64,000 nt of DNA, from NCBI GenBank assembly GCA_016176505.1, contig JACOXB010000008.1:984-64983 (forward strand), read 5' to 3'. How positions within the stretch are numbered: the stretch's first letter is position 1; each line of letters opens with the position of its first letter. The translations under genes were made by a program, and so were the position numbers. Of this stretch, positions 1 to 64,000 are shown piece by piece. The DNA is from Candidatus Colwellbacteria bacterium (GTDB taxonomy: Bacteria > Patescibacteriota > Minisyncoccia > UBA6257 > Colwellbacteraceae). The notes under the pieces are model-generated. The model was not told the origin of the DNA, did no database searches, and saw only the letters and a program-made list of their open reading frames with translations.

Positions 1-600
1 CCCAACTCCCGGTACGCCAGGAATATTGTCAGAGACGTCGCCGGCCAGACCCTTGTAATCAGCAAGGAGCGTTGGCGGAAGCCCGAATCGCTCTTTGACC
101 GCGGCCTCGTTATAGATAATCGTCTCGCTCACGCCTTTTTTAATTGTCTCAACCACTACCTTGTCACCTTCGACAAGCTGAAAGAGATCAGCATCGCCGG
201 AAAGAGCAATAATCGTAAGGTTCTCTTTGCCTTTAAACCGCTCGGCCAAGGTGGCCACAATGTCGTCAGCTTCCCAGCCTTCGTAATCAAGAGTTTTTAT
301 GCCGAAAGCTGAAAAAACTTCCGGCGCAAGCAAAAGCTGGGCTACTAAGGGTTCGGCTGTCGGCGGTCTTTTGCCCTTATATTCCTTATATTCAGTCGCC
401 CGGATAGTGGTGGTATCATCCCGGTCAAAAGCCGCTAAGGCATACTCTGGCGGCCGCTCCCGCAAGACTTTAATTAGGATGGCCGAAAGCCCGTAAAGAG
501 CGCCGGTTGGCGAACCATCGCTTGAGGTAAACGGCGGCAGAGCATGAAAGGCTCGGTGGATCAGGGAGTTAGCGTCGATTAAGAGTAAGGTTTCTTTCAT
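1..600 (-). CDS. 5'-3' exonuclease (FEN) domain of DNA polymerase I or a stand-alone 5'-3' exonuclease. N-terminal 200 codons only; the gene runs off the window start.
   Basis: Reverse-strand translation from the ATG at 600..598 gives MKETLLLIDANSLIHRAFHALPP...GDADLFQLV, the classic PolA N-terminal exonuclease motifs. There is no stop before position 1. Confidence 0.7.
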   Translation of the reverse strand, partial: MKETLLLIDANSLIHRAFHALPPFTSSDGSPTGALYGLSAILIKVLRERPPEYALAAFDRDDTTTIRATEYKEYKGKRPPTAEPLVAQLLLAPEVFSAFGIKTLDYEGWEADDIVATLAERFKGKENLTIIALSGDADLFQLVEGDKVVVETIKKGVSETIIYNEAAVKERFGLPPTLLADYKGLAGDVSDNIPGVPGVG

Positions 601-1030
601 TTTCTTTTTGGCCGTGTTTAAATCGGAGCCAAATCGTGCCTTGGGGCAGAACCCGTCTCGCCCGATCAGCCCACTCAACAATGATAATATTTTCGGGATT
701 CGCAAGCGCCTCCTTAAGTCCAAATTTATAAAGTTCACCGGGTTTTTGGAGCCGGTAAACATCGAGGTGAAAAACATTTTTAAATCTCTTCCCTTTCGGC
801 AGGACTAATCTTCGCCACAAAAGAAAAGTAGGGCTCATTATTTTTCGCTTGATGCCCAGGGCGTGAATAAAAGCCCGAATAAAAGTGGTTTTACCAGCTC
901 CGAGCTCGCCTACAAGACCGAAAACCAAGGCCTGCTTTCCGGGCTTGGTTTTTAAAACTTCCTGGGCTAATGTCCGGGCTAAGGTTGCTGTCTTCGCTGG
1001 TGAGACCGAAACATAGCTCACTTTTTCCAT
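569..1030 (-). CDS. tsaE: tRNA t6A37 threonylcarbamoyladenosine biosynthesis protein TsaE (YjeE-like P-loop ATPase)
   Basis: 153 aa with the P-loop GLVGELGAGKTTF and TsaE-like length and composition. Confidence 0.75.
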   Translation of the reverse strand: MEKVSYVSVSPAKTATLARTLAQEVLKTKPGKQALVFGLVGELGAGKTTFIRAFIHALGIKRKIMSPTFLLWRRLVLPKGKRFKNVFHLDVYRLQKPGELYKFGLKEALANPENIIIVEWADRARRVLPQGTIWLRFKHGQKENERNLTLNRR

Positions 1031-1533
1031 TCTCCTAAAATATTATTTTTCAAAAGATAACCAATCCCCAGGCTAAGTAGAGCGGCCGGGACCAAGGCAA
1101 TAAAAACCGGATTAAAATTCCAATCAGTTTTGTTAATTTGACCAACTAAGTCTTCGTTTTCAATACTTGTCGCATCCCCGGCATTTCCAACGACTCCAAC
1201 ATCTCCGACATTTTGGACATATCGCGGCGCCACTATAATTTCATCTTCGCCGACTTGACCATAACTAAGCTCATCAGCAACCTTGCCTTGAGGATTTATT
1301 AAAACCAGCTTGTCGCCATCGTTATTCAAACTAATCCGGGTAAGACTATAGGGAAGAATGAGCTCTTCTTGGGGGCTGATTGTCCCGGAAAGATTAAAAG
1401 TTTTGCCGCTTGCGTCGTTAAAGCGCCAGCCTAAGAGATTAACTAACGAATCGCTATCGTTTATTAACTTCACCCACTCAGCTTCAGTATCCCGGCCAAC
1501 TGGGTTTGGTAAAACTTCTTTAAAGTAAGGCAT
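1018..1533 (-). CDS. Hypothetical protein with a C-terminal transmembrane anchor
   Basis: The ORF is 1018..1584. Start chosen at the internal Met (MPYFKE) to limit overlap with the ruvB stop. The C-terminus has a hydrophobic helix (FIALVPAALLSLGIGYLL). Confidence 0.4.
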   Translation of the reverse strand: MPYFKEVLPNPVGRDTEAEWVKLINDSDSLVNLLGWRFNDASGKTFNLSGTISPQEELILPYSLTRISLNNDGDKLVLINPQGKVADELSYGQVGEDEIIVAPRYVQNVGDVGVVGNAGDATSIENEDLVGQINKTDWNFNPVFIALVPAALLSLGIGYLLKNNILGEWKK

Positions 1534-2560
1534 TCTTATCCTGGCTCGTTTTAAGTCCCAGGTGCTCGAGGGCGGCTGGCTCAACTACTCTGCCGGCTGG
1601 TGTGCGCCGCAAAAATCCAAGCCGCATCAAGTAAGGCTCATAAACCTCTTCGATAATACCCTTATCTTCATTTAGAGCCGCGGCCACGGTACTTAAACCA
1701 ACCGGACCGCCACTGAATTTCTGACTAATGGTTTTAAGCAAAAGCCGATCGTGATTTTCAAGCCCTAAAGAATCGATTTCTAAGTACTCCAAAGTTTTCT
1801 CGGCAACGTTTTCGGTAATTTTATTCACACCATTCACCTGGGCATAGTCTCTGGCTCGCCGCAAAAGGCGATTAGCTGTTCTCGGCGTAAAGCGAGCCGC
1901 GAGGGCCAGGGTCCGGACAGCGCCCGACTCAATCTCAATGCCTAAAATTTTAGCTGACCGCTTAATAATCGCCTCAATATCTTCAAGTTCGTAATAATCA
2001 ATCTTAACCGTGGCGCCGAAACGGGAGCGAAGCGGAGAGGATAAAAGATTAATTCTTGTTGTCGCCGCAATTAAGGTAAAAGGCGGGAGATCAATCGAAA
2101 TAGTCCTTGCTCCTGGACCTTTGCCAATCACAATATGAAGCTTGCGGCTTTCCATAGCCGAATAGAGCACCTCCTCAATCAGCCGGTTCAAACGATGGGC
2201 CTCATCAATAAAAAGAATTTCATGGTGCTCAAGATTACTTAGAATAGCGGCTAAGTCGCCGGCCCGTTCGATCGCCGGCCCAGTGGTGGTCTTAATCGAG
2301 GCCGCCATTTCGCGAGCCACAAGCCGAGCTAAAGTGGTTTTCCCAAGACCGGCCTGACCGTAAAGCAAAAGGTGGTCAACCGGTTCGCCTCGATTTCGAG
2401 CCGCCTCAATAATAATCTGGAGGTTTCTTTTGATCTTCTCCTGACCAATATATTCTTCCCAGCGTTCTGGCCGGAGAAGCACATCAATTGCTTGATCCTC
2501 TTCGATTTTTCCCTCCCCGCCTGTTGGCGAAGCAGGTTTTTGCCTAGGTTTTCCCGCCAT
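1520..2560 (-). CDS. ruvB: Holliday junction branch migration helicase RuvB
   Basis: 346 aa with Walker A GQAGLGKTTLA and the full-length RuvB AAA+ pattern. Confidence 0.95.
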   Translation of the reverse strand: MAGKPRQKPASPTGGEGKIEEDQAIDVLLRPERWEEYIGQEKIKRNLQIIIEAARNRGEPVDHLLLYGQAGLGKTTLARLVAREMAASIKTTTGPAIERAGDLAAILSNLEHHEILFIDEAHRLNRLIEEVLYSAMESRKLHIVIGKGPGARTISIDLPPFTLIAATTRINLLSSPLRSRFGATVKIDYYELEDIEAIIKRSAKILGIEIESGAVRTLALAARFTPRTANRLLRRARDYAQVNGVNKITENVAEKTLEYLEIDSLGLENHDRLLLKTISQKFSGGPVGLSTVAAALNEDKGIIEEVYEPYLMRLGFLRRTPAGRVVEPAALEHLGLKTSQDKNALL

Positions 2561-2583
2561 TTTATGCTGAGTTTATCGAAGTA

Positions 2584-2612
2584 TTGACAATACGTTTATT
2601 CTATGTTAAGAT
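2584..2612 (+). promoter_or_regulatory. Sigma-70-like promoter: TTGACA, 17-nt spacer, TG-extended TAAGAT
   Basis: TTGACA at 2584-2589, 17-nt spacer, then tgtTAAGAT at 2607-2612. It points into the structured element at 2617-2756. Confidence 0.4.
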
Positions 2613-2616
2613 GACT

Positions 2617-2756
2617 TTCGAAGCTAGAAGTCTGCGGGTAGCCGGACAATCTCTAGTTTAGGACGGCCTGGTTCCGACTGGGCCGCTCCTCGAGTAGTTC
2701 CGGTCTCGAGTCGCCTATGACTTACCCTAAGTACCCGCAGTCTTCTGGCTTTCGAA
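2617..2756 (+). ncRNA. Candidate structured small RNA (~140 nt) closed by a ~24-bp imperfect terminal helix. Class not identified.
   Basis: ttcgaaGCTAGAAGTCTGCGGGTA at 2617-2640 pairs with TACCCGCAGTCTTCTGGCtttcgaa at 2732-2756. Internal local hairpins are present. It starts about 6 nt after the -10 box above. The 3' arm overlaps the last codons of pilB on the other strand. Confidence 0.25.
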
Positions 2757-4448
2757 CCAACCAATCGGTCCGCTCGCTCGAATCACCTCTTCCAAACTGG
2801 TCACGCCCTGGAGCGCTTTCAAGACGCCGTCTTCCTGCATCGTTACCATTCCCTTCTTCCTCGCCGCTTGTTCAATCTCAGATTCGGTTGCTCCTTCTTT
2901 CATTAAAAGATCGAGGGGGGTTCCGCCTCCGCCGGATTCAAATAATTCGAAAATGCCGACCTGCCCCCGATAGCCTTCTTCGCAACGATTACAACCCTTA
3001 CCAGGTTCGTAAATCTTAGCGTCTCGGAGGGAACGGGCAGAACCAGAGACTCGCTCGGGCAGGCTTTTTAAAAATTCCTCAATCTTAATTCTCGCCGGCT
3101 CCTCTATTTTAAGCTCTTCCCGGCAGTAAGGACAGAGACGCCTAACCAGTCTTTGGGCGATAACAATAATCAGAGCCGGACCAATCACGCCTGGCTTCAC
3201 CCCCAAGTCAACCAAGCGAGGAATAGCGCCCGAGGCATTATTAGTATGAAGGGTTGAAAAAACTAGGTGACCAGTGAGAGCCGCGTGAATCGCGGTTTCG
3301 GCAGTTTCTAAGTCTCTTATCTCGCCAACGAGAATTATGTCCGGATCCTGCCTCAGGATCGAACGAAGTCCGGCCACAAAAGTATAGCCGGATTCAAGAT
3401 CAACCTCGGTCTGCTCAATGCCTGAAAGGTGGTACTCAATCGGATCCTCAACCGTGATAATTTTCAGGGCCGGAGTTTTAACTTTAGCGAGAAAAGCATA
3501 GAGAGTGGTGGTCTTGCCCGAACCAGTGGGACCGGTAACCAAAACCATGCCGTTCGGCCGGGCCAGGGCCGCCGTAATCACTTTTTCGTCATCAGACCTG
3601 AAGCCTAAATCTTTCAGGGTTAAAACAATCTTTCGCGGGTCAAGAATTCTCATCACCACCGCCTCGCCAAACTCGGCCGGCACCACCGAAGCTCTTACCT
3701 CAACCTCGCCTTCATCGCCTGAAACAGTAAAGCGTCCGTCTTGAGGGCTATCAGTCACATTTAATTTGAGTTTGGCAAAAAGCTTAATCCGGCTCGTTAA
3801 TCTTTCGGCTATTTCGGCTGGAACTTGATTCACATCTTTTAGGAGGCCGTCGATCCGAAAGCGGATTGAAGTACCGCCTTCGGAGTGCGGTTCAAGATGA
3901 ACGTCAGAGGCCCCGAGCACTAAAGCTGAGGCGAAAATGGCTTCAACTAGCTGGCTGGTCGGCCCTTCTTTTTTTGAACTAATAAAGTCTGTGGCAAGAG
4001 TAGTAGTTTTCGCCGAGGTCCTCGCCGCATCTAAAATTGACTTAGTTAAGGCGGCCTCGGCTGTCACTGGTTTTTTGCCCAGTCCGAGGCGCTTCGCTTC
4101 TTTAAGATAACGAGCCCAAAGGGATTCAAGCCCTTTAAGCGAAGCAATTACTAAATTCACTTCGTAGCCGCGGGTTTTTAAATTCCCGAGGAGTTCTTTA
4201 AGCTCTGGCCGGAGCGAGCTGTAAATCGCAAGGGTTAATTTCTCTTTTTTAGCCTCGATCGGGATGGCCTTCGCCTGCCGTTCTTCTTCCTCGGTTAAAA
4301 GTAGTAAGGCCGCCGAGTCAACGGCGGTTTCCGCGAGATTAAGATAGGGAAAGCCCTCGGCTTGGGCCCTCCGTCTCGCATCTCTTTCCTCAGCGGCTTC
4401 GTTAAAAGAAGTGATTTTAGAGACAAGGGTATCTCTAGATAAGCGCAT
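2727..4448 (-). CDS. pilB: Type IV pilus assembly / type II secretion ATPase (PilB/GspE family)
   Basis: 573 aa with Walker A LVTGPTGSGKTTT, a tetracysteine CPYC...CNRC motif and an N-terminal GspE_N-like region. Confidence 0.85.
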   Translation of the reverse strand: MRLSRDTLVSKITSFNEAAEERDARRRAQAEGFPYLNLAETAVDSAALLLLTEEEERQAKAIPIEAKKEKLTLAIYSSLRPELKELLGNLKTRGYEVNLVIASLKGLESLWARYLKEAKRLGLGKKPVTAEAALTKSILDAARTSAKTTTLATDFISSKKEGPTSQLVEAIFASALVLGASDVHLEPHSEGGTSIRFRIDGLLKDVNQVPAEIAERLTSRIKLFAKLKLNVTDSPQDGRFTVSGDEGEVEVRASVVPAEFGEAVVMRILDPRKIVLTLKDLGFRSDDEKVITAALARPNGMVLVTGPTGSGKTTTLYAFLAKVKTPALKIITVEDPIEYHLSGIEQTEVDLESGYTFVAGLRSILRQDPDIILVGEIRDLETAETAIHAALTGHLVFSTLHTNNASGAIPRLVDLGVKPGVIGPALIIVIAQRLVRRLCPYCREELKIEEPARIKIEEFLKSLPERVSGSARSLRDAKIYEPGKGCNRCEEGYRGQVGIFELFESGGGGTPLDLLMKEGATESEIEQAARKKGMVTMQEDGVLKALQGVTSLEEVIRASGPIGWFESQKTAGT

Positions 4449-4498
4449 ACTCTTGTAATAAGATTACAGCGAAAAAGTAAAAGCTAAAAGCGGGCTTT

Positions 4499-5032
4499 AT
4501 GGCTGGTCACAGCAAGTGGAAACAAATTAAACATAAAAAGGAGGCCTCGGATAAAGACCGAAGCCGACTTTTTTCGAAGTTGACAAATATTATCCAGGTG
4601 GCGGCGCGAGGTGGGGCTGATCCAGAGTTCAACCCGGTTCTCCGAAACGCGATTGCCCAAGCTAAGCGTCAGAATCTACCTCAGGCAACAATTGAACGAG
4701 CTATCCAAAAAGCAAAAAGCGCGGCCGATGCGCTCGAGACCCTAACAATCGAGGCTTACGGCCCAGAGGGGATTGGTCTTTTAGTCGAGGCCATCACCGA
4801 TAACCGGAACCGAACCATGAACGAGCTAAAATCACTTTTTAAAAATTACGAAACGAAGTTGGCTGAGCCCGGTAGTTTAAGCTGGGCTTTCGAAAAAACC
4901 GAGGACGGCTACGAGGCCAAATTTAAACGGGTTGCTTCCGAAGAGTCGCGGGAGAAGATTGGAGGCCTTACCCGCGCGCTCGAGGATCGGGACGACGTTA
5001 AGTCGGTTTATTCTTCAATCGCTGAGGTTTAA
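4499..5032 (+). CDS. yebC: YebC/PmpR family DNA-binding transcriptional regulator (short form)
   Basis: N-terminus MAGHSKWKQIKHKK...RNAIAQAKRQNLP is the YebC signature. Confidence 0.85.
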   Translation: MAGHSKWKQIKHKKEASDKDRSRLFSKLTNIIQVAARGGADPEFNPVLRNAIAQAKRQNLPQATIERAIQKAKSAADALETLTIEAYGPEGIGLLVEAITDNRNRTMNELKSLFKNYETKLAEPGSLSWAFEKTEDGYEAKFKRVASEESREKIGGLTRALEDRDDVKSVYSSIAEV

Positions 5033-5515
5033 ATGATTATCTTGGGATTAGATCCTGGCACGACTCGGGTAGGATATGGCGTCATCGAGGCCCAAAAGGG
5101 AAAGCTCAATTTAATTAAATGCGGTCTTATTGGTGAGGTAAGCGCCGATCAGGCCGAACGCCTGAGGATCGTCGAGAAAGAACTTGGAAAAATTATTAAA
5201 ACCCATAAACCAGTTCTTATCGGCATCGAGAAAATCTATTTTTCTAAAAACCGGAAAACGGCAATGAGCGTGGCCGAAGCAAGAGGAGTGATGATTGCCC
5301 TGGCCGGCCGTCATAATATTCCGGTGCTTGAATTTGGTCCGAGCGAGGTGAAAAAGATCGTTACCGGCAGCGGCGCCGCCACTAAAGAGATGGTCGGCCG
5401 AATAGTAGCCTTGACTTTAAACCTTAAAACCCCGCCTCGGCCTGACGATGTTTCCGACGCCTTAGCCATCGCAATTATGGCCACATTTCACCCCTTGACA
5501 AGGAAAACCCCCTAG
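5033..5515 (+). CDS. ruvC: Crossover junction endodeoxyribonuclease RuvC
   Basis: MIILGLDPGTTRVGYGVIE... is the RuvC N-terminal catalytic-Asp motif; 160 aa. Confidence 0.9.
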   Translation: MIILGLDPGTTRVGYGVIEAQKGKLNLIKCGLIGEVSADQAERLRIVEKELGKIIKTHKPVLIGIEKIYFSKNRKTAMSVAEARGVMIALAGRHNIPVLEFGPSEVKKIVTGSGAATKEMVGRIVALTLNLKTPPRPDDVSDALAIAIMATFHPLTRKTP

Positions 5516-5581
5516 CTATACTTTGCCTAGCCTATGAGCTTAAAAGGTCGCTGATTAATCTTTTTTTAGCTTATACGACTT

Positions 5582-5749
5582 ATGACCGACCTTAAAGAAT
5601 TGGTCCTCCAAGACGAAGAAGAAGACCTCGACGAAACCGCGGACGAGACGACCGAAGAAACTAAGGAAAATAAGGACGGGGAGGAAAACGAGGATTCTGA
5701 AGCCAAAGACGACGAAGAGAAAGACGACGAAGAGGACGAAAGCTACTAA
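5582..5749 (+). CDS. Small (55 aa) extremely acidic D/E-rich protein; hypothetical
   Basis: The ATG at 5582 translates to MTDLKELVLQDEEEDLDETADETTEETKENKDGEENEDSEAKDDEEKDDEEDESY*. It is below the 60-aa ORF-track cutoff and is followed immediately by a terminator hairpin. Confidence 0.35.
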   Translation: MTDLKELVLQDEEEDLDETADETTEETKENKDGEENEDSEAKDDEEKDDEEDESY

Positions 5750-5753
5750 AAAT

Positions 5754-5797
5754 TATCGAGCACTCAAGTCTGTTGAGTGCTCGATAATTTTATTATC
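5754..5797 (+). terminator. Rho-independent terminator after the acidic ORF
   Basis: TATCGAGCACTCAA-gtctg-TTGAGTGCTCGATA is a perfect 14-bp stem, followed by ATTTTATTATC. Confidence 0.5.
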
Positions 5798-5805
5798 ATA
5801 AAGAC

Positions 5806-8256
5806 GTGCTTAAAGACGCCTTTCGCTGGCTAGGACAAAAACGAGTCAAGACTCAGATCTTAATCGGCCTTGCCGGTTTAGTCTTAGCGGGCGGCATTTT
5901 TACTTTTCGGGTTTTTGCGAGTCTGCCCAAAACTGAGGAAATCGGCGAGCTTCGAGTTCCCGAATCAACTAAAATTTATGACCGGACTGACGAAACTCTG
6001 CTTTACGAAGTTTACGGTGAGGCTAAACGAACCGTTATCCCGCCTGACGAGATCCCGGACCGTTTGAGGCAAGCCACGATTGCGATTGAGGACAACTCGT
6101 TTTACAGCCATCCGGCTTTCGACTGGCGCGGCATTGTAAGAGCAGTCGGCGTCAATCTCTTACGGGGCGAGTTTGCCCAAGGCGGTTCAACTATTACCCA
6201 ACAGCTCGCAAGGAGCGCTTTTCTTACTTCGGAGAAAACTATTACTCGAAAAATCAAGGAGCTTGTTTTAGCTAATCGCCTAGAAAATGAATACAGCAAG
6301 GACGAAATCCTTGATCTTTATTTGAACCAGGTTTCTTATGGTCCGAATATTTATGGAGTCGAGACCGCTTCCCAGGCTTACTTTAACAAAGGCGCTAAGG
6401 ATTTAAGCCTGAACGAGGTTGTAACTTTGGTGGCTCTGCCCCGTTCGCCCAGTTATTACTCGCCTTGGGGTAATCATTTAAAAGAACTGGAAGATCGGAA
6501 AAACTTTATTGCCCGCCGGATGCGGGAGCTCGGTTATATTGACGAGGCTGAGCTTGCCTCAATCAACACGGTCCTACCCGAGATTGCCGAGCGACCTCGC
6601 GAAGGAATTAGGGCGCCGCACTTCTCCCTCTATATCCAGGATTATCTCCAGGAAAAATACGGCGAAGAAGCTTTGCAAAGAGAAGGCTTTAGGGTAACTA
6701 CGAGTCTTAGCTGGGAACTGCAAGAAATCGCCGAGGAAGCGGTAAAAAACGGGGTTGAAAGAAATGACCGGCTCTATGGCGGCTCAAACGGAGCTTTAGT
6801 CGCGATGGATCCTCAGACTGGTCAGATCTTGGCCTTAGTTGGTTCAAAAGACTATTTTGGCGATTCTAAGCCTGACGGCTGTGAAGAAGGCAGGACTTGC
6901 ACTTTTGAAGGCAATTTTAATGTGGCGATGCAGGGTCTAAGGCAGCCTGGTTCAGCGCTTAAGCCGTTTGCTTATCTCACTGCTTTTTCTAAAGGGCTCA
7001 CGCCCGAAACGATTGTTTGGGATGCGCCGACTGAATTTAATACTTCCTGCTCGACAAGTTTTACTCCGGGGGTAAGAACTCCTGGCTGTTATCATCCTTC
7101 TAACTTTGATGGCCTGTTCCGCGGACCAGTAATGTTTAAAGAGGGCTTGGCCCAATCAATCAACGTGCCATCGGTCAAGGTGCTTTATCTCGCTGGCCTC
7201 TACGACACTATCGATACTCTTTCGCGTTTCGGTATCACCACCTTAACTGATCCTAATCGCTATGGACTTTCTCTGGTGCTTGGCGGCGGTGAAATAAAAT
7301 TAATCGAACTGGTTGGGGCTTACTCAACCCTCGCGGCTGATGGAGTTTATCACGAACCGGTGACGATTCTAAAAATCGAAAACAATAAGGGTGAGGTGCT
7401 TGAAGAATATAAAGAGGAAGGGAATAAAGGCGAGAATGTAGTTGATCCCCAGCTTGCAAGACAAATTAATGACATTCTCTCAGACGTCTCGCTCCGAGCG
7501 CCGCTTTTCCACGCAAGCCTATCGCAGACTCAGGTACCCGGGTTTCAAGTGGCTTTAAAAACCGGAACCACTGATGACTATAAAGATGCTTGGGCTTTTG
7601 GTTACGCCCCGAATCTCGTAGTTGGCGTTTGGGCTGGCAACAACAATCGGATTTCTCTCCAAAGCCAGGGTTCGAGCATCCTGGCTGCTATTCCAATGTG
7701 GCATGATTTCATGTCAAAGGCTCTGCCTAAATTCCCAGCGGTTGGCTTTAACCATCCGGCGCCGACCCAAACCTCAAATCCAATTCTTCGGGGAGAACTG
7801 GTTGATGACGGTTTCCACAGTATTCTTTATTACCTTAATCGGGTAGGCGATTCCCAGTACTCGCACTGGGAAACCGGTATTAGAAATTGGCTCGCGACCC
7901 ACTCAGTTGATCTTTCTAGATTTAATGTAGTTGATGCGGGTGAAGGATTTGGTCCGGGCGAAGCTGGAGGTGAGGGTGAAATTAATCTCCGGATAGACGA
8001 ACCGGAGAATGGCGACTTTATTGACTCCGGTATCGCAATTAGCTTTAGGGCTGACTCCGAACGACCGATCAGTAAAATCGAGGTTTATTTTAACGACCGC
8101 TTGATAGCGACCGAATACGGCGACTTAGGTAAGAAGCCAAAATACGAAACGGTAATTAACCCGAAAAACATTGAACTCCAAAACTCGCTCGTAATTAGAG
8201 TGGTTGACGAAGAGGGGTTAAGAGAAGAGAGGGAGCTAATTCTTTACCGTAGGTAG
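5806..8256 (+). CDS. Class A penicillin-binding protein 1A (glycosyltransferase plus transpeptidase)
   Basis: 816 aa with a GTG start and an N-terminal TM helix. GT51 motifs (EDNSFYSHPAFD, QGGSTITQQLA) precede the transpeptidase motifs (SALKPF, KTGTT). Confidence 0.9.
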   Translation: MLKDAFRWLGQKRVKTQILIGLAGLVLAGGIFTFRVFASLPKTEEIGELRVPESTKIYDRTDETLLYEVYGEAKRTVIPPDEIPDRLRQATIAIEDNSFYSHPAFDWRGIVRAVGVNLLRGEFAQGGSTITQQLARSAFLTSEKTITRKIKELVLANRLENEYSKDEILDLYLNQVSYGPNIYGVETASQAYFNKGAKDLSLNEVVTLVALPRSPSYYSPWGNHLKELEDRKNFIARRMRELGYIDEAELASINTVLPEIAERPREGIRAPHFSLYIQDYLQEKYGEEALQREGFRVTTSLSWELQEIAEEAVKNGVERNDRLYGGSNGALVAMDPQTGQILALVGSKDYFGDSKPDGCEEGRTCTFEGNFNVAMQGLRQPGSALKPFAYLTAFSKGLTPETIVWDAPTEFNTSCSTSFTPGVRTPGCYHPSNFDGLFRGPVMFKEGLAQSINVPSVKVLYLAGLYDTIDTLSRFGITTLTDPNRYGLSLVLGGGEIKLIELVGAYSTLAADGVYHEPVTILKIENNKGEVLEEYKEEGNKGENVVDPQLARQINDILSDVSLRAPLFHASLSQTQVPGFQVALKTGTTDDYKDAWAFGYAPNLVVGVWAGNNNRISLQSQGSSILAAIPMWHDFMSKALPKFPAVGFNHPAPTQTSNPILRGELVDDGFHSILYYLNRVGDSQYSHWETGIRNWLATHSVDLSRFNVVDAGEGFGPGEAGGEGEINLRIDEPENGDFIDSGIAISFRADSERPISKIEVYFNDRLIATEYGDLGKKPKYETVINPKNIELQNSLVIRVVDEEGLREERELILYRR

Positions 8257-8260
8257 CCCC

Positions 8261-9397
8261 TCAGCTAGCCAGGCTCTTCACCGGCATTAAAATATAAAAG
8301 TAGCTTATGTCTCCTGGTGTTCTAATCACTGCCGGCTTCTCATCCCCGTTTAAGCCAAGCATTACTTCTTCACTCTCGCCCGAGCGAATGCCATCGAGGA
8401 GATAGCGCCAGTTAAAAGAGACTGTTAGGGGCTCGTCTCCTTTTGCCGTCTCACCAGATATCTTAGCTGGTAAAAGATAATTATTTTCGCCAACCGCGTT
8501 GTCAGCCGAATAAACCTCAAGTATTTTTTTGTCTTTAATCCTTAATTTAACTTCGTTTGTTCTTGAGGCAAAAAGTCCGGAGAGCTTTAGAGCGCCGCTA
8601 AGCTCGCTCCGGTTCACTAAAATCTCGGTTAGAATCTCTTTCGGCACAATCGCGTCGTAGTCAGGGAATTTACCTTCGATAATCCGAGAGACAATCTCGA
8701 GCTCTTCAGCCTCAAAAAGCACCTGATTATTATTAAGATAAATATGAACACCGCCATCTTCTTTAATGCTTCTTGATAACTCTTGGGCGGTTTTTAAAGG
8801 GACGATAAGGTCGGCAACTTGCTTGTTTTTATTTTTAATCTGACTGCTGGATATCTTGGCTTCGGCTAAACGGAAGCTGTCGGTCGCGACAAGCTTCAGC
8901 CCGCTTGTTTCGATCGAGAAAAGCACGCCGCTAATCTCTGGCCGAAGCTCGGAGATTTCTCCAGCCACCACCACCCGGTTTAGAGCATCGCGGAGAGGTC
9001 CTGCGCTCGTCTCAATCAACTCTTCTTTTTTCTCGGTTCGAGGGATAACCGGAAAATCGCTCTCATCAATTCCCTCGCACTTGGCCTCGTAGTTGTCGGT
9101 TTTCAAAACCAGATTATTCTTTTTGTCGGTTTCGAGACTAACCCTTTCACTTGAGAGGCCGGCTACAATACCAGCGAGGAGTCCGTAGGGAACCGTAATC
9201 CCGCCTTCCTCAACCACTTTTCCGGAAATGTTTTTAGTAATCGCGAGCTCAAGGTTGGTGGCCGAGAGTCTGATCTTATTGTTTTCGGACTTAATCAAAA
9301 CATTCCCCAAAACCGGCAAATTAAGGGCCGAGCCGACTGCCCGGCCAACCAGATCTAAACCAAGCTTCAAATTATTTTTTAAAACAACTAATTTCAT
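8261..9397 (-). CDS. dnaN: DNA polymerase III beta sliding clamp
   Basis: 378 aa with DnaN three-domain organisation, immediately downstream of dnaA. The stop codon is TGA. Confidence 0.9.
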   Translation of the reverse strand: MKLVVLKNNLKLGLDLVGRAVGSALNLPVLGNVLIKSENNKIRLSATNLELAITKNISGKVVEEGGITVPYGLLAGIVAGLSSERVSLETDKKNNLVLKTDNYEAKCEGIDESDFPVIPRTEKKEELIETSAGPLRDALNRVVVAGEISELRPEISGVLFSIETSGLKLVATDSFRLAEAKISSSQIKNKNKQVADLIVPLKTAQELSRSIKEDGGVHIYLNNNQVLFEAEELEIVSRIIEGKFPDYDAIVPKEILTEILVNRSELSGALKLSGLFASRTNEVKLRIKDKKILEVYSADNAVGENNYLLPAKISGETAKGDEPLTVSFNWRYLLDGIRSGESEEVMLGLNGDEKPAVIRTPGDISYFYILMPVKSLAS

Positions 9398-9596
9398 AAA
9401 GTTAATTTTTATTTAGTAGTTGTTAGCTAGGCGTTTAGTTCGGGATAAATCAATTTATTGTTTAGTTGAAAGGGGTTTTGGAGTTTTGGTTGGTTAATAT
9501 GATCTGGATAAGGGGCGATGTTTCTTGGGGACTCACGGGGAAGAACTTTTAGAGAAGCTAAAAACTAATTTTTTATTCCCCAAGCCATCCACCACT
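9398..9596. promoter_or_regulatory. Candidate oriC: AT-rich dnaA-dnaN intergenic region with degenerate DnaA-box-like motifs
   Basis: AT-rich 199 bp containing cTGGATAAg and GGGATAAAT (partial TGTGGATAA matches). The context is the conserved rpmH-rnpA-yidC-jag / dnaA-dnaN arrangement. Confidence 0.3.
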
Positions 9597-10967
9597 TCAT
9601 CCCAAGCTGCTCACCATCTCTTTAATCATTAGAATCTTCTGGTTTAGGTTCGGATTTTTAGTAACATCATCGTTGATTTTCTTATAAGCATAAATAGCAG
9701 TGGTATGATCCCGCTTGCCAACTTTATTCGCAATATCGGGGTAAGACATGGCTAGGAGGTCGCGGAAGAGAAACATGGCGATCTGCCTTGGCTCAACAAA
9801 CTCTTTGTTGCGCTGGCGGCCAACCAAGTCGTTCGGTGAGATCTCAAAAAAGTTCGCCACCACCCTAATAATTTGGCTTGGGCTCACCTTAACCGCGGCC
9901 TTCTCAGCTATTTCAGCAATCACTTTTTCAGCAAAGGCCATATCAAGGGTCCGGTTATAGGTTGCTTGGTAAAAGAGGAGTTTGTTAAGAACACCTTCGA
10001 TTTCGCGAATGTTTTTCTGGGCCTTTCTAGCGATAAGGTCGATGATTTTCTCGTCAAGGGCCACCTCCCGATCTTGAAGCTTAGTTTTAGTAATCGCCAC
10101 CCGGGTTTCGTAGTCGGGGAAGGTAATATCAGCGATCATTCCGCCCTCAAATCTAGAGCGGAGCCTTGCCTCGAGGGTTGGGATGGCCTTGGGCGGCCGG
10201 TCAGAGGAGATAATAATCTGCTTATTGTTCTCGTGAAGAGCGTTGAAAGTATGGAAGAATTCTTCCTCGGTCTTTTCCTTGCCGCCGATAAACTGGATAT
10301 CGTCAATAATTAGAACATCAACCCCCCGGTAAGTTCTTTTAATGTCTTCGAAGCGGTTGTTTTTGACCGCCCAGACAACGTCATTGGTGAATTTTTCCGA
10401 GGTGACGTATTTAACTTTTACTTTGTCTTTATAATTTTTCTTGATTTCATTTCCGGCTGCTTGGATCAGATGGGTTTTGCCGAGGCCGGTTCCGCCATAA
10501 ATAAAAAGAGGATTATATTTTGTGCCAACTACGTCAACCACAGCCGATGTAGCCGAGTGAGCCAGTTCGTTAAACGAACCGACGACGAACGAATCAAAAG
10601 TGTAACGCGGGTTTAAATTAGTTTCGGGATCAACCTTGATTTCCGGTAGCGCCAACTGCCCCTCGCTCACGCGCCTGGCCACGAGTTTTGCGGCCTTCGA
10701 GCGGTTAGCCTTCTCCATAAACACCCCCTCGACCACATACTCTATCTTTCTCGTGGTTGAGTCGTAATTCCTGATTGAGCCGAGGATAAGTTTATGGTAC
10801 TTCAGCTCAACCCACTCCTTGGTAAAGTTATTCGGAAGAGCGATGAGGGCGGTTCCGTCTTGGGCATCGAGCAACCGACTGTTCTTCAGCCAGGTGAGAA
10901 AGTTGGGTCGGGACACCTGCAACTCTATTTCTGATAAAACCGCCCGCCAGAGCTCTTCTTTAGTCAT
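9597..10967 (-). CDS. dnaA: Chromosomal replication initiator DnaA
   Basis: 456 aa with Walker A GGTGLGKTHL, AAA+ sensor motifs and the C-terminal DnaA box-binding helix (...HTTAIYAYKKI). Confidence 0.95.
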   Translation of the reverse strand: MTKEELWRAVLSEIELQVSRPNFLTWLKNSRLLDAQDGTALIALPNNFTKEWVELKYHKLILGSIRNYDSTTRKIEYVVEGVFMEKANRSKAAKLVARRVSEGQLALPEIKVDPETNLNPRYTFDSFVVGSFNELAHSATSAVVDVVGTKYNPLFIYGGTGLGKTHLIQAAGNEIKKNYKDKVKVKYVTSEKFTNDVVWAVKNNRFEDIKRTYRGVDVLIIDDIQFIGGKEKTEEEFFHTFNALHENNKQIIISSDRPPKAIPTLEARLRSRFEGGMIADITFPDYETRVAITKTKLQDREVALDEKIIDLIARKAQKNIREIEGVLNKLLFYQATYNRTLDMAFAEKVIAEIAEKAAVKVSPSQIIRVVANFFEISPNDLVGRQRNKEFVEPRQIAMFLFRDLLAMSYPDIANKVGKRDHTTAIYAYKKINDDVTKNPNLNQKILMIKEMVSSLG

Positions 10968-11075
10968 GTCTCACCCCTATTCTTAATAAAACAAGAGCCG
11001 CAAGTCAAACACGGAATTTAAAGAAAGTTGTTGATTACTTGTGGAGGAATCGACCGAAGGCTATAATAACCGTCA

Positions 11076-11213
11076 GTGCCCAAAAGAACTTATCAGCCGA
11101 AAAAAAGAAAACGAGCTCGAACCCACGGCTTTATAAAGCGTAAACGCACACCAGGCGGCCGCGCCGTGCTCAAGCGGCGCCGGACTAAGGGCCGCGCGAA
11201 ACTCACAGTCTAG
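11076..11213 (+). CDS. rpmH: 50S ribosomal protein L34
   Basis: Hand translation from GTG at 11076 gives (M)[44 protein letters not shown], the L34 signature. It sits directly upstream of rnpA and is absent from the ORF track (<60 aa). Confidence 0.8.
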
Positions 11214-11215
11214 TT

Positions 11216-11554
11216 TTGATGCTCGGTAAAGCCTACCGTTTGGATGTGGCTGGATTTTCCAAAAACGCCGCCCTTATTCATAAAGGGGGATATTTTAACG
11301 CTAAGTTTGCTCCGAATAAGACCGGCCACTTGAGAGTCGGTATAGTTACAAGCCGTAAAACGATCCCGAAAGCCGCAAATAGGAATGCTTTAAGGCGAAG
11401 AATTTTCGATTTTTGGCAAACGGGGTTAGAGGAAAGATCGGTCGACATTCTCATTATTGTTAAGCCTGAAGCGGGCAAGCTTAACCCGCGGAAAAAAGAA
11501 GATTTGATTAATCTTCAATCTGAACTAAACTCAATCAAGAACAAGTTGAAATGA
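11216..11554 (+). CDS. rnpA: RNase P protein component
   Basis: A basic 112-aa protein in the rpmH-rnpA-yidC position with an RNase P protein-like RNR-type motif. Confidence 0.8.
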   Translation: MMLGKAYRLDVAGFSKNAALIHKGGYFNAKFAPNKTGHLRVGIVTSRKTIPKAANRNALRRRIFDFWQTGLEERSVDILIIVKPEAGKLNPRKKEDLINLQSELNSIKNKLK

Positions 11555-12285
11555 TTAGCGAGCTCTTTCGGGAAATTCTATATCGACCACTTTTTAATAT
11601 TTTGATTTTTCTTTACGAAACAGTCGCCTTCCGCGATTTAGGTTTAGCTATTATTCTTTTCACTATTTTAATCCGCCTCATTCTTTTTCCTCTATTCCAT
11701 AAAACCGCTAAGCACCAAAAACTTTCTCAGAAACTCCAGCCCGAAATTAAAGAAATCCAGAAGCGCTACAAGGATGATCGTGAGGCTCAGACCAAAGCCA
11801 TTATTGAGCTTTATCAAAAAAATAAATTAAGTCCTTTTACGCCTTTCGGCTTACTTCTTTTACAACTGCCGATCCTAATCGCTCTTTATCGGATTTTTAT
11901 CAATGGCTTTAACGAAGGGGTTCTTGGCCTACTTTACTCCTTTGTCCCCCGGCCAGAATCTTTTAATCAAACCCTTTTTGGCCTGATTCGGCTTGATGAG
12001 GTGAGCTGGCTACTCGTGGTCATCGCGACTGGGCTCCAATATTTACAGGGCCGGCTGGCTTTCAAGCCCCAGGCTATGGGAGCTAAAAACGCTAGCATGC
12101 TCAAGTTTACAGCCCTCCTTTTTCCGGCTCTCACCCTTTTGATTTTAATGAGATTTCCAGCGGCCTTAGCCCTCTATTGGTCGACAAGCACTGGTTTTTC
12201 TATAATTCAACAGGTAATTGTTAACCGCGATGGAGAAGCTAAAGGAAAAAATAGAGAGCCTCGTAAGGCTAATGGGGTTCGGTGA
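11551..12285 (+). CDS. yidC: Membrane protein insertase YidC (short, Gram-positive/CPR-type)
   Basis: 244 aa with multiple TM helices and a basic C-terminal tail. Its ATG overlaps the rnpA stop (ATGA). Confidence 0.85.
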   Translation: MISELFREILYRPLFNILIFLYETVAFRDLGLAIILFTILIRLILFPLFHKTAKHQKLSQKLQPEIKEIQKRYKDDREAQTKAIIELYQKNKLSPFTPFGLLLLQLPILIALYRIFINGFNEGVLGLLYSFVPRPESFNQTLFGLIRLDEVSWLLVVIATGLQYLQGRLAFKPQAMGAKNASMLKFTALLFPALTLLILMRFPAALALYWSTSTGFSIIQQVIVNRDGEAKGKNREPRKANGVR

Positions 12286-12661
12286 CTTTCGAGTTGAGTG
12301 CGAAGAGAACTCAAGACGAGTTAGTCTCCACATTAATGACGGGATTGTTTCAGAAGAAATTCTGCCAGCATTTGTTTTAAATCTCGAACGAGTAGCCAGG
12401 CTGATTGCTAAGCACTTGGATGAAGGTCCGGTTGTGGTTGATATTAATAACTACCGCCGTGAAAGAGAAGGATTAATTATTAAACTCGCCCGAGCCGCGG
12501 CGAGGAAAGCCGCAACCACTGGCGAGGCCGTGGCCCTACCAATAATGAATGCTTACGAGAGAAGATTGGTTCATACCGAACTTTCAATGCGCCCCGATGT
12601 TTTAACCGAAAGCACTGGCGAGACTGATCGCCACGTGGTCGTGAAACCGATTGAAGGATAA
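12230..12661 (+). CDS. jag: Jag/KhpB RNA-binding protein (Jag_N-KH-R3H)
   Basis: R3H motif ERRLVHTELS, located immediately after yidC. Start chosen at MEKLKEK. Confidence 0.8.
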   Translation: MEKLKEKIESLVRLMGFGDFRVECEENSRRVSLHINDGIVSEEILPAFVLNLERVARLIAKHLDEGPVVVDINNYRREREGLIIKLARAAARKAATTGEAVALPIMNAYERRLVHTELSMRPDVLTESTGETDRHVVVKPIEG

Positions 12662-12671
12662 AATAGGTTTC

Positions 12672-13139
12672 CTAAACTTTTTCTAAAAGCTTTAAAATTC
12701 CACTAAGCTCCTTGCCCTGGGATCGGTTATTAAGCCAAATAGTGATAGCGAGTGTTATGGTTCGGATCGGCAGGACACCGACCGTTAAAGCATCGGCTAA
12801 AAATCCGCCCATAAGGAAGATTAATCTTCTTACTGCCCTTTTTACTACTAGCCTGCCCGAGATACCTCGCAAAAGTGACCAGATAAGGATAGTGCCAGAT
12901 ATAAATAGGCCGAAAGTGAAGGCTAAGAACCAAATGACTTGGCCGAAAATAGGAACCCAAAACACGAGGCCAGCTAAGATTTCGAAGAGATCAGCTATGG
13001 CCGCGGCGCCAAGGACTATAAAACCTTCGACCGCCCCGATTTTTGCCCGTTCGGCATCCTGGCGCTTAAACTCAAGCTCCTCGACGCCCTCTAGGGGCTC
13101 CTCCTCAACCTCCTCACTAATCTCGATTACGTCGACCAT
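12672..13139 (-). CDS. Small polytopic membrane protein, last gene of the VirB4 cluster
   Basis: 155 aa with 3-4 predicted TM helices and an acidic N-terminus. Its start is 4 nt after the VirB4 stop. Confidence 0.5.
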   Translation of the reverse strand: MVDVIEISEEVEEEPLEGVEELEFKRQDAERAKIGAVEGFIVLGAAAIADLFEILAGLVFWVPIFGQVIWFLAFTFGLFISGTILIWSLLRGISGRLVVKRAVRRLIFLMGGFLADALTVGVLPIRTITLAITIWLNNRSQGKELSGILKLLEKV

Positions 13140-13142
13140 CGA

Positions 13143-15515
13143 CTAAAGCTCGTCTTGTTCCCTTAAAATTTGCTCTGGATCAGTGGTAATCAACTTATCT
13201 TCAAAATAAGACGGCACAACCTGGATCGCTACGTGTTTCAAGCCGGCGATGAAAAGCCCGGTGCCCACCTCTGCCTCGAGCAGGTAGCTTTTTTCAGTTT
13301 CAGTCAGATTAAATGATTTGGCAGCCAACTCGATCGCGGCTGGCGATTGCCTAAGAAGCAGTTGGAGCGAGGAATTAGTGATAATCGGTCGGCCATAAGG
13401 CGAGTTTAAGAAGTCTTCAACATCCTGAGTAATAGTTGAGATGCCAAGATAGTATTTTCTCGATCGTTTGGCCAAGCGATAAAGGAAAGAGGCGCTGTCC
13501 GGATACTTCATCATCCACCAAGCCTCATCAACAACCATAATTCTTTTTTTCAGTTCTCGCCGCACCAGGCTCCAGACAAAGTTCAAGATAATATACATCG
13601 CAATCGGCCGCAGTTCTTCCTCTAAATCGCGCACCGAAAAAACAATTAAGCGGTTATCAATATTAACGTTAGTGGGCCGATTAGCAAAACCAACGTAACT
13701 GCCCTTAGTAAAGCGATAAAGCCGGTTCGCCATATCGCGACCCCCTTCGATGTTTCGCAGAACCTCTTCAAGATTTTCTAAAAGCGGCGGCTCTTTGCCG
13801 GTAAAATCTTTATCAGCCGTAATGTCTTTCGAGGCATAGGTTTCAGTAATAGCCTGGTCAAGTAAAGCCTCTTCTTCGGAGCTAATTTTGCCGAGCATCA
13901 GCTTAACTAAACCGCTGAGGTCAACAATATGCGATTTTAAGGCTTCGCCCGGAGTTTCGTCTTCGGCCATAATCGGCAAGTCGAGCGGGTTGATCGTACT
14001 CTCTGACTGCAAAGAGATCCGGAAATAACTGCCGCCAACTGCTTTTGCTAGGGTTTCGTATTCATTTTCCGGATCAACAATAATCAGGTCCGAACCAAGC
14101 ATCATCGAGCGAATTACCTCGAGCTTAGTGGCATAAGATTTTCCCGAACCAGCCTTGCCAAAAATAACCATATTAGCGTTTTCGAGCGAAAAGCGGTCAA
14201 AAATAATAACGGTATTGTTGTGGCGGTTTAAGCCGTAAAGCACGCCCTCATCCGAAGTTAAATCAAGAGCGATAAAGGGGAAGAAAGAAGAAACCGGCGC
14301 CGAGTTTAAGGGAGTATGGATGCCGAGCTCGTCTCTCGCCAGAGGCGCGGTTGAAACAAATCCCTTTAATTGCTCAAAGTTCGCCGGTTTAAGGTTCACT
14401 AATTTGCTATCTAGGTCTTTAATAATTCGATTCTCGAGCCCGACAAGCTCTTTTTCCGAATCAGCGTAGATAGTGATGTAAACACTTGTGTCAAAAAGTT
14501 TTTCTTCAGCCCGCTGGAGTGAATCTCTGAGCATCTCAATGTCCTGGAGGGCCGTCTCAAGCAGAGGATTCCGAATCAACCCCTTTTCTTGGCCCTCCAT
14601 TATTTGGGCTTCGATTTGGGTTGTTTTTCTTCTTAAGTTTTTTAGAGCCGTGCCGGTATCAAGCGGATGAACAAAGATAGAAATATCTAAAAGTTCGGGC
14701 AGGTTAATAATCGGCGAGAACCAGCCGCTTGAAAGATAGCGCGGATAATTGAACACAAAAAGCGTTTTTAAGTACTTCTCGCCGATCCGGATAAAGTTTG
14801 GTGAAACTTCGGCCGAGGCCGGCGCCACAATGTCCTCAAGTCCGGCAATGCCGCTTTTGCCTTGGCGGCCGATAGCTTCGCCCCTTTTTTCGATTGTAGC
14901 CGGGTTGTAATAATTAAAATAAAGCTCAAGTAATTCCGGATCCTCAAGCGCCACAGCCCGGAGGCCAATTTGGCGCAGACTATTAATTACCTGTTCGGTC
15001 CGCTGATCTAGCTGCTCTTGGTGAAGCGGGTCAACTGCTTCGTTAATTTCGCCGACACCTTCGGACGCTGTTTTTTTGCCACCGAGAAATTTACCAAAGA
15101 TTGATTTAGCTGGGCCGGGCAGGACTGGCGGGTCAAAAGGAACAACCACAAAAAAACTTTTCGCCATAATGGCGTTCGTCTCCACAAAAGATTTAACAAA
15201 CTCCCGATATTCCTCGAGCTGGATTTTTAAAAGTTTATTAGGCTCGTTTTGCTGCCTTTCCTCGAGCGATCGGAGATATTCATCAACATTTAATTTGCGG
15301 GAGTGGATATTAATCTGAATTGAAAAATCGAGCGAGTTAAGCAGGCTTTGATAGGTGCCAATAATGATTTTTTGCTCGTCCTCGGACTTAAGGTCAAAAT
15401 TTAAGCCGTCAACTAAGACAACCTTCCGGAGAGCCCCGTTTTTAAGAATTACAATGCCATCCTTAATATCCTGGATGTCGACAATGCTCTGGGCGCGCGC
15501 CGCTTCAGTCGCCAT
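13143..15515 (-). CDS. virB4: VirB4/TrbE/CagE-family type IV secretion ATPase
   Basis: 790 aa. The C-terminal ATPase has Walker A VIFGKAGSGKS and Walker B IMVVDEAWWMM, the VirB4 DEAW signature. Confidence 0.85.
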   Translation of the reverse strand: MATEAARAQSIVDIQDIKDGIVILKNGALRKVVLVDGLNFDLKSEDEQKIIIGTYQSLLNSLDFSIQINIHSRKLNVDEYLRSLEERQQNEPNKLLKIQLEEYREFVKSFVETNAIMAKSFFVVVPFDPPVLPGPAKSIFGKFLGGKKTASEGVGEINEAVDPLHQEQLDQRTEQVINSLRQIGLRAVALEDPELLELYFNYYNPATIEKRGEAIGRQGKSGIAGLEDIVAPASAEVSPNFIRIGEKYLKTLFVFNYPRYLSSGWFSPIINLPELLDISIFVHPLDTGTALKNLRRKTTQIEAQIMEGQEKGLIRNPLLETALQDIEMLRDSLQRAEEKLFDTSVYITIYADSEKELVGLENRIIKDLDSKLVNLKPANFEQLKGFVSTAPLARDELGIHTPLNSAPVSSFFPFIALDLTSDEGVLYGLNRHNNTVIIFDRFSLENANMVIFGKAGSGKSYATKLEVIRSMMLGSDLIIVDPENEYETLAKAVGGSYFRISLQSESTINPLDLPIMAEDETPGEALKSHIVDLSGLVKLMLGKISSEEEALLDQAITETYASKDITADKDFTGKEPPLLENLEEVLRNIEGGRDMANRLYRFTKGSYVGFANRPTNVNIDNRLIVFSVRDLEEELRPIAMYIILNFVWSLVRRELKKRIMVVDEAWWMMKYPDSASFLYRLAKRSRKYYLGISTITQDVEDFLNSPYGRPIITNSSLQLLLRQSPAAIELAAKSFNLTETEKSYLLEAEVGTGLFIAGLKHVAIQVVPSYFEDKLITTDPEQILREQDEL

Positions 15516-15592
15516 ATGCCTAAGTATAGGTTTTTCCAGTTCAGTTTTGTAGGTTCGGATAATTCGGATATATTTCGCAGTTTCGGATTATA

Positions 15593-16132
15593 TTATCGGT
15601 AATCAACCCGTTTGGCCACTTCTCTCTCGCCGGTTATTCGGCGAACTAATTCGTATTTTTCTTTAAGCCGGGATCGGGGTTGGCCAAAATTTCGAGGTAA
15701 CGGCTGTTCCCGTCTCGGAATCGCTGTTTTTGAAGTGGCAATCCATTGCCAAAGACCCTTAATGCCGCCGAGCGTCGGCTTCTCCGGCCCTGCGGCGGCC
15801 AGAGGCTCGGCCCTCGCTATTATAATTTTTTTAGCTTCAGCTTCGGTTCTTGGTAGCCGCGGGTCAAAAACGTATATTTTGGGCCGCCAGAAACTATCAA
15901 AAAAAGCTCGGAAGAAAACCATAAGCGGCCGGCCATTAACTTTAATAAAGGCAAGGGCCAGACCAATAGCCGAGACAATCACGGTAAGGATTAGCCAAAG
16001 CCAAAATTCAAAAAGAACAAAGAAAATGACAATAAGAATGGCGGCCGCGGCAATATAAGCAAATTGCTTCAGGGTGAGAGCGCCGACTACCCTATCTTCA
16101 GTTTCAATAAATTGCGGAACCTGAAACTGCAC
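15593..16132 (-). CDS. Two-TM membrane protein upstream of VirB4 (VirB3/PrgI/TcpE-like position)
   Basis: 179 aa with two adjacent TM helices near the N-terminus and a basic C-terminus. Synteny matches VirB3-VirB4 of Gram-positive-type T4SS. Confidence 0.4.
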   Translation of the reverse strand: MQFQVPQFIETEDRVVGALTLKQFAYIAAAAILIVIFFVLFEFWLWLILTVIVSAIGLALAFIKVNGRPLMVFFRAFFDSFWRPKIYVFDPRLPRTEAEAKKIIIARAEPLAAAGPEKPTLGGIKGLWQWIATSKTAIPRREQPLPRNFGQPRSRLKEKYELVRRITGEREVAKRVDYR

Positions 16133-16136
16133 GGTC

Positions 16137-17021
16137 TTATTTAGGGAGGTCCTTAAGGTTAACTACGTTATTGGGATGAATCGCTTCATTTGTTGGGGTT
16201 GTTTGACCACTCTGCTTATTGGATCGCTCCGCTTGTTCAAGTTGTTCAGCTCCGACATCTTCAACGCTTCCGACATCTCCAACGGGACTACTTAGTCCGG
16301 TATAATGAACCACTCTTATTTGAGGTTTCTCGGTTCTGCCAACTTTTGGCGCGGCTCCTCCGGGTCCGGAATAAGGATAAGCAGTGGTCGCTTCATCTAC
16401 TTCAAGCCGGGCTGATATAGGCTTTTGTTCTGCCGGGGCAGGCGCCTCATCGGGTTCGAAAAAGTAAGGTCGCGCTAAAGAGGGCGCTCCGTCTTGCGCC
16501 TGGGCTTGTTCAACCGCGCCTTCTTCATGAAGCATAAATGGTGAATTTGTATCAGTTGGTGGCGATTCAGGGATCGGCTTCCAACTCGAGGTTTCGGCAA
16601 AAGCCGGTTTTAGCTCCTGGGCCGGCTGAGCGTTAACGTTTCCGACGTTTCGAACATCTCCAACAGTTTGAACAGGCGCCTGCGGCTCCCTCACTTCTCC
16701 CCAATGGTAAAGCGAGGTTATCTCATCGATTATTGGCGCGAGAATTTTCTTGTTGATTTCCTCGGCAATGGAGTTCGCCACTTGGGCCGGCAAGTTAACT
16801 TCTTTTTGAAATTCTTTAGCCAAATCTTCAGGATGGACAAAGCCAAGAATAACCGCCCCGGTTAAGTCAGCGATTTTCTTCGTGCGTTCTCCGTTCAAGT
16901 GGTGATCTTCGCCTAAATCCCAAATCACATCAGTGCTTTTTTCGGAAAAAAGCACTTCTTTTAAATGCTCAGGCAGAGCATCAAATCTTTCTCTGGCTTT
17001 GCCTAGCGGAATATTAATCAT
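16137..17021 (-). CDS. Hypothetical Pro/Gln-rich protein inside the T4SS-like cluster
   Basis: 294 aa: a structured N-terminal ~110 aa followed by a low-complexity P/A/Q-rich region with VGDVxNVG-type short repeats. Confidence 0.5.
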   Translation of the reverse strand: MINIPLGKARERFDALPEHLKEVLFSEKSTDVIWDLGEDHHLNGERTKKIADLTGAVILGFVHPEDLAKEFQKEVNLPAQVANSIAEEINKKILAPIIDEITSLYHWGEVREPQAPVQTVGDVRNVGNVNAQPAQELKPAFAETSSWKPIPESPPTDTNSPFMLHEEGAVEQAQAQDGAPSLARPYFFEPDEAPAPAEQKPISARLEVDEATTAYPYSGPGGAAPKVGRTEKPQIRVVHYTGLSSPVGDVGSVEDVGAEQLEQAERSNKQSGQTTPTNEAIHPNNVVNLKDLPK

Positions 17022-17033
17022 AAAGACATTTTA

Positions 17034-19118
17034 TCATGGACCCGAGGCTGGCGCCGGTGGGGCGAATAAGAGTCCGCTACCCAGCATTCGGTCATATTCC
17101 CGATAAAGTCTCCGGGCGAAACTTGCGTCCCTCTCTTCGGGCGATCCTGCCGGAGACAAGGCGGCTCTTGCCTCGAGTGCCCTCAGTTTATCGTCCGTAT
17201 TTATACCTCGTCCTCGCAAACCGGCGGGTAAGGTTCTGGTCTCGAAATCGTGTACATGCGCCTCGAACGTTTGTTGGAACTGATCAAGCTCATCGGCGTT
17301 CATCCTCGTCCTAAGTCTTGAGGTGGTCTCCGGTACGGTTTCCAATAGCCCCGAACCAAGACGCCCTGCGATAACTTGTCGTGTCGCATCTTGGAATCCG
17401 TACTGATTTCCTGGCCTGAATATTCGGGGTTGAATAGCATCGACACTTCTAGCAGTTTGATAGGTCGCTTGCCGGAAAGCATCTACGGCATTTCCCAATT
17501 CAGCCAGAGTTCCAGTTCCGTCTTCGAATGCTCGGGCGGCGTTCGCGACGGCCGTATTAAATCCTGCTGCCTGTTCGAGATCTTCGTAATCACCAACTCT
17601 TCCTGATCGTTGGAACCTCCTTCTCGTTCTTGCATCGCCAATGTAGCGAGATAAGCTTCCCGGCGCGTCAGGATTTTGTGGTAGTAGTCCGAGTAGGCCG
17701 CGCTGCCTAAGGAAATCCATAGCCTCGTCTAAGGGGGCCCCGTGGAGACTTGGCACGGCTTGAGCTAAACGGGCCGGGTTCTTTTTTAGGGTCGTCAAAT
17801 CTTGATCCGCCGCCTTTTTGACAGCCTCTTCGCCTTTCGCACCTAAGATGTTTAATCCTCGCCCCCCAGCTCGGACCGGGGCAGTCATTAATCGACCCAT
17901 CAATCCTCTTTCAGCGCCGGTCTGTTGGACCCTCGTGGTGAGTCTTTGGCCAGCTTCGGTTCTGAACGGAGCCGAAACGGTTCTCATCGCCATTAACCTA
18001 CCTCTGGCCTTCGCCCACTTGCCGCCCTTCTTCGCCGCAGCAATCGCATAGCCCGAACCGGTGATCCCCATTTTATTAGCCGCCATAAGGCCGCCTATTA
18101 AAAGTCCCGCCACAACAGTCATTCCAGCTACGGCCTCGGAAAAACTGGAGGTCGACCCGCTTGAGCCCTCGAAGATGGCGGGATCCTGAGCCAACCTAAC
18201 CGACAGAAAAAAGAAAAACATGGCAACTGGGGCAAAAAGTAGCCATCTAGTGAACTGTTGCCACCAAAGAGACCAAGGATTACCGCCAGCGACCTTAAGC
18301 TTGTCGCCAAAAATCCAAGTGACCCAAGCCAAGGGCAAAAGGATTATCAGGAAGGCGAGCCACATGGCTCTTATAAAAAGCATGCCCGCGAAAGCGAAAA
18401 GGGCTAATGTCCCAAGCACGCCGAAGACGAGGGAGAAGAGGATACTGGCGATAGAGGCGCCTATTTTTCCTACGTCTTCATCTCCTGGTCCATCCCCCCC
18501 GATACTAGCTAGAAGATTATCTGTATCTACGGCGGGTAGAAGAAAGACCTTAGCAAAGGAAAATGGACTAAAGTTGGTCGCGTCTTTAAGAACGCCGGTC
18601 AAGGCATCAACCGGAGCCATAAAAATATTAGTAACGATAAAGAAACCGAAATTGATCAGAAGAGCCGCAACAGCAAATTTAAAAAGGTATTGGCCGGCGT
18701 CAGCCCGACGGAACATCACCATAAAGGCAATGATAATAATCGCCGCCACCAGCCCCAGGTTGGCAACGGCCAGCACTATATCGTGTCCTTCCTGGATTAT
18801 CGGTACGGTTTTTATCTGTTCGTTGAATTTAATCGCGAGGCTGATAAAGCCGCCAGCTATGGCAAAGAATATACTGGTTAAAAATCCGATAATCGCGATT
18901 ATGAGGCCGGCCGCTATCCGGACTAAATCGGCAACTATGGGTTCAACCACGTCGTCAAGAACCCACCCTATAATTTCTCCTGGCCACTCCCAAAATTTCC
19001 AATTCCAACTGAACGGGTTCCACCAGCTGGCGTAGACCGGTTGAATACTAAAGAAAAGGGTTAGGGCAGCGACAAATACTTTGGAGAGCCCATGTTTTTT
19101 ATTCAGGCGTTCCATCAA
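17034..19118 (-). CDS. VirB6/TrbL-like polytopic membrane protein with a long C-terminal soluble tail
   Basis: 694 aa with a signal peptide, then six or more TM helices in the first ~330 aa (W-rich periplasmic loop), then a ~350-aa hydrophilic tail. It is the first gene of the VirB4 operon. Confidence 0.55.
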   Translation of the reverse strand: MMERLNKKHGLSKVFVAALTLFFSIQPVYASWWNPFSWNWKFWEWPGEIIGWVLDDVVEPIVADLVRIAAGLIIAIIGFLTSIFFAIAGGFISLAIKFNEQIKTVPIIQEGHDIVLAVANLGLVAAIIIIAFMVMFRRADAGQYLFKFAVAALLINFGFFIVTNIFMAPVDALTGVLKDATNFSPFSFAKVFLLPAVDTDNLLASIGGDGPGDEDVGKIGASIASILFSLVFGVLGTLALFAFAGMLFIRAMWLAFLIILLPLAWVTWIFGDKLKVAGGNPWSLWWQQFTRWLLFAPVAMFFFFLSVRLAQDPAIFEGSSGSTSSFSEAVAGMTVVAGLLIGGLMAANKMGITGSGYAIAAAKKGGKWAKARGRLMAMRTVSAPFRTEAGQRLTTRVQQTGAERGLMGRLMTAPVRAGGRGLNILGAKGEEAVKKAADQDLTTLKKNPARLAQAVPSLHGAPLDEAMDFLRQRGLLGLLPQNPDAPGSLSRYIGDARTRRRFQRSGRVGDYEDLEQAAGFNTAVANAARAFEDGTGTLAELGNAVDAFRQATYQTARSVDAIQPRIFRPGNQYGFQDATRQVIAGRLGSGLLETVPETTSRLRTRMNADELDQFQQTFEAHVHDFETRTLPAGLRGRGINTDDKLRALEARAALSPAGSPEERDASFARRLYREYDRMLGSGLLFAPPAPASGP

Positions 19119-19927
19119 GTCTTTCTTTTAATTATAGCCCTTTTTAAGAGGGGAGAGGCGGTTAATTCAGTGATTTTAGCTAAGGTTAAACTCTCACCGC
19201 GGCTTTTCGGTTCAAAACCAAGTCTTTCAAGTTCTTCCTCGACCTCCTTTTTAGCAATTCCAAGCCCATCCGAGAGATTATTTAAAATAGTTTTCCTCGG
19301 CTGCTTGAATAGAATTCTAATCAGTCCGTAATAAATTTCATCGCTATTTTTAAGCGATCGCCTGGATTTGGCGACGATCTTAATAATGGCCGAATCCACT
19401 TTGGGCTGGGGTCGAAAGGATTTTTTAGAGATATAACCTATAATCTCCGGCTTGCCCCAGAACCCGACACTCGCCGCCAAGATGTTCATCTTGCCCGTTA
19501 ACCTTTCAGCCACTTCTTTTTGAAGAGTTAAAATAATGAGTTTCGGTTTTCTCTCGAGTTCGCCAATTATCCGGAGCAAATATCCGGTGATGTAATAGGG
19601 GATGTTGCCTACTAATTTGTATTTTGTATTTTGTATGTCGTATTTAGTATCGAGCAGCGGGAGAACCTTAAGCGCATCACCTTCAATAATTTGGACCATG
19701 CTACTTTTACTGCTTGCTACTTGCGCCTGAATTTTTGTTGCCAACGTTAGGTCCTTTTCGATAGCAATAATTTTCTTCGGATTCGCCTGCAATAAAAATT
19801 TCGTCAGCTCTCCGTGGCCGGGCCCAATCTCCACAACCACATCGCTTGACTTCAGCTCGAGCGCCGCCACAATTTTTTTCAGCGCTTTTTTATCTTTCAA
19901 AAAATGCTGCCCCAATCTCTTCCCCAT
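19115..19927 (-). CDS. rsmA: 16S rRNA (adenine1518/1519-N6)-dimethyltransferase RsmA/KsgA
   Basis: MGKRLGQHFL plus the SAM motif VVEIGPGHGELT. The ORF extends to 19990; start chosen at Met22, 4 nt after the uvrD stop. Confidence 0.85.
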   Translation of the reverse strand: MGKRLGQHFLKDKKALKKIVAALELKSSDVVVEIGPGHGELTKFLLQANPKKIIAIEKDLTLATKIQAQVASSKSSMVQIIEGDALKVLPLLDTKYDIQNTKYKLVGNIPYYITGYLLRIIGELERKPKLIILTLQKEVAERLTGKMNILAASVGFWGKPEIIGYISKKSFRPQPKVDSAIIKIVAKSRRSLKNSDEIYYGLIRILFKQPRKTILNNLSDGLGIAKKEVEEELERLGFEPKSRGESLTLAKITELTASPLLKRAIIKRKT

Positions 19928-19931
19928 AGTT

Positions 19932-21689
19932 TTAGTCAAGGAAAATTTCCTCTTCGGAGTCGAGGTTTGTGGTTGGGCTGAATTCAACAAGTTCCGGCGG
20001 CAGTTCGTAAAGAAATCGTGAAGCCATGCCGTGAAAACTTAAAACCAGTTTTTGCTTAGCTCGGGTCATCGCCACATACATGAGGCGTCTTTCTTCCTCA
20101 AGTTCTTCGTCCGAGCCAAGAGAACGGTTATGCGGCAAAAATCCTTCAGCGGCGCCAACCACATAGACATTTTCAAATTCCAAGCCTTTGGCCAGGTGGA
20201 TTGTCATCAGTTTAATGGGTTTATCTTCGCCAACAAGGATCGTTTTGTCTAAGGGTTGAAGCAGGGAAATTTTCTCAATAAACTCGCCCAAATCGTGAAA
20301 TCCAGCGGCAAAACTAATAAGCTCAGCCACGTTTTCTTGCCTCTCTTCAGCGTTCCTGAACTTAGCCTCAAGATAGGCTGAATAATTAGCGGTTTTTAGG
20401 ATAAAACCAATAAGCTCTAGTAATTTAAGCTCTCCCGCTAGGCGCGGCAGTTCGGAAATAAGCTCGGCCGCCACCCTTTTAGTAAAAGTCTTTTCCAATC
20501 GTTCGCGGCTGATTTCATCTTTAGGATTTAAGGCATAGCGAAGACCGGATATAATATCTTTAATTTCTTTCCTTTCGTAGAATTTAACTCCGCCAAATAT
20601 TTCATAAGAAATAAAATTGAAATTGAGTTCTTGCTCTAAAGCTCGGGACTGGGCATTGGTTCGGTAAAGAATGGCCGACTCGGTTCTGCCGCGGCTCATA
20701 ATTTCCGCCACTATTCTTTTTGCTTCTTCTTCCGGATCACGAGCATTAATCACTTTGATTAATTCCCCGCGGCCATTCGATGTCCAAAGTTTTTTCGGTC
20801 GGCGAAATTGATTGTTTTCAATTAAGGCGGCAGCCGCTTCCACAATTATACCGGTCGAGCGATAATTCTCGCCTAAGGTGACCACTTTAGCTTCGGGCCA
20901 GTCGCGTTCGAAATTAAGAAAGTTTTTAAAATCTGACCAGCGCCAGCCATAAATCGCCTGCTCATCATCGCCAACCACATTGAGATTACGGTGGTTTTGG
21001 CAAAGCTGCTTCAAAAGTAGATATTGAGCCGTATTAATATCCTGGTATTCATCAACTAGAATATAGTCGTAGCGTTTCTGGTGTTTCTCGAGAATCGCCA
21101 GCTCTTTTTGAAATAATTGCACTGGTTTTTCAATTAAGTCGTCAAAGTCAAAAGCATTTTGGCGACGTAGGCCGGATTCGTAAGCCTTAAAGAAACGGAG
21201 AAACTTCGGTTCGAGTTCTTTCTCCAAAAGTAAGTTATTCTTTAGTCGCGAAATTTCCCAAAGCATTTTGGCCGGTCCGAAGCTTGAAGAATTTAGAATG
21301 TTTTTCATCAGCCGCTCCGAGTCTTTATTATCAAAGATGGCAAAGTTTTTACTCCGGCCAAAGTGTTTTGCCTCCTCCCTAAGGATTTTTGCGCCAAAAG
21401 AATGAAAAGTGCCCACGAACGGGCTCCGAGCTCGTAGCCCATAGCTAACAGCTAACGGCCGATCGAGTCTAGCCCTCATTTCGTTCGCCGCTTTATTAGT
21501 AAAAGTAATAGCCACGATTCGCTCCGGCCGAACACCCGCCTCGACAAGGTGGACTAAGCGTTCGGTGAGCGTTCGAGTTTTACCTGAGCCAGCGCCGGCG
21601 ACAATAATAAGCGGCCCCTTGCCATAGGCGACAGCCTCAGATTGCCCAGGATTTAGGGGCCTTTTTCCGTCCACTTGATTATTTTTCAC
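19932..21689 (-). CDS. pcrA: ATP-dependent DNA helicase, UvrD/PcrA family (compact)
   Basis: 585 aa with Walker A AGAGSGKT and SF1 motifs (TFHSFG, VDEYQD). Confidence 0.85.
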   Translation of the reverse strand: MKNNQVDGKRPLNPGQSEAVAYGKGPLIIVAGAGSGKTRTLTERLVHLVEAGVRPERIVAITFTNKAANEMRARLDRPLAVSYGLRARSPFVGTFHSFGAKILREEAKHFGRSKNFAIFDNKDSERLMKNILNSSSFGPAKMLWEISRLKNNLLLEKELEPKFLRFFKAYESGLRRQNAFDFDDLIEKPVQLFQKELAILEKHQKRYDYILVDEYQDINTAQYLLLKQLCQNHRNLNVVGDDEQAIYGWRWSDFKNFLNFERDWPEAKVVTLGENYRSTGIIVEAAAALIENNQFRRPKKLWTSNGRGELIKVINARDPEEEAKRIVAEIMSRGRTESAILYRTNAQSRALEQELNFNFISYEIFGGVKFYERKEIKDIISGLRYALNPKDEISRERLEKTFTKRVAAELISELPRLAGELKLLELIGFILKTANYSAYLEAKFRNAEERQENVAELISFAAGFHDLGEFIEKISLLQPLDKTILVGEDKPIKLMTIHLAKGLEFENVYVVGAAEGFLPHNRSLGSDEELEEERRLMYVAMTRAKQKLVLSFHGMASRFLYELPPELVEFSPTTNLDSEEEIFLD

Positions 21690-21702
21690 CCTTCTCTAAG
21701 AT

Positions 21703-22773
21703 ATGATGGTTATTAGTACCATACTACAAAAGTCGGGGTTTTGGTTGAAGGCGATCGGGGGGGTCCCGTTGCCTCCTATTTTTTTAGCCCTCGGACTCTT
21801 CGGAGCCAACTTTTTTTATTTAAGCCAGGCGAGCACGGCCAAGCCTCCAGAAGCCACTTCTACGGCGGATGGTCCGCTCGAACCTGCAGCCGCCGCTCTT
21901 ATCAGCGATGTTTCGCCTCTTGGCGAACTCGTAATGGACGACCCAGAAGATGAATTTCTGGGCTTTGTTTTAGTTGATAAAGCTTCACTTTTAAACTCCG
22001 CAAGTCCGGCAAGCAATGTGTCCCAGTTAAGAGGCGGCCTTTTAACTTATGAGGTTGAAGAAGGCGATTCAGTTTCCACGATTGCCGCTAACTTCGGTAT
22101 TTCAGTTAACACTATTATTTGGGCTAATGATCTGAAGGGCTCTGGTTTAATTCGGCCAGATCAGGAAATTGTGATCTTACCAGTCTCGGGCGTGCTCCAT
22201 AGGGTGAAAAGCGGTGAGACGCTCGAATCGATTGCCAAGGTTTATGATGTTTCCGAAGATGAAATCGCCCGGCTAAACAAAGGCGCACTTAAGGCAGGCG
22301 AATCTGTGATTGTACCGGGCGGAAAGCCTACCAGCGCTTCTGGCCGAGGCGCTATCGGCGGTTCGGTCGAGAGCCGAGGTGGATCATCGCGGTCAAACCT
22401 GCCCGAACTAAGCGGCTATTTTGGGCGACCTGTAAACGGCGGCTGGAACTGGGGCGAGCTTCATGACGGGAACGCGGTTGATATTTCTTCTGCCTGCGGT
22501 TCACCAGTTTATGCGGCGGCTGCGGGAACAGTTAGTTTAGTTTCGGGCCCGCTTTCTTGGAGCGGCGGCTACGGCGGTCTTGTGAGAATCAATCATTCTA
22601 ACGGCACTAAAACTCTTTACGCTCACACTTCAGAAAACTTAGTTACTAATGGTCAAGAGGTGGCCCAGGGTGAGGCGATTGCTAGAGTCGGCCGCACCGG
22701 TAAAGTTTCTGGCCGTACTGGCTGCCATGTTCACTTCGGCGTTACCGGCGCGGCGAATCCCTTCGCTCGCTAA
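21703..22773 (+). CDS. LysM-domain M23-family peptidoglycan metalloendopeptidase
   Basis: N-terminal TM helix, two LysM-like segments (e.g. YEVEEGDSVSTIAANFGISVNTIIWAN) and a C-terminal M23 domain (HxxxD...HVHFGV). Confidence 0.85.
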   Translation: MMVISTILQKSGFWLKAIGGVPLPPIFLALGLFGANFFYLSQASTAKPPEATSTADGPLEPAAAALISDVSPLGELVMDDPEDEFLGFVLVDKASLLNSASPASNVSQLRGGLLTYEVEEGDSVSTIAANFGISVNTIIWANDLKGSGLIRPDQEIVILPVSGVLHRVKSGETLESIAKVYDVSEDEIARLNKGALKAGESVIVPGGKPTSASGRGAIGGSVESRGGSSRSNLPELSGYFGRPVNGGWNWGELHDGNAVDISSACGSPVYAAAAGTVSLVSGPLSWSGGYGGLVRINHSNGTKTLYAHTSENLVTNGQEVAQGEAIARVGRTGKVSGRTGCHVHFGVTGAANPFAR

Positions 22774-22774
22774 A

Positions 22775-24298
22775 TCAATTCTCGCGGACTCTTAACTGAA
22801 AAGCCTCAGCTATATGAGGCGGCTCGACCACTTCGCTTCCTGCTAAATCAGCAATAGTCCTTGCTGTTTTCAGCAGTCGGTAATATCCCCGCGTCGTTAA
22901 AAGCGAACGGTTAAAAATATCTTTTAATAAATCATTCGCCTTATCAGTTAGACTAATCATCTCATCACATTCTTTAGCTGTCATTTCCGTATTAAGCATT
23001 TTATTAACCTCGGCATTTCTAAAGCGCTCGGCCTGCCCCTCCCTCGCCTTAAGGACCGCTTCTTTTAAGTGGTCGGCGTTTTCTCTTGGCCCTTGGAGAC
23101 TCTCAAATTTTTCCCGGGGCACGTTGATTTGGATATCAATTCGATCAAGCAAGGGGCCCGAGATCTTTTTCTGGTAGCGGAAAACTTCGTAAGCACTGCA
23201 GCGGCACTCTTTTTCATTGTCGCCCCAAAAGCCGCAAGGGCAGGGGTTCATGGCCGCCACCATTAAAAACCTGGCTGGAAAAGTGAGGTTGCTTTTGGCG
23301 CGAGAAACTATAATTTCGCCTGATTCTAAAGGCTGGCGTAAGGCCTCTAGTAGATCGCGCCGAAACTCCGGCAATTCATCAAGGAAGAGAACGCCTCGAT
23401 GAGCCAGGCTGATTTCGCCCGGCTGAGGATTAGAGCCGCCGCCAATAACCGAAACCGGCGAAGCAGTCTGGTGCGGGGTTCGGAACGGCCGATCGACAAT
23501 ATAATTTCCTTTTAATAATCCTCGAGCGCTCCAGACCTGCGTTACTTCGATTGCTTCGGTTAAGTCTAGCGGCGGCAGGAGGGAAATCAGGGATTTGGCA
23601 AGCATTGTTTTTCCAGTTCCGGGCGGCCCGCTCATTAGAAGGTTGTGGCCGCCAGCGGCCGCTACCACTAAGGCCCGTTTGGCAAAATCCTGGCCTCGGA
23701 TTTCACTAATATCTATTTCATGATTATCAATCGGCTCAAATTCGGTTTGAGGATGGGCTTCAATAATCGCAAGTCCGGCTAAGTGATTAATAAGATCAGC
23801 AAGCGTCCGAACCGGCACAATTTTAACCTCACTAATTAAACTCGCTTCTTTAGCATTCTCGATTGGCAGAAATAAGTATTGCCTCTTAGCTCTTCGAGTC
23901 AGAATCGCTGTGTTCAGGGCGCCAGGCACTGGTCGAACCCCGCCATCAAGCGCTAGCTCGCCAATAAAAATTTTGTCTTCACTATTAAAATCTTCAATCT
24001 GATCCGTGGCCCTAAGATAACCAATGGCAATCGCGAGATCATATTGAGAACCGGTCTTTTTTACATCAGCCGGCGCGAGATTAACCGTAATTTTCCGATT
24101 CTCTTTAGTCGGCGGTTTAAAGCCGGTATTTTTTAAGGCTGAGCTGACTCTTTCTTTTGATTCCGAAAGAGCTTTATCAGCTAGGCCGACAATATTAAAA
24201 CTATGAAAGCCGACATTTAGGTCGACCTCAACCTCAATTAGTCTCGCCTCGATGCCTTCGAGCTCAGCCGAATAAACTCGGGCGAGTGATTTTTCCAT
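22775..24298 (-). CDS. comM: YifB/ComM family Mg-chelatase-like AAA+ ATPase
   Basis: 507 aa with Walker A MSGPPGTGKTMLA and a C-terminal Cys cluster. Confidence 0.85.
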   Translation of the reverse strand: MEKSLARVYSAELEGIEARLIEVEVDLNVGFHSFNIVGLADKALSESKERVSSALKNTGFKPPTKENRKITVNLAPADVKKTGSQYDLAIAIGYLRATDQIEDFNSEDKIFIGELALDGGVRPVPGALNTAILTRRAKRQYLFLPIENAKEASLISEVKIVPVRTLADLINHLAGLAIIEAHPQTEFEPIDNHEIDISEIRGQDFAKRALVVAAAGGHNLLMSGPPGTGKTMLAKSLISLLPPLDLTEAIEVTQVWSARGLLKGNYIVDRPFRTPHQTASPVSVIGGGSNPQPGEISLAHRGVLFLDELPEFRRDLLEALRQPLESGEIIVSRAKSNLTFPARFLMVAAMNPCPCGFWGDNEKECRCSAYEVFRYQKKISGPLLDRIDIQINVPREKFESLQGPRENADHLKEAVLKAREGQAERFRNAEVNKMLNTEMTAKECDEMISLTDKANDLLKDIFNRSLLTTRGYYRLLKTARTIADLAGSEVVEPPHIAEAFQLRVREN

Positions 24299-24301
24299 AT
24301 T

Positions 24302-24646
24302 TTAGTGTTTTAGCTTGCAGTCGCGGCAGAGTTTTGACTCTGGCGCTACCTCGAGCAGTTCTCAGGATATTTCCTTGCCGCATTTTTCGCATTTGCCGTA
24401 CGTGCCCTCGTCCATTTTTCGGAGAGCCTCATTAATGTCCTTAAGTCTTAGCTCGAGCGGTTCTCTAATGGCCTCGTGAGTAACTCTTTCTTCACTCTCA
24501 TCCGAATCTTCTTCGCCAGCGGCGTAGGTAGTGTCTTCGCCAAAATCGCGCGCCTCCCGAGATCCTAGGGTTTTAACCTCTTTCTCAAGCCGCGCCTTAT
24601 CTTTTAGAAGCAGTTGTTTTAACTTTTCTTGATCTTCCGGAGTCAT
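24302..24646 (-). CDS. TraR/DksA family C4 zinc-finger protein, interrupted by an in-frame TGA at 24362-24364
   Basis: The ORF 24362..24646 ends ...GKCEKCGKEIS-TGA. Reading the same frame through the TGA gives ELLEVAPESKLCRDCKLKH-TAA (24302-24304). This completes an exact C-x2-C-x17-C-x2-C DksA/TraR finger. The gene then ends 3 nt before the comM ATG. Confidence 0.6.
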
Positions 24647-24713
24647 GAGTTTACAAAATCAATTATCCCACTCAGTCTAACTGCGTCAAGCAGCATAGCA
24701 TATAATAAATGGA

Positions 24714-25286
24714 GTGATTCACAGCATCTCGGGAATCCTTAAAGAGCGAACCGGCCGCTTTATTATTATTGAAGCGAGCGGTTTTGAGTTTAAAATAGCC
24801 ATTCCCCTGGTTGAAGCCGCGGGCTTGCCCCAAGTGGGCGAGCCGGTCAAGGTTTTTACTTTTCTTCATTTGAGCGATGATGGAGCTCGCCTTTACGGTT
24901 TTTTGACCGAGGCTGAACTTGAACTATTTGAAGCTTTAATTTCAGTCTCAGGCGTAGGCCCAAAATCAGCCTTAGCCATTTTAGGCACCGCTCCGGTGGA
25001 ACAGCTTTTGGGGGCGATTGCCAGCAGTGAGGCCGGATTACTTGAGCGCTCTTCAGGTATTGGCCGGAGGACAGCCGAGCGGATTATTGTTGAGCTTAAA
25101 GATAAGGTAAGGCCGAGCGAAGGCGGAATGGCTGAAATGCTCGAGAAAGACGTTGATATTTTAGAAGCTCTGATTGGGCTTGGTTATACCAAGCGTCAGG
25201 CCCAAGCCGCCATTAAGGAAATTGATCCCGGCCTTGATGATATTCAGGATCGAATGCGGGACGCCTTGAAAAAGATAAAAAGATAA
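24714..25286 (+). CDS. ruvA: Holliday junction DNA helicase RuvA
   Basis: 190 aa with a GTG start, an OB fold, tandem HhH motifs (ISVSGVGPKSALAILG) and a C-terminal RuvB-interaction domain. Confidence 0.85.
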   Translation: MIHSISGILKERTGRFIIIEASGFEFKIAIPLVEAAGLPQVGEPVKVFTFLHLSDDGARLYGFLTEAELELFEALISVSGVGPKSALAILGTAPVEQLLGAIASSEAGLLERSSGIGRRTAERIIVELKDKVRPSEGGMAEMLEKDVDILEALIGLGYTKRQAQAAIKEIDPGLDDIQDRMRDALKKIKR

Positions 25287-25289
25287 TCC

Positions 25290-26537
25290 GTGTCTTCCTG
25301 GAGATTTTTCAATACGATTCTCGAGGGTTTTAAAAAATTCCCCTTATTCAAATGGATGTACCGCGCCAGGTGGGCGCCTTTTGCTTATCATTTTACCCTA
25401 GGACTCGTCGGCGAAATTGTTTATTTCTTTCCTTCCTGGCGAGTTAAAGCAATCGGCGTCACTGGCACCAAAGGCAAGTCGACCACCCTTGAATTAATCA
25501 ATGCGATTTTAGAAGAGAGCGGGAAGAGAACCGCCATTCTTTCCTCGATTCGGATCAAACTTGGCGAAGATTCAAAAGTTAATGTTCTGGGGAACACTCA
25601 GCCCGGCCGTTTCTTTATTCAGTACTTCTTGAAACAGGCGGTTAAGAATAAATGCGACTATGTCCTTCTCGAGGTAACTTCTGAAGGCGTGCGCCTTTCC
25701 CGCCATCGGTTTGTAAAGTGGCGGCAAGCGATTATTACGAACATCGCGCCGGAGCATATTGAAACCCATGGTTCGTTTGATAACTATCGCCGGGCTAAGT
25801 TTAGATTTTTGAAATATGCGAGCCGACGGGGTGCACCTGTTTTTATTAATGGCGATGACGAGCAATCTGAATATTTCCGGAATGCCTTTAAAAAACGCCG
25901 GTCGATTATTTATTCAAAAATTGATTTGCCTAATTTTCGAGAGCGGGTTTATGAGCTCTTGCCCGGCGAGTTTAATAAAGAGAATATGGCCGCGGCCATT
26001 TCAGTAGTTCGAAGCCTGGGGATTAGCGAAGAGATTATTAAGCAAGCGATCGAGAGTTTTCCAGGGGTTCCGGGCCGGATGGAATTCGTGAAGCGGGAGC
26101 CCTTTAATGTGGTGGTTGATTATGCCCACACTCCGGATTCGCTTGAAGTTGTTTATCAAACCCTAACTCAAGCCACTAAAGGCAAATTGATTTGCGTTTT
26201 AGGCTCAGCCGGCGGCGGCCGAGATAAATGGAAGCGGCCTAAGCTTGGTGAGATCGCCAGTCGTTACTGCGGCGAGATAATCCTTACTGATGAAGATCCT
26301 TTTGATGAAGACCCGGCCCAGATTATTGCCGAAATTAAAACCGGTGTATCAATACCTAACCTTCACGAAGTACTTGACCGAAAAGAAGCAATTAAAAAGG
26401 CGGTTGGGCTGGCTACTCCTGGCGATACGGTTATCATTACCGGCAAGGGTAGCGAACCCTACCTCCGAGTGGCTCATGGCCAAAAAATCCCTTGGTCAGA
26501 TAGAGAATTCGCCATCGAAGCTATAAACACAACATGA
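25290..26537 (+). CDS. Mur ligase family protein (MurE-like, compact)
   Basis: P-loop GVTGTKGKSTT, then Mur ligase middle and C-terminal motifs (DYAHTPDS). Confidence 0.7.
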   Translation: MSSWRFFNTILEGFKKFPLFKWMYRARWAPFAYHFTLGLVGEIVYFFPSWRVKAIGVTGTKGKSTTLELINAILEESGKRTAILSSIRIKLGEDSKVNVLGNTQPGRFFIQYFLKQAVKNKCDYVLLEVTSEGVRLSRHRFVKWRQAIITNIAPEHIETHGSFDNYRRAKFRFLKYASRRGAPVFINGDDEQSEYFRNAFKKRRSIIYSKIDLPNFRERVYELLPGEFNKENMAAAISVVRSLGISEEIIKQAIESFPGVPGRMEFVKREPFNVVVDYAHTPDSLEVVYQTLTQATKGKLICVLGSAGGGRDKWKRPKLGEIASRYCGEIILTDEDPFDEDPAQIIAEIKTGVSIPNLHEVLDRKEAIKKAVGLATPGDTVIITGKGSEPYLRVAHGQKIPWSDREFAIEAINTT

Positions 26538-27925
26538 AGTTAACTTTTTGGGGCGGGGCGAAGATGGTGACGGGGTCGAGCTTTCTCCTAGAGAACGATG
26601 CCGGCAAAAGAATTTTAATTGACTGCGGTCTGCATCAAGGCGCCCGCTATTGCGAAAAGCATAATTTCGAACCTTTTCCGCTTGATCCGGCTTCGATCGA
26701 AGCAGTCTTTGTGACTCATGCTCACATTGATCACATCGGCCGCATTCCTCAACTTTATCGGGCTGGCTTTCGGGGAAAGATTTATTCCACCCCGCCGACT
26801 AAAGACTTTGCCGAAACCCTGTTGATTGATTCTGAACATATTCTTTCGGTCGAGGCCCGAGAATTAGGTATGCCGCCAATTTACGAGCTTCAAGATATTA
26901 ACGAGACAATGAAACTTTGGCAAAAAGTTTCATATCACGAAAAAATTGAGACGGCGGGGTTCGAAATCGAATTTTATAATGCCGGCCACATTTTAGGTTC
27001 AGCCTCGATTTTAGTTAAAGGAGACGGTAAAAAAATTGTTTTCTCAGGTGATTTAGGCCACCCAGTTACACCCTTGATCAGGGGGAGGGAAGAAATCCAA
27101 GAAGCGGATTACGCTTTAATTGATTCAACTTACGGCAGTCGGATTCACGAAGATCAAACCAAGAGAAAAGATCTTTTTGAAGACGTGATTAAGGAAACGA
27201 TTAAGAGCGGCGGCGTCCTGATGATTCCGGCTTTTGCTCTTGAGCGGACTCAGGAACTCTTATATGAGTTGAATGATCTGGTTGAGAACGGCCGCGTCCC
27301 TCGAGTACCGGTTTTTGTTGATAGTCCCTTGGCTATAAAGCTCACCGCGGTTTATAAGAAATATTCTAAAGATCCGATTTATTTTGATGAGGCGGCGATT
27401 GAGTCTTTGCGGGCCGGCGACGCTATTTTCGATTTTCCTGATCTTCATTTGACTTTAACTACTGAGCAATCAAAACAGATTAACGGCATTGCCCCGCCGA
27501 AAATTATTATGGCTGGCTCAGGTATGTCTCAAGGCGGCCGGATACTTCATCACGAGAAACGGTATTTGCCTGATCCGAAAAGCGCTATTCTTTTTGTCAG
27601 CTTCCAGGCCATTGGTTCTTTAGGCCGCCGGATTTTAGATGGGTCGAAAAAAGCTAAAGCCGGAGGCTCGCCTAAGGATTTTAGCGTTAAGATTTTTGGC
27701 GAAGAGATCCCGGTTAAAGCTCGAGTTCTCGCAATCGGCGGCTATTCTTCGCATGCTGACCAGCCAGCTCTGCTCGATTGGCTTAGGTCGATGAAGCTCG
27801 GTCTTAAAAAAGTGTTCCTAGTTCACGGGGAAGAAAAAGAGATGGGACCGCTCGAAGACCGAATTCGGGATGAGCTCGCCGTCGAACCCGTGATTCCCGC
27901 GTTGCGCCAAGAGGTGATATTATAA
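26534..27925 (+). CDS. MBL-fold beta-CASP ribonuclease (bacterial CPSF/RNase J-like)
   Basis: HxHxDH motif VTHAHIDHIG plus beta-CASP C-terminal motifs; 463 aa. Confidence 0.75.
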   Translation: MKLTFWGGAKMVTGSSFLLENDAGKRILIDCGLHQGARYCEKHNFEPFPLDPASIEAVFVTHAHIDHIGRIPQLYRAGFRGKIYSTPPTKDFAETLLIDSEHILSVEARELGMPPIYELQDINETMKLWQKVSYHEKIETAGFEIEFYNAGHILGSASILVKGDGKKIVFSGDLGHPVTPLIRGREEIQEADYALIDSTYGSRIHEDQTKRKDLFEDVIKETIKSGGVLMIPAFALERTQELLYELNDLVENGRVPRVPVFVDSPLAIKLTAVYKKYSKDPIYFDEAAIESLRAGDAIFDFPDLHLTLTTEQSKQINGIAPPKIIMAGSGMSQGGRILHHEKRYLPDPKSAILFVSFQAIGSLGRRILDGSKKAKAGGSPKDFSVKIFGEEIPVKARVLAIGGYSSHADQPALLDWLRSMKLGLKKVFLVHGEEKEMGPLEDRIRDELAVEPVIPALRQEVIL

Positions 27926-27929
27926 AGCT

Positions 27930-28511
27930 GTGCCTCCGAGTCAGTTGAAGTATAAAATTTGTGTTTCGGGTGCGGCCGAAACTGGCCATTGCGGCGAAGA
28001 CGCTTTCAAGGTAGCCGAAGAATTAGGCCGCGAGATTGTTCGCCACAGTGGCATTTTAGTTGATGGCGCGACGACCGGCTTTCCTTACTGGGCTGCCAAA
28101 GGCGTGAAAGCCGAGGGCGGGACCGTGGTTGGTTTTTCACCGGCCAAGGATGAGGCTGAACACATTAATTTCTACAAACTCCCGACTGATTACCATGACC
28201 TTATTGTCTACACCGGCTTTGAGTATTCAGGACGGAACTTAATCCTTACTAAAGCCGCCGATGCCGTTATTGTCGGCTGCGGCCGGATGGGCACCATTAA
28301 CGAATTCACCATCGCCTTTGAAGATAAGAAGCCAATTGGTATCCTGGAAGGTGTCTGGGAGACGGACGAGCTCTTGAAGTTGATTCTTGAAAAGTCCCAT
28401 CGGGCTCGCGAGCGAGCCGGGAAAATCGTTTTTGCGGCAAGTCCTAAGGAGTTGCTTGACCAGCTTGTCGCCGTCATTGATAAAGAGAAAGGTCGAGGCC
28501 AACAATTTTAA
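27930..28511 (+). CDS. LOG-family Rossmann-fold nucleotide-binding protein (TIGR00725-like)
   Basis: 193 aa with the LOG-type motif VGCGRMGTINEF and a Gly-rich N-terminus. Confidence 0.65.
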   Translation: MPPSQLKYKICVSGAAETGHCGEDAFKVAEELGREIVRHSGILVDGATTGFPYWAAKGVKAEGGTVVGFSPAKDEAEHINFYKLPTDYHDLIVYTGFEYSGRNLILTKAADAVIVGCGRMGTINEFTIAFEDKKPIGILEGVWETDELLKLILEKSHRARERAGKIVFAASPKELLDQLVAVIDKEKGRGQQF

Positions 28512-28512
28512 T

Positions 28513-28764
28513 ATGGAAGAAAAACCAATTGGCGAAGTCACCCACTATTACTCTCACCTAGGGGTGGCGATTGTTAAGTTCAACCGGAAAGTGAAAACAG
28601 GTGAGACGGTTCACTTTAAAGGAGCCACCACTGATTTTACCCAAGCCATTGATTCAATGGAGTTTGATCACAAATCAGTTGGCGATGCTAAGTCCGGTCA
28701 AGAGGTCGGGATTAAAGTGGGCGACAAAGTGAGGGAGGGTGACGAAGTTTACGCGGTGGTATAA
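28513..28764 (+). CDS. Small beta-barrel protein (EF-Tu domain-2-like); hypothetical
   Basis: The ATG at 28513 is 1 nt after the LOG stop. The 83-aa product MEEKPIGEVTHYYSHLGVAIVKF...VGIKVGDKVREGDEVYAVV looks like a translation-factor beta-barrel. Confidence 0.5.
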   Translation: MEEKPIGEVTHYYSHLGVAIVKFNRKVKTGETVHFKGATTDFTQAIDSMEFDHKSVGDAKSGQEVGIKVGDKVREGDEVYAVV

Positions 28765-29895
28765 GGAGATAATTCTGCCAACCGGGCTCTTGGCCTCGAT
28801 GATTATTGGGGCCGGGATGTTTGCCCTGCCTTATGTTTTTCTGAAGGCCGGTTTTTTACTCGGCCTTTTTTACTTGGCTGTTTTTGCGGCTGTATTTTCG
28901 GCGATTCACTTAATGTATTTGCGGGTTATTAATGAAACCGAAGGCCGACATCGGTTTGTTGGTTATGCCCGAATTTACTTGGGGGATTTTGGCTTTTGGC
29001 TCGCGGTTTTAACAACCGTTATTGGTTTAACGCTTGTCCTCGTGGCTTACTTGATTCTGGGAGTCGATTTTTTGAAAATAGCTATTCCCTCGCTTTCAAG
29101 CTCTCTGGCTCTTTATCTTTTCTGGTTTACTGGGGTCGCCGCTGTTGTTTTTTCCCTGAAGCGTTTGGCGAACTTCGAGTTCTTAGTTGCGGTGGCTATG
29201 GTGGCTATTATTTTGATTCTTTTTGGTTTCAGTTTAAAAGCGCCTTCATTAACTTTGTCTCGATTTAATCCCACGGATTTTTTCCTGCCTTATGGCGTAG
29301 TTCTTTTCTCTTTGGCTGGTCGAGCTGCTATTTCTTCTTTGCGCGATTATTGGCAGGGGAGGGCGTTGCCGAAAAAAGGACTCCGGCGAGCAGTGGTTTT
29401 AGGGACGCTTATTCCAGCTCTCGCCTCCGGCGAGCAGTGGTTTTAGGGACGCTTATTCCAGCTCTCGCCTATCTTCTTTTTGTGATTGCCGTGATAGCTC
29501 TCTCGCCAACTGGCCCTACACCTGATGCGATTACCGGATTAAACTTCATTCCGCCGCCGCTTCTTATCCTAGTCGGCGTCCTCGGGGTTTTCAGTCTTTG
29601 GACTTCTTATTTTTTCCTAGGGACTGAGGTTAAAGATATTTTAATTTATGACCTTCGCTTGCCCGGATTTTTTGCTTTTATGCTCGCGAGTTTCGTGCCC
29701 CTGATTTTATTTTTCTTTGGTCTTAATAATTTCATTGGCCTTGTTGGCTTTATCGGCGGCGTTTTTCTGGCGCTCGAAAGCATTATGGTGGTTTTGATGT
29801 ATTTAAAGCTTCGCCATAAATCCGTTCTTTTATACTTGCCCCTGATTCTTGTTTTTCTCCTCGGCGCTCTTTATGAAATCTGGCGCTTCTTCTAA
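28739..29895 (+). pseudogene. Amino-acid permease (Mtr/TnaB/APC-like), split by a frameshifting 44-bp tandem duplication
   Basis: ORFs 28739..29446 and 29350..29895 overlap in different frames. Both read RRAVVLGTLIPALA across the duplicated 44-mer. Removing one copy restores one ~370-aa polytopic permease (IGAGMFALPYVF...). Confidence 0.6.
29382..29469 (+). repeat. Perfect 44-bp direct tandem duplication (2 copies)
   Basis: TCCGGCGAGCAGTGGTTTTAGGGACGCTTATTCCAGCTCTCGCC occurs at 29382-29425 and 29426-29469. Confidence 0.85.
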
Positions 29896-29896
29896 G

Positions 29897-29969
29897 TACG
29901 CCCGACTGGATTCGAACCAGTAGTCTTTGGCTCCGGAGGCCAACGCTTTATCCATTAAGCTACGGGCGC
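29897..29969 (-). tRNA. tRNA-Arg (anticodon CCG)
   Basis: Reverse strand GCGCCCGTAGCTTAATGGATAAAGCGTTGGCCTCCGGAGCCAAAGACTACTGGTTCGAATCCAGTCGGGCGTA folds as a cloverleaf with a 7-bp acceptor, a TTCGAAT T-loop and a CTCCGGA anticodon loop. Confidence 0.85.
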
Positions 29970-30071
29970 ATTCAGCTAAATACTAAGCAGGTTCCTCCCT
30001 CTTCGTCAAAATCTCGATTTTGTGACGAAGAGCAGTCCGCCGCAGGCGGAGATTCCTCTCGAGGGCGCAGC

Positions 30072-30101
30072 TTGACACTATTACATTGTTAGTGTTATAG
30101 A
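30072..30101 (+). promoter_or_regulatory. Sigma-70-like promoter: TTGACA, 17/18-nt spacer, TG-extended TTATAGA
   Basis: cTTGACActattacattgttagTGTTATAGa lies about 80 nt upstream of the GC-rich ORF at 30179. Confidence 0.35.
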
Positions 30102-30178
30102 ACTAGTATTACCAAAGCGGTAATCTGTTCGCGGAGGCGAAGCCCCGCAACAGCCCGAACCTCGAAAGGAGGCTTGCG

Positions 30179-30769
30179 ATGCGTCGCGTTACTCAGAAAT
30201 ACTTCCGGGAACTCCTAAGGGAGAAGCTCGGTCGGCAGTGGGCTCGCGCATTTCGTGTCTTCCGGAACTACGGCAAGAATCTGGGATGGGATGTGACGAA
30301 CGTCCTACTCCAGGCAGTGGACAAAGGCAAGGTAGGAGAGGTGCTCACGATCCTCGAGGAGCACTACGAGGACCACCTTCAGTACCAGCACCCAGACGTC
30401 CGCGGTCTCGTGGCTGGCGACCTCGGCGTGAACCTCACTCAGAGGATGTTCGTCGACATCTGCGAGAAGGTGCTCGAGCTCCAGCCAGATGATGGCAGCC
30501 GCGCACCCGCGGATCTGGCTACGCTGACGAAGGCGGATTCACCGATGCGCTTCCAGACCCAGACTTCGATCTACGAGATCGTGAGAGGGGTGGGGGGATT
30601 CGTCCTCCGCAAGCTCGAGGCCTCCGCTCCGAGCAAGATCCAGCCAGGAGACGGCCCGTTCCAAGGCGACAAGGTAGTGATCACCCAGAGTCGTCAGCTG
30701 GTGCTCTACGACGATGGCTACGTCGTGATGAACACGAGCCCGATCGCGAAGATCCTGACCAGGGTGTGA
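30179..30769 (+). CDS. Hypothetical protein encoded by a GC-rich (foreign-looking) cassette
   Basis: 196 aa with strong GC3 bias (GAG/CTC/GGC/CGC codons) against a ~45% GC background. A GAAAGGAGG ribosome-binding site sits 6 nt before the ATG. The stop is TGA, followed by a terminator. It lies ~200 bp from tRNA-Arg. Confidence 0.6.
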   Translation: MRRVTQKYFRELLREKLGRQWARAFRVFRNYGKNLGWDVTNVLLQAVDKGKVGEVLTILEEHYEDHLQYQHPDVRGLVAGDLGVNLTQRMFVDICEKVLELQPDDGSRAPADLATLTKADSPMRFQTQTSIYEIVRGVGGFVLRKLEASAPSKIQPGDGPFQGDKVVITQSRQLVLYDDGYVVMNTSPIAKILTRV

Positions 30770-30774
30770 CACCG

Positions 30775-30811
30775 GACCCGTGAGAAGATCCTCACGGGTC
30801 TTCTCATTTTT
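30775..30811 (+). terminator. Rho-independent terminator of the GC-rich cassette
   Basis: GACCCGTGAG-aagatc-CTCACGGGTC (10-bp stem) followed by TTCTCATTTTT. Confidence 0.6.
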
Positions 30812-30855
30812 AGATACAAAATTTACATCATCGATTAAGTCACCTTTTTAAGCGA

Positions 30856-30871
30856 TCGCTTAAAGTGGTGA
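30856..30871. promoter_or_regulatory. Perfect 16-bp palindrome TTAAGCGATCGCTTAA; candidate operator upstream of the kefB-like gene
   Basis: A perfect dyad flanked by further imperfect symmetry (tcacc...ggtga), about 90 bp upstream of the ATG at 30958. Confidence 0.3.
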
Positions 30872-30957
30872 TATATTTCCTGCCCAGAAAGGAACTTCCC
30901 TAACTGCGGCAGACAGGTTCTTGAGGAGATGGGGTTCGTTTGATAACCTTAAGCTAA

Positions 30958-32559
30958 ATGGATTTGCTGACTGAATTGGCCTTGGCCATAGTCCTCGCGG
31001 TTATTTTTGGTTTTATTACGCATCTTTTAAAACAACCGGTCATCATCGGTTTTCTTTTAGCCGGCGTTGCTTTTGGTTATCTCGAAGGCGTCTGGTTAAT
31101 TAATCCGCTTTCCTCGCCAATCGAAAGTTTAGCCTCCCTTGGCGTGATTTTTCTTTTGTTCCTGGTTGGGCTTGAGATGAATCTCCGCGAATTCAAGCAC
31201 TTGAGCTGGTCCGCGCTTTTACTCGGTGTCGGCCAGATATTTTTAACCTTCGGTTTAGGCTTCGGCCTCTCGCTTCTCCTTGGATTCTCGCTCGCCACCT
31301 CGGTTTACCTTGGCGGGGCGCTCACTTTTTCCTCAACCATTATCGTGGTCAAGCTCCTTTCGGACAAAGGCGATCTTCAGAGTCTTTACGGTCGGCTCGC
31401 AGTGGCTCTTTTAATTATTCAGGACTTTGCCGCGATTTTAGTACTCTTGTTCCTCACGAGTTCTCGGATTCTGCCTAAGATTCTTGATCTCGTCGCCCGC
31501 TCCCAAGAAATGCTTTATCTTTTCAGCCTAGCCTGGCTTTTAGGCGTCGCCCTCCTCGCCGTGGCATTCAATGTTTCGCTTGAGGCAGCCGGACTTTTAG
31601 CTGGTTTAGCTCTGGCTAATTCTTCCGAGCGTTTCCAGATGAGCGCTCGGCTCCGGCCTTTACGCGACTTCTTTATTATTCTTTTCTTTGTGGCTTTGGG
31701 CGCCGGATTGGTTCAGACGGAAATTGTTTTCCCCGTTGTCCCAACTCTCGCCTTTATCCTGTTTGTGCTTCTTTTAAAACCCCTGGTTATTCTTCTCGTG
31801 AACGGCTTCTTGGGTTATCGGGCCCGCACATCGTTTCTAACTAGCATCACGAGCACCCAGATTTCTGAGTTCAGTTTGATTATTGCGGTTTTAGGTTATC
31901 GCTTAGGTTATCTTGGACCAACCGAACTTTCACTCATCACCTTAGTTGGTCTTGTGACTATTTTCTTTTCTTCTTATTTTATTACTCACGGCGCCAAGTT
32001 ATATGAATTTTTAAAACCCTTGATTAAGCCTTTCGAATTCCGGAGCAAATTAATCAAAGAAGCGCAAATCGAATCTAAACTTGAAAACCACATTATCTTA
32101 GTCGGCGTTGACCGGATGGGTCGAAGCATTATCCGAGCCTTGAGCAATCAGGATGTTAATTTTGTAGCGCTTGATTTCGACCCGGTTATTATCAAAGAAC
32201 TTGAACGGATGAAAGTCCCAGTTGTCTACGGCGATATTACCGACAGCGATATCCAGGAAAAGATTGGTCTGACCAAAGCCAAGGTGGTTATCTCAACCGT
32301 GCCGGAGTTTGAAGACAATTTAGCGATTTTGCGAGCCACGAACCACAAGCGAAAAGGAATGAAGATAATCTTGACCGCTGAAGACGAGTGGCACGGCCGG
32401 GAACTTTATAAGGAAGGGGCTGACTATGTGCTTTTACCTCATTTCATCGGCGGCCAAGAGTTGGCCCAGATGATCAGCGCTAATCATAATTTTGCGAATC
32501 TTAAAGACTTAAAAGAGCGAGACCTTAAGCTGATTCGGGATTATACTTTAGTTAAATGA
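30958..32559 (+). CDS. Cation:proton antiporter (CPA2/KefB-like) with a C-terminal RCK/TrkA-N domain
   Basis: 533 aa with ~12 TM helices, then a Rossmann motif ILVGVDRMGRSI. Confidence 0.8.
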   Translation: MDLLTELALAIVLAVIFGFITHLLKQPVIIGFLLAGVAFGYLEGVWLINPLSSPIESLASLGVIFLLFLVGLEMNLREFKHLSWSALLLGVGQIFLTFGLGFGLSLLLGFSLATSVYLGGALTFSSTIIVVKLLSDKGDLQSLYGRLAVALLIIQDFAAILVLLFLTSSRILPKILDLVARSQEMLYLFSLAWLLGVALLAVAFNVSLEAAGLLAGLALANSSERFQMSARLRPLRDFFIILFFVALGAGLVQTEIVFPVVPTLAFILFVLLLKPLVILLVNGFLGYRARTSFLTSITSTQISEFSLIIAVLGYRLGYLGPTELSLITLVGLVTIFFSSYFITHGAKLYEFLKPLIKPFEFRSKLIKEAQIESKLENHIILVGVDRMGRSIIRALSNQDVNFVALDFDPVIIKELERMKVPVVYGDITDSDIQEKIGLTKAKVVISTVPEFEDNLAILRATNHKRKGMKIILTAEDEWHGRELYKEGADYVLLPHFIGGQELAQMISANHNFANLKDLKERDLKLIRDYTLVK

Positions 32560-32906
32560 CCTTGGCGGTGCTTTATCTTGCGGGTCGCTTCAGTTATCGA
32601 TTCGTGGCCTTCTTTCGCCACTGGTACTTGGATAGCCTCCGGGTAATGGCTGAGTTTTGGAACCGGCTCCTGCGGCGGCTTGATCAAACCCTAGCTCTCA
32701 GGGTGACTTTGCGCCACTTTTTCCAGCCGCTTTATCAAGACCGAAGCTTCATCGGTTATGTTTTTGGTTTCGGCTTTCGGAGCGCCCGGGTTTTTATTGC
32801 TTCTATTATTTATTTTCTGATCGTTGTTATTGCCGTTTCAATTTACCTTTTCTGGGCGGCTTTGCCGGCTTATGCAGTGTTTAATCTAATGCTCGAACTA
32901 ATTTAG
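32556..32906 (+). CDS. Hypothetical small membrane protein
   Basis: 116 aa with a hydrophobic C-terminal helix, in a 4-nt overlap chain between kefB-like and the Clp ATPase gene. Confidence 0.35.
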   Translation: MTLAVLYLAGRFSYRFVAFFRHWYLDSLRVMAEFWNRLLRRLDQTLALRVTLRHFFQPLYQDRSFIGYVFGFGFRSARVFIASIIYFLIVVIAVSIYLFWAALPAYAVFNLMLELI

Positions 32907-35398
32907 TGATGCCAAAAAACGAAACTCAATTTATTTTTGAAGAACCCCTTTTCGAACTTGGTTATGCCGGCCGGCTTTTGGTGCGGGTTGTCTCAATCAC
33001 TTGGCTTGTGGTTTTAATCGTGGCCACGCTTATTTTTCTGCTTTCAGATATTGGCTGGCTTTTTTGGCTCGGAGTCTTATTACTTTTCTATCTTATTGAT
33101 CGGTTTTTTCACTTGGGTGCGGCTGATGTTTCATTTCTTGAGGCCGGTTCAAAAAGTTCTAACCTAGCTCATTATCTTACGCCCAAAACCAAGCGGACTT
33201 TGATTTCGGTTTTTGACCACACTCGGCTCGTGGGCGGCGATTTTTCTATTAATCTTCTTAAGGTTTTACTCGGGGCGGGTAAAGTTAAGGAAGTTTTACT
33301 TCGACTCGAGGTGCCGCAGGCCGAGCTTGAGTCTAAACTCGAGGCTTATACCGAGCGGTTAAAAAAACATAAATTTCCAGTTCCGGCTTTGCTTTCCCAA
33401 ATTGAAAACTTGATTCTCCTCGCCGGCTTAAATCGCAGTCCTCATCAGCATTCTATCGAAACAATTGATCTTTTCGTCTCTCTCGGATCGAGCGAATCAG
33501 CGGAGGTTAACTCTCTTTTTAATCTCTTCAATATTAAAGAAGGCGAGCTTGCTCGGGCAGCTGTTTTTGGTCGGCTCCATGAGCAAAGGCTAATCCATCT
33601 TCCCGGCAAGGCTTTTCGTAAAATTCTTTCTGCTTATCGCCGGCCGCGGCACCGGATTATGAACCGGGCCTGGACCGCCCTGCCAACGCCGCTCTTAGAT
33701 CAATTCGCCACTGATTTAACCGATGCTGCCCGTTCGTATAAAGTCGGGTTTCTTATTGGCCACGACAAAGAGCTAGCGCGTCTTATTGATGTCCTTTCCC
33801 GGCCTGATAATCCTAACGCGATTTTGATTGGTGACCCTGGTTCGGGCAAGGAGACTGTTGTTGAACACCTCGCCTATTTAATTACCAAAGACCGAGTGCC
33901 TTCCGAACTTTTTGATAAGCGCCTCGTGGCCTTGCGCTTGGGAAGTTTATTTGCCGGCGCTGATCAGGCTGAAATCCAAAATCGGGTTGAGCGAGTTTTC
34001 GGAGAGATAATAAGGTCCGGGAACATTATTCTCTATTTGCCAGAGATTGATAACTTAGCGAGAAGCGCGCCTAAGGGACAGGCTACAATCGCGAGCCTTT
34101 TATTGCCGCTCATTGCTAATAATATCTTCCCGATTATCGGCACAGCTTTTCCTAGAGAGTACAAACTTTACATTGAGCCAGATACTTTTTTCACTGAGGC
34201 TTTTGAGCTTGTCCGAGTGGAGGAGGTGAGTCCCGAGGAAGCCGAGCTCATCCTTACTTATCGGAGCTATTTGCTCGAAGAAACCCATAAAGTCAGGACT
34301 ACTTACGGCGCGATTAAGAAATCGGTCGAACTCGCCCAAAAGTATTTTCGGGAAAAACTTTTGCCAGCCTCGGCTGACGATCTGCTTAAAGAAGCTGCCA
34401 CTTCGGTTAAGAATCGGGGCGAGAGAACTGTGACGAGCGACGATGTGATCAAAGTGGCCGAATCCCGGGTTAATGTGCCGATTCGCGAAGTTGAGGCAGG
34501 CGAGGCCGAGCGTTTATTAAACCTCGAAGCCTTGATTCACGAACGCCTGATTAACCAAGAAGAGGCGGTAAAAGCGGTGGCGGATTCTCTCCGGGCTTAT
34601 CGGAGCGGGCTTACACGAGCTGGCGGACCAATCGGCGCTTTTCTTTTTGTCGGCCCAACCGGCGTGGGCAAAACTGAGCTTGCGAAAACCCTGGCGAGGA
34701 TTCAATTTGGTCAAGAAGAAGCCATGATCAGGTTTGATATGTCTGAATTCCAGGATGCTCAAAGTCTTTATCGCTTTATTGGTGCGCCTGATGGTGAAAC
34801 TCGGGGGAGGCTCACCGAGGCGGTGCTCGAAAAACCTTTTAGCCTGATACTCTTAGATGAATTTGAAAAAGCCCATCCGGATATTTGGAATGTTTTTCTC
34901 CAGGTTTTTGATGATGGCCGCTTAACTGATAATCTCGGCCGAGTAGTTAATTTTGAAAATACGATTATTATCGCCACTTCGAATGCTCATTCAGATGTGA
35001 TTCACTCTTCTTTAAGAAAAGGCGAGTCAATGGAAAGCATTAGCGAATACTTAAAGCAGATTTTGGTTGATGTTTTCCGACCCGAACTTTTAAATCGCTT
35101 CAGCGATATTATTGTTTTCCGGAATTTAGAACCGGTCCATCTTCGAGAGATTGTGAAGCTTCAGCTAAAAGAACTTGGTCGTCTCTTAGATGAGACTCAA
35201 GGAATTAAACTTGAATACACTGATGCCGCAGTCGAACTTTTGGCACGGCTCGGTTACGAACCAGCTTTCGGTGCCAGGCCTTTGCGTCGGGTGATTGAGG
35301 ATAAGATAAAAGCTCCGCTCTCAGAAAAAATCATTGCTCGCGGTTCACTGATTAAACTCGACGTCGTCGGCAGCGCCTTCGTCATCACCCCTCAATAG
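32906..35398 (+). CDS. Clp/Hsp100-family AAA+ ATPase with two NBDs and N-terminal transmembrane helices
   Basis: 830 aa with two N-terminal TM helices. NBD1 has an atypical Walker A, GDPGSGKE (Lys followed by Glu). NBD2 is canonical, VGPTGVGKTELAKTLA, with the sensor-2 GARPLRR. Confidence 0.8.
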   Translation: MMPKNETQFIFEEPLFELGYAGRLLVRVVSITWLVVLIVATLIFLLSDIGWLFWLGVLLLFYLIDRFFHLGAADVSFLEAGSKSSNLAHYLTPKTKRTLISVFDHTRLVGGDFSINLLKVLLGAGKVKEVLLRLEVPQAELESKLEAYTERLKKHKFPVPALLSQIENLILLAGLNRSPHQHSIETIDLFVSLGSSESAEVNSLFNLFNIKEGELARAAVFGRLHEQRLIHLPGKAFRKILSAYRRPRHRIMNRAWTALPTPLLDQFATDLTDAARSYKVGFLIGHDKELARLIDVLSRPDNPNAILIGDPGSGKETVVEHLAYLITKDRVPSELFDKRLVALRLGSLFAGADQAEIQNRVERVFGEIIRSGNIILYLPEIDNLARSAPKGQATIASLLLPLIANNIFPIIGTAFPREYKLYIEPDTFFTEAFELVRVEEVSPEEAELILTYRSYLLEETHKVRTTYGAIKKSVELAQKYFREKLLPASADDLLKEAATSVKNRGERTVTSDDVIKVAESRVNVPIREVEAGEAERLLNLEALIHERLINQEEAVKAVADSLRAYRSGLTRAGGPIGAFLFVGPTGVGKTELAKTLARIQFGQEEAMIRFDMSEFQDAQSLYRFIGAPDGETRGRLTEAVLEKPFSLILLDEFEKAHPDIWNVFLQVFDDGRLTDNLGRVVNFENTIIIATSNAHSDVIHSSLRKGESMESISEYLKQILVDVFRPELLNRFSDIIVFRNLEPVHLREIVKLQLKELGRLLDETQGIKLEYTDAAVELLARLGYEPAFGARPLRRVIEDKIKAPLSEKIIARGSLIKLDVVGSAFVITPQ

Positions 35399-35460
35399 AC
35401 AACTAAAGCTTTTTAACGATCGTCAGAAAGCTTTAGTTGGGGTAGAGGGCTAGAAATAGG

Positions 35461-35489
35461 TTGACAATGGCTTGACCGCGAGTTATAAT
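35461..35489 (+). promoter_or_regulatory. Perfect consensus sigma-70 promoter: TTGACA, 17-nt spacer, TATAAT
   Basis: TTGACA at 35461-66, 17-nt spacer, TATAAT at 35484-89. It points into GC-rich cassette 2. Confidence 0.5.
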
Positions 35490-35629
35490 TGTTGCGTAAA
35501 TTGTACCTTGAGAAAGTGGGCACTTGTGATTTAAAGAGGTCTTCACGCCCTAGCTTCTAAATTCTAGATTCTGGGAATTAAGGCGTGGAGACCTCACTAG
35601 GAGGTTTCCGAAACAGAAAGGAGCTGACC

Positions 35630-36166
35630 ATGTCGGATGACATGCTCGGCAAGGGCGCTCTGGCCGCGGTGGCCGGACCGCTCAAGGATTTCGCCGAGAG
35701 GCTCGCCGGATCAGACGGTCCGGAGTGACTCTCCGCTTTCAAGCGGTTCCTCCGCAAGGAGGAGGCGTGGGGTGCCATCCCCAACTTCTCCCGCGACATG
35801 AGAGAGGAGGGTTGGGAGCTCGTCGAGAGCATCGACGAGGAACCTGCCCCGGTCTCCAGGCTTGAGCTCGTCTCCTTCCTTAGGCGTGGCGAGAGCTACG
35901 TCTCGGGCGAGACGATGCGCGAGCGAGTCAGGGAGGAAGGGGCCAGCCTGGGCCAGCGCCAAGCTGAGTACCTACGCGTGCACCAGGAAGAGATCCCGTC
36001 CGAGTGGCGGGAATTCTACCTGGTTCTCCCAGGTACGGTCTGGCGTGACCGGGACGGCGACCTGTACGTTCCGTACCTCTACTGGCACGGCGGCAGGTGG
36101 TACATGCTCTTCCACCGGCTCGAGCGCGACTGGTACTCCAACGGCCGGCTCGTCAGTCGCAAGTAG
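35630..36166 (+). CDS. Hypothetical protein of GC-rich cassette 2, with an in-frame TGA at 35726-35728
   Basis: An AAAGGAG ribosome-binding site sits 6 nt before the ATG at 35630. A 32-codon ORF (MSDDMLGKGALAAVAGPLKDFAERLAGSDGPE) ends at the TGA and the same frame continues. High GC3 persists without a break through the TGA into ORF 35798..36166 (MREEGWELVESI...). The short alternative is a stand-alone 35798..36166. Confidence 0.4.
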
Positions 36167-36197
36167 CTTGCCCCTTGGACCCTTGGCCCTTGGGTCG

Positions 36198-36240
36198 GCC
36201 CTCGCGCGGTCAGTACGACGCGCGAGGGCTTCTAATTTTT
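36198..36240 (+). terminator. Rho-independent terminator of GC-rich cassette 2
   Basis: GCCCTCGCGCG-gtcagtacga-CGCGCGAGGGC (11-bp stem) followed by TTCTAATTTTT. Confidence 0.6.
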
Positions 36241-36256
36241 CTGGTCTATAATTACT

Positions 36257-43420: not shown

Positions 43421-46400
43421 GTGTTAAAAGATAAAGAAACACTTAATCTGGCTCTGCTTGAAGAAAAGGTGCTTCGGGTTTGGCAGGAGAATCATATTTT
43501 TGAGAAATCACTCGATCGGCCGAAAAGGAAAGCCTTTCATTTTTACGAAGGGCCGCCTTATGCGAACGGTTTACCCGGGATTCACCATGTTTTGAGCCGG
43601 GTTTTTAAAGATATTATTCTTCGCTATAAAACCATGCAGGGATATTTTGTGCCTCGCAAGGCTGGTTGGGATACGCATGGTTTGCCGATTGAGCTCGCGG
43701 TAGAAAAAGAACTCGCCATTAAGAACAAAGACGAGATTGAAAAAATCGGTATTGATAAATTTAACCAAAAGGCGCGCGAAATCATCTTCACCTACAAAGA
43801 TGAGTGGGAAAAATTTACGAGACGCATCGGCTATTGGCTTGATCTCGATAACGCTTACGTTACTTATGAAAATTCTTATATCGAAAGCCTTTGGTGGATT
43901 TTTAAAACCGTTGAAGACCAGGGTTATTTAAAGCAGTCGCGCAAAGTCGTGCCTTACTGCCCAAGGTGTGAAACGCCTCTTTCCAACCACGAAATGGGCA
44001 TGCCTGATGTTTATCGAACCGCTGAAGATCCCTCAATCTACGTTAAGTTTAAGTTAACTGAAGATAATCCCGGCGTTCTACCGAATGAATATCTTCTGGT
44101 TTGGACTACTACGCCTTGGACTCTGCCGGCTAATATGGCGGTCGGGGTCGATCACGAACTTGAATACACCAAGTACCAAGTTGGTGATGAATTTCTCTGG
44201 AGTTATCGACCGCCGCCAAAACTGGCGCACGAAATTAAACCGCTCGAGAAGAAAAAGGGTAAGGAGTTAATTGGCTTAAAGTACGAGCCGCTTTACTCTC
44301 TTTCTCTTCCCAATCCGCCGGCTAAAACCTTTACTGTTATCTGGGCTGATTTTGTGAAAACCGAAGAAGGAACCGGTTTAGTTCACATTTCACCAGCTTT
44401 TGGTGAAGAAGATTTTTCAAATTGGGGAGGCGAGGGCTTTGTCGTCACCATTGATGATCAGGGCCGGATTCAGTCCGGTTTCCCGGGCGCCCGAAAGTTT
44501 CTTAAACAAGCTGACGAGGACATTATCGAGGATTTAAAAAGAAGGGGATTGCTCTATCTGGGCGAGAAAATCGAACACGAGTATCCTTTTTGCTGGCGCT
44601 GTTCGACGCCGATTGTTTATTTTGCTCGAACCGGCTGGTTTTTTGAGATGAGCCGTTTGCGCGAGGAGCTTTTAGCAAACAACGACAAAATTAACTGGAT
44701 TCCAGCTCATATTAAAACCGGTCGTTTTGGCGAATGGATTAAAAATGCGGTTGACTGGTCTATTTCCCGGGAGCGTTATTGGGGGACACCTTTACCAATC
44801 TGGCTTTGTTCCAAGGGTCATCGCAAAGTAATCGGCGCTCTCCACGAATTGGATAAGAACGCTTTTTCTAAAAATCAGTTCTTTATTTTACGGCACGCTG
44901 AGGCTGAATCTAATATTTCCTGGGTTTTAGCTTCAGGTCCGGAAGAAGGGGAGAGAAAATCAGCTTTAACTGAAAAAGGTTTAACCGAAGCCAGAGAACT
45001 CGCTAAATATTTTAAAAAAGAAAAAATTGATCTTATTTTTGCCTCGCCCTATGAACGAACCCGGCATACAGCCGAAGTTATCGCTGAGGCTGTCGGTGCT
45101 AGGTTAATTACCGACGAGCGGTTGAGTGAGCTTAATGGCGGCATCTTTAACTGGAAAAAAATTAAAGAACATCAGGGATTCTATGCTGATCCGCTTGAAC
45201 AATTTGTGAAGCGTCCGCCTGAAGGCGAGAATCTCCAGGATGTTCGAGAGCGGATGCTTGATTTTGTTCGCGAGGTTAATAAGGAGCATAGCGACAAAAA
45301 GATTTTAATTGTTTCTCACCAAGCGCCGCTTTGGCTGCTCGAAACCGGAGTAAAACATTTATCAAATGAAGAAGCACTTAAAATCCCAGGCCCTAATGTC
45401 TCCGAATGGCGCAGGCTCGAGCTTGATAACTTACCAGTCACTCGAACCGGCGAGATTGATCTGCACCGACCTTATATTGATGAAATCTATCTGCGATGCC
45501 AAGAGTGCGGTGAAAAAATGATCCGGGTGCCGGATGTGGCTGATGTTTGGTTTGATTCCGGCGCTATGCCTTGGGCCTCAGGCATCGAAGGCTATCCGGC
45601 TGATTATATTGCTGAAGGCATTGATCAAACCCGGGGCTGGTTTTACACCCTCTTAGCGGTAGCTACTCTTCTTGGCGCGGGGCCGCCGTATAAAAATGTG
45701 ATTTCCTTAGGTCTTATTAATGATAAATACGGCCAAAAGATGTCAAAATCAAAAGGGAATGTGATCGACCCTCAGGCGATTATCAATAAATACGGCATTG
45801 ATGCCGTTCGCTGGTATTTTTATACTGTTAATCCCCCGGGTGAGCCGAAAAACTTTGACGAGGAAGAGGTGGCTCTCGCGATCAGGCGCTTTTTTCTGAT
45901 TCTTTATAATTCCTTCAATTTTTACGAGAATACCCGGGTAAGCGAGAAGAAAAAAACCGGCCTTCTACCCAAGTTCCGGAAAACCGAACATGTGCTTGAC
46001 CGCTGGATTTTAGCCAGACTCCACCAAACTATTGATGAGGTAACCAGGAAGCTTGAAATTTATGAGATTGGCGATGCGGCAAGATCAATCGAAACTTTGG
46101 TTGATGATCTCTCGCGCTGGTATATTCGACGCAGTCGCCGGCGAGGAGAGATGGCAGAAACTTTAGGCCAAGTGCTATTTGAGACAAGTAGACTCATCGC
46201 GCCGTTTGCGCCGTTTTTCGCTGACGCCCTATATCACTCAACCACGACGACCGGTGGAATAAAGGCTAAAATTTCAGTCCATCTTGATAACTGGCCTCGG
46301 GCTACAAAATCTCGGATTCGGAAAGAGGTGCTCGAGAAAATGGTAAAGACCCGCAAGCTGGCAGCTTTAGCTCTTGCCAAACGTAACGAAGCCGGCGTCC

Positions 46401-46825
46401 GAGTTAGGCAGCCGCTTAACCTGATGAAGATTAAAGAGCCAGAACTTAAAAATAAAGAAGAATATCTCGAGATTCTTAAGGAAGAAGTTAATGTGAAAGA
46501 GATTGTTTTTGATGACGGGATTAAGGAAGAAGTTGAACTTGATCTGACTCTTACCCCAGAACTTAAGGAAGAGGGCGTGGTTCGGGAACTCGTGCGATTG
46601 ATTCAGAATTTAAGGCGGGAGGCCAAATTAAAGCCTAAGGATGAAATAATGCTTTTTCTTTCTTTGCCCCCTAGGCTCGCGGCGGCTGCGAACGCTCGGC
46701 TTGACCAGGTGCGTAAAGAAGTAGGCGCCAGAGCCATTGAATTCCGGAGGTCGGATAAGTTTGACGCTGAGTTTTCAACTAAAATCGAAGCTGAATCAGT
46801 CTGGTTAGGCTTGAAAAAAATATAA
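43421..46825 (+). CDS. ileS: Isoleucine--tRNA ligase (type-2-like) carrying an inserted histidine-phosphatase (PGAM-family) domain
   Basis: Motifs PYANGLPGIHHV (HIGH), WTTTPWTLPAN (editing) and KMSKSKGN are present. About 190 aa spliced between RYWGTPLPIW and the CxxCG knuckle read FFILRHAEAESN...LTEKG...ASPYERTRHTAEVIAE...ILIVSHQAPLW. Confidence 0.9.
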   Translation: MLKDKETLNLALLEEKVLRVWQENHIFEKSLDRPKRKAFHFYEGPPYANGLPGIHHVLSRVFKDIILRYKTMQGYFVPRKAGWDTHGLPIELAVEKELAIKNKDEIEKIGIDKFNQKAREIIFTYKDEWEKFTRRIGYWLDLDNAYVTYENSYIESLWWIFKTVEDQGYLKQSRKVVPYCPRCETPLSNHEMGMPDVYRTAEDPSIYVKFKLTEDNPGVLPNEYLLVWTTTPWTLPANMAVGVDHELEYTKYQVGDEFLWSYRPPPKLAHEIKPLEKKKGKELIGLKYEPLYSLSLPNPPAKTFTVIWADFVKTEEGTGLVHISPAFGEEDFSNWGGEGFVVTIDDQGRIQSGFPGARKFLKQADEDIIEDLKRRGLLYLGEKIEHEYPFCWRCSTPIVYFARTGWFFEMSRLREELLANNDKINWIPAHIKTGRFGEWIKNAVDWSISRERYWGTPLPIWLCSKGHRKVIGALHELDKNAFSKNQFFILRHAEAESNISWVLASGPEEGERKSALTEKGLTEARELAKYFKKEKIDLIFASPYERTRHTAEVIAEAVGARLITDERLSELNGGIFNWKKIKEHQGFYADPLEQFVKRPPEGENLQDVRERMLDFVREVNKEHSDKKILIVSHQAPLWLLETGVKHLSNEEALKIPGPNVSEWRRLELDNLPVTRTGEIDLHRPYIDEIYLRCQECGEKMIRVPDVADVWFDSGAMPWASGIEGYPADYIAEGIDQTRGWFYTLLAVATLLGAGPPYKNVISLGLINDKYGQKMSKSKGNVIDPQAIINKYGIDAVRWYFYTVNPPGEPKNFDEEEVALAIRRFFLILYNSFNFYENTRVSEKKKTGLLPKFRKTEHVLDRWILARLHQTIDEVTRKLEIYEIGDAARSIETLVDDLSRWYIRRSRRRGEMAETLGQVLFETSRLIAPFAPFFADALYHSTTTTGGIKAKISVHLDNWPRATKSRIRKEVLEKMVKTRKLAALALAKRNEAGVRVRQPLNLMKIKEPELKNKEEYLEILKEEVNVKEIVFDDGIKEEVELDLTLTPELKEEGVVRELVRLIQNLRREAKLKPKDEIMLFLSLPPRLAAAANARLDQVRKEVGARAIEFRRSDKFDAEFSTKIEAESVWLGLKKI

Positions 46826-46907
46826 GAACCTGCTATACTAATATAAATTCTAAGTCCTCCTACGCATCTATTTTGATAAAGAGTCGAATTACATTAAATT
46901 TTAATGC

Positions 46908-47052
46908 GGGATTCCTGCCTGCCGTACGGAACATCCCGCAGGCCTAGCTCGGCTTGGTCTCCGACTCAAGTCGGAGCGAGCAGGCCGAGGGAGAAGAAAT
47001 TTTTGCCGCTGGAACAAAAATATTCTGGTTCCGATAGGCAGGGAGGAATCCC
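46908..47052 (+). mobile_element. MITE-like element: the ~123-bp repeat core flanked by 16/17-bp terminal inverted repeats
   Basis: GGGATTCCTGCCTGCC at 46908-46923 and GGCAGGGAGGAATCCC at 47037-47052 are inverted repeats with one mismatch. The core equals the copy at 39322-39444. It lies 6 bp upstream of tRNA-Leu. Confidence 0.55.
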
Positions 47053-47058
47053 GTCCTA

Positions 47059-47142
47059 GGGCAGGTGGTGAAATTGGTAGACACGTAGCGTTCAGGGCGC
47101 TATGACCGCAAGGTCATGAGGGTTCAAATCCCTCCCTGCCCA
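47059..47142 (+). tRNA. tRNA-Leu (anticodon CAG), long variable arm
   Basis: GGGCAGGTGGTGAAATTGGTAGACACGTAGCGTTCAGGGCGCTATGACCGCAAGGTCATGAGGGTTCAAATCCCTCCCTGCCCA has a 7-bp acceptor, a TTCAGGG anticodon loop and a 15-nt variable arm. Confidence 0.85.
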
Positions 47143-47312
47143 CAAGGTAAGTCTATGAATTCAATCAAAACAGTAACTTGGGGTCCTGCTTATCACCGTC
47201 CCTGGGATTTGAACGGGAAAGGGGTCGGGAAAACGGGAGTTTTCCCGTGGCGGAGTACACGAACCGATGGGTTCGTGAGCGCAGCCGCCGAAGGCGCAGC
47301 GAGCAGTGAAAA

Positions 47313-47332
47313 TCCCTCCCTGCCCACAAAAT
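47313..47332 (+). repeat. Direct repeat of the tRNA-Leu 3' end (att-like)
   Basis: AAATCCCTCCCTGCCCACAA at 47126-47145 (tRNA T-arm, acceptor and 3 nt beyond) recurs exactly at 47313-47332. The ~165-bp segment between the copies holds two perfect hairpins. Confidence 0.6.
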
Positions 47333-47343
47333 AAGAAAGCTTT

Positions 47344-49134
47344 ATGCCTCAGAAAACTTTAACGAGAACCACAAGACGACCCCGGCCCCTGCCTGCCGCG
47401 AGGCAGGCTAATAGGGTTAAGAAAGCCATTACTAAACCGACTAAATCTGCCTCGGCTCAGAAGGCCGTTCCGGCTGACACGCTTAAACTCGTGCCTTTAG
47501 GCGGCCTTGAAGAGATCGGCCGCAATATGAGCTTTCTCGAGTACGAAGACGAGATTGTAATTATTGATATGGGGCTCCAGTTCCCGGAAGAAGATACGCC
47601 GGGGATTGATTATATTATCCCGAACATTGCCTATCTCCAGCCGAAAAAAGATAACGTCAAAGCCGTGGTCATTACCCATGGCCACTATGATCACATCGGC
47701 GCTGTGCCTCACTTAATCGGTAAATTAGGCAACCCCCCGATTTATACCTTACCTCTTACTAAAGCCATCCTTGAAAAAAGGCAGGAGGAATTTATGAATG
47801 CCCCCAAGCTTAATATCGTTACTGTTAAGTACGGCGACAAAGTAAAAGTGGGCAAACATTTTGAACTAGAATTTTTCGGCGTTGAACACACGATCCCAGA
47901 ATCAATGGGCGTGTTGATTAAAACTCCAGTCGGCAACATCGTTCACTCGGGCGATTTTCGCTTTGACCGCGATGCGAACGGCAATATTTATCGTTTTGAT
48001 GAACTCCAGCGCGTAGGTAAGATGGATATTCATACTCTTATCGTTGATGCGACAAACGCTCTCGAAGAGGGGTACGGTATACCCGAGACTGAAGTGATGA
48101 AAAATCTCGAAGAGCTGCTCCGCAAGGCCAAGGGCCGGATAGTGCTTGCTACCTTTTCCTCAATGCTTACTCGCATCGGCGAGATTATCAAGATTGCCGA
48201 GAAGCTTGGGAAAGTTGTGATGTTGAACGGTCGGTCGATGCGCGAGAATGTCGAGATCGCCAAAAGACTAGGCTATATTAAAGCTAAAAAAGATACTTTT
48301 GTTCCGGTTCAGGAAGTTTCAAAGTATAAAGACGATAAAATTTTAGTAATTTCAACCGGGGCTCAGGGCGAACCCACCGCCGGTTTGATGCGGATTGCCA
48401 ATGGCGAACATCGTCATATTCAGATTAAGCATGGTGATACTTTTATCTTCTCCTCATCTGTCATTCCAGGGAATGAACGGAGCGTCCAAGCCTTGACTGA
48501 TAATATCGCTCGTCAAGGAGCCCTAGTTTATAACTCTAAACTGCTTGATATTCACTCGAGCGGCCACGCCCTAGCCGGAGACATCAAGTTATTTATTAAA
48601 ACCGTAAAACCCCGTTACCTTATGCCCCAACACGCTTACTATTATTTTCGTTACGCCGGCGGCCAGCTGGGAATCGAGGCAGGTGTTTCTGAAAAAAATA
48701 TCCGGTTGCTTGACAATGGCAGCGTCGGCTTGCTCACCAAGGACGATTTCAAGGTTAGTGAAGAAACCGTGCCGGTTTATTACGTTATGGTTGATGGTTT
48801 GGGCGTCGGTGACGTGGAAGAGGTGGTCCTACGTGACCGATTGACGCTCGCCCAAGAAGGGATGATCGTGATTATTACCACCCTGGATCGAAAGTCGGGG
48901 AAACTGGTTAAAAATCCGGACATCATCTCCCGCGGCTTTATTTATCTTCGCGAAAGCCAGGAACTGCTAAATGAAATTCGGGGCCGAATCCGCTCTATTA
49001 TCAGCCGGATTCCCCGGCATCAGCCCCTTGACTCTGATTACTTAAAATCCCTGCTTCGGGATCAGATTGGCCAATTTGTTTATCGTGAGACCAACCGCCG
49101 GCCAATGATCTTGCCAGTGATTATCGAAATCTAA
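47344..49134 (+). CDS. rnj: Ribonuclease J
   Basis: HxHxDH motif VITHGHYDHIG, beta-CASP and C-terminal domains; 596 aa with a basic N-terminal extension. Confidence 0.85.
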   Translation: MPQKTLTRTTRRPRPLPAARQANRVKKAITKPTKSASAQKAVPADTLKLVPLGGLEEIGRNMSFLEYEDEIVIIDMGLQFPEEDTPGIDYIIPNIAYLQPKKDNVKAVVITHGHYDHIGAVPHLIGKLGNPPIYTLPLTKAILEKRQEEFMNAPKLNIVTVKYGDKVKVGKHFELEFFGVEHTIPESMGVLIKTPVGNIVHSGDFRFDRDANGNIYRFDELQRVGKMDIHTLIVDATNALEEGYGIPETEVMKNLEELLRKAKGRIVLATFSSMLTRIGEIIKIAEKLGKVVMLNGRSMRENVEIAKRLGYIKAKKDTFVPVQEVSKYKDDKILVISTGAQGEPTAGLMRIANGEHRHIQIKHGDTFIFSSSVIPGNERSVQALTDNIARQGALVYNSKLLDIHSSGHALAGDIKLFIKTVKPRYLMPQHAYYYFRYAGGQLGIEAGVSEKNIRLLDNGSVGLLTKDDFKVSEETVPVYYVMVDGLGVGDVEEVVLRDRLTLAQEGMIVIITTLDRKSGKLVKNPDIISRGFIYLRESQELLNEIRGRIRSIISRIPRHQPLDSDYLKSLLRDQIGQFVYRETNRRPMILPVIIEI

Positions 49135-49156
49135 CGAGTCCCGTCCTCGTTAATAT

Positions 49157-50095
49157 TTATAGGCGGGGAGCTAGACGGTCTTGGCCAGTCATTTCGTCGT
49201 GGATATTTAAGACCGCTTTAATGGCATCACCGGCTGAAGAGTTGTTTTGCTTGTATAAAACATCAGTTACATCGCCGGCCGCCCAAATGCCCGGATAAGA
49301 AGTCTTTTGAGTTCGGTGATCAATCACCACCTCCCGATAAACGTTGAATTTAACCAGGTCGTCGAGAAAATCGACATTGGGTTCAGAACCGATTTCAACA
49401 AAAACGCCGCCAAGCTTCAGCTCTTTAATTTCGCCAGTGGTTTTGTCCGCGTATTTAAGAGCGGTGACAAATTCGCTTCCTGTTATTTCCTTGGTCTCGG
49501 CATTTAAGATAATTTCGACTTTCGGCTCACGCTTAATTTTTTCCTGGGTGACCGGATCGCCTTTCAATGTTTCGCGGCGATGGATCAGATAAATCTTTGA
49601 GGCATAGGGCAGAAGATCAATCGTTGCCTCGAGACCAGAGTTGCCGCCGCCAACAACTGCCACCACCTTATCCTTAAAAACAGGCGCATCACAGGTGGCG
49701 CAGTAAGAGACTCCCCGGCCGTCGAATTCTTTGCCGCCGGGGACATCGAGATGCCTGCGGCGGCTGCCGGAGGTTACCAAAATTCTTTCGGTTTCGAATT
49801 CCTTGCCGCTTTGAGTTTTCAACCTGAAGCCGCCATCTAACTTCTCTACTTTTTCGATCAAGTCTCCGTTAACAATTTCAATCTCCTCTTGAGCTCGCAG
49901 ATGTTCCTCAAGCATTTTGGCTAAATCATAACCGGATGCGGCTTTAGTGCCGATCCAGTTTTCAATATCGTTGGAAACCAAAGATTGACCGCCAAAAGTA
50001 TCAGTTATAAGGAGGGTTTTTATTTTCTTTCGGGCGGCATAGACACCGGCGGCAACGCCGGCCGGACCGCCGCCCACAATCACTAGTTCGTACAT
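49157..50095 (-). CDS. trxB: Thioredoxin-disulfide reductase
   Basis: FAD motif VIVGGGPAGVAAGVYAARK, the redox CATC motif and NADPH motif VVGGGNSGLE. Confidence 0.9.
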   Translation of the reverse strand: MYELVIVGGGPAGVAAGVYAARKKIKTLLITDTFGGQSLVSNDIENWIGTKAASGYDLAKMLEEHLRAQEEIEIVNGDLIEKVEKLDGGFRLKTQSGKEFETERILVTSGSRRRHLDVPGGKEFDGRGVSYCATCDAPVFKDKVVAVVGGGNSGLEATIDLLPYASKIYLIHRRETLKGDPVTQEKIKREPKVEIILNAETKEITGSEFVTALKYADKTTGEIKELKLGGVFVEIGSEPNVDFLDDLVKFNVYREVVIDHRTQKTSYPGIWAAGDVTDVLYKQNNSSAGDAIKAVLNIHDEMTGQDRLAPRL

Positions 50096-50172
50096 AAGAG
50101 AAAGTTTAAGCGAACAAGAAGACGGACGCTAGTGGACGTCCGTCTCCTTCGAAACTTACTTAGCCGATTCCA

Positions 50173-50388
50173 CTAAACGCCAGCTGGCGGCGGGGGAGGA
50201 GTCGGTGGACCAACTGGCCCGCCTGGACTCGGCGAGGCTGGCGGTGCCGGAGCCGGAGGTTCAGAGGCTGGAGGTCCAGCCGGAGCCTCTGGTCCTGGTC
50301 CGCTCATTGGCTGCATTGGTACGCCGCATGTCGGGCAATTACCCGGTTCACTCGCGACATGACCACACTGAGGACATTTATATTCCAT
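50173..50388 (-). CDS. Zinc-ribbon protein with a Pro/Ala/Gly-rich tail
   Basis: MEYKCPQCGHVASEPGNCPTCG followed by a P-rich low-complexity tail. Its GC richness comes from Pro, Ala and Gly codons. Confidence 0.45.
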   Translation of the reverse strand: MEYKCPQCGHVASEPGNCPTCGVPMQPMSGPGPEAPAGPPASEPPAPAPPASPSPGGPVGPPTPPPPPAGV

Positions 50389-50406
50389 CGTAGTAAATAA
50401 TTGACC

Positions 50407-50643
50407 TTAAGCGACCTTTAAGGCTTTTTCGAGCTCTCCGCGATTAAAACCAACAATAATCTGGCCTTCAACATCAATCACCGGCACGCCCCACTGATGG
50501 GATTTTTGGACCATCTCGTGGAGTTTCGATTCGTCCAGAGCGACATTATGTTCTTCGTACTCAACATTGTTTTTGGTAAAAAAATCCTTAGCCATCCGGC
50601 AATAAGGACAAACAGTAGTGGTATAAATTTTAACCTTGGCCAT
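50407..50643 (-). CDS. Glutaredoxin / NrdH-like redoxin
   Basis: MAKVKIYTTTVCPYCRMAKDFF... is a CPYC thioredoxin fold. Start chosen at the internal Met of ORF 50407..50661. Confidence 0.75.
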   Translation of the reverse strand: MAKVKIYTTTVCPYCRMAKDFFTKNNVEYEEHNVALDESKLHEMVQKSHQWGVPVIDVEGQIIVGFNRGELEKALKVA

Positions 50644-50687
50644 ACGAGTCATAGAGTACACTTTTCTCTAATCTCGCGCAAGTTTCA

Positions 50688-50844
50688 TTACATTCGCTTG
50701 CGGCCGAAAATCTGCCAAAGGGCTAAGAGGGCCACCAGTCCGCCGAAGACAAGGTTGTTCCAAGTCAAGTTAAGTCCCAGGGTGCTCGTGAGCCAGGGTG
50801 AGGCAGCGAGCCATAAACCAACTAAAAGATAAAGCCAACTCATA
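50688..50844 (-). CDS. Small (51 aa) two-TM membrane protein, SPW-repeat-like
   Basis: Hand translation gives MSWLYLLVGLWLAASPWLTSTLGLNLTWNNLVFGGLVALLALWQIFGRKRM*. It is not in the ORF track (<60 aa). Confidence 0.35.
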
Positions 50845-50885
50845 TTTTAGTAGTTTGTAGTTAGTAGTAAGTAGTTTGGCGACCT

Positions 50886-51599
50886 TTACTTATTTAATTC
50901 TTCTTCAATAATTTGGGCAAAAACCTCATAAGGCAAAGCTCCCTGAACCAAGCGGTTGTTGATAAAAGTGCTTGGAGTAGATGCCCCAGGCAGAACTGAT
51001 TGGGCCTCAGCTGTATCAGCGTCGATTTCGGCATCGTATTTCCTAGAATCATAACAAGCAGTGAAAGCGCCGGCATCAAGTCCAACCTGATTCGCCAGGT
51101 TGAGGAATAGGCTTCTCGATAAGTTGCCGTTATTTTCCGCCCCATCAGCAATCTCGGTGGTAAAAATAAGATCGTGATACTCCCAGTATTTACCTTGTTC
51201 ACCGGCGCAGTTGGCGGCTGAAGCCGCGTCTTTTGATTCGTGACCGCCGACGACAAAACTGTCAATAATAATCAAATCCTTATAAACCAATTTGACCTTG
51301 CCGGTATTAATGTAGTTTTCTCTCAATTTTCCTTCAGTCTGGCTGAAAAAGCGGCCGCAGAAAGGGCACTGATAGTCACCGAACTCGATCATTGTGACCG
51401 GCGCGTCAGCTTGGCCCAAAACCGGGTCATCGCCAATAGGCGGCGCCGTGGTGGTCGGGAATTCTTCTTCGGTTGCGGTTAAACCAGTTTCATTTTGAGA
51501 GCCAAAGCCTGGGCCAAAAACATAAACTAAAGTGCCGGAGAGAATTAAAACGCCAACGAGAATCGAAAGAGCTAAGAAATTTTGCTTAATAAATTCCAT
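50886..51599 (-). CDS. DsbA-family thiol:disulfide oxidoreductase (membrane-anchored, BdbD-like)
   Basis: N-terminal TM helix and the thioredoxin-fold active site DYQCPFCGRF. Confidence 0.75.
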   Translation of the reverse strand: MEFIKQNFLALSILVGVLILSGTLVYVFGPGFGSQNETGLTATEEEFPTTTAPPIGDDPVLGQADAPVTMIEFGDYQCPFCGRFFSQTEGKLRENYINTGKVKLVYKDLIIIDSFVVGGHESKDAASAANCAGEQGKYWEYHDLIFTTEIADGAENNGNLSRSLFLNLANQVGLDAGAFTACYDSRKYDAEIDADTAEAQSVLPGASTPSTFINNRLVQGALPYEVFAQIIEEELNK

Positions 51600-51610
51600 T
51601 TTTACTTTCT

Positions 51611-51976
51611 TTACCGACCCTGATTAATCGCCTGCATCACTTGGCTATCAGCGCCCACCTTACCGATGAAGACGACTTGATCGTAATTTAAAACTAACCG
51701 GTCTGGCCCCCAAACCGTGCTTGACATCGGCACAATTTGAAGACTGGGTTGGGTTGGATCGGTCGCACCAGTCCCTTGAAGCACATAAACATCGCGAAGC
51801 GCCAAGCGGGGGAAGTAAGAAATCCGACCAAAATAAAGATCACCAGTTTGCATGTAAACAGCAACGTAGGGCCGCTCGACCGAGACATTGAGCTTTGGCC
51901 AAAGATAGGCGCCTAAACCGACGAGAACGAGAACCACAAGGGCGAGGACAACCAAAACAAGATTTTTTGATTTCAT
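51611..51976 (-). CDS. Hypothetical membrane-anchored or secreted protein
   Basis: 121 aa with an N-terminal hydrophobic helix (LVLVVLALVVLVLVGLGAYLW). Confidence 0.45.
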   Translation of the reverse strand: MKSKNLVLVVLALVVLVLVGLGAYLWPKLNVSVERPYVAVYMQTGDLYFGRISYFPRLALRDVYVLQGTGATDPTQPSLQIVPMSSTVWGPDRLVLNYDQVVFIGKVGADSQVMQAINQGR

Positions 51977-52003
51977 CGCCTCCTATTATAACATAAAAGG
52001 GAC

Positions 52004-53476
52004 GTGAGACTGAGAAAATTCCTTTTTGAGAACCAGGGAGCCGATCAAACGATTGCCAAAAATACTTTTTGGCTTTCCTTTGGCGAGATAGTCGGACGGC
52101 TCCTGCGCCTCGTTATCATCATTTATGCGGCCCGGATTTTGGGTGCGGCTGGCTGGGGAGTTTTTTCCTATCTGACGAGCCTCGCCGCCATCTTTACGGT
52201 TTTTACCGATGTCGGACTTCGAACGACTTTGATTCGGGAAATTACCCAGAAACCAGAAAGTAAGCAAAAATATTTTTCAACCGCTTTCTTAATTAAACTC
52301 GGGCTCGTTGTCCTCGGGTTTGCGCTCATTGTTTTTGCGACGCCTATATTCAGCCGCTTACCAATGTCCGAAGCCTTAGTCGTTTCCATCGGACTTTTAT
52401 TTGTTTTCGACTCCTTAACCAGTTTTGGCAGTTCGCTTTTTCGGGCCGAGGAGAAAATGGAACGGGAAGCGATTATTAACATTGCTGTCCAAATCGTGAT
52501 TGTGCTCGCCGGTTTTATCGGCCTTTTTGTTAAGGCCGCACCGGAGAGCCTTGGTATTGCCTATGCTGCGGGCTCGGGCGCAGGCCTCGTTTTAACTATT
52601 TATGTACTTCGAAAACCAATCCGAAAACTTTTCTCCGGCTTTGATAAAAACCTGATCAAGCCGTTGCTTAAGTCAGCCTGGCCTCTTGGGATTGCCTCGG
52701 TTTTCGGCATCATCATGGTCAATGTCGACACGGTTATGATCGGCTGGTTTCGGGGGGCCGAAGAAGTCGGTTTTTACTCGGCGGCCCAGCGGCCGATCAC
52801 CTTTCTTTATCTTCTGCCCGCCCTGATTACGGGCGCTTTCCTGCCGGCTCTCACAAGAGCGGCCAAAAAAGATGATCTTGGTTTTCGGCGATTACTTGAA
52901 AAAGGTGTGGGCTTAATTATTTTTATGGCCCTGCCCTTGGCGCTCGGCATGTTTATCGAAGGCGATGAGATTATTAATCTCCTTTTCGGCAGCGAATATG
53001 CCGATGCCTCCGGTCCGCTTCGAGTGCTTTCTTTAACTCTTATCACCGCGTTTCCAGTTGGCATGATTATTAACGGCATTACCGCTTACAACCGCCAGCG
53101 GGAACTGGTTCGTTATTGGAACGCGGGCGCCATTGCTGACGTTCTGCTGAACCTGCTTTTGATTCCGCTTTGGGGTATGTCTGGCGCAGCTTGGTCGAGT
53201 CTTATAACGCAGGCGGCGACAAATACTTTAATCTGGCGAAAAATGAAAAAGATTAGCGATTTCTCCATTAAAAAATCTGTTCGGCCGATACTGCTTGCTA
53301 CTTTTATGATGGGCGTGGCCGTAGTCCTTTTGCGTCAAGTGGGTTTGCCCCTGCTTTTAATTGTGCCTGCGGCTATTGCGGCTTATCTTTTCTCTTTAAT
53401 CTCTAGCGGGGAAACAGTTGTTAATGATTTCCGCCGCCTCCTTAAAGAGCGGAGTAAAGTAATTAGTGATTCTTAA
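52004..53476 (+). CDS. MOP-superfamily flippase (Wzx/MurJ-like polysaccharide or lipid-II flippase)
   Basis: 490 aa with ~14 TM helices. Its N-terminus is paralogous to the 54109 gene (TIAKNTFWLSFGE versus TVAKNTFWLIGGE). Confidence 0.7.
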   Translation: MRLRKFLFENQGADQTIAKNTFWLSFGEIVGRLLRLVIIIYAARILGAAGWGVFSYLTSLAAIFTVFTDVGLRTTLIREITQKPESKQKYFSTAFLIKLGLVVLGFALIVFATPIFSRLPMSEALVVSIGLLFVFDSLTSFGSSLFRAEEKMEREAIINIAVQIVIVLAGFIGLFVKAAPESLGIAYAAGSGAGLVLTIYVLRKPIRKLFSGFDKNLIKPLLKSAWPLGIASVFGIIMVNVDTVMIGWFRGAEEVGFYSAAQRPITFLYLLPALITGAFLPALTRAAKKDDLGFRRLLEKGVGLIIFMALPLALGMFIEGDEIINLLFGSEYADASGPLRVLSLTLITAFPVGMIINGITAYNRQRELVRYWNAGAIADVLLNLLLIPLWGMSGAAWSSLITQAATNTLIWRKMKKISDFSIKKSVRPILLATFMMGVAVVLLRQVGLPLLLIVPAAIAAYLFSLISSGETVVNDFRRLLKERSKVISDS

Positions 53477-54116
53477 TTTAAGAAAACCGAAAGGCATGAG
53501 CTCCCACGCCGTTGTGGCGAGAGTGAGGAAGAAAACCCACGAAAAACGAGTTGGTCATGGCGGCACGCTTGATCCCTTTGCCGAAGGCGTGCTTGTTGTT
53601 GGCGTTGGTCGCGAGTCAACAAAAAAGTTAAGCCAAATCCTAAAAGGAGTAGATAAAGAATATTTAGCCTTGATCGAGCTCGGTAAGACTTCAACCACTG
53701 GCGATAGTGAAGGGAAGTTGCGTCAGTTGGCTTTACCTGAATCTATGCTCGAGATTACAAAAGCTAAAACTGAAGAAGCGCTCTCTAAATTTCAAGGTGA
53801 AATCGAGCAAACTCCGCCAAGCTTTTCAGCCTTGAAAGTTAAGGGCGTGCCGGCATATCGATTGGCTCGAGCCGGAAAGGTTTTTACTCTGCCTAAAAGA
53901 AAAGTAAAAATAAAAGAGCTTGAAATTCTCGAATTCAAGCCGCCTTTTCTCAAGTTAAGGATAGTCGCTTCATCCGGAACCTATATTCGGACTTTGGCCG
54001 AGGATATTGGTGAAGAGCTTGGTGTCGGCGCTTATCTTAAAGAGCTTTTAAGGACTAGAGTCGGAGGGTTTAAAATTGAAGATAGTCAAACCCTCGAGGA
54101 ATTTAGTCATGTTTAA
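53466..54116 (+). CDS. truB: tRNA pseudouridine(55) synthase TruB
   Basis: Catalytic motif VGHGGTLDPFAEGVLVVGVG; GTG start; 216 aa. Confidence 0.9.
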   Translation: MILNLRKPKGMSSHAVVARVRKKTHEKRVGHGGTLDPFAEGVLVVGVGRESTKKLSQILKGVDKEYLALIELGKTSTTGDSEGKLRQLALPESMLEITKAKTEEALSKFQGEIEQTPPSFSALKVKGVPAYRLARAGKVFTLPKRKVKIKELEILEFKPPFLKLRIVASSGTYIRTLAEDIGEELGVGAYLKELLRTRVGGFKIEDSQTLEEFSHV

Positions 54117-55581
54117 AAAAATAAAATCAGTTTTACTCGAGAACCGTTCGGTTCGCCAGACCGTGGCCAAAAATACTTTTTGGCTGATTGGCGGGGAGGC
54201 TGCCGGCCAAGCCCTCCGTTTCTTAATCGTTGTTTACGCGGCAAGGATCTTGGGGGCCGAAGCTTGGGGCGCTTTCTCTTATGCCATTGCCCTAGCCATC
54301 ATTTTTAACATCGTTGGCGATTTAGGGATCGGTGTTCTTTTCACCCGGGAAGCGATCAAGAAACCGGAGATTAAAGATCAATATCTTTCAACCGCCTTTT
54401 TCATTAAGGCCGCTTTCTTGGTTTTTGCAGCCCTTATCATTATTTTAACTTCTCCTTTTGTCACTAAGATTGAAGCGGTTCGGCCGCTCCTGCCATTAGT
54501 GGCTCTCTTATTAGTTTTCGATGGCCTCCGGGAATTTGGCTATGCCGTAAATCGGGCGCGAGAAGAAATGCAGTGGGAAGCCACGGTTAAAATTTTTACT
54601 CATGCGCTCGCGGTTATTCTCGGTTTCGCCGTTCTTTTTGTCTCGCCAACGCCCAGTGCTTTAGCTTCGAGTTATGTTGTGGCAAGCCTTGCCGGCTTTC
54701 TTTTAATGGTTTGGCTCTTGCGTAAAGATTTTAAAGAGATATTTAAAAACTTTTCCAAAATTTTAGTCAAACCGATTATCCAAGCGGCCTGGCCCCTGGC
54801 CCTGCTTGGTATTTTGGGCGGCATTATTCTCCAAAGCGGCGTCCTGATGCTCGGCTGGTTAAAGGCGGCTGGCGAGGTCGGCATTTTTTCAGCCGCCCAG
54901 CGTCCGGTTCAGCTACTTTATATTTTCCCCTTGCTGATTGCCGTGGCTCTTTTCCCGACTTTTACCCGGCTTATAAGACGGGGGAGGATGGAATTCGCCC
55001 GAGAATTACTTGAGGAAGCAATCGCTTATCTTTCAGCCGTAGCCTTGCCTATATGTATCGCCGGGGTCATTCTTGCCGATGATCTCGTGCTCTTCTTCTT
55101 CGGCCGCGAATACTTAGCCACTATTCCTAGCTTTCAAATTCTGCTTTTAACCCTGCCCCTGGTTTTCCCGGCGGCCGTTATCGCTGATGCGGTTTTAGCC
55201 TATGACCGGCAAAAAGTTTTTATGAAGCTTTTGGCCTTCGCCGCGCTCCTAAACATCATTTTGAATCTCTTGCTTATTCCTCCTCTCGGAGAAATCGGCG
55301 CCGCGCTCTCAGTGCTCATCACCTTCCTCTTTATTTATCTTTTTGCCTGGAGGGGAATTAAAAAAATTATTTCCTTTTCAGTTCTGGCTAAATTGAAAAG
55401 ACCGGTTTTCGCTTCGGTCTTAATGACGCTCGGTCTCCTTCTTGGTCAGGCAGTTGGTTTTCATCCGTCGGTTAATCTGGGACTTTCCGTAGCAGTTTAT
55501 TTAGCCGCCCTAGTTCCGGCCGTTGATCTTTGGCCGCCGATTAAGCGTTGGCTCAAAATTAACGAGGACGGGACTCGTTAA
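54109..55581 (+). CDS. MOP-superfamily flippase (second paralog)
   Basis: Start chosen at MFKKIKS, overlapping the truB stop by 8 nt. Polytopic, with MOP/Wzx-type topology. Confidence 0.7.
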   Translation: MFKKIKSVLLENRSVRQTVAKNTFWLIGGEAAGQALRFLIVVYAARILGAEAWGAFSYAIALAIIFNIVGDLGIGVLFTREAIKKPEIKDQYLSTAFFIKAAFLVFAALIIILTSPFVTKIEAVRPLLPLVALLLVFDGLREFGYAVNRAREEMQWEATVKIFTHALAVILGFAVLFVSPTPSALASSYVVASLAGFLLMVWLLRKDFKEIFKNFSKILVKPIIQAAWPLALLGILGGIILQSGVLMLGWLKAAGEVGIFSAAQRPVQLLYIFPLLIAVALFPTFTRLIRRGRMEFARELLEEAIAYLSAVALPICIAGVILADDLVLFFFGREYLATIPSFQILLLTLPLVFPAAVIADAVLAYDRQKVFMKLLAFAALLNIILNLLLIPPLGEIGAALSVLITFLFIYLFAWRGIKKIISFSVLAKLKRPVFASVLMTLGLLLGQAVGFHPSVNLGLSVAVYLAALVPAVDLWPPIKRWLKINEDGTR

Positions 55582-57174
55582 TTAGGGGCGAGTGAAGACG
55601 CGGCGGGTTTTAACATACCAATTCTCAATGCCGTTGAAGCGGTCATCCCGGGTGCTGATGATATTGGCTTCATTAACGCCGCCGAGTTGGGGCGAGGCGA
55701 CATAAACATAGTCTGGCGCGTAAAGGAAAATAGCCGGCACATCAGCCGTGATTTTATCGCTTACCTCCTTTAAGATTTCATTCCTTTCATCCGGGTCAGC
55801 GGTCTTTCGGTAATCCTCAAGTAATTCATCAACATCATCCGCTTCGTAAAGAGAAAGATTTTGATCTGGATAAAATCTTCTCGAAGAATGCCAAAAGGCA
55901 AAGAGATCTTGGTTCTCTTTAGTGATATTCCCAAAGAGTAATAGTGGGTAGTTGTTGTCGACGAGAATTTGCTCGGCCAAATCTTTAATTGAATAAACCT
56001 CAACGCTAACTTTGGCGCCATGCGCCTCCCAATTTTCTTTAACAATCCCCGCGGTTTTAGTTAAGAACTCTTCGTCCGGCACAATAAGGGCTAACTCCAG
56101 TCCCTGGAGCAGAGCCGGGTCGAACTCTTCAATTAGGTTCGGAGTTAAAATAGTCGGTCCGTAAAGCGGCGTAGCATAGCCTCCGAAAATTTGCGCTAAT
56201 CGCTCGCGGTCAATCGTGGCCGAGAGCGCCTCACGCACGCGAAGTTTTTTGAGCGCTTCTCCGGCAATCGATTCATTAATAAAAATAGCGTAATAGCGCG
56301 GGGCCCGGAGAGCGTAAGTCCGATGGCGGATTTTAACTTTGTCAGCCACGGGTTCGGCCGTGGTAAGGCCAAAGCCGTCAATCTGGCCCAGGTTATAAGC
56401 GCGAATTAAATCAGCTTCGTTTCGGTAGAACTTAATTTGAAGCGTACTGATTTTGGGTTTTTGCGGATAATTTCTATTAGCTTTTAATTCAATGCTCTTA
56501 ATAAGCCCGTCGGCGTCTTTCTCGTAGCTAACCACCCCGTAAGGACCGGAGCCAATCGGATGGAGGCCTTGAGTTGAAAGTTTGAAATTCAGAACTGGGA
56601 TATCGGCAAAAATATGCTTAGGGATCACCCTTAAATTTTTTAAATGATCTTCGCCAAAGAAAGCGTAAGAGCCTTGAAGCACAAACCGAACTTCGAGTTC
56701 GCTTACTCGCTCGGCTGCCACGCCTTCAAAGCTTGGGAGAAGCGGCGAACCAGCCGCCGGGTCCTGAATCACTAGAAGGGTGAAGATAATATCATCAGCC
56801 GTCAGCCTCTCACCGTCGTGCCAGCGAATATTGTCTTTCAGCCTTACTTCCCAAATAGTGTTATTTTCTTTAGCCTCAATACTCTCGCTAACATCAGCCA
56901 CGCTTGAAAAAATAATATGGGCTAGGTCTCGGTCCGCTTCGGTCGAAGGCAGAACAGGATCAATAAAAGCTGGCTGACCCACAATGCCTTCGCGAAAACG
57001 TCCTCCTTCAGCCGCCACTAAATAAGTTTTAGTTTGGAAATAGAGAATGCCGAGAACGAGAAGCGAGGCCGAAAAAACAAGAGTTGCCCCCGCCAAAATT
57101 AATTGCTCTCTTTTTTCGAGAGCCTGAATCAGCTTAAAAATTTTAGTTCTTTTAAGAATTTCCGAACCAATCAT
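55582..57174 (-). CDS. ABC transporter substrate-binding protein, family 5 (peptide/nickel type)
   Basis: 530 aa with an N-terminal TM anchor and an SBP_bac_5-like core (...IWEVRLKDNIRWHDGERLTADDIIFT...). Confidence 0.8.
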   Translation of the reverse strand: MIGSEILKRTKIFKLIQALEKREQLILAGATLVFSASLLVLGILYFQTKTYLVAAEGGRFREGIVGQPAFIDPVLPSTEADRDLAHIIFSSVADVSESIEAKENNTIWEVRLKDNIRWHDGERLTADDIIFTLLVIQDPAAGSPLLPSFEGVAAERVSELEVRFVLQGSYAFFGEDHLKNLRVIPKHIFADIPVLNFKLSTQGLHPIGSGPYGVVSYEKDADGLIKSIELKANRNYPQKPKISTLQIKFYRNEADLIRAYNLGQIDGFGLTTAEPVADKVKIRHRTYALRAPRYYAIFINESIAGEALKKLRVREALSATIDRERLAQIFGGYATPLYGPTILTPNLIEEFDPALLQGLELALIVPDEEFLTKTAGIVKENWEAHGAKVSVEVYSIKDLAEQILVDNNYPLLLFGNITKENQDLFAFWHSSRRFYPDQNLSLYEADDVDELLEDYRKTADPDERNEILKEVSDKITADVPAIFLYAPDYVYVASPQLGGVNEANIISTRDDRFNGIENWYVKTRRVFTRP

Positions 57175-57193
57175 TTATAGTGAGTCTGCCGAA

Positions 57194-57418
57194 CTATTGG
57201 AGCAAGCTAACAATTGAGAGGCCGACAAAAGTCACGGCCGAGACAATAGTTGCTATAAAAATCATTTTTTCGATCCCCCGTCGGCGCTGATAAAATTCAC
57301 CGCCCATACTTGAGGCGCCTAAAAATCCACCCCCCATGCCTGAAGAACGCTGCTGCAAGAGAATCAGAAGAATTACAATAGCCGCGCTTACGAGCTGACC
57401 AACCGTGATAAGGCTCAT
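57194..57418 (-). CDS. secG: Preprotein translocase subunit SecG
   Basis: 74 aa with two TM helices and a Gly-rich loop (LLQQRSSGMGGGFLGASSMGGEF), typical of SecG. Confidence 0.7.
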   Translation of the reverse strand: MSLITVGQLVSAAIVILLILLQQRSSGMGGGFLGASSMGGEFYQRRRGIEKMIFIATIVSAVTFVGLSIVSLLQ

Positions 57419-57768
57419 TTATCGTTTTTAACCATTAAAAGACCAAGAATCATATTGATTACCCCAACTAAAATGGCAGTTAAGATGAGGGCTAAAAGCC
57501 CACTGATTGTAATGGCTGGGAAAAGATAGTCAAGCAGATAAATGGTTAAGGCGCTCACAATAACATTAGCCAGGCCAAAAGTAATGATAATAACCGGCGT
57601 CAAAACAAATTTTAAAATTGGCCGAAGAAAGGTGTTAATTAGAGCCAGAATAAAAGCGGCGAGAATCAAGTTCTCAATTGTCCTTAAAATCTCGACTCCG
57701 GGAATATAAAGATCAGCCAGATACAACCCCACCCCGTTCGCCAAAACCATCAAAACAAATTTCCGCAT
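57415..57768 (-). CDS. Four-TM small membrane protein (DUF360 / phage-holin-4_2-like)
   Basis: 117 aa with four hydrophobic helices and a 4-nt overlap with secG. Confidence 0.5.
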   Translation of the reverse strand: MRKFVLMVLANGVGLYLADLYIPGVEILRTIENLILAAFILALINTFLRPILKFVLTPVIIITFGLANVIVSALTIYLLDYLFPAITISGLLALILTAILVGVINMILGLLMVKNDK

Positions 57769-57792
57769 CTCATTTTATTTTAACACAGGGGT

Positions 57793-57845
57793 GGAGAAGC
57801 ATTTTCCCTCCGCCAATAATTGGCTACGAGGGAAAATGCTTCTCC
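57793..57845. promoter_or_regulatory. Perfect 18-bp inverted repeat (hairpin or operator) in the divergent intergenic region upstream of gpmI
   Basis: GGAGAAGCATTTTCCCTC-[cgccaataattggctac]-GAGGGAAAATGCTTCTCC; the loop is itself near-palindromic. It is followed by AGGCAGTAAGCTGACGGGCGCC, which recurs at 39439-39460. Confidence 0.45.
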
Positions 57846-57887
57846 TTTAGGCAGTAAGCTGACGGGCGCCGTGATACTATAAAGAAG

Positions 57888-59420
57888 ATGAGAAAGAGAA
57901 CAGTTGTGCTTGTGATTCTCGACGGCTGGGGTATTGGTCGCGACGACCAGTCGAACCCTATTTATACTGCGCGTCCCGAAAATATTAACTACATTAGATC
58001 AAACTATCCGTCGGGCACCCTCCAGGCCTCAGGTATTGCCGTTGGTCTTCCCTGGGGCGAGGAAGGAAATTCTGAAGTCGGTCACCTGACCTTAGGCGCG
58101 GGTAAAGTTCTTTTTGCTCATTACCCCCGGATCAGCTTAGCTATCCGGGACAAAAGTTTTTTTAAAAACCAAGTTTTGCTTGAAGCCTTCCGCCGCGCCA
58201 AATCCGAGAACGCTAAAGTTAATTTGGTCGGCGCCTTAAGCCAGGCAAATATTCATTCTTCTCTTGAGCACCTCGAGGCTCTTTTAGCCTTGGCCAGAGC
58301 GGAAGGGGTTGGAGTCAGCCTCCATCTTTTTGCCGATGGCCGGGATGGTCCGCCTAAAGGCGCACATGCTCTAGTCGGCCGTCTGCCCGAAGAGAGAATA
58401 GCGAGCATCTCCGGCCGCTTCTACAGCATGGATCGGGATTTTCACTGGGACCGAAGCCTCAAAGCCTACCGCGCCATGATCGGCGAAGGGGCATCGAGCC
58501 CAACAACCATCCCCGACTTTATTAATTCTTTTTATAATCGTGGCTTGACTGATGAATTTATCGAGCCGGCTTTTTTTAAGAGTGAAGGTGCGATTAAGCC
58601 GAATGACAGTGTTATTTTCTTTAACTTTCGGGAAGACAGCGCCCGGCAACTCGTTAGTCTTTTCCTTGACCCAGACTTAGGCGAGAAACACCAGATCCCT
58701 GCGAATCTCCATCTCGTTACTTTTACCCGTTATAGCGCCAAGCTTAATCTGCCAGTCGCTTTTCCGCCGGAAGAGGTTACTAATCCCTTGGGCCGAATTC
58801 TAAGTGACGCTGGTAAAATCCAGCTTCGGGTGGCTGAGACTGAGAAATACGCTCACGTTACCTATTTCTTCAACGGCTTTCGGGAACCGCCTTATAAAAA
58901 CGAATATCGAGTGCTTGTTCCTTCACGAAGCGTGGTCCGCCACGATGAATATCCGGAAATGATGGCTGGAGAGATCACGACCCGAGTCTTAACCGCCTTG
59001 GCTGAGGGGATTTACGATTTTATTCTGGTTAATTATGCCAATCCAGATGTGATTGCTCATTCAGGCAATCTTGATGCGGCTATAAAAGCCGTAAAAACTG
59101 TCGATACCCAAATTCGCCTACTGTTGAAAGCGACCCTCGAGCACGAAACTTTTCTTATTATCACTTCTGACCACGGCAATGTGGAGCGAATGTATGATCC
59201 GAGGACTGGCCAGATCGAAACCAGTCATGATCCGAGCCCAGTGCCGGTTTATTTAGTCTTCAAGGGATATGAGCGGCAAAAAGATGAGAGAACAGTTAAA
59301 AGTATTGAAAGCCAGAATACCGGCGTTCTTTCTGATGTCGCCCCAACCATCCTTGAACTAATGGGTTTGCCAAAGCCAGAGGATATGACCGGTATCAGCC
59401 TGATGAATCTCTTCCGGTAA
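57888..59420 (+). CDS. gpmI: 2,3-bisphosphoglycerate-independent phosphoglycerate mutase
   Basis: VVLVILDGWG...GNSEVGHLTLGAG is the iPGM metalloenzyme signature; 510 aa. Confidence 0.9.
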   Translation: MRKRTVVLVILDGWGIGRDDQSNPIYTARPENINYIRSNYPSGTLQASGIAVGLPWGEEGNSEVGHLTLGAGKVLFAHYPRISLAIRDKSFFKNQVLLEAFRRAKSENAKVNLVGALSQANIHSSLEHLEALLALARAEGVGVSLHLFADGRDGPPKGAHALVGRLPEERIASISGRFYSMDRDFHWDRSLKAYRAMIGEGASSPTTIPDFINSFYNRGLTDEFIEPAFFKSEGAIKPNDSVIFFNFREDSARQLVSLFLDPDLGEKHQIPANLHLVTFTRYSAKLNLPVAFPPEEVTNPLGRILSDAGKIQLRVAETEKYAHVTYFFNGFREPPYKNEYRVLVPSRSVVRHDEYPEMMAGEITTRVLTALAEGIYDFILVNYANPDVIAHSGNLDAAIKAVKTVDTQIRLLLKATLEHETFLIITSDHGNVERMYDPRTGQIETSHDPSPVPVYLVFKGYERQKDERTVKSIESQNTGVLSDVAPTILELMGLPKPEDMTGISLMNLFR

Positions 59421-59433
59421 GATATTTTAATCT

Positions 59434-59979
59434 ATGCCGCAAGATAATTCTCGAGCCGATTCTTTGGCCGTTGAAATCAGTGCTGCTGTTTTCCGAGTCG
59501 CAGCCTTAGTCCGTCACAAGCGCCTTCGCGAAGAGCTCGAAGAAGCGGCTATTGAACTCGTCAAGTTTCTGAAAGAGGAAAGCGCCTCGAGGCTCGAGCG
59601 CCTTATCTTATTGGGCGAGGCGATCGAAGAAATAAACGAAATTAATGCCGAGGTTCTTTTAAGAGAACTAGTCAACTGGAAGTTAGAGTTCTTTGCCGAT
59701 CCAGAGTCCGAAGAGCCTGTTCTGCTTGGCCAAGATGGTCAACTTTTTGGCCAACATGGCCAACATGGCCAACTTTTTCGGAGAAAATGGCCCAGGACCG
59801 AGGAAAGACATGCGGCTATTCTTGATTTTGTCCGTCGCTTCCCAGACTACTGCTCAGTCGAGAGCCTTTTTCTCGAGTTTGCTTTTGTGAGCCGCCGGAC
59901 CTTAAGGCGCGATCTTGAAGAGCTGGCTCGCCGGGGCGCTTTAAAAAGGCGAGGGGATTTACTGATCCACGCCGACTAA
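59434..59979 (+). CDS. Hypothetical regulator: four-helix-bundle N-domain plus C-terminal winged-helix (DeoR/HTH_11-like)
   Basis: 181 aa. The C-terminus (HAAILDFVRRFPDYCSVESLFLEFAFVSRRTLRRDLEELARRG) is wHTH-like. A short tandem repeat (GQDGQLFGQHGQHGQLF) lies in the linker. Confidence 0.45.
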   Translation: MPQDNSRADSLAVEISAAVFRVAALVRHKRLREELEEAAIELVKFLKEESASRLERLILLGEAIEEINEINAEVLLRELVNWKLEFFADPESEEPVLLGQDGQLFGQHGQHGQLFRRKWPRTEERHAAILDFVRRFPDYCSVESLFLEFAFVSRRTLRRDLEELARRGALKRRGDLLIHAD

Positions 59980-60063
59980 AAAACTTGACGACTTTCTATT
60001 TTTAATTCGTTTAGGTTATTCACAGCGCCGTAACTAAAGAAACCCCATTCGCGTCTTAATTAT

Positions 60064-60093
60064 TTGGATACCCACAAAACTATTTTGTATAAT
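60064..60093 (+). promoter_or_regulatory. Sigma-70-like promoter: TTGGAT, 18-nt spacer, TG-TATAAT
   Basis: TTGGAT at 60064-69 and tgTATAAT at 60086-93. Confidence 0.4.
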
Positions 60094-60099
60094 AAGTGG

Positions 60100-60158
60100 G
60101 TAGGGTTGAAGTGAGGCAACCCGAGTCTTTTTGCCTCGCTTCCCCAAGCGAGTTTTTT
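60100..60158 (+). ncRNA. Candidate ~60-nt small RNA bounded by a promoter and an intrinsic terminator
   Basis: Predicted transcription start near 60100. Two overlapping, mutually exclusive hairpins are GAGGCAA...TTGCCTC (60113-60137) and CTCGCTT-cccc-AAGCGAG (60135-60152), the latter followed by TTTTTT. Confidence 0.3.
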
Positions 60159-60289
60159 AATTTACTACTAGGGTTGTCCTCTGAACTGCAAGCTCCATAA
60201 AACCTCACGAAAAGAGAGCGGGTCGATGGCAGTCAACAGGAATGACCTTCTGAAATCGAAAAAAAGAAATAAAGAAAGAAAAACAATAA

Positions 60290-62278
60290 ATGAGTATTAC
60301 GCGAAAAGCAGTCGCTGTCGGAGTTTCCGCAGCGACCATGCTTTGGCTCTCTGGTGCAACTATGCTTGCTCCAGTAGCCGTAGCCCAGACCTCAGCCGAG
60401 GTCCAGGCTCAAATCGACGCCTTACTCGCCCAAATTGCAGCCCTTCAGGCCCAGTTGTCTGGCGGCGCTTCAGTCACCTACACCCGTGACCTCACTCTCG
60501 GGAGCACTGGTACTGATGTCTCCAATCTCCAGACTTACTTGGTTGCCCAGAACAAGGGACCAAAAGCTGCTGCCTTAGCCAGCGTTTTTGCCGCTGGCAC
60601 AGCTAAGGGTTACTTCGGCCCATTGACTCAAGCCGCTTTGGCTGAGTTCCAGGCCTCGGTTGGCATTTCGCCACCTGCTGGTTACTTCGGTCCGATTACC
60701 CGTGCTTACTTGGCAGCGCAGGTTACTCCTCCTCCAGCAGAAGAAGAGGAGGAAGAGGATGGGCTTGAAGGCGGCGCTGGTGCTGTTGATCAGTACGACC
60801 TTGTTTCTGGTCTTCAGAACGAGGAAGTTGGTGAAGGCGAGGAAGATGTTGATGTTGCCGGCCTTGAAATGGAGGTTTCCGACAGCTCAGACCTCGAGTT
60901 CACCGCTGTCACTCTTGACTTTGATCAGGGCACAGCCAACAACGACGACTTTGACGAGTATGCTGATGAAGTATCTGTCTGGCTTGACGGCGAAGAAGTG
61001 GCTCGAGTTGATGCCACTAAGTTCGACGAGGACACTGACTGGAGGAGAACCGTCACTCTTGCTAGTGGCGCTATTGTCCGGGGTGGTGAAACCGCCGAGC
61101 TTATAGTCGCTGTTTCTGGTGCTTCGAGTATTGACGGCAACGACGTTGGCGAAACCTGGACTGTTGACTTTGACCAGGTTCGGTTCCGCGACGCTACCGG
61201 CGCTTCTACTTCGGAAGACCCGGGCACAGCTGTCCGGACAATGTCCTTCGAAACCTTCGCTACTTCGGCTGACCTTGAACTTAAGGTGGCCTTGAACGAG
61301 GATGACGATGACATCAACGACGCTCACGTCATTGATATTGACGACGCCGACGACACTGATAACGTCGAGTTCCTCTCTTTCACCATCGAAATAGAGGGCG
61401 ACTCAGACGTTACCGTTGATGAAATTCCGGTGGAGATTAACACTGTCGAAGCGGCTGGTGCTAACTTCGATGACCCGGATGATGTAGTTGTTGCCGCCTC
61501 GCTTTGGATGGATGGCGACGAAATTGCCACCGAGAACTTGAGCGCGGCTGATGCGAACGATGACACCGAGATCGTCACTTTTGAAGATCTCGATCTCGAG
61601 CTTGATGCTGGTTCAACCACCGAGTTTATAGTTAAGCTCGATTTGGTTTCAACCGCTGACGCTCTTGACAACGCCGACACCATTGAAGTTGAGATGGATG
61701 CCGGTGAAGTAGACCTCATTGATGCCGAAGATGACTCGGGCGAAGAGCTGCTTGCGGCTGACCTTACCGGTACCGCAGATGGTGACGCTCATGCCGTCTA
61801 CGATTCAGGCGTTCAGATCGAGTTTGTTAGCGCGAGCGCTAGCCGGTCGTTCACTGCTGATGAGGCTGGCGAGTCTGACACCGGTGAGTACAAAGTTACC
61901 TTCAAGGTAACCTCCTTCGATGCCGATATGAGGATCGATCGCAGCACCGAGGATGACAACGGCGTAAACGCCGCTGGTCAAGGTGTTGTCTTTGACCTGA
62001 CTGTCACCGCTGCAGACGAAGTTGGCTGGACTGTTAACTCTACGTTATCTTCCAGCTCTACTGACACCGAAGACACGGCTAACACCTATGAGGTTGATGA
62101 AGATACTACCCGTACCTTCACCCTCACGGTTAACGTCACTCCTGACGAGGATAGCTTCGTTGAGATGGCGATTGAGTCAATCAACTGGGGTGCGGCTGTG
62201 GACAACACGAACGCGAACTACTACACCTTCAACATGGATGAGTTCAAGACAGATTCTATCTTCTTGAACGATATGTAG
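60290..62278 (+). CDS. Secreted protein: signal peptide, coiled coil, peptidoglycan-binding (PGBD-like) domain, then a long acidic D/E/T-rich region
   Basis: 662 aa. MSITRKAVAVGVSAATMLWLSGATMLAPVAVAQ is a signal peptide. The PG_binding_1-like segment runs LTLGSTGTDVSNLQTYL...YFGPLTQAALAEFQ. The rest is very acidic with no Cys. Confidence 0.6.
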   Translation: MSITRKAVAVGVSAATMLWLSGATMLAPVAVAQTSAEVQAQIDALLAQIAALQAQLSGGASVTYTRDLTLGSTGTDVSNLQTYLVAQNKGPKAAALASVFAAGTAKGYFGPLTQAALAEFQASVGISPPAGYFGPITRAYLAAQVTPPPAEEEEEEDGLEGGAGAVDQYDLVSGLQNEEVGEGEEDVDVAGLEMEVSDSSDLEFTAVTLDFDQGTANNDDFDEYADEVSVWLDGEEVARVDATKFDEDTDWRRTVTLASGAIVRGGETAELIVAVSGASSIDGNDVGETWTVDFDQVRFRDATGASTSEDPGTAVRTMSFETFATSADLELKVALNEDDDDINDAHVIDIDDADDTDNVEFLSFTIEIEGDSDVTVDEIPVEINTVEAAGANFDDPDDVVVAASLWMDGDEIATENLSAADANDDTEIVTFEDLDLELDAGSTTEFIVKLDLVSTADALDNADTIEVEMDAGEVDLIDAEDDSGEELLAADLTGTADGDAHAVYDSGVQIEFVSASASRSFTADEAGESDTGEYKVTFKVTSFDADMRIDRSTEDDNGVNAAGQGVVFDLTVTAADEVGWTVNSTLSSSSTDTEDTANTYEVDEDTTRTFTLTVNVTPDEDSFVEMAIESINWGAAVDNTNANYYTFNMDEFKTDSIFLNDM

Positions 62279-62318
62279 GTTGAACTCGAGTAGTTAGTCT
62301 ACGCGAGTAGTGTTGAGC

Positions 62319-62358
62319 AAAACCGCCCTTCGGGGCGGTTTTGCGTTTCTTCATTTTT
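62319..62358 (+). terminator. Rho-independent terminator
   Basis: AACCGCCC-ttcg-GGGCGGTT followed by a T-rich tract (ttgcgtttcttcattttt). Confidence 0.55.
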
Positions 62359-62507
62359 ATGCTTATTCACTTCTTATTAACAAGCGGTAAGTCAAATAGT
62401 TAGGCTATAATTTAAACACTAAAGGTCGAGCTTATTGTCTTTTGGTGCACGTAAGACAATAAGCAAGTTGAATTAAAAACTTAATTAAGTCGAAAAATAA
62501 CAACTAG

Positions 62508-63731
62508 ATGATTAAAGCAAGAAAAATTGGTCTTTATGCGGCAAGCGTTGCCACCATGGTTGGTATGACTGCACTTGTCGCTCTGGCTACTACGACTCTC
62601 TCGGATGAGTCGACTGCTACAACTGGTACTCGAGCCACAACCGATACTGGTTCTTTCCAGACCGTGGCCGGCGACTTAACCTACGAAGGTGCCGCTGGCG
62701 GCACAAGCTATTACCACGCTGGTGTCATGGGCAACTTCTTGGGTGATAACCTTACTAATGCTACTTCTGCGCTTCACGCCGGTGTAATCGGCTCATACAA
62801 CGTTACGACCGACGACGACAACACTGGTGGCAGCGCTGGTGTTATCGGTGAAGTTGGCGACCTAGCTGATGCCGCAGCCTACGGCGTTTTGGCTGTGCTC
62901 GGCGGTGACGGCGGTCAAATGAATCCACAAGCGGCTTACGGCGTCCAGTACTTCAATTCAACCGCCGCGAGCAACTTTGCTTATGGTCTTGACCTATTCC
63001 ACGCCGAAACTGCGGATTACGTTGGTTCAGCAGTAGAATTCGGTACAGCTGACATTCGCTTCCAGAACGGGGCGACCCTCGACGAGGGCACTGACGGCAC
63101 CCTTACGCTTACTGATGCCACTTGGGCTGAAGTTGGAGCCGAGACTACAAGAGCAACAGGCGCCACAGGCTCCTTCCAGACTGTCTGGGGCGATCTGACC
63201 TACGAAGGCGCAGCTGGAGGCACAAGTGCCTACCACGCTGGTGTCATGGGCAACTTCTTGGGCGCTAACCTGACGAACACCAACACTGTTAATCACGCTG
63301 GTGTAATCGGTAAATACTCGGTAACTACTGGCGATACTGTTGACGGTCCTAAGGCTGGTGTGGTTGGTGAAGCTGAAACTAGCGTCGCTGACGCCGCGGT
63401 TATGGCTGTTCTTGGCGGCGACACCGGTACGGTTACCCCGGGCGCAGCTTTCGGGGTTCAATACTTGAACTCAACTGCTGCCAGCAAGTTTGACTATGGT
63501 CTTGATCTCTTCCGTGACGGCGGAACTACGGACTATGGTGATGCCGCTGATGTTGATTTCGGCACAGCTGATATTCGGCTCTCAAGCCAAGCTAGCATCT
63601 TCACCGGAGCTGGGGCACCGACAGGTGACTGCACTCGCGGTAGTATCTACCTAAGGACTGACAGCGCAGACGAAGACACGGTACTCTATACGTGTGCCGT
63701 TGCTAATACTTGGGACGCGGCCGACCTATAG
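62508..63731 (+). CDS. Secreted protein with two ~170-aa internal tandem repeats and a Cys-containing C-terminal module
   Basis: 407 aa with an N-terminal signal/anchor. The repeat starts TGSFQTVAGDLTYEGAAGGTSYYHAGVMGNFLG... and recurs as TGSFQTVWGDLTYEGAAGGTSAYHAGVMGNFLG... The C-terminus reads CTRGSIYLRTD...LYTC. Confidence 0.6.
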   Translation: MIKARKIGLYAASVATMVGMTALVALATTTLSDESTATTGTRATTDTGSFQTVAGDLTYEGAAGGTSYYHAGVMGNFLGDNLTNATSALHAGVIGSYNVTTDDDNTGGSAGVIGEVGDLADAAAYGVLAVLGGDGGQMNPQAAYGVQYFNSTAASNFAYGLDLFHAETADYVGSAVEFGTADIRFQNGATLDEGTDGTLTLTDATWAEVGAETTRATGATGSFQTVWGDLTYEGAAGGTSAYHAGVMGNFLGANLTNTNTVNHAGVIGKYSVTTGDTVDGPKAGVVGEAETSVADAAVMAVLGGDTGTVTPGAAFGVQYLNSTAASKFDYGLDLFRDGGTTDYGDAADVDFGTADIRLSSQASIFTGAGAPTGDCTRGSIYLRTDSADEDTVLYTCAVANTWDAADL

Positions 63732-63763
63732 TGCCACAAGCTTAACTAAATCCGAACAGCATA

Positions 63764-64000
63764 ATGAAAGCTAAACTTACAATCTTAGCTGTTCTTGTTC
63801 TCGCGCTGACAATCGGCGTAGCCCAGGCTGATGTTGACTTTTCTACTGGAGATGTCACCCTCGACCTAACCGGTAACACCGACATTACAGTCAAGGGTGG
63901 TTCTGAGGCTGAGCAGGTCGTGGTTAATGCCACCGATATTGATGTAACCCTTGATGGCGCCGCTGGTAACTTCACTGTTACTTCCGCCGTTGATCTTACG
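63764..64000 (+). CDS. Secreted hypothetical protein (N-terminal part; continues beyond the window end)
   Basis: ATG at 63764. MKAKLTILAVLVLALTIGVAQA is a signal peptide, followed by a T/D/V-rich beta-strand-like sequence. Confidence 0.5.
   Translation, partial: MKAKLTILAVLVLALTIGVAQADVDFSTGDVTLDLTGNTDITVKGGSEAEQVVVNATDIDVTLDGAAGNFTVTSAVDLT

Follow-up and report, generated by a model that had tools for sequence, protein, structure and literature searches.

A histidine-phosphatase domain nested within the isoleucyl-tRNA synthetase of Patescibacteria

The ileS gene and the domain nested in it

The window analyzed here is a stretch of 64,000 nucleotides from a contig (JACOXB010000008.1) of a Candidatus Colwellbacteria bacterium. 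It encodes an isoleucyl-tRNA synthetase (IleRS) immediately downstream of an arginyl-tRNA synthetase (ArgRS), and the IleRS contains a histidine-phosphatase module within its catalytic core. The features of the locus are given below, with the HIGH, CP1 and KMSKS motifs assigned from sequence; conservation counts refer to 456 module instances, embedded and free-standing modules taken together.

41714-43411, + strand: argS (ArgRS), with Pfam tRNA-synt_1d, DALR_1 and Arg_tRNA_synt_N; ends 9 nt before ileS
43421-46825, + strand: ileS, an open reading frame with a GTG start, 1134 aa; type-2 IleRS with a nested phosphatase domain
43574-43588, + strand: HIGH signature, variant P-G-I-H-H (GxHH), aa 52-56
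44102-44413, + strand: CP1 editing-domain core motifs, from WTTTPWTLP (aa 228-236) to GTGLVHISPAFGEED (aa 317-331)
44774-44821, + strand: RYWGTPLPIW strand, then the first zinc knuckle in its altered form, L-C-S-K-G-H (C463, G466, H467)
44864-45454, + strand: nested histidine-phosphatase module, aa 482-678 (PF00300; Pfam core aa 488-661, nt 44882-45403)
44891-44896, + strand: R491-H492 of the RHG motif (here R-H-A, with A493), including the predicted phospho-accepting His; identical in 456 of 456 instances
45056-45058, + strand: R546, second phosphate-binding Arg (SPYERT motif); identical in 455 of 456 instances
45128-45130, + strand: E570, predicted general acid (SELNGG); Glu or Asp in 452 of 456 instances
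45317-45319, + strand: H633, second catalytic His (VSHQAPLW); identical in 456 of 456 instances
45458-45562, + strand: return to IleRS, with DLHRPYID, the second zinc knuckle C693-x-x-C696 and then the DVWFDSG strand
45737-45751, + strand: KMSKS signature, aa 773-777

The 1134-aa protein scored 814 bits against the TIGR00392 ileS model (cut-off 621.4), in two stretches parted by the insert, and its best sequence matches in the PDB were 1ILE (E = 1e-222) and 8C8W (E range 1e-222 to 1e-215), which agrees with the Thermus-type IleRS named in the initial annotation. The full-length predicted model matched 8C8U, 8C8V and 1ILE with TM scores of 0.75-0.82 (normalized by target), and the structural matches that ranked best were IleRS2 enzymes. 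PF19302 (DUF5915), found at aa 1038-1133 (E = 1e-16), indicates the C-terminal organization of the type-2 enzymes and not IleRS1's zinc-binding domain. With the type-2 enzymes of known structure (1ILE, and PmIleRS2 in 8C8U, 8C8V and 8C8W) the protein shares its domain order, from the catalytic fold through the CP1 editing domain, the zinc-knuckle connective peptide and the anticodon-binding domain to the PF19302 C terminus. PmIleRS2 likewise has its HIGH motif as GxHH.

Residues important for synthetase function were conserved among 39 relatives. H56 of the HIGH motif was invariant and H55 was present in at least 90%; K773, M774, S775 and K776 of the KMSKS signature were invariant; and the editing residues T229-T231, H322 and D331 were invariant or nearly so. 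The region from aa 198 to 389 matched the isolated editing domain of the T. thermophilus IleRS (1WK8, E = 9e-34). C693 and C696 of the second zinc knuckle were invariant in relatives. The first knuckle, initially described as lost, is more accurately altered: its second Cys is replaced by Gly466, followed by His467, but C463 is kept, and the C..G..H form was confined to a Colwellbacteria-like subgroup, whereas most relatives, like the solved type-2 enzymes, have CxxC. Two other identities were rejected: the mupirocin-type models MupB and MupA (714 and 689 bits, cut-off 1900) and the ileS_w_GNAT model NF040702 (273 bits, cut-off 1999). Its motifs and profile matches mark this protein as the housekeeping IleRS in a Patescibacterium of Paceibacteria type, and it is predicted to charge tRNA-Ile.

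The insert lies between the two zinc knuckles, where approximately 197 aa take the place of approximately 7 aa in 1ILE and PmIleRS2 (8C8W), so the canonical enzymes are not equally long at this site. Position 481 of the query aligned with residue 480 of 1ILE and position 679 with residue 488, and the boundaries obtained with the P. megaterium IleRS2 (478 and 485) agreed with this picture. The spacing of about 25 residues given in the initial annotation for the flanking segments in Thermus-type enzymes is close to the approximately 30 found in 1ILE. The host loop belongs to the second half of the catalytic fold, where it connects the strand ending in PLPIW with the DVWFDSG strand. We take this loop between the zinc knuckles to be the putative connective peptide CP3, following the nomenclature of CP core, CP1, CP2 and CP3 for class Ia aminoacyl-tRNA synthetases (aaRS) (PMC11685878).

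Domain mapping placed His_Phos_1 (PF00300) at aa 488-661 (E = 6e-34; 117.9 bits against a gathering cut-off of 21.7; profile positions 2-175 of 194), between a tRNA-synt_1 match at aa 17-485 (profile positions 2-271) and its resumption after about aa 680. When the interval 44879-45450 (aa 487-676) was scanned alone against Pfam, His_Phos_1 was the only match (E = 1.4e-35), with no membership in the family I, family II or membrane pyrophosphatases. The full histidine-phosphatase catalytic set reported in the initial annotation was present, with every quoted motif in its place: LRHAEAESN (aa 490-498), LTEKG (516-520), SPYERTRHTA (542-551), SELNGG (569-574) and VSHQAPLW (631-638). The catalytic residues were invariant across 39 diverse full-length proteins. 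The module had a pLDDT of 87-96 inside the full-length model and, modelled alone, a pLDDT of 93.6 and a pTM of 0.91; it is predicted to fold as an independent domain. The insert is almost certainly a real and conserved domain and a catalytically competent phosphatase, and it is predicted to act as a phosphohydrolase.

An assembly chimera, or a decaying and catalytically dead passenger, is the least credible account of the insert. The one observation in its favor is that GC3 was slightly lower in the insert (0.381, against 0.455/0.463), a gap of about two standard errors that gives no clear foreign signal; total GC was 0.437 compared to 0.455 in the remaining gene, so that the DNA can be regarded as compositionally native, as first proposed. 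The reading frame is unbroken, the fold is predicted at very high confidence, and independent assemblies show the identical architecture: every one of the 120 best relatives has it, as do hundreds of GTDB species. These results bear out the view that this is an evolved insertion and make a chimera extremely improbable; conservation of the catalytic residues (455-456 of 456 instances) rules out a dead passenger domain.

Family placement of the module

The module is of the short phosphatase type of branch 1 of the histidine phosphatases (PspA/PhoE/CobC-like, approximately 175-197 aa). The model of the insert alone matched PspA, GpgP, PhoE and CobC with TM scores of 0.76-0.80 and Foldseek E values from 2e-14 to 1e-11. 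The nearest solved structures were PspA (4IJ5), PhoE (1H2E), CobC (6NRU and 6E4B), GpgP Rv2419c (4PZA) and a riboflavin-pathway phosphatase (9MMH). The module has the fold, the size class and the catalytic Arg-His, Arg, Glu and His of these enzymes, at TM scores of 0.75-0.80 and 21-26% identity, but scored below the curated cut-off of every such family: 84-87.5 bits for the PspA equivalog (cut-off 350), 77-82 for CobC (TIGR03162, 162.9) and 64-67 for GpmB (261). It further differs from the canonical short phosphatases in being embedded in, or encoded beside, an aaRS, and in the residues after the RHG motif, which are ASGPE in the module and YPWPE in its free-standing form, compared to QG in the canonical enzymes.

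The initial annotation had placed the insert in the phosphoglycerate-mutase family. This holds for the superfamily but not for the family, since the cut-offs for cofactor-dependent phosphoglycerate mutases (dPGM) were far from reached: 80-85 bits against 225 for NF038349, 35 against 81.7 for TIGR01258 (pgm_1), and 22-34 against 305-409 for NF002339, NF002217, NF010713, NF010718 and NF010716. The long form of dPGM (approximately 230-250 aa) has an extra substrate-capping segment and a C-terminal tail, while the module, at only about 175-197 aa, is some 50 aa shorter. TM scores normalized by target were 0.55-0.66 against dPGM and BPGM chains and 0.71-0.77 against the short phosphatases. It is consequently highly improbable that the glycolytic mutase step of the cell is supplied from within IleRS, even though the superfamily is the same, dPGM structures were among the fold matches, and there was a weak match to an archaeal dPGM model.

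Distribution, genome context and other hosts

PF00133 and PF00300 occurred together in all of the 120 best database relatives (50-100% identity, 1119-1219 aa), which were drawn from NCBI, JGI, ENA and Logan assemblies. Matches were found in 313 GTDB species representatives; in the 80 loci kept from these, nearly all of the complete open reading frames with the match encoded approximately 1140-1240 aa and had the module at around residue 640. Much of the Paceibacteria (Parcubacteria) has the nested-phosphatase IleRS as its normal architecture. These proteins are already present in public databases under uninformative names, the NCBI pipeline label being 'class I tRNA ligase family protein'.

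The module was not limited to one site. Embedded modules were found on three divergent IleRS backbones in at least four different loops, one of them in the anticodon-binding region. The proteins with modules at other IleRS loops included P0207 and P0256, the latter with six cluster members on contigs of up to 1.06 Mb. A further IleRS (P0270) contained an additional, co-inserted P-loop domain with generic similarity to small kinases (APS kinase, shikimate kinase and Pnkp1; E = 0.02-0.06). A single protein on an 11-kb contig (P0254) combined IleRS, phosphatase, GNAT and a REP-type transposase match and had no anticodon domain; it is possibly disrupted and was left out of the argument. In a neighbor-joining tree of 140 modules (197 columns) the deep splits received practically no bootstrap support; the free-standing modules tended to group in it.

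Free-standing orthologs of approximately 190 aa, annotated in their source as 'broad specificity phosphatase PhoE', abutted ileS at nine of the ten loci examined. The phosphatase gene was directly upstream of an ileS without insert at L064, L072, L080, L081, L082, L089/90, L091/92 and L093/94, with gaps of 20, 4 and -4 nt in the last three, and at L084 the two genes were convergent. The gene order SmpB-argS-(phosphatase)-ileS was the same in the window and in the loci with a free-standing phosphatase. Where additional open reading frames occurred in the loci examined, they lay between argS and the phosphatase gene, and never between the phosphatase gene and ileS.

Related modules were also found in other enzymes. 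In the valyl-tRNA synthetases (ValRS) of Gracilibacteria/Peregrinibacteria they occupy the loop homologous to the IleRS loop: 70 of 119 ValRS relatives contained one to three modules, and 73 of the 83 modules began 16-24 aa past H[RQ]IPVW. With 32-76 bits against the profile of the IleRS insert, these modules make up a subfamily that is more canonical and more remote, and their substrate may differ from that of the IleRS modules. Fusions to ArgRS were found on two 70-kb contigs, and could be a trivial joining of neighboring genes. A fusion to ATP sulfurylase, with three cluster members, was found on a 114-kb contig, adjoining a sulfotransferase gene, and a fusion to Sua5/TsaC on a single short contig only. 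The module belongs to a Patescibacteria subfamily tied to IleRS physically or through gene position. This wider pattern of a free-standing ileS neighbor, other insertion sites, ValRS hosts and other partners was not part of the initial annotation, and it is the functional clue.

The pattern bears directly on whether the module is an ordinary small-metabolite phosphatase, with substrates such as phosphoserine, sugar phosphates or cofactor intermediates and a chemistry unrelated to aminoacylation. Under this explanation the gene would have been co-expressed with ileS, and in genomes of very small size its product would later have been joined to a protein that is both abundant and essential. The closest characterized relatives are metabolite phosphatases, the free-standing form carries the PhoE name, and loop insertions are tolerated by large multidomain aaRS. 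The block of IF3, SmpB, argS, ileS and RecO is generally conserved, so the adjacency may in part be frozen synteny. However, the phosphatase gene has kept to ileS although other open reading frames have entered between it and argS, and recurrence at several IleRS loops, at a ValRS loop in another lineage and in three more partners that release pyrophosphate (PPi) would require much coincidence. We consider an unrelated metabolite phosphatase unlikely.

Proposed function and its alternatives

All of the partners carry out the reaction ATP + X -> X-AMP + PPi, and removal of a by-product is therefore the most economical reading of the data. The ileS-linked gene, the use of several IleRS loops and of the homologous ValRS loop, and the fusions to ArgRS, Sua5 and ATP sulfurylase together point to a functional link to amino-acid activation. 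The module is probably coupled functionally to aaRS or adenylate-forming chemistry. Its job would depend on the chemistry of the partner enzyme rather than on a fixed geometry: it would destroy a phospho by-product at source, with pyrophosphate as the leading candidate. PPi reverses the formation of aminoacyl-adenylates, the principle on which ATP-PPi exchange is assayed, and its removal would drive amino-acid activation forward and block pyrophosphorolysis of Ile-AMP. Taken whole, this explanation has in our estimation a probability of about 0.5.

The identity of the target is more tentative, and pyrophosphate specifically is a candidate that we hold at well under even odds. The proposal stems from the fusion partners and not from homology. 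The nearest characterized relatives (PspA, PhoE, CobC, GpgP and 9MMH) are all phosphomonoesterases, we know of no branch-1 histidine phosphatase that hydrolyzes PPi, and general removal of PPi would not obviously need attachment to IleRS or ValRS; each of these points counts against pyrophosphate. Phosphoanhydrides are cleaved by branch-2 histidine phosphatases (AppA and the phosphatase domain of Vip1). Signatures of family-I and membrane pyrophosphatases were absent from the 0.96 Mb of loci, which is too little sequence per genome to judge by. That the module is an unrecognized PPi (phosphoanhydride) hydrolase on the histidine-phosphatase fold, replacing or supplementing the ordinary pyrophosphatase of these minimal cells and wired into IleRS, ValRS and other adenylate-forming enzymes, is a rather doubtful, if possible, extension.

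In the main rival to pyrophosphate removal, the module would be a 3'-phosphatase that acts on adenosine nucleotides or on the ends of RNA. Such an enzyme would clear a 3'-phosphate, 2',3'-cyclic phosphate or 3'-pyrophosphate from A76 of tRNA, making damaged or toxin-modified tRNA rechargeable, and might also hydrolyze pAp. toxSAS toxins (CapRel and FaRel2) pyrophosphorylate the CCA end of tRNA, and most of the partners (IleRS, ValRS and ArgRS) bind the tRNA 3' end. The required reaction is ordinary phosphomonoesterase chemistry, which fits the fold, and CobC, a near structural relative, works on a nucleotide-like substrate. The IleRS with a P-loop kinase-like insert, with its weak similarity to Pnkp1 and APS kinase, could be read in the same direction. 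The sulfotransferase beside the ATP sulfurylase fusion belongs to a pathway that yields pAp, chemically equivalent to a 3'-phosphorylated terminal A, and for this fusion a pAp 3'-phosphatase role fits equally well. Sua5/TsaC, however, binds neither the tRNA 3' end nor pAp, and a module that occurs both as a protein of its own and in four or more IleRS loops, one of them in the anticodon-binding region, speaks against any requirement for exact placement at A76. A general tRNA-healing activity is also hard to square with confinement to IleRS or ValRS, and to our knowledge no RNA-end phosphatase has the histidine-phosphatase fold. A 3'-phosphatase has perhaps one chance in several.

Another candidate is a protein phosphatase resembling SixA, PGAM5 or Sts-1, which would relieve inhibition of the synthetase by dephosphorylating it, perhaps at the KMSKS loop. 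This loop is where kinases of the HipA/HipT type phosphorylate class I aaRS (HipA acts on GltX and HipT on TrpS), the hosts here are class I aaRS, and action in cis would account for the physical linkage. The superfamily includes such phosphatases, but the SixA match was weak (29.8-35 bits, far under the cut-off of 74.5) and the nearest structures were small-molecule enzymes. The Sua5 and ATP sulfurylase fusions do not suit this role, and no kinase partner was seen in the neighborhoods examined. Neither the insert nor the free-standing protein had a match in the PADLOC defence library, which counts against both the 3'-phosphatase and the protein phosphatase; the latter we regard as improbable.

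Several known systems resemble the present one in part. In some eukaryotes a pyrophosphatase is joined to ATP sulfurylase, and these ATP sulfurylase/APS kinase/pyrophosphatase proteins share the logic of joining an adenylate-forming, PPi-releasing enzyme to one that removes its product; their pyrophosphatase has the family-I fold, whereas the module is a histidine phosphatase in which PPi hydrolysis is hypothetical. The curated model NF040702 describes an earlier case in which an IleRS bears an enzyme domain foreign to it, there an N-acetyltransferase (GNAT) domain in a different protein family. In the bifunctional RNase H/CobC-type acid phosphatase (NF005567, Rv2228c type) a branch-1 phosphatase is fused to an enzyme of nucleic-acid metabolism, and the insert matched its phosphatase half with 72-74 bits (cut-off 326); that fusion is end to end and with another partner enzyme, rather than nested. 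Lineage-conserved loop insertions are known in class Ia synthetases, such as the leucine-specific domain of LeuRS and the INS subdomain of IleRS2 (bioRxiv 10.64898/2026.02.03.703510; PMC11685878). Those are small modules for contact with RNA or protein, whereas the module described here brings in an entire enzyme, active site included.

The words 'phosphatase' and 'Patescibacteria' are absent from a 2026 survey of IleRS evolution (bioRxiv 10.64898/2026.02.03.703510). In a full-text literature search no publication was found that describes an aaRS combined with a histidine phosphatase, consistent with the initial annotation, which knew of no aaRS fused to a PGAM-like domain, nor any on pyrophosphatase loss in Patescibacteria or on a link of phosphate-ester or anhydride hydrolysis to amino-acid activation in this group. 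The aaRS are among the most conserved enzymes, and it is unusual for an essential synthetase to hold a complete second enzyme in its catalytic core. Since the NCBI names of these proteins are generic, automated metabolic reconstructions may miss IleRS or ValRS in these genomes.

The phosphatase domain within isoleucyl-tRNA synthetase

The host gene and two of its signatures are:

43421-46825, + strand: ileS, one unbroken ORF with a GTG start, encoding 1134 aa
43574-43588: HIGH signature, in the form P-G-I-H-H
44804-44821: first zinc knuckle, C463-S-K-G466-H467 in place of CxxC

The curated ileS model TIGR00392 identified the product as an isoleucyl-tRNA synthetase (814 bits, cut-off 621.4), and the closest solved structures by sequence were T. 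thermophilus IleRS (1ILE, E 1e-222) and Priestia megaterium IleRS2 (8C8W, E 3e-217). The type-2 C-terminus (PF19302) was also found. The HIGH-type motif, KMSKS, the GIDQTRGWF region, and the editing-site motifs were all kept and conserved, so that, judged by its sequence, the host synthetase appears intact. The HIGH signature is the [A/G]xHH variant, which has been tied to mupirocin hyper-resistance in IleRS2 (bioRxiv 10.64898/2026.02.03.703510).

In this protein the class I catalytic domain was cut in two by Pfam, with His_Phos_1 (PF00300) in between at aa 488-661 (E 6e-34, 117.9 bits, cut-off 21.7). The initial annotation had placed a domain of the PGAM family at 44879-45450; that interval alone (aa 487-676) matched the same profile at E 1.4e-35, and every phosphatase and IleRS motif quoted for it was found in the sequence. 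Query residues 481 and 679 aligned with residues 480 and 488 of 1ILE, and the flanks of the insert paired with residues 478 and 485 of 8C8W, indicating that approximately 197 aa occupy the place of approximately 7 aa in the solved enzymes. The insertion site falls in the connective peptide running from the ...PLPIW strand to the ...DVWFDSG strand, between its two zinc knuckles. The connective peptides of IleRS have been named CP core, CP1, CP2, and CP3 (PMC11685878), and from the order of the elements the one bearing the insert would be CP3.

The first knuckle had been described as apparently lost, which is correct for the sub-lineage of the window only: C-S-K-G-H was found in the window protein and in a small number of close relatives (P0002, P0004, P0015, and P0032), whereas most relatives retained CxxC. 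The second knuckle (C693, C696) was invariant. Zinc binding at the altered knuckle may itself be altered, or may use His467 as a ligand.

The insert was the best-scored part of the full-length predicted model (pLDDT 87-96), and it also folded when modelled separately (pLDDT 93.6, pTM 0.91). Several short phosphatases superposed on this model with TM 0.76-0.80: PspA (4IJ5/4IJ6), GpgP (Rv2419c), the riboflavin-pathway phosphatase 9MMH, PhoE (1H2E), and CobC. The curated dPGM, PspA, CobC, and GpmB models each scored far under their cut-offs on the insert. The PGAM assignment therefore held as membership of the PF00300 histidine-phosphatase domain, but not as phosphoglycerate mutase in the narrow sense; with dPGM scores this low and a length about 50 aa shorter than that of dPGMs, a true dPGM is very improbable. 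The subfamily has a distinctive loop after the RHG motif: embedded forms have ASGPE there and forms encoded by a separate gene have YPWPE, while canonical enzymes have QG.

Recurrence of the module in synthetases and other enzymes

At NCBI an identical protein bears the name 'MAG: class I tRNA ligase family protein [Candidatus Colwellbacteria bacterium]'. PF00133 and PF00300 occurred together in all 120 of the best relatives drawn from NCBI, JGI, ENA, and Logan assemblies (50-100% identity, 1119-1219 aa), which, where names were given, came from Colwell-, Harrison-, and Liptonbacteria, Parcubacteria, Paceibacterota, and Minisyncoccota. A scan of GTDB with a motif of the insert, using one genome per species, yielded 313 confirmed relatives, and in the 80 loci kept nearly all complete match-bearing ORFs were approximately 1140-1240 aa long with the module around residue 640. 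Organism labels in many GTDB records (e.g. 'uncultured Candidatus Saccharibacteria') are the depositors' own and may be crude. Because the architecture recurred in the 120 best relatives and the 313 GTDB relatives, an assembly chimera was ruled out, and the chance of an artefact is practically nil. The domain insertion favored in the initial annotation was thus upheld, as was its view that the composition is native: GC was 0.437 in the insert and 0.455 in the remainder of the gene, and GC3 was 0.381 versus approximately 0.46, a marginal gap.

The module was found at exactly one common point in three divergent IleRS backbones: the window type (KMSKS, DVWFDSG), a eukaryote-like type (PPFATGLPHYGH ... 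CWFESG) found for example in Azam- and Jorgensenbacteria, and a third type (GPITANNPMGVHH ... NPWLDAG). In some IleRS and ValRS proteins (P0207, P0256, P0270, and P0235) the phosphatase module occurred two to four times, at different loops. P0207 had modules inside the second knuckle, at a site following CWFESGSMPYA, and within the anticodon-binding region. In P0256, whose cluster has six members on contigs of up to 1.06 Mb, the usual site was empty and each of the other two sites had one module. The P0270 IleRS contained an extra P-loop kinase-like domain, inserted after CWFESGSMPYA.

Seventy of the 119 best relatives (P0397-P0515) of the module-bearing ValRS P0235 contained His_Phos modules, one to three each. 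Where named, the sources of module-bearing ValRS were Gracilibacteria and Peregrinibacteria, and these proteins reached 1626 aa; in P0419, for example, the module spans aa 466-641. The module began 16-24 aa past H[RQ]IPVW in 73 of 83 cases, and this loop corresponds by homology to the insertion site of IleRS. The ValRS modules were closer to the canonical form and more remote from the IleRS insert (32-76 bits with a profile of that insert), and on this comparison were probably recruited separately.

End-to-end fusions were also found with three other partners:

P0226, L085/L086 5001-7070: ArgRS with a C-terminal module, on two 70-kb contigs
P0224, L087 977-2140: Sua5/TsaC with a C-terminal module, on one 3.7-kb contig
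P0155, L088 5001-6707: ATP sulfurylase with an N-terminal module, on a 114-kb contig beside a sulfotransferase gene

The fused modules belonged to the subfamily of the insert, though the Sua5/TsaC class was represented by one contig and the ATP sulfurylase class by three cluster members.

The free-standing phosphatase and the argS-ileS block

A free-standing orthologue of approximately 190 aa was abundant in Patescibacteria (at least 120 clusters at 90% identity), named in its sources 'histidine phosphatase family protein' or 'PhoE'. These proteins scored 143-216 bits with the profile of the insert, equal to embedded copies. The free-standing gene abutted an insert-less ileS in 9 of 10 examined loci, directly upstream on the same strand in eight and convergent in one (loci with this arrangement: L064, L072 with the phosphatase gene at 5995-6564, L080, L081, L082, L084, and L089-L094). 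Gaps between the two genes were 20, 4, and -4 nt in three loci measured among L089-L094. These loci all lay within the block L20-L35-IF3 / SmpB / argS / (phosphatase) / ileS / RecO, and intruding ORFs were positioned between argS and the phosphatase gene, never between the phosphatase gene and ileS. In L084 (2682-5609, - strand), where ileS and the phosphatase gene are convergent, IleRS was called as two ORFs, a 412-aa N-terminal and a 554-aa C-terminal part. Either this IleRS is truly divided, or the break comes from a frameshift or a sequencing error.

The window shares the IF3 / SmpB / argS / ileS block, and ileS begins 9 nt past the end of argS. Features of the block and its surroundings are:

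39461-39913: IF3
40085-40810, + strand: 241-aa ORF, overlapping an ORF at 40055-40516 (- strand)
40913-41356, + strand: smpB
41361-41677, + strand: tmRNA gene, 5 nt downstream of smpB, tag peptide ANQKVAVPAYAYA
41714-43411: argS
47059-47143: tRNA-Leu(CAG)
47344-49134: RNase J, with an Arg/Lys/Pro/Ala-rich N-terminal extension of approximately 45 aa upstream of the matched domains

Both smpB and the tmRNA gene are on the + strand in the window; in related loci the strand of smpB is opposite to that of argS. Between IF3 and SmpB is a patch of approximately 0.9 kb (40000-40900) with approximately 60% GC, against a window mean of 48%, and no Pfam match or credible Rfam match was found for its 241-aa ORF. 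It is possibly a foreign insertion, because related loci have just a short spacer there. A second GC-richer stretch (46900-47500, 0.53-0.55) covers the tRNA gene and the 5' end of RNase J. Also encoded in the window (2727-4448 and 13143-15515) are a type II/IV secretion ATPase (T2SSE) and a TraG/VirB4-like P-loop protein, both characteristic of the machinery with which Patescibacteria make pili and take up DNA.

Catalytic conservation and possible role

R491, H492, R546, E570, and H633 were invariant in 39 diverse full-length proteins. Across 456 module instances (304 embedded or fused, 152 free-standing), R491, H492, H633, and E603 were identical in all, R546 in 455, and the E570 position was Glu or Asp in 452. 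From its residues and predicted fold the insert looks like an active, catalytically complete phosphatase. What is established is strict purifying selection on a catalytically complete phosphatase that has been joined repeatedly and variously to IleRS and its relatives.

The link between phosphatase and synthetase would be functional, and since the module is found at several loops, in end-to-end fusions, and as a separate co-transcribed gene, the link would not depend on one fixed arrangement. That the module acts on an unrelated metabolite and is merely tethered is unlikely, and a protein phosphatase acting on the synthetase itself is quite improbable. One step that would be common to IleRS, ValRS, ArgRS, Sua5/TsaC, and ATP sulfurylase is ATP + X -> X-AMP + PPi. 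PPi pushes adenylation backwards, which is the foundation of the ATP-PPi exchange assay. Because all partners release PPi in forming X-AMP, and PPi drives the reversal, the leading mechanism, with a probability of about 0.3, is that the module may destroy pyrophosphate, or another phospho by-product, locally. Weaknesses of the pyrophosphate reading are that no branch-1 histidine phosphatase is known to hydrolyse PPi and that two partner classes, Sua5/TsaC and ATP sulfurylase, are represented by few sequences. The main alternative, removal of a 3'-phosphate from adenosine nucleotides or from tRNA ends, matches the usual chemistry of the fold, the binding of tRNA by the hosts, and the sulfotransferase context (pAp), but the Sua5 partner and the freedom of insertion site do not fit it, and it too was judged unlikely.

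Full-text search across 7.7 million PMC papers and bioRxiv found no description of an aminoacyl-tRNA synthetase with a histidine phosphatase, in agreement with the initial annotation, and a 2026 survey of how the domains of IleRS evolved uses neither the word 'phosphatase' nor 'Patescibacteria'. An IleRS that carries a further enzyme is in principle not without precedent, as the NCBIfam model 'IleRS with GNAT domain' shows. Module-bearing proteins are already public with both Pfam domains precomputed. The names given to them by the NCBI pipeline go no further than 'class I tRNA ligase family protein', presumably since the profile match is interrupted by the insert, and a reconstruction made automatically might for that reason list IleRS or ValRS as absent. 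The architecture was rated as lineage-specific domain accretion in an aminoacyl-tRNA synthetase, and its associations are unusually strong and varied.
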